Under the pieces are notes generated by a model that was not told the origin of the DNA, did not search any database, and saw only the letters and a list, made by a program, of their open reading frames with translations. A stretch of DNA of 64,000 nucleotides from assembly GCF_963921235.1 (NCBI RefSeq), contig NC_086097.1:130760001-130824000 (forward strand), written 5' to 3'. The position numbers and the translations under genes were made by a program. Positions 1 to 64,000 of this stretch are shown piece after piece; position 1 is the first letter of the stretch, and each line of letters opens with the position of its first letter. The DNA is from Mobula hypostoma. Lineage: Eukaryota.

Positions 1-11458: not shown

Positions 11459-11784
11459 AAATAAGTGATTGTTTACATTATGTATCCTTTTATTCTTTCC
11501 ACCTGAAAATACTATGCTCTCTTATGCTTCTGGTAATTCTTTTGAAACTGAGGCATGACAGGTAACTGCAATATTTCTGAAACATGAAATTTCACATAAT
11601 GCAGAAAGATTAGAGACTAGTTAGTCTTATTTCAGGGATACCCACCAACTGTTTGCCAACCTTTCATGCGGAGGAGAGACCAGTTTAGCAGACTCAGAAG
11701 TCAAAAATGTGAACAGAACACACCTCAACTTCTATATAGCAACAAATTGTAAAAGATTGTATGTTCATATCAACTATTAGGTAA

Positions 11785-12385
11785 AAGTGACAGGTTTTCT
11801 TGTAAGCACCAGCCAAACTTCAAGATCCTAGGCATCAACATTTCAAAGCAAATATCCTGGACCCAACATATTGATTAAATCATGAAGAAGGTACACCAGC
11901 AGTTATACTTCATTAGGAGTTTGAGGATTTGGTATGGTACTAAAGACTCCATCAAATTGGTTATATCATCCCCTGGTATAGAGGCTTCAATGCACAGCAC
12001 TGGAAAAAGCTGAAGAGGGTTGCACTCAGCCAGCTGTTTTATCGGGACTAGGCTCCCTATTATTAAAGACATCTTTGAAAGGCAGTGCCTCAAGAAGGCA
12101 GCATCTTTCATTAAGGACCCTCACATCCAAAACATGCCCACTCTTCTCATCACTACCATCAGGTAAGTAGTACAGGAGCCTGAGGCTGCACACTCAACAT
12201 TTTAGGAACAGCTTTCTCCCCTCCCCATCAGATTTCTGAGCCGTCCATGAACACTAGCTCATTATTTTGTTCTCATTTTGCACTACTTACCTTTTTGAAA
12301 TTTAAAGTATTTTTACCAATTACGCTGCTAGGAAACAAAAAAAATCATGAACGTTATGAACAGTGATAATAAACCTGACTCTGAT
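11785..12385 (+). mobile_element. Rex1/Babar-like LINE 3' fragment
   Basis: Decayed FKILGINIS...SW and QQLYFIRSLR peptides; (CTGATT)-type tail. Similar to the copies at 44.5k and 59k. Confidence 0.7.
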
Positions 12386-12916
12386 GTGCTATTAACTCCT
12401 CACCTAAATCAGTGCCTTGCTAACTTAACAAGAACAAAGGTTCAGAAGGCTAAACAACTCTTATTGGCCAGAAGTCACAAGAATGATCACAGCATTTTTC
12501 ACTCAAAGCTGACCGATGGTCTCAACAGTGGCTTATGAAGCTGCACAAACTACTCTGGAAAAGAACTACTATTGAGGCTCACTACAGTTGCTTCCTTCCA
12601 GTGGTTAGAGAGCCACATGATCCAATGGTGAGCTTCCTACCTTTCTGAAACCAAGCTCTCTGTGAATCAGTTCTCCTGGGGAAAAGTTGGAGGTGAGAGT
12701 AAATGAGAGAAACATTTTTAAAAGATTTAAAACTGATGTTATTGGAATATACTGTGTCATGTAACCAAGAATTAAGTTGCAAACTACATGGAAGACATCC
12801 TGAATAAAACTAGGCTTCAGAGAAAATTTCATGTGCAAATTGGTATGTATCGGTTCAAAAATCACATGAGCAACATCTATTTGAACATGGTTACTGCAGC
12901 TGATGTACAATTATAC

Positions 12917-13000
12917 CTCAAAATCCTGGTACTGCTCTTCTGTTAGGGATTTTTTGGCTACCACTAGTGTCCGTAATCCTTCTCTTGCCATGTTCCCGCA
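12917..13000 (-). CDS. ATP9B: ATP9B internal exon (84 bp): [28 protein letters not shown]
   Basis: Translated by hand. EGLRTL motif. Acceptor TTCCAG|, donor |GTATAA. Confidence 0.95.
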
Positions 13001-13324
13001 CTGGAAAAGTGATGGTAAAAGATCATTGCTTATGAATATTAAACAATTTTCTAGAGCATTGATGTATCATACATCTTTAAGCTGTGTATATACATGATTC
13101 TCTTCAAAGAAGAGGCAAGACTACAATATGCCATATACCACAAAACCAAACATTGTATTTAAACCTATTTCCATTGCTTGGAAAGTCAGTCAAAATGCTT
13201 GTTACAAATGTGATTTGGGTGGTCACCTTGACTGAAAGGAACTTGAAATTGTGCAATCAAGTTGAGAGGCAACCATTATGGTTTGAGCAGGATTGATGAG
13301 CTGTTTGGAAAAGCCTACTAGCTC

Positions 13325-13530
13325 TGGCACAGTGCACTACAGCCCAGTGACCAGGGTGCAATCTTAACATCTTGCACTGTGTGGGGTTACCACTGTTTCT
13401 GAGACCATTTGGCTTTCCTCTGGGTACTCCAGTTTCCTCCGAAGTAGCAAATACATGCAGATTGGTAGATTAACTGCTCCCAGTGGACAGCTGAGTGGCA
13501 GAATCCAAGAAAAGCTGATAGGCCTATGAT
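13325..13530 (+). repeat. tRNA-derived V-SINE, degenerate
   Basis: 'tttcctctgggtactccagtttcctcc' V-core after a tRNA-like head. Confidence 0.6.
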
Positions 13531-13604
13531 AGAATAGTCTGTGAGAATCATGTCATCTGCAGAAATTCGCTGATGACTCAGCAATAGTTGGATGTATAAA
13601 AGGC

Positions 13605-14352
13605 GGACAGGAGGATGCATACATGGCCCTGGTGGAGGACTTTGTCAAATGGTGCAAGCTGAAACATTTGCAGCTCAACATCAGTAAGACAAAGGAGATA
13701 GAAGACTAAGCCTGCACTGCTTCCTGTTACTACTGATGGTGAGGACCTACAAGTACCTGGGGATGCACCTGGATGACAGACTCGAGTGGAGCACTAACAC
13801 AGAGACCGTGTACAAGGGCCAGAGACCTCTCTACTTCCTGAAGAGACTCAGGTCCTCCGGCATATGCAGGCCTCTCCTTCACGTCTATTGTCACCAGTAC
13901 AATCTTCTATTCAGTGGTGTGCTGGGGCAATGGCAATAATAAGGGTGATGCCAACAGGCTGAATAAACTGATTAGAAAGCCTGGCTCTGTTACAGGAGTC
14001 AAATTGGACACACTGGAGGCTGTGGTAGAATACGGAAGATCCTGGCAATTCTGGACAATGCTTCTCACCCTCTGCATGCCACCTTGGCTGAACAGAGGAG
14101 CAGTTTTAGTATATTAAGACAACTACACTGCTCCGAAGAGCTCTATATGAGGTCATTCTTACCCCCAGCCATTAGGCTCTATAATGAGTCAACCTATAGC
14201 AGGGGAAGTGATGACCCCCCCCCCCCCCATTAGACTGTTTGTGGTAACTTATTTTTTTATTCTTTCTACTTCTCTTCTAATATTTATACCTGTGCACTTG
14301 TAATGCTACTGTAGCACTGTAAATTCCTTTTGGGTCAATAAAGTATTTATCT
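13605..14352 (+). mobile_element. Rex1/Babar-like LINE 3' fragment (different subfamily)
   Basis: LQLNISKTKE, YKYLGMHLDDRLEWSTNT, LYFLKRLRS, VCWG...RLNKLIRK peptides; AATAAAGTATTTATCTA end. Confidence 0.72.
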
Positions 14353-15834
14353 AGTGTAGGATTGATGCAAATGGTTGGTAGGGATTTGGTGGGCTAGTGC
14401 TGTATCTTTCTACAACTATGACCTGCAATGAGTTATTCTCCTAATTTACTTTGTTTATAAGAATTTCTGGGCTTAATGCTACTCTGCTTTTAACAAATGG
14501 ATATTGCATTCAAGTGCCTAAATGAGTTTGGCCATGACATTTTAATGTATCTCCACAATATGCTGGAGGCTTAAACAAAATGTAAATAAAAGGACCTTTG
14601 GTTTGAACTGTGGAATACATGTGCTCATAGACCTAGGAGGAGTGAGGACACAAATTATACATATTCTGTACAGGGAATGGTTTTTCTTAATTTTGTGTTC
14701 TCTAATGAAAAGGTTTCTTATAAATTAGAAAACCAGGTAAGAAACTAAACTCTAGAAATGTGACTGCACACCTCATCTTTTCATGTATTACATAGGAATC
14801 TGCCTCCAATTTGGTAGTCAAGAATTGTGTACACATCACCAGTTGTTTAGGGTGTCATACTGGAATTAAGGGCATGCAGTTGGGGGCGGTGGGAGTATGT
14901 CTGAGAGCTTCTGTGTAAAACTGGGCAGCCGTGAACAGAAGTGACACCAATTGCCTGCAGGTCCCCTCAAGTTACAATACGGTTGCATTGCTGAAAACTG
15001 TAACCTCAAAAGGTTTCAAGTTGGAACTGCAGATGTAAACTGACTTCTCTCATGGCATAATGTGTTTGTAGAGATGGGTAATCCCATAGCTACAGATAGG
15101 CTGGAGAAGCATTTAACAAATTTAGCCAGAGTATATTTTGGGCTAATAATGATATTCTTTTGAAAGATTTTAGTGCACACAAGGTTTTAAATGCTATCGA
15201 TGTTTCTAAGAACACTGCTGCTGGCATGGATGTCGTGCCTCTGGACAGGATTCACAAAATGAACATCAACATGTTAACTATAATGGATTCGTTTTGGGGC
15301 TGATGTGGCAGGACTCCAGCTAGTGTCAAGAACAATCACCTGCAGCTTGGCAGCAGCCGGTAAAGCCATCCTACTGATCTCTCAAATGCTCACTCGTACG
15401 TAGGGGCTGTAAACGAACCAGGCACTGGTAAGCTGAGAGGATCAGTACTTTCATCTTCACAGTTTTCCTTAAAAGGTTCTGCTGCTAATCAATAAGCAAG
15501 TGTACCCTTCAAATTAGAACTGCAGAAATGACCTCACACTCTCACTTCTCCAACTCAATGTTGTTGCTATCCCTGGTTTACATTCTCTTCCCCTTTAACA
15601 ACCTGAGGGGTGATGCTGGTTGATCACAGCCCAAAGCTAGAAGTCCCTTTATCAATTAGCAGTCTGAAGATGCCTCATATATGTCCTAGCTTGCCAATCT
15701 AATTTAAATGAGAAAAGAGACCCATTATCGGGGGCATCTTGGGCCAATCAATCAGGCATCAGAATTTTCTCTGGACCCAGTTTGTATATCTTTCCTTGAA
15801 TGTTAATTCCCACCCCCTCTCCAATGGTACTTAC

Positions 15835-15927
15835 CTCTTCTTCCAGCCAATCATTGTACTGCACAATGCTTGACATTGCCACATCCGCACCTTTCATGTA
15901 GAATGCAATTTCCCCCGAAGAATCATC
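15835..15927 (-). CDS. ATP9B: ATP9B internal exon (93 bp): [31 protein letters not shown]
   Basis: Translated by hand. KGAD nucleotide-binding motif. Acceptor TTTTAG|, donor |GTAAGT. Confidence 0.95.
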
Positions 15928-17324
15928 CTAAAATTTAACGGAAATTCAGGGGAAAATTTATAAAAATACCAGAACATTCCCATTTTCTTCTCATGCTTTT
16001 CCTTCTCATCATTCTTCTCTGTCATTTATTAAAACCCCTGAATTCTGTGATATGTTCACCTTCTCTCATTCAACATGAACCCAGAGCTTTGCCTCAGTTC
16101 AGAATTCTCTACCATTCCTAAAACTATAGCCTTGGTGTCATAATTTCCCGACCTGAAATTGAAACTTCAGTTTTAAACCAACATAGCCAATAGTTAATGG
16201 CTTTTTCTTCAGCAGACTAAATCTGAATCAGAACTAAACAGCATTTTACCAAGCTAAATGCCACCTTTATCATTTGTATGTTTCCAGATACGAGTTATAT
16301 TTTGAGTTCAACAGATCTTTTTCTGTGCCAATTATCGGACACCATTCCTATGATTTTCCCTATACTTGGTGTCATCAACATATGCTATATGTCACAGTGT
16401 GTCAGAAATCACAAAAACATTAAAACTGGGAAAATGGAATGTTCATGCTTTGAGAATTAATCATGTTGGAAGGATTAAAACCTGATCTGCGTGCTTTTAG
16501 ACACTGGTGCTTGCAACATGTGGAAATGGCAATGGCAGTACCTTGACCAACTTCCTCATGGAAAGATCTTCAATAGGGTATGGATGCAAACACTTCAAAA
16601 CAGTCAATATTTTTTTCTAATCATATTTCTATCTTTTTTTGTGATTTAATCCTTCAAGAATCATATAAAGACACCGTAATCTCTATACACTAGGGTTCAA
16701 AGAACTACTGGTAATAAGTAAATGCGTGGGAATGTAGCATTGGATTTGACGAACACAATCACTTGAATGTGTCAGGCATGAAACGCACATTTGGGTTTGG
16801 GAGGAGAGTGGAATGAAAATTATTGAACGAAGGGCTTGGTACAGTTGAGTGTTAAAAATATTGTAATTCTGCCTAACAGCACGTCTTCAGAAGATTTTGA
16901 CAATACTCCGAAGTGCAACACAAAGCAAACATATCAATACTAATTTTGCAACCTGTGGGTGGACTCAAATGTGTACTGGTTTTATGACCATATTTTCTCC
17001 AAGTTTAGTAGTTTTCTCATTCACATTTCTAATTTACATCACATTTACAATCTTCAATTTGCAGGCGTTTCCATTACTTGAGTACTGAGAACTTATCTTA
17101 CTTCTGCATTTACTACTGAATGCTTCATACATTTTACTTTTAGCTAGCTCAAGCTAGGAGAAGCCCAATGCACACAATGGGATTTCAGAAAGAGCCACCA
17201 GCAGTTGGCTTTGTTGACCAAAAACTGTAAGACCTTTCTACCGAAGTAATTTACCATTTTAGTCGGGAAAGCATTTTATAAAACATTGGATTTATATTCA
17301 ACTACAACAATTTATAAAACTCAC

Positions 17325-17486
17325 TCTGACAATGATGCCCATTCTTTTGCTTTCAGATGTGAATGGAAAGACCTGTAGAATGATGAATGGAAGTATTTGT
17401 CCACCAGGGGTCTTCAGCTGCATAGACGACAGATCCCTGCTTACTAATGTCAGGCCTACACTCTGCGTCCACTGTACGAGAGCCAC
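17325..17486 (-). CDS. ATP9B: ATP9B internal exon (162 bp): [54 protein letters not shown]
   Basis: [11 protein letters not shown] motif. Acceptor TTTAG|, donor |GTGAGT; phase 0/0. Confidence 0.95.
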
Positions 17487-19029
17487 CTAAACAATGACCA
17501 AAGGTCAATTACTATTTTGTGTCTACAGCACTGAACACATGCACACAAAGGTCAAAGGTGATCTACTTTCTGATATCTAACCAGAGGTCAAATGTCTGAA
17601 AGCATATCAGTCAAGTGAAGAGAATTATACATCATGTGATAGTACAGAATAAACAACATTCTTTTAGAGCAAGTAATGAGTTTAAGAGAACAGATTAAGA
17701 GAACATAAAACAAACTTGACTTAAACACTGATAACTAAAAGAAAGGCTTAGAGAATATAAAAGACATCAATTGCTGTTTGATATTACAAGTTGGCTAAAA
17801 ATGTACCAAACTAAAAATAAGTTTCCCCATTTTTAGAATTGTTTTGCTGATATCTACTACATCTGGCATTTTAATTATATCACTCACATTTTGTCAGATT
17901 AGACGGGGAAAGGAGATGATCTCAGTGATCACATGTTAAATCTAACATGGTGTTGATGACAACAGTGTAAATTCATAGCCATGTCAACTGGAAACATAAG
18001 CAGGATGTTGCACAAGATCGATTAGCAGCCTATCAAAATACCAGGACGGGTCTCAGGTTTCCGATTATAACTAAACATATTTACCATAATTAAAACTGAA
18101 AAGCATGCATTAAAACTGCTTGCTACTTAACATGTCTGAACTAATGCGATTATCTTTATGAATGGTCCACTTTATATGTCTTTGCTTCTAAAGCAGTGTT
18201 TTTGCAAACTGCAACTAAATATGACAAGGTTAGAATTTTAAGCTTTTCTTTCTAATAATTTAATCACTCTCTACAATCTAAAGTAGCATTTCTGCCCCAC
18301 ATTAATCAAGCTGAACGTCCTTGGATTTTTTTTTAAAGATTTTCACCTATTATGTAACTTGCTAACTGGGTAGGTTGAAATCATTTTTGTACACTCATTT
18401 ACTCATTTAAAAGTTAGTCATTAAAATCATTGTAATTACAATACTATAATTTTTTGTGGTAGAATAACTTTGCACAGGATGTTGTCAGCTGCAAATGATT
18501 CAATACTCAAAGATTCATTTCCAATTTGTTCTATGAAAGGTTGCTATTACAACTTGACCTGTAAATTGTATCCCTGCTAATACACTATCATTTAATGTTA
18601 TGTCCCATTGTACTAAAGGATAAAGTATGCTATATTTGGTGAATCACATCTGTTTATTATTGAATCTCTGGTTTAACAGGCTGTCTGAATTAGCAGTTTT
18701 CACAATAGTTATCGAAGTCTGTATTACCTGTCTAAGAGAACCTGTATCACCCTATTGTAAGTCTATAATTGCTTGGTTAGCATATAGTATATAGGACAAA
18801 CAGTTCAAGTCAATATACACACAAATGATAAGATTTACCAGAAAACAGAGAAAATACCATTTGTGAACAATATTCCTCTAAACAATACGGTAAATCATCT
18901 CCCTATGCTGAAATCAGTCAGCAATAGACAACTAACCAAAGGTGCTCTTTTGTTTAGGGATTAATGAAGCAGGGCTACTTTCAAATATATTACCTTTGCA
19001 CAAATAGACAGAATAATTTGACTGAAATT

Positions 19030-19745
19030 TGACAGGAAACCTAGAAACCCAATAAAGAGGAGGAACCTGTCACTACTACCTGTCTTCCCTATACTTGCAC
19101 AGTTTCTGGAAGGATCGGCAGGATCCTGAAGAAATACTGGATCAATATCATCCAGACACCTGTAAGGAAACTCAAATCACAGCTTATGGGGGTCAAAGAT
19201 GACGTGGGACTCGGGTTGGCTGGCGTTTACAGGATTCCCTGTGAATGTGAAGCAGTGTATAACGGCCACACAGGACACATGGTGAAAACCTGCATTAAGG
19301 AGCACAGGAGGTGTGTCCGTTTGGGTTACCTGGAGAAATCGCGGTTACAGAACATTGAATTCACAATGGCCATACGATTGACATTGACTGCACAAAACTA
19401 CTGTGCTGCGCCAATGATTTTTGGGATCGTCTGGTGAAGGAAGCCATTGAAATAAAACTAGAGGAAAAGATTTTTAACAAAGGCGAAGCTTTCGCTTTAA
19501 ATAAGAACTGGAATTCGATTGTAAACTAGGTGGGACAGCGGAAACCTGAATGGATGAGGACTAACCAATACAGAGGGACGGACGCCAGTGGTATAAATAC
19601 CACTGAACCAGACATGCCCAGGCATCGTCCCTGATGAAAATGGCAGAGTTGGTCATTGAAATGTCAGTTAAAATTGATATCTGTACCTGGCTGGAAGCCC
19701 GGAAAGAGTTTATTCGTCATATATGCCAGGAAAGCACTAGATCCT
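19030..19745 (+). mobile_element. Second Penelope-like family, 3' fragment (GIY-YIG end + terminal repeat)
   Basis: GVYRIPCECEAVYNGHTG...IKEH is a decayed GIY-YIG motif. Downstream hammerhead-like CTGATGA...GAAATGTC at 19631-19665. Confidence 0.75.
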
Positions 19746-20669
19746 TTACAGTGTCCTTATCAATATTAAGCAATTTGCATATGAAAATATTCATCTAAAA
19801 TACAACTCAGTTACGATTGATGCTATATTTATTCCTTTAACACTGTGTTCGGCCCTGCTCCCCGGCTATCAGTGACAGTGATTATTTTCAACAGCTAGCC
19901 CTTCGGAAAAGAATCACGTCCAGGTCAGACCAGGGAGGTGGCAGGTCCTTGACTGAAAGGCATTACTGAACCAGTTGGGTGTTTACAATAACTGTTCATT
20001 AGTTTTTTTTCCCCCTGGTATTAGCTCATCAAATACCAGCTTCATTGAATTCAATTGCACAGCTTGCCATGACAGAATTTTTGGAACTCTTTAATGACTA
20101 CACTACTGTATCCTTATGAGTCTCCATAGCATCATTAATGGGAATCAGAGAATGCAGTGTTCAATAATGACAGGAGCATTATACTAAGAAACATGCGTGA
20201 TCACCACTGGCAATAATAATCACATCTTCCAAGGACAGCTTCCCAACTAGCCTGACACACACTCATTTATATGCTCTAACTTGTTTACCTTTTGCAGAGC
20301 TGTTCCAGACTTTAATTTGTTTCTCTTGCATGACATTCTCCCTATCACCATCTACACTCTATTCCTGCATCACTTTGAAGCAAGCTTGTTTGGAGCATCT
20401 AGGTCTTTTTGAAGACTATGCAGGGCTGTTGGAGGTGTGAACCAGAATCAGAGACAGGCATTTCCAGAGTTGGTACACAGCAAAAATCAAAGGAAAATTC
20501 AGAATAGAAGAGATAGACTTCGCAACTGGGAGAGTGGTGAAAGAATGTCTATGCATCTAAGAATGGATAAGGTGTAAAGGGAAAGAACAGGGGAGTTCTT
20601 TCTTGCAATACTGTAGGCTCAGTGTGCGCTCTGAATTACCTGAACACCAAAATTGCTACTATAGTATAA

Positions 20670-20880
20670 TCCATCTTCCCCATCACCTGGTCTCACCTAC
20701 CATCACGTGCCAGCTTCTATTCCTCCCCCTCCCCCACCTTCCTACTCTGGCTTCTGTTCCCTTCCTTTCTTAGTCTTCACGAAGGTTCTCGATCTGAAAT
20801 ATTGACTGTGTATTTCTCTCCATTGATACTGCCTAACTTGCTGAGTTTCTTCAGCATTTGGTGTATTACTCCAAGACATT
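20670..20880 (+). repeat. Degenerate Penelope terminal-repeat/SINE-like fragment
   Basis: 'agtcttcacgaaggttctcgatctgaaatattgactg...gatactgcctaacttgctgagtttcttcagcatt' aligns by eye with 11358-11450 and 27844-27939. Confidence 0.6.
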
Positions 20881-22532
20881 TACGACTTTATCTGGCTCTG
20901 AGCGGGTGGCATGCTTATTTAATAAACTGAAATCTGGGAATTACTTGGGAAAATAATCATTTATAATATAATTAGATTCGCTGCATGAATTCAAGAACAG
21001 TAAAGGAAAACCAGTAGAGGATGTTTGAAAACTATCGATAAGATGACAAAAAGGAATGATGTGATTCACTGAGAGGAGGAATCGGCAAACTGACCCACAA
21101 GCGAATAATGGGATGTATTTAAATTCATGAGGAACAAATCAAATATATTTGTGTCTTGAGGAAGGTCTTCAAAAGGGAGAAGGGATAGATAGGGAAGGAA
21201 TTCCAGAGGGTGGGGCCTAGTTGACTTCAGTGTAAGGTTAAAATGGGGAAGGAAATTGACACAGAAAATCTGGTGGTGGGATGGGGGGAAAATGAAAGAT
21301 TGTAGGGTTGATAGTGGTTTGAGATGAGAACCGCAAAAAGCAGGGATCTAAAAGACCCAAGAAGAATTGAAAAGGGAGGTATTCTATTACTCATATTCCA
21401 GTTGTGGATTTTCTATACAAGATTAATGCCGAAAGGAGTATGTGTTGATGTGATGCTCCGATAACTCATGTCAGTGTGTTCTGGTTATGAGGCCCTCCAT
21501 CCACTTGTCTATCTTGGGACAATGAGAAGTCAAAATTGCGGCTTCAAATTTCAGTGAGCTGTGGAATACTAGGAATTGATGTGACAATTGACATAAAATA
21601 GGATTAAAATTGCGAACAGTTGAGTAAATAAAAACAATATAACTTCATCGCAAAGGAAGCCCCTCATTCAGGCACTCACGTTAGAACAATTTATATTTTA
21701 CGAAATATTAATCTATGGCTTTCAGATTCTGATTGATCCAAATAATTGACTTTTTTAATTCCAAGGCTACTTTAAAAAAATAGTGACATTATTTTTAGAA
21801 ACAGATTTTGGGAAAACAGAAAATGAAAAGTGTTATTTTCATTTTTACAGATGAAAGTTTTATTTTCAGATATGGTTTTAAGGGGGAAAGTGATATTACA
21901 ATCTTCCCCAGAAACAGAACCTTAAATGTTTTTTTGCATTGATAACGCACATTTGAAGAAGTTATTTTTTACTTAATATCACAAAGAGAAAAACATTCCT
22001 TCTGCTTCAAACACCTTTTTAATGTTTAAGGGATTCAATTCTTGATCAATAATTACAAGAAAAAAATTAACAATTTGGCTATTTTATATCTGCCACTTAA
22101 TTTTGACATTTAATCCGTTGTCATTAACCACTTTCTAAAGATTTTATTCAATGGTACCTTACTTAACTAATAAACACATCTAAGTCACAAATGTACAATT
22201 AGGTTAATTGTCTGTGCACAGCCATTAGACAAGTTTCACAGGATGCCAATCAAAAGTGGCCAATTTTTCGTTCTGCCATGCACAGCTAGTGAAGTGAGAG
22301 GAACTTCACTGCCCCTTCTCAGGTCAGAATCGAGCAAACTGATTAGGGAATCGGAACCTGCCTTTCTTCACTCAAAGTGAACCAGTATGTAAGTGGTAAA
22401 TTAATTTACAAAAATGATTTCTTCTAGCCAATATCTTTACTTCCCACCTTCGAAATACTGTTGAACATTCCCCAACTGATTTATGCCTTACATGTACAAT
22501 GCCTCTGCTATATTTACTCAACTCCCCTCAGT

Positions 22533-22890
22533 CAGAATCAGATTTATTATCACCGGCATGTGACGTGAAATTTGTTAACTTAGCAGCAGCTGTTCAATGC
22601 AGTACATAATCTAGCAGAGAAAAAAATAATAATAATAATAATAAAAAACAAGTAAATCAATTACATATATTGAATAGATTTAAAAAATGCCCCAAAACAG
22701 AAAAAGTGTATATTAAAAAAAGAGTGAGGTAGTAGCCAAAGATTCAATGTCCATTTAGAAATCAGATGGCAGAGGGGAAGAAGCTGTTACTGAATCGCTG
22801 AGTGTGTGCCTTCAGGCTTCTGTATCTCCAACCTGATGGTAACAGTGAGAAAAGGGCATGCCCTCAGTGCTGGAGGTCCTTAATAATGGT
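22533..22890 (-). mobile_element. Rex1/Babar-like LINE 3' end
   Basis: Reverse complement of the 3' UTR seen at 45060-45365; 'tcagaatcaga' tail. Confidence 0.7.
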
Positions 22891-22929
22891 CCTTAGAATT
22901 CTGACTAAAATTTGGAGAGAGAATTCCAA

Positions 22930-23145
22930 ACACTTACATATAGAGCACAGTAGAGTACAGCACAGGAACAAGCCATTCAGCCCACAATGTGGTGCCGAGC
23001 CAGCTAAAAGCAAACCAAAAAAGCACCCAGACACTAATCCCTCCTTCCTACACCATGACCATATCCTTTCATCTTCCATACATTGATGCACCTATCCAAA
23101 CGTCTCTTAAAAGCCTCTAATTTGCTCTGTCACCATTCCAGGCAT
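22930..23145 (-). repeat. CR1-type 3' end fragment
   Basis: Reverse complement resembles 8420-8568 (GGGCTGAATGGCTTGTTCCTGTGCTGTAC). Confidence 0.6.
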
Positions 23146-25194
23146 ATAAAATCATTTAAATTATTTGAGTGGCTTGTAATATTACATTTGCATATTAAAT
23201 CAACATTGAAATATCAATTTCAAGTTTAGAGATGCTCGTGTATAAAAAGAAATATTTTCATTTACCAACCGATATTTAAAATTTCAGGTTTTGACACCAG
23301 ACAGGTACACAGAAAGATGGATATCCTTAAATCATTAATTGCTAAACATTTTGCAGCAACTCCCATATACTGGAAGATGGAATACACTGGATGGTTACTT
23401 TATTGCAGCTTTACAAAATGAATTGAGGCTGTTATGGACAGACAAGTGGTATTGTGTACTGATTGATAAAGAAACCCTCTCAATTCACAACCAGGTTAGC
23501 ATCAAATATGCTGCTGGGATAACAAAATGAACTAAGTAAATTGTCCAAGAGATGCAAAGTGCTTATTTATCTACTTTAATACTCTTTAATTGCAACTAGT
23601 ATAGCAGGTATTAACAATTTAAACCACCATTTAAGTGCCTGTTCCCTTTCAATTTTGTGCCAACTTGTTTTGAATAGAAAAAGGTGTCTTCCTGTAATAC
23701 ATTTTATGTCTTGAGAAAAATAATTAAAATAATTTTTACCAGAAATCACTAAAATTTATCAACAGTAATTTGTTACAAGGACGAAGAATATCAAAAACGT
23801 ATTGCAAGACATTGAGATAAATGAAAGCAAAAGTTATTAAAACAAATACATTTCCATCTTCCACTAAAAAATTAGGTTTACAAGAATACTTCAAGGATTT
23901 ACAGTTAAACACTACTTTCATAGCAAAACACCAGCGGTATATTAGTTTTTAGTGTGCACCCTGTACCAGCTATTATCTGTGCAACTAAAATTAATCACTA
24001 ATGGTGTCCATTTTTCCACGTTTTACTGAACTGAGTATAGTATATATAGATTTAGTACAAACATATCTTATACGAAACTGAGATTTCGGTCTAAACACAT
24101 TCAAAAAACACAAACATAGTTTTTAAGAAAGTCAGATTCTTATTCACAATCCCGCAAACAAAAACCATCGATTAAATGCCCTGATTGGCACTAATACCCT
24201 AGGCATTTGACCATAATGCAAACACACTTATAAAAATAGTATTTTTATACATAATCTAACAACACAATTAAGATTTTGGAAAGCCTAATATCACTCTTTA
24301 CATGATAAATTACTATTTTATGAGAATAAACAGCCACTAAATATCATGACCAATCATTCCCCTTTGACCAGGGATCAGAGGTTTTCAGAGGCACTGTTCA
24401 AAGTATGCCCTTGTATTACTAGGCTTGTGACCTTTGTACTTCATCAGACTATTCACGTAGTTTATCTCCATTTATGCTTGCCCTTTACATTAGGTCAGTG
24501 TACCTGTCTAACAGAAAATGATGATGAATTTTACTTAGAGGGTATATAGTCATGTCCATAAAGCTCAACTTTAATATTGCTTATCCTCAACATGTTTGTG
24601 AACATCGCATGCGCAATTTATAATAGTGTACCACAGCAGTATCTATATTTGCACAACAAAATGAACATTGAGAACTAATCATCACAACTACAAAAGCAAT
24701 GAGATTTATCATTAGAGAAGAGTTGTGACTCCAAATTCAGAGATATGTAATTAATGTACTCAACAGATATATACAGAAAACATTTATATTAAAAAAATTA
24801 GAGGATAAGCATTAAACTATAAAAAGCTCATTCATGTGCATTCACTTTTGCTTTTTGGGAGCTTGAATAATCTGAATAATTTAGAAGTTAAAAGATATGA
24901 GTGTAACTCTGGCCTTTTATGAACATAAAATGGAAATGAGAAAAAAAAGAATAATTCTTAATAATTCTCTCACGTGGATTGAAGTAAAAATTATTGTCAT
25001 ACATTGGTATCAAAGATAGAACAATTCCCACTTGTTTACCTCAACATACTTCCTGTGTTTAATCTCACAACTGTGCTATCAGTATCAAATTTTGAAGTTT
25101 GCACTTAAGCATTTTCAAATAGTCAAAGTTTTAAAAATAAATGGAATCTAAAAAGGCACACAAAAATTCCAGTATTTCATTTATAAATCATAAC

Positions 25195-25680
25195 AGTAGA
25201 CAGAACATAAAACAGTACAGTACAGGACCAGGCCCTTCAGCCCATGATGCTGTGCTGAAATAACTAAACTAGTTAAACACTTAAATGAATCCTTTTTGCC
25301 TGAACAAAGTGCGCCTAAGAGCCTCTTAAATGACAATGTTTACCTCCATTCTCACCACCCCAATCAGAGGATTCCAAACATCCACCACTGTGTAAGAAAA
25401 ACTTGTCCTGCACATCTCCTTTGATCTCGCCCCTCCCCATCAACTTAAATGTACACCCTCTATTATAAGACATCTCAACCCTAGAAGAAAGATACCAGTT
25501 GTCTACTCTATCCATTCTTTCCACAATCTTATAAACTTCTACCAGGTCTTCCCCTCAACCTCTGCCATTCCAGAGAAAACAGTCCAATCATTCCCAACAG
25601 CAAGCGCCTTCTAATCCAGACAGCATCCAAAGCCTCCACATCCTCCATTTAATGTAATGAGCAGAAATGAATGTAATACT
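25195..25680 (-). repeat. CR1 3' fragment
   Basis: ERMDRVD...RG..FKL peptide and GGGCTGAAGGGCCTG 3' UTR motif as in 8094-8568. Confidence 0.7.
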
Positions 25681-27030
25681 CGAGAGTAACTCAGATATAC
25701 TGATTATAACGATACTCTGGTTAGTGACATTTGTACCTACAGCAACCTTTATCTTTTCTATATTTTTATGTCTCTTTATTGGCTCAAACCTAACCCTCAT
25801 TTCTGACTTCACTATTCTTGCTACCCCTAAACTGGTAAGAACATTCTCATCTGTAATATTCACTAACTCGCAAAACAAATCTCAGAAACTGCTTATGGTT
25901 AAGATTTCCTATTGTTAGCTGCAATGTTAGGGCAGAGCAAGGAGAAAAATATGTGAGTTAAGAATCACCGAAGAAAGTGGGTGACTCAGAATGAGGCATT
26001 CAAAACCTTGAAACTGAAATGTGAGTGACACAGATTAAAAAAAAGTGAACTAAAAGCTGGAAGGAAAACAATTAAAATACATGCACAAGGGAAAATAATT
26101 TAGAAAAGCACAGATGAGAAAGCAGATGAAGGCAAGAAAAACAGCCAATCATTGTGCACATTGTGATTCTGGAAGGCAAAAGGGACAGGTACAACTTACT
26201 TTGGATAAAGCATCTTATTTCACTTAAAGGGCACAATTTCAAATTATTCCTAAACCTTGCACTGATTTACAAAAATACTGAGCATAAATTCATTTACTAT
26301 ATACTTCAAACAAAGAAGCAAAGCTCTGCCTGCCTTGAGAAAGTAGCAGATGAATCAAAATGTAAATTTATGCCAACCAGAAGGCATTGTATACAAACCA
26401 AGGGGTAGGTTTACAATACTGAAAGGATTTAGTTGCACCTAAGGCTCATGCAGATTGTCAGTTGTTCTTCAGTCAACGTGGAAATAAAAAGAGTGCCACT
26501 GGTTTCTCTGTTTAGAGATAATATTGCTTACTTGGAAAAACCTCATTCGGCCAACACTGAATGATTTAAAAGGGAGACATCAATTGAACAATTTTGCTAA
26601 ATAAAGCTCTGGGGCACAATAGTAAAAGCAGTTTTCTTCAATAAAATATGCTTTTAGAATGGTGCTTCAGTGATTGCAAAACACTGGCAACATCCATCAT
26701 TCAAAGTACAAAAATATTCAATGAGATAAACAATGATCCACTTAGATTCTTTTTCCTTGGCCTGCACTGTATGTAATTCACTGTATGCTACATTAATATG
26801 GCTCAGTTAAATTATGAAAGTTTTTTTTAAATCTTACTTTCAACACAAGAACACACATTGCAAATTACTATTTAGTCATCCAGTTACAATTTAATTTACT
26901 TTGATTACTTTCCTTTTCTTCAAAAAAAAAGATTTATACAAGTGAACATGAGCCAGTGACAGATTTTAAATGGCAGACATATTCAATATCACAATATTTT
27001 CCCAATTTTAAAAAACAAAAAAAAACTGAC

Positions 27031-27276
27031 CTCATCAGGACTGGAGGCTTGGTATGTGCGGTTTTCATCGCTGAAATCCTGATCGGCCTCAGCATATTCT
27101 GTTTCCCCACGTGATTCATAGACAGGTGTAACATTGTGGCAAAGTGCAATGGCTTTCACAGCTTCATGGATACGGCTGTGGACCGACTTGCGAACTTTTG
27201 GAGCAGATAAAGTGGTTTTACTTGATGGGGTGTTGCTGGTGTTACTTCCTGTCATGTGGCTATGTGAATTGTTGCC
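27031..27276 (-). CDS. ATP9B: ATP9B internal exon (246 bp): GNNSHSH...[31 protein letters not shown]...[19 protein letters not shown] (N-domain)
   Basis: P4-ATPase LCHNV and YQASSPDE motifs. Acceptor TTTAAG|, donor |GTCAGT; phase 0/0. Confidence 0.93.
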
Positions 27277-27711
27277 CTTAAATAAAACAGAAGTCAAATT
27301 TTCCCATTTTATTTCCAGATAAAATAATTATTTTGCAATGCAGTGGCCTGGTCTATTTGGCGCACTGATACTAAGCTGTGACACGAGGGTGGGTGGTGTA
27401 TGGAAGACAAAAAAGTGTATGGTAACATTTAATTCATGCAATTTCATATCAGCTTATCATACCAAAACCACAATACTTAAAATATTAACATTTCATCTTA
27501 ATATTTTGCAGAGGCACATGTTATTTGCAAGTAACACCCAAGTCTTTTATAACAGAATCAGTACCACTGGCCTATAAATACAATGTAAATACTTTCACAA
27601 GTTCATCATAACTTTTCATTGAATTCCCAGGAACAAGAACATATTGTTCATCTTTGGGCAAACTTAAGATGTTGCACCAAAAATCAAATTATCCCAGCAT
27701 CAGAATAGTTA

Positions 27712-27939
27712 ACACAAGGAATTCTGCAGATGCTGGAAATTCAAGCAACACACATCAAAGTTGCTGGTGAACGCAGCAGGCCAGGCAGCATCTCTAGGAA
27801 GAGGTACAGTCGACGTTTCAGGCCGAGACCCTTCGTCAGGACTGTCCTGACGAAGGGTCTCGGCCTGAAACGTCGACTGTACCTCTTCCTAGAGATGTTG
27901 CCTGGCCTGCTGCGTTCACCAGCAACTTTGATGTGTGTT
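27712..27939. mobile_element. Non-coding palindromic mini-element derived from a Penelope terminal repeat
   Basis: TSD ATCAGAATAGTTA at 27699-27711 and 27940-27952. 96-bp arms 27747-27842 and 27844-27939 with one mismatch. Sequence resembles the termini of the element at 9412-11458. Confidence 0.88.
27844..27877 (+). ncRNA. Minimal hammerhead ribozyme motif (Penelope type); mirror copy on the minus strand at 27809-27842
   Basis: GTC-CTGACGA-AGG(gtctcgg)CCT-GAAAC-GTC-GAC: CUGANGA and GAAA cores, GUC triplet, stem I GTC/GAC, loopless palindromic ACGT stem III. Confidence 0.7.
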
Positions 27940-28154
27940 ATCAGAATAGTTATATATGGTAGATCTTGATGTCTTTATTTTGATAAAATGCTGTTAAATG
28001 AACATTCTGTAACTGAATACAAAAATAATTTAAGTAATTTCCCCCTCCTTTTCGTTGGATGGCCTCAAAAATCAGAGACAACCCACAACTTATTATCAGT
28101 TCTCAGTGTACGAGGTAAATAATTACATTTACAAAAAAAAGCATCTACCTTGAT

Positions 28155-28325
28155 GCAAGCATTAGATAGATTTTTACATAGTAGGGGAATTAAGGGTTAT
28201 GGGGAAAAGGCAGGTAGATGGAGCTGAGTTTACAGACAGATCAACCATGATCTTACTGAATGGCGGGGCAGGCTCGATGGGCCGGATGGCCTACTCCTGC
28301 TTCTATTTCTTATGGTCTTATGTTC
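28155..28325 (+). repeat. CR1 3' UTR fragment
   Basis: 'tagatagattttt...gggttatggggaaaaggcagg...ggcctactcctgcttctatttcttatggtcttatg' CR1-type end. Confidence 0.7.
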
Positions 28326-28766
28326 ATTGCAAATTATTTTCCAGCTACCTGCCAAGTTCAAAAGCTTGACAACAGCACAACTGAAGTACCAAAAGTTTGA
28401 TAATATCGTGTCAGGATTACTAGCATTGCACAGATTTTACATAACACATTTGAAATGAGCATCTTCCCTTTTTCTAGAATAATTATATCCAGTTTTACTA
28501 TTTATTTTTCTCATTTTATTATAAATTTCCTCTAAACATGAAATACAGGATGAAGCATCATTTTCAAATTTGATTTGTAAAGGCATGTTTGTGATCAGGA
28601 TTACAGTTCCTGTGCTTTAAGAACAAGTAAATACGACTCCCAAGAGTCTTATAGCATTTTTTTTTAAAAAATGGAAGATTGGTAGCTACAGTGGAGCCTA
28701 ACGGGGCCATTAACTTTCAGTCAAGAGTAACATTAATTTAAATTTGACCACATTCTGTAGAAACAA

Positions 28767-28820
28767 ATATATATACATACACACACACATATATACACAC
28801 ATACACACACGCGCGCGTAT
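28767..28820. repeat. Compound (TA)/(CA)/(CG) microsatellite
   Basis: Alternating purine-pyrimidine tract of about 54 bp. Confidence 0.85.
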
Positions 28821-30169
28821 TTACAAATTTTGCAGGGAAAGGAAAATAAAAATAATCAGCAGAGATTAGAATTAACACCTCATCAAAAGGCACAGCAAGT
28901 TTTACAGTTAATATACCTCCCACCACCTCATTGAAACAGCATTATAACATGAATTTTTTTTAGAGAAAGTGAATATTTTAATAAATAGCATTATATGCAA
29001 ATGTTAAAATGTCAGTGAAAATCTCAAATATTATACCCAAGTATATGCATCCCTATTTAACAAACAAGTCCTTATCTTTCTTGTCGACATTAAATACACA
29101 ACAGGCCAAAATAACATAAATGACACAACCTCTGTATCTCCTTTGTCACATTAGATTGTTGGAGTCATGCTGCGCCTTTTACAAGCACCGACTCTGCACT
29201 GTCATGCATATAAGCTCCAATAAGATCCAGCTGCTTCTGACAGAATTTATCTCCTCCAGTGAAGCAGATCATTTTCCATTATTAACCTCCTACCCAGTGA
29301 AGGCCTTCAGGCCAGGATGTGAAATGACATACATCTCTGATCCCACCATCTCTATCAACCAGTTTTCTGTTAACTTTAAGTTGACCTTACTTCATTCCAT
29401 TTTAACCAGTCTCTTGTTGCCTGGGTGTGCTAAATTACTGAACCGTGAACCTTCTGCCCATCAAATTACAGTGTTGCCTAATAAAAGGTTTAACTTTTTA
29501 TTTATCTGACAGCTTCTTCAGTTTCAGGATAAGGCTGCATTTGTATTCTTCCAACACCAATGCTACTCCAACAGCAAATAAATTAAGCTTGTTTACTCAC
29601 CCTGCATGGTTATGTGTATTGATGCTGGTATAATTTAATTTCAAACAAATTCCATTAAAGATTATGCCCTGTGTCACAAAATGTTTCTAGTGGAGAAATA
29701 TAATAAATTTACTATAGATTTGTATTATATCATTGTAGATCTATTAGACTATCATATTTATATAAAAATGTGATGCTAAATTCAATGCCACATCAAAATT
29801 GCCAACTGCTGCTAATGGTTTGGCAATTCTAATTAATTATATTACAGAGACAGCCTATATCAGTTGCTCTTTTCAAATATATCCAGAAAATAGTGCATAC
29901 ACCCCTTCAATTAATTTCTACTTCAAAAGTAGTAAAACCCCAACTAAAAGAGGAATTGCTTTATATCTTGTCATATGAAGACATTTCTCTGTACTTCCAG
30001 CTGCAAATACTTGAAAAGTTACATTTACATCGCAGCTTTCAAGATCTCTAGACACCCAAGGCACTTCACAATGATTTAAGTAAAATGCAAAATAAGCATC
30101 ACCTAGGTACATCTATCTCCCTTCTCTCCTACTGAGAACACAAGTTGAAAATAAGCCGGTGAATGAAGG

Positions 30170-30450
30170 TTCTCGCTAGTTCAGGAGCCTGATGGTCATA
30201 GGGTGGTAACTGCTCCTGAACCTTGAGGTTTGGGACCAAAGGCTTCTATACCACTTGCCCAAGACAGCATGGCCTGGATGGTGAGTATTATTGATGGTGG
30301 ATGCTGCATTCTTATAGAAGCTATGTAAATTTTCTCAATGGTGGGGAGGGCTTTGCCTGTGATAGACTGGGTTCTGTCCATCACTTTCTGTAGTCTCTTC
30401 CATTCCAGGGCATAGGTATTTTCATACCAGACCATGATGCAACAAGTTAT
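30170..30450 (-). mobile_element. Rex1/Babar-like LINE fragment
   Basis: CCIMVWY...KRLQKVMDRTQSITG peptide is homologous to the 47680 ORF. Confidence 0.65.
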
Positions 30451-31299
30451 TGCACATCTAGGAGCAAGCTCTAATACATGCATAGGCCAAGGTCTGCTGG
30501 TCAATGTTAATCTTTGTGATGTCCTAGGTTTTAGCTACAGCCAATCTGTCAACTAGATGAATTTGAGTGAGAAAGAGATTTCTGCATGACAGAGAATGCT
30601 TGAGGTGCGCAGGCAGTGGGTGGACACCAATCCGATCCAATGTGCTACCCCGTGAATAATCACAAAACTGGAGGATATTTCTGGAAAAAAGTGACTTATT
30701 CTTTAGAACATTATGCTTGGATACGTGGACTTAAAACAAGCCGCCAATTATTTGTTAGGGGTGTGTTGCAAGAATGTATTGGTGCCTGTTTTGGAGAGAT
30801 AAATGACTGAAAATTTGGACATTTAAGTGTGTATGTATAAAGGATGCATTTTTGACTGTGGTTTGATCAACTTGCGAGGCAGGGTTTTGGTTAGGGAATG
30901 TGGATTAGAGCCAAGCAGTAAATATTAATTGGCATGAACAGAAGTAGAAAATTATAAATAATCAATTGCATTCAGTGCTTAAATTTTTTTGTATTGACAA
31001 CTTTTTAAAAAATTGGCACAACAATTTCTTCATTAAATACATCAGCTTCTGCAGATATTCTGGGCTTCATTATATACTTGCTATAAAACTGACAATGTTT
31101 TTCTGCTAAAATATCAAAAGCATATAATTGACAAAACTTCAACTTTAATATTCTCAACAGATGGCGACCTAAAGAAGAAAGAGAAAATTATTATTGGACA
31201 AAATATCCTGTAGCTTGACAGCAGTTTGATTTTGGGACATCAAAGCCAGTCGACATTTAAGACAAGTGAAAAACGTTTTAACATAGCTTTCAGTGGAAC

Positions 31300-32200
31300 A
31301 CATGAATAGGAGCAATAAAGGCCACCTGATCCTCCAGCCTGCCCGTTAGTGTATAGGATCATGGCTTATCAGTCCCAGACCCCCTACGTGCCAGATCCTA
31401 AAAGCTCTCAATTGCTTATCCTTCAAAAAATTACCCATCTCCATTTGAAATACTTTTATTGATTTAGCCTCCATAATCCTGGTGTTAAGAATTCCAAATA
31501 TTTCACGAACTCTGCGAGAAAAATTTTACATATTACTGTTTTAAATAATCGGCTCCTTATCTTGAATCTAAATCCTCTCATCAGATTGTTTCCACTAGTG
31601 AAAACATCTTGACATTTACCCTACATTGCCTCCTTAGGATCTTAGATGTTTTATTAAGATCAACCTCCTCCCTATGCTTCTAAACTCTTAACAAATGCAG
31701 ATGTAACCTGTTTATCCTCTCCTGATAGACCAACGCTCTCATCTCAGGAATTAGTCTGGTGAATCATCTTTGCTTTGCTTCCAATGCTAATCTTTCCCTA
31801 TGTCAGGAGACCAAATCAATGCAAAATATACTGGGTGCGTGGCCTCACCAACATCCTATACAATTGTAACAAAACTTCCCCATTTTATGATCTTGCAATA
31901 TCCCATATTAAACTTCATTTGCAAGTTTTTGTCCATTCACTCATTCTATATCTCCTTGCAGAATCACAATGTGCTTTTCAAAAAAAAGTCTTTGATTACT
32001 TTGTGTCATCTCAAACCTAGACTTCTTATATTCTGGCCCCACTTCCAAGTCATTAATATAATTGATAAATAATTGAGGGACAAGAACTGATCCCAGGGGT
32101 ACTGCACTAGTCATATTCCTCCAGCCCAGAAGAAAAACATTTCTTCCAAATATCAAGTTTTTATGTGATATTCAGCTTTCAATCTGTGCTAATACAATTA
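31300..32200 (-). repeat. Old CR1 fragment with internal deletions
   Basis: WRNMTSAVPLGSVLVPQLFINYINDL RT motif (ORF 31941..32156) plus a CR1-like 3' UTR near 31300. Confidence 0.7.
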
Positions 32201-32426
32201 CTACCAGCATTTCTAGAATAATACTTCAACCACGGATTTGACATTTTGTTTCCCATTCGGTGAAGTTTATCACTGAAATCAGTAGATCTGTAAATGTTCA
32301 TTTCTATTCTTTCTTGCATTATACAATTCAAAGACCCTGGATACCAATGGTAGACAGACTATAAAATTTGGTTCTTGAACATATTTCATGATTTTTTTTA
32401 ATAAATCTAAGAAAATGGATCTAAAC

Positions 32427-33005
32427 CAGGGGTCCCCAACCTTTCCTACTCTACGGACCCGTTTAATATTGACAACATTCTTGCGGACCGGCTGACGGGG
32501 TTGGGAAGGGGGGGTGGTGTTCAAGTAGGGTTGACAAATTTCTCATTCCAAAATAAGGGACAAAAGTAGCAGTCAAATACAGGACACTTGTGTTTACCCC
32601 AAGAAAGACTACAATGACCATGAAGCCTTGCGCGGGCACCTGTGTGCGCATACATGACGTGCACATGCATGGACGTGCCGATTTTTTTTCTACAAATCGG
32701 TTTTGGCTTAATTTTCCCAATTCTGTTAAGTGAAACTACACTGTACATACATTATTTCTACTTTATATAGGCTGTGTGTTTATCATATCATTCCTGCTTT
32801 TATTATCTGTTAGTGTTATTTTAGGTTTTATGTGTTATTTGGTATGATTTGGTAGGTTATTTCAACAGTGAGTGACAGGGAATGAGGAAAGGTGCAGCTG
32901 ACTCATATTGTTTCATATCGCCAAATCATATCGTTTCCTCGCAGCCCGGTAGCACATGCTTTGCAGCCCAGTACCGGTCCGCGGCCCGGTGGTTGGGGAC
33001 CACTG
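32427..33005. mobile_element. Non-autonomous hAT (Charlie-like) MITE, 579 bp
   Basis: 15-bp TIRs CAGGGGTCCCCAACC / GGTTGGGGACCACTG (one mismatch). Perfect 8-bp TSD ATCTAAAC at 32419-32426 and 33006-33013. Confidence 0.92.
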
Positions 33006-33309
33006 ATCTAAACTATTCACAATTCTGTTCGCTGAAGCTTCTGGTTAATTCTCCTGTCATGTGAAAGTTAACGTCAAGACTTGGAGCTTCCAACAGCAAA
33101 AGTTCTAAGGAATGGTTCTGCCTGTTGAACAGAGCTCTTTTAATACTGATCAGTTACAGCAGTGTTTTGCCTTCCACATCCGTATCCACCCCCCCACCAC
33201 CTTATCAAAGTTCCCCCTTTATAGGGACTGAAATGAAGTCTCACATCCATAATTGCTGTACCATGTTACAAATTACAGCCGCACATCCACCACTGTATCT
33301 GATACAGTG

Positions 33310-33630
33310 GACAGCATTGTAGCATAGCAGTTGGCACAAGATTTTACAGTACCAGCGATCAGCAACTGGGGTTTAATTCTCACTGCTGTCTGTAAGGACT
33401 TCGTACATTCTCCCCATGATTGCATGTTTCCTCAGGTGCCCTGTTTTTCTCCCACATTCCAAAGACTTGTGCATTAGGGTTAGTAAATTGTGAGCACGCC
33501 ATGTTGGTACCAGGCTCATGGTGACACTTGCAGGCTGTCCCCAGCACATCCTCGGAATGTGTTGGCCAATAACGCAAACTACAAATTTCACTGTATGCTT
33601 TCTGACAAATAAAGCTAACCTTTTATCTTT
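33310..33630 (+). repeat. tRNA-derived V-SINE (HE1-like)
   Basis: A/B-box-like head (GTAGCATAGCAGTTGG...GGGTTTAATTCTC) and V-core 'tttcctcaggtgccctgtttttctcccacattccaaagac'. Confidence 0.7.
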
Positions 33631-36249
33631 TACCATAATTTATACAGTAACAGCATTGTATCCATCAGTACCACATAATCGAGCCACAGTGACAGGTTTT
33701 CATCTCCCTGTACTCTACCCCAGTCTGGTACTGACACGGACCTGTACATTCTGGGTTTTGAGTTGAATGTGAACTCTGAATTGGATATTAGCCTATAAAA
33801 TTAGACCAAGTCCGAGAAGGTGCATAATATACGGCTTGTATCTGGTTGTCCTGGATACTCAAGCGAAGAAGGAATCCCCTAGGTTCATAATACATCGCCC
33901 ATAGTTGGAACTGTCAAATTTATTGCATTAAAGCTTTATGAGGTTTGATTCTGTCCTTTCTAGTGCTCACTAGTCAAGAGAATAACTAGGATGGCAGCTC
34001 ACTCACTGATCTTTAACACATTTTACAGAAGCTCTCAGAGATTCTTCATTATCACACTGCAGCTAAGTTATCCAGATGGTCTTTTAATTCTCATCCCAAT
34101 TAATGATGTTTATTCATCATTTCATCTGTCCCTTGGTCCTAAAATTAGAAGACGTAAACAGAAATAAATCTACAGATTTCATCAGATTAATTACATTTCA
34201 GTGGAGAACTCCATGCCATTTTCATGATGAAGTTAGTTTCATCTGGTAAAGCAAGTAAGTGACAGTTTTTTTTGAGTGAAACATCAAAATAAATATAACT
34301 CCATAAAATTACTCCTATCCACATGGCGAAGATTCTTAAAACAGTAGGGGTAGAAATACTTCAGTTCTTTGTTACATAAGCTAAGTATAACTTGAATGTG
34401 ATAAATCTCAATGCCGTCATTAAAACTGACTTTCTGAATCAGTGTGTGATGTACATGGTTCTTTAATTGAGAATGAGTTTATTTTTTACAGTTATGAACT
34501 AAATTTCAAAATATGCTAATTGTGCTGACATTTGAAATATTTATTCATGCATCAGTGTGAATTCTGCAGCTATTAGTTCTATAGCCATAAAAGCTTTGCA
34601 TGCTGCTCCACTGTACCTCAGTTGGCTACAGCAATTCTCATGTCCCAAGCACCTGTTGTCTTTATAGAAAGACCATTTGAACACATTATAAGGCCTTACA
34701 TTTAGATTTTGAGAGAAAATGGATTTCACTTTTTGGTCTATTAATATTCTTTGACAATAAAGTAATTTCAACTTCCAGTGATATATCTGAACAGACAAAT
34801 TGCACTTATTTTAACTTTAGTAATAATAGGAATTCAACCTAATTGAAATTGCATATTGACATCAAGCTGAATGAATAGTTAAAATCTCTCTGTATATAAA
34901 TACCATACCCACACTAATCCCAAGTCTCCAACAACTATATATACTACTCTCCAGCTCAGCACTTTTGACCATATGATGAACAACTACCACATAAACTCTG
35001 AGAGTTTATTCAACATCTGCCATATTTATTTGCTGTATTTATTCAATGAAAACAAAATAGCATGCAATTAAAGATCATGCTTTACAACTCCGGAATTCTT
35101 TCAAAAATCTCTGGAATACAATTTCTCACTTGTTGAAAGAAAAGAGTCATCCAGTCTTTGCACTTTCCATTTATATGTTCTATAGCCACAAACAGCTGGG
35201 ATACACAAACGTACTCCATTCACATTAGGCATCGGATATATACTTCAGAAATTGATGATGATATGCTTTCATAGAATTGAAAAGAATGCAAAACAATGGA
35301 TGTTAATTAATAATGGATAATTGTTTAGCCAACCAAAATACAGAACATTTAACTTAAGAATGCAGAAAATTCTATATCCTCCCACCAGATTTATAGGATG
35401 TTTAGTTTAGCATTATTCAACTGCTCACTCCACCCACTGGCCTACTCCATGAAATTAAAGATACATCTTAGGCTTTTCCTCCATGCACCCACCACCCTCT
35501 CTTTCCCCCAGCAACAGAATTGACAAGTGAAAAGGGGAAAAGATTTGAATAAGACCTTATTTCCTTCCTGCATGGCACTTCTTCTATAACTGTAACACTT
35601 TACCCTGCAGTCTGTATTGCTTTTCCCTGATATCAACTCAATGCATTGCTATAATGAAATGATCTGTAAGGACAATATGCAGATTTTCACTGTACCACAC
35701 TGCGTAAGTGACAATAACAAATAAATTTACCAAATTTAGAACCTTCTGTTGCACTATACATCCAATGTACCACTCTAGTACATTGCCTCAGCCACCATGC
35801 AATCTGCGGTATATTGCTCACTGACCACGACTTAGCCTCGAGCTGAGACAGTTTCTTTCTATGTGTGCCATATTAGCAAAGGCCAAACACAGCGTCCAGT
35901 ACATGGAACTGCATAAGAGATCTAGTCAACTCTTCCCTTGCTTCAATAACATCGTGGTGAAAGATCAACAAGCAGTATCAGAGAAATAAATTCAGCATCT
36001 TCCTGAGCTGCACAACTCACAAAACGAAATCATACCTGTTTAGTATTCAGGTGACTTGCATCTTTCAGTGGATTAAAACAAGAATTCTAAAGCATTTTCA
36101 TGACCAACATGATCCTCTATGCGGCAAAAGAATTTCGGATACTTTTCACTCAGTTTAAATCCATAATAACTCTATTAAAGCACTAATTTCTTCACATTTA
36201 AATACACAATAGAAATAATTTGTTTCAAATGAACATCTGAAATATATAC

Positions 36250-36362
36250 CTGCGCATATGAGCCAATAATATGGTTTTGTATTTCATCCATTGTGTCTGT
36301 CCCGTAAGATACTGTGCCCAAGTGGAGACGTTTGAATACCATCTCATTCTGTGTAAGGGTTC
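36250..36362 (-). CDS. ATP9B: ATP9B internal exon (113 bp): (G)[37 protein letters not shown]
   Basis: Lies within ORF 36175..36393. Acceptor TTGTAG|, donor |GTATAT. Completes DKTGTLT. Confidence 0.95.
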
Positions 36363-38078
36363 CTACAATAAGCACAGAGAACAGTGTAGGCACAATTGCC
36401 GAAATTTACTAGCTGTATCAAATTGCATTTCAATAAAGAACATTCATTCAGATCTGAATAACCATACACTAATACAAATAACTCTATGGCACAATTTGCT
36501 CTGGATACAATAGTCTACTGTTTTCATTGTTGTTGATTAATTTTAGCAAAAATTTAAATATTAATGTGTTATGGCTATGTCAATAAGTTGCCAGATATGA
36601 TAGATAATTAAACATACTAAACCTCAAATTATATACTGAAATAACAAAATGATGTTTGAATGAATGCAAATTTAAAGAAAAGCTATAAGATAAAGAGAAC
36701 TAAATCCATAGGTCAGAAAAGCTGAGCAGGCATTGCATTCTTCTGGGTGATAAGAAACTATAATCCACAGCAATAATACTAAAATAAAGCTCAAATAAAA
36801 GTGAAATCCCTTTATATTCAATGAGAGAGTCATTAAATATATAAGATTTCAGCAGCATTGCTCACAAAACTAGTATGGTAATCTTAAATATGGTTCAAAA
36901 TAAATCACTATTGCAGCATGCTGCATTTAAAATTTAAAATGTCCTCTCCAAATAATTAATTCATCTCTCATTTTGCTGGAGTTAGTGTTGGGGAGGGGGC
37001 AGTACTTGCACACCAAGCAGAGTTCAACTCTTCACTATTTCTACTTTGGTCGCCAAAATAGCTTGTAAACAACCACCCCTGTGTCAATCAAAGTCAGATC
37101 CACAGCCATGTGATTAAAACAGCTAATTAATTGGCTGGTTTGACGGTTTACTGGCTGCCCTGACAATAGGCGGCAGATCCCTGAAGTGTCAAGAGTGAAG
37201 AATTTCCCGTAAAGATCAGGATGAAATAAAATTACCAAGGGACACCTATGAGCAGAAAATTAATATAACAACTTTCCTCTGTCATAAACTTAAAAAAAAT
37301 CCCACATTCCCTGCTAATTCTTTAGTTTTGTTCCATACACCCACTTACATAGACAAAGACTGAACAAATTATTCTGAGGAATCTATCTGTGTCTTTCTAA
37401 CCAGTTGCTAGGAAGTGCACAACAGCAGGACAGTGATGCATTTTAACAACTTCCCTTGTCACCCTGTTAGAAACAATTAGCCCTCACTCTGATAATCTAG
37501 TAAAAACTGGAAAATGGTCATAATATTTCAATATAACAAGTTGTAAGGCTTTTGATTCAAGATTCAAAAACAATGCAATTTTTTCTCAATTCATTTTTAA
37601 AGTAACTGTGTAATGCAAGATATACTGAAAAAAATGAAATCTTGAAAATCAAATGCTAACTCGACAACTCTACCAATCAAACAAATTCTAAATTGATATA
37701 TTCACACAAGCAAATGTCATATTCCTTAAGTTTTGTGGAAACAGAAAGAAGTTTTATTTTCCTATGTTTTTAGATTAATGACACATTTACATTCTTAACT
37801 AAAATTGTTTCCCTAAAAGGTTAAATTCTCCTTTATACAGTCTTACATTCATTATCCAGGGGTGTGGGCAGAGAGGTAGGAAAGTGAAACAGAAGGCTAC
37901 TAAGCCAGTGATACAGCTGTGGATTTTCAGTAAAGTACATGGCTACAGGGGCTTGCGATTTGTACAAGTGTCATGCATTTTAATTGTTACAGTTTTGCTT
38001 AATAATAACCATACTCTTAATCAAACACTGGGGTCAAGCCCACTTCAAATTTCAGCATCTGATCCCCAGCAGCCGAGC

Positions 38079-64000: not shown

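What the first reader, a model, noticed from the sequence alone, without database searches (positions are those of the whole stretch)
27699..27952. TSD-flanked 193-bp near-perfect palindrome carrying a hammerhead ribozyme core on each strand
Seen: 96-bp arms with a 1-nt spacer and one mismatch, a 35-nt unpaired extension on the left, a perfect 13-bp TSD, no coding capacity, and CTGACGA-stem-GAAACGTC cores on both strands. Known: Penelope-like elements carry minimal hammerheads with a palindromic stem III that can cleave as dimers, and they often form inverted termini. Inference: this is a recent insertion reduced to the ribozyme-bearing terminus, either an extreme fold-back truncation or a self-contained non-autonomous, retrozyme/MITE-like family. 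In ATP9B pre-mRNA it would form a ~96-bp hairpin ~470 nt upstream of an exon. That hairpin would mask the ribozyme and could be an ADAR/Dicer substrate.
Basis: partly seen in the sequence, partly recalled or inferred. Interest (0 to 1): 0.75.

Follow-up and report, generated by a model that had tools for sequence, protein, structure and literature searches.

The report
Shortest two-armed Penelope retroelement insertion
This hairpin-shaped 241-base insert in an ATP9B intron of a cartilaginous fish consists of two head-to-head end-scraps of a very abundant Penelope-like jumping gene, likely laid down in one event; its self-cutting RNA motif is predicted to be locked inside the hairpin, so it is probably an ordinary dead copy and not a new element.

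Summary
In detail: 96-bp arms, one mismatch, 35-nt one-sided extension, perfect 13-bp TSD, minimal hammerhead core per arm. A related species holds the empty site with one TSD copy (one contig), so it is a real, young insertion. The arms are the terminus of a Penelope-like element (PLE): a 2-kb RT-bearing relative with the same anatomy lies at 9412-11459. Head-to-head truncated arms, palindromic junctions and a 30-40-bp tail are published PLE features. Own-species contigs show many different arm-to-arm junctions (14 distinct among 15 of 570 joints shown), so this is the short end of a continuum; how many copies share this exact centre could not be counted. The ribozyme is predicted masked (65 kcal/mol penalty), only one copy lies in any transcript, and Rfam finds no hammerhead. 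One open point: both arms begin at the 5' edge of helix I, just after a splice-acceptor-like motif. The scan's earlier notes report the same architecture and edge hot spot elsewhere in this genome. Verdict: new member of a known kind; interest 0.2.

The parts
27699..27711 (.). left target-site duplication (13 bp)
   Evidence: identical to 27940-27952; one copy only in the empty site of organism C: contig 25 of run X9 joins 27698 to 27940 (table 8)
27712..27746 (-). 35-nt PLE 'tail', present on the left arm only
   Evidence: aligns with the tail of the copy at 9412-9444; 471 own-species contigs leave the reference before 27712 into low-agreement (0.42) sequence (table 7); tail described in PMC8557442 and PMC11167929
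27747..27843 (-). left arm: inverted, 5'-truncated PLE terminus (97 nt, including the apparent spacer T)
   Evidence: parental sequence continues behind 27843 in 391 X1 contigs
27844..27939 (+). right arm: 5'-truncated PLE terminus without tail (96 nt)
   Evidence: 73-83% identical to the termini of the RT-bearing copy at 9412-11459
27806..27845 (-). minimal type I hammerhead motif in the ATP9B pre-mRNA sense; 6-bp helix I (partly created by the junction), predicted cleavage 3' of C27812
   Evidence: cleavage position inferred from hammerhead consensus (recalled numbering)
27844..27877 (+). minimal hammerhead motif on the + strand; 3-bp helix I
27940..27952 (.). right target-site duplication (13 bp)
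27031..27276 (-). downstream ATP9B exon (context); the insert lies in an intron of about 8.9 kb
   Evidence: covered inside a 5,235-nt contig of run X15 (RNA by guess)
9412..11459 (+). context: older, broken Penelope-like copy with RT and the same two-armed, one-tailed, 13-bp-TSD anatomy
   Evidence: RVT_1 E=8.5e-6; tblastn of P0053, an RVT_1 + GIY-YIG protein, over residues 441-870

Best explanation
The 241-bp insert consists of two head-to-head, 5'-truncated copies of the end of a very abundant Penelope-like retroelement between a 13-bp target duplication, and it was likely made in one retrotransposition event and is probably inert. Inferred mechanism: the element's GIY-YIG endonuclease nicked both strands 13 nt apart in AT-rich intron DNA; each free 3' end primed a first-strand cDNA, one from the outer RT start site (giving the 35-nt tail) and one from the inner site (no tail); both cDNAs stopped at the 5' edge of hammerhead helix I, within one base of each other, and were joined there, which makes a near-perfect palindrome. 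Shown: anatomy, empty site, kinship to an RT-bearing PLE, varied junctions in other copies. Inferred: dual priming, end joining, inertness. In ATP9B pre-mRNA the antisense arm is transcribed first, so the hammerhead is predicted to be zipped into the hairpin as it emerges and not to cleave.
For: Empty site with one TSD copy in organism C (X9 contig 25). Left junction identical in own-species contig 1 (27001-27737, 0 differences). Same anatomy in the RT-bearing copy at 9412-11459. Both arms read as cDNA (antisense) outward-in from the two TSD ends (sequence). Literature: inverted 5'-truncated partner and one-sided 30-40-bp tail (PMC8557442 passages); palindromes at inverted junctions, 8-10-bp TSDs (PMC3846280); PLE protein cleaves and extends both strands, tail = sequence between two RT start sites, hammerhead cleavage not needed in vitro (PMC11167929); opposite-strand min-HHR pairs 100-700 bp apart already noted (PMC4209133). 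Arm-to-arm junctions vary: 14 distinct among the 15 of 570 joints shown, left-arm loss 2-89 nt, right-arm loss 1-71 nt. Core nucleotides unpaired with probability <=0.003; forcing the hammerhead costs 65.5 kcal/mol; prefix folds zip at once.
Against: No listed contig of the own-species run spans the centre or is shown across the right junction, so the exact centre is unverified. Copies with this exact centre match the reference and are not counted. Several shown junctions have 5-15 times single-copy depth, and a contig of organism B spans nearly the same centre (27773-27891, 3 gaps) at depth 59.5 against about 6.6-8.2 for unique flanks: compatible with hot spots in a huge family, but also with secondary amplification. 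Joint sides are only 20-29 nt and likeness was set to 88, which the tool flags as error-prone. The empty site rests on one contig of depth 5.9. Dual priming for inverted PLE inserts is my inference; PMC3846280 prefers self-priming on an antisense template.
Confidence: 0.78

Rival explanations
1. A self-propagating non-autonomous hairpin family: the palindromic unit is itself transcribed and retroposed in trans by the PLE protein.
For: Recurrent junction depths of 5-15 times single copy; near-same-centre contig in organism B at about 8-9 times flank depth; pLTR sequences suffice for mobilisation in trans in a rotifer (PMC3846280).
Against: At least 14 different junctions among those shown, none dominant; same anatomy at 2 kb in this window; the hairpin is predicted to bury the region that, in the anole element, the protein needs (first 172 nt of the ORF region; transfer to this family is inference); no tandem sense hammerheads.
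Confidence: 0.1
2. Same class of insertion, but made by fold-back self-priming (one template copied, snapped back and copied again), not by two primed cDNAs.
For: Arms identical but for one private change; 1-nt offset at the centre; self-priming proposed for palindromic PLE junctions (PMC3846280).
Against: The parental continuation behind 27843 is not complementary to the arm end, so no pre-existing stem is available to prime (table 7; inference); fold-back does not by itself explain why one end has the tail and the other stops 35 nt short.
Confidence: 0.25
3. A longer inverted-repeat insertion whose middle was later deleted in the germ line, or collapsed in the assembly.
For: Centre not spanned by a listed own-species contig; PLE inverted structures trouble assemblies (PMC8557442).
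Against: Flanks are not mirrored, TSD and empty site are exact, left junction is confirmed; both breakpoints fall within 1 nt of a natural edge of the element, unlikely for a random deletion.
Confidence: 0.07
4. A functional intronic RNA element (regulated ribozyme, or ADAR/Dicer substrate) acting on ATP9B.
For: Predicted -207 kcal/mol hairpin with one A-C mismatch in the pre-mRNA sense, 470 nt upstream of an exon.
Against: Absent in organism C at 3% flank divergence (21 of 698), so not conserved; ribozyme predicted masked; min-HHR monomers showed no activity in vitro (PMC4209133). Incidental editing is plausible but is not function.
Confidence: 0.04

Closest known systems
Inverted (head-to-head) insertions of EN+ Penelope-like elements with pLTR, one-sided tail and TSD, e.g. 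Pen2a_Av (PMC3846280, passages and Discussion read; PMC8557442, passages read)
   Same: TSD, two 5'-truncated arms head to head, 30-40-bp tail on one end, palindromic junction, AT-rich target
   Different: Extreme size: no ORF between the arms, arms of 97 and 96 nt, both starting at the helix I edge
Poseidon of Anolis carolinensis, PAc (PMC11167929, parts 1-2 of 4 read)
   Same: Hammerhead upstream of two alternative 3' ends 30-40 nt apart; similar spacing (cut site about 25 nt after the CUGANGA ATG-equivalent position here, 26 bp there)
   Different: Here that codon reads ACG; clade of this fish element (Poseidon, Neptune or other) was not determined
Minimal type I hammerheads (min-HHR) of metazoan PLEs (PMC4209133, Results read)
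   Same: CUGANGA core, unpaired A before helix II, GAAAC-GUC with no helix III loop, short helix I; opposite-strand pairs close together already reported
   Different: Helix II is short (4 bp, G-U at its base) against 7-8 bp in Schistosoma; the two motifs here overlap the junction and mask each other
Non-LTR retrozymes (PMC7229834, passages read; bioRxiv 10.64898/2026.07.22.740005, part 1 of 5 and passages read)
   Same: Small, non-coding, hammerhead-bearing, PLE-derived, long TSD
   Different: Retrozymes are head-to-tail tandems with canonical type I hammerheads that release circular RNA; this is head-to-head with one masked minimal motif per strand
MITEs (recalled definition)
   Same: Short, non-coding, inverted repeats, TSD
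   Different: Ends are asymmetric by 35 nt, the repeats are retroelement termini, and no transposase-type parent is implied

Membership tests
EN+ Penelope-like element insertion | Sequence is the terminal repeat of an element encoding PLE-type RT and GIY-YIG endonuclease | tested here: met
   73-83% identity to both termini of the copy at 9412-11459, which hits RVT_1 and aligns to an RVT_1 + GIY-YIG protein through residue 870. The direct parent subfamily's ORF was not in hand.
EN+ Penelope-like element insertion | 5'-truncated copy with adjoining inverted 5'-truncated copy (head to head) | tested here: met
   parental continuations
EN+ Penelope-like element insertion | 30-40-bp tail on one end only | tested here: met
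   35 nt, 27712-27746
EN+ Penelope-like element insertion | Target-site duplication created on insertion | tested here: met
   empty site in organism C, one contig
EN+ Penelope-like element insertion | Clade assignment by RT phylogeny | not tested
   no labelled reference PLE proteins in hand
Minimal type I hammerhead (min-HHR) | Conserved core with helices I and II and no stable helix III | tested here: met
   but Rfam models give no hammerhead hit, and the isolated arm's lowest-energy fold pairs the core
Minimal type I hammerhead (min-HHR) | Self-cleavage (as dimer) | not testable with these tools
   needs an assay; predicted masked in context
Non-LTR retrozyme | Head-to-tail tandem units each with a same-strand type I hammerhead | tested here: not met
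   head-to-head arms, one sense motif per strand
Non-LTR retrozyme | Expression as self-cleaved linear or circular RNA | not testable with these tools
   only contigs available
Self-propagating palindromic (MITE-like) family | Many copies with one fixed centre and shared private changes | tested here: inconclusive
   junctions vary widely (15 of 570 shown), but exact-centre copies are not counted and no genome was held
MITE (DNA transposon derivative) | Terminal inverted repeats reaching both ends | tested here: not met
   35-nt unpaired left end

The most novel reading that the evidence does not exclude
Both arms are complete run-off copies of a discrete short (about 130-nt) Penelope RNA whose 5' end lies at the helix I edge, set by a 3' splice site or a transcription start there rather than by ribozyme cleavage. 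Perfect hairpins with this centre would then be a recurrent end product of dual priming, a direct footprint of how PLEs form head-to-head junctions, and some might be re-mobilised as a hairpin family. Basis: arms start at the A and the G of an AG preceded by a pyrimidine tract in 3 of 3 other copies in the window and in both parental continuations; the D. virilis Penelope intron ends at the 5' end of helix I (PMC4209133).
Probability: 0.25. Interest if true: 0.55.

Novelty: new member of a known kind. Interest (0 to 1): 0.2.

Why it matters
As a locus it matters little: one of very many copies of a Penelope-like terminus, probably neutral. It is useful as a clean, dated, minimal example (empty site known, 241 bp) of the PLE head-to-head insertion, whose mechanism is unresolved in the papers read. 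If the shared stop at the helix I edge reflects a discrete RNA end, such minimal hairpins would make the PLE template and junction mechanism directly testable. Young perfect hairpins in introns are also candidate sources of double-stranded RNA, untested here.

Tried and rejected
No whole genome is held, so the genome-wide table of arm lengths and centres could not be made. Rfam: no hammerhead at E<=10 on 3 kb or on one arm, nothing at gathering score in 64 kb; the miRNA-family hits are below gathering score and reflect the hairpin. Pattern scans for the motif found 0 matches in viral contigs, metagenome contigs and prokaryote genome contigs. No RNA holder is on record as RNA among the runs listed; X15 is RNA by guess, has no cover over the intron flanks, and cannot show editing, strand or level; this is no evidence either way. 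Presence of the insert in organism B is undetermined: no listed X6 contig crosses either junction. Summed contig depth was not used as a copy number. Turn at the ribozyme cut site: rejected, both arms retain the whole motif and start about 30 nt upstream of the cut. Coding role: no support (weak PLE-protein matches to the other copy's arm, best E 0.004 in a tiny search space, treated as noise). Paper searches with no hit: Penelope + stingray + transposable elements; Penelope + non-autonomous + MITE + hairpin + shark; twin priming + Penelope gave 3 unrelated papers (listing only). Lunse et al. 2017 was not held; its dimer result is known here only through a review (PMC6765202 passages). Sequence look-ups in earlier findings returned nothing; one search returned only unrelated palindromes.

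Full report
Observation. The structure is as described: arms 27747-27842 and 27844-27939, one mismatch G27788/T27898 and a 35-nt unpaired left extension, and a perfect 13-bp direct repeat at 27699-27711 and 27940-27952, which chance would give at about 8e-5 even with generous boundary freedom. The fold is far beyond shuffles (z -29.6, 0 of 200). Each arm holds a minimal hammerhead core. Rfam detects no hammerhead here; the identification rests on agreement with the min-HHR description in PMC4209133 (Results read), whose authors needed a relaxed descriptor. The host gene is ATP9B on the - strand: the exon at 27031-27276 has best full-length shark hits named ATPase IIB, seven exons map in the window, and the insert lies in an intron of about 8.9 kb, the palindrome 470 nt upstream of the exon. 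The protein hits point to a cartilaginous fish.

It is a real, young insertion. Four runs were laid on 27001-28500 (contigs only). One contig of organism C joins 27698 directly to 27940, removing exactly the 228-bp element plus one repeat copy: the empty site. Its left flank differs from the window at 21 of 698 bases, so the insert is younger than that split, on the evidence of this one contig. An own-species contig matches 27001-27737 without difference, confirming the left junction; no listed own-species contig spans the centre or is shown across the right junction. Three letters of this copy (27756, 27794, 27820) are read by 63-78% of the depth in runs X1 and X6 but 12-26% in X9, which suggests a subfamily that expanded after the split from organism C.

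What the arms are. They are 73-83% identical to both ends of a broken 2-kb element in the same window, 9412-11459. That element hits RVT_1, aligns to an RVT_1 + GIY-YIG protein over residues 441-870, and has the same anatomy: 241-nt inverted arms, a tail of about 31 nt on the left end only and a 13-bp TSD with one mismatch. This is the published PLE insertion unit: inverted 5'-truncated partner plus one-sided 30-40-bp tail (PMC8557442, passages), with palindromes at the inverted junction (PMC3846280, passages and Discussion). Opposite-strand min-HHR pairs 100-700 bp apart were already noted. The terminus is very abundant: 116,539 contigs of run X1 were laid on the 1.5 kb, almost all on this element and on a second repeat at about 28160-28320; 471 leave the reference just outside the tail into low-agreement sequence; 391 and 251 continue behind 27843 and 27844 into two parental bodies (24 of 1,849 loose-end rows shown). 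The apparent spacer T is thus part of the left arm.

One-off or family? Of 570 joints, 15 were shown; 14 are left-arm-to-right-arm junctions, all different, losing 2-89 nt of the left arm and 1-71 nt of the right arm relative to this copy (the one opposite-strand joint was left out of that table). So two-armed mini-insertions form a continuum. Against a firm conclusion: copies with this exact centre match the reference and are not counted; breakpoints further upstream cannot appear as joints; sides are 20-29 nt at likeness 88; several junctions have 5-15 times single-copy depth; and a contig of organism B spans nearly the same centre at about 8-9 times flank depth. Hot spots in a huge family explain this, secondary amplification is not excluded. 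No genome was held, so the direct test was not possible.

Mechanism. Each arm reads as first-strand cDNA inward from one TSD end. In vitro, the anole Poseidon protein cuts and extends both strands, starts reverse transcription at two internal sites whose interval is the tail, and does not need ribozyme cleavage (PMC11167929, parts 1-2 of 4). I therefore infer two staggered nicks 13 nt apart, two cDNAs from the two start sites, both stopping at the same spot and joined head to head. The published alternative is self-priming on an antisense template; I give dual priming the better odds because it explains the one-sided tail and because the parental sequence offers no stem to prime from, but this is inference. 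The stop point is not the cut site, which lies about 30 nt inside each arm. It is the 5' edge of helix I: the left arm starts at the A and the right arm at the G of an AG that follows a pyrimidine tract in 3 of 3 other copies in the window and in both parental continuations. The D. virilis Penelope intron ends at the 5' end of helix I (promoter and intron in PMC2377424, passages). The same letters also fit a loose initiator consensus (recalled; 3 of 3 copies). The region is pyrimidine-rich anyway (0.73-0.81 over 100 nt against 0.87-0.93 over the last 15, two copies), so this is a lead only. It matters because a natural edge would make the same centre recur without any self-propagating family.

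Ribozyme and host. A transcript of either strand carries one sense motif, preceded by its own antisense, so no cis dimer is possible. In the ATP9B sense the hairpin is predicted at -207 kcal/mol, core bases are unpaired with probability <=0.003, forcing the hammerhead costs 65.5 kcal/mol, and growing prefixes zip immediately. Single min-HHRs showed no cleavage and dimers little. Helix II here begins with G-U where the copy at 9542 has G-C. The hairpin has one A-C mismatch in the pre-mRNA sense, a favoured ADAR context (recalled); editing and small RNAs could not be tested. A 5,235-nt contig of the RNA-like run X15 contains the exon without its intron flanks, from another sample of unknown genotype.

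Earlier notes. The scan's notes on other DNA of this genome describe the same two-armed, one-tailed insertions and a breakpoint hot spot at the helix I edge. They are unchecked leads; this locus fits them, and they supplied the id of PMC4209133. I did not find a paper on short palindromic PLE derivatives in sharks or rays, in a library that lacks most subscription papers; supplements were not read and may hold such examples.

Verdict. Observation confirmed; interpretation partly supported. A new member of a known kind: the shortest form of a Penelope-like head-to-head insertion, probably inert. Interest 0.2; the discrete-RNA reading has probability 0.25 and would deserve 0.55.

Noticed in passing
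window 9412-11459: Broken Penelope-like copy (RT, frameshifted C-terminal part) with 241-nt inverted arms, one-sided tail and 13-bp TSD with one mismatch; lies beyond the last ATP9B exon mapped by tblastn in this window.
   Followed up: yes
window about 20640-20870 (+): Old single-arm copy of a related terminus with a decayed hammerhead core (about 70% identity).
   Followed up: partly
window 11345-11361 (+), 9543-9559 (-), 20760-20775 (+): Pyrimidine tract plus YAG directly before hammerhead helix I in all three other copies: candidate 3' splice site or initiator at the spot where both arms of the finding begin.
   Followed up: partly
table 5, joint 27711/27743, opposite strands: 6 contigs each in runs X1 and X6 join the tailed end to a position near the tailless end in opposite orientation: tail-to-tail junctions, from tandem units or insertion into the element's own end.
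   Followed up: no
window about 28160-28320: A second, unrelated high-copy repeat about 200 nt from the insert; its start is also covered by the organism C contig, so it is likely older.
   Followed up: no
window 11819-12312, 22532-22889, 44538-45361, 59002-59770; 38083-38294 and 42309-42521: Two further dispersed repeat families at 68-77% identity; not identified.
   Followed up: no
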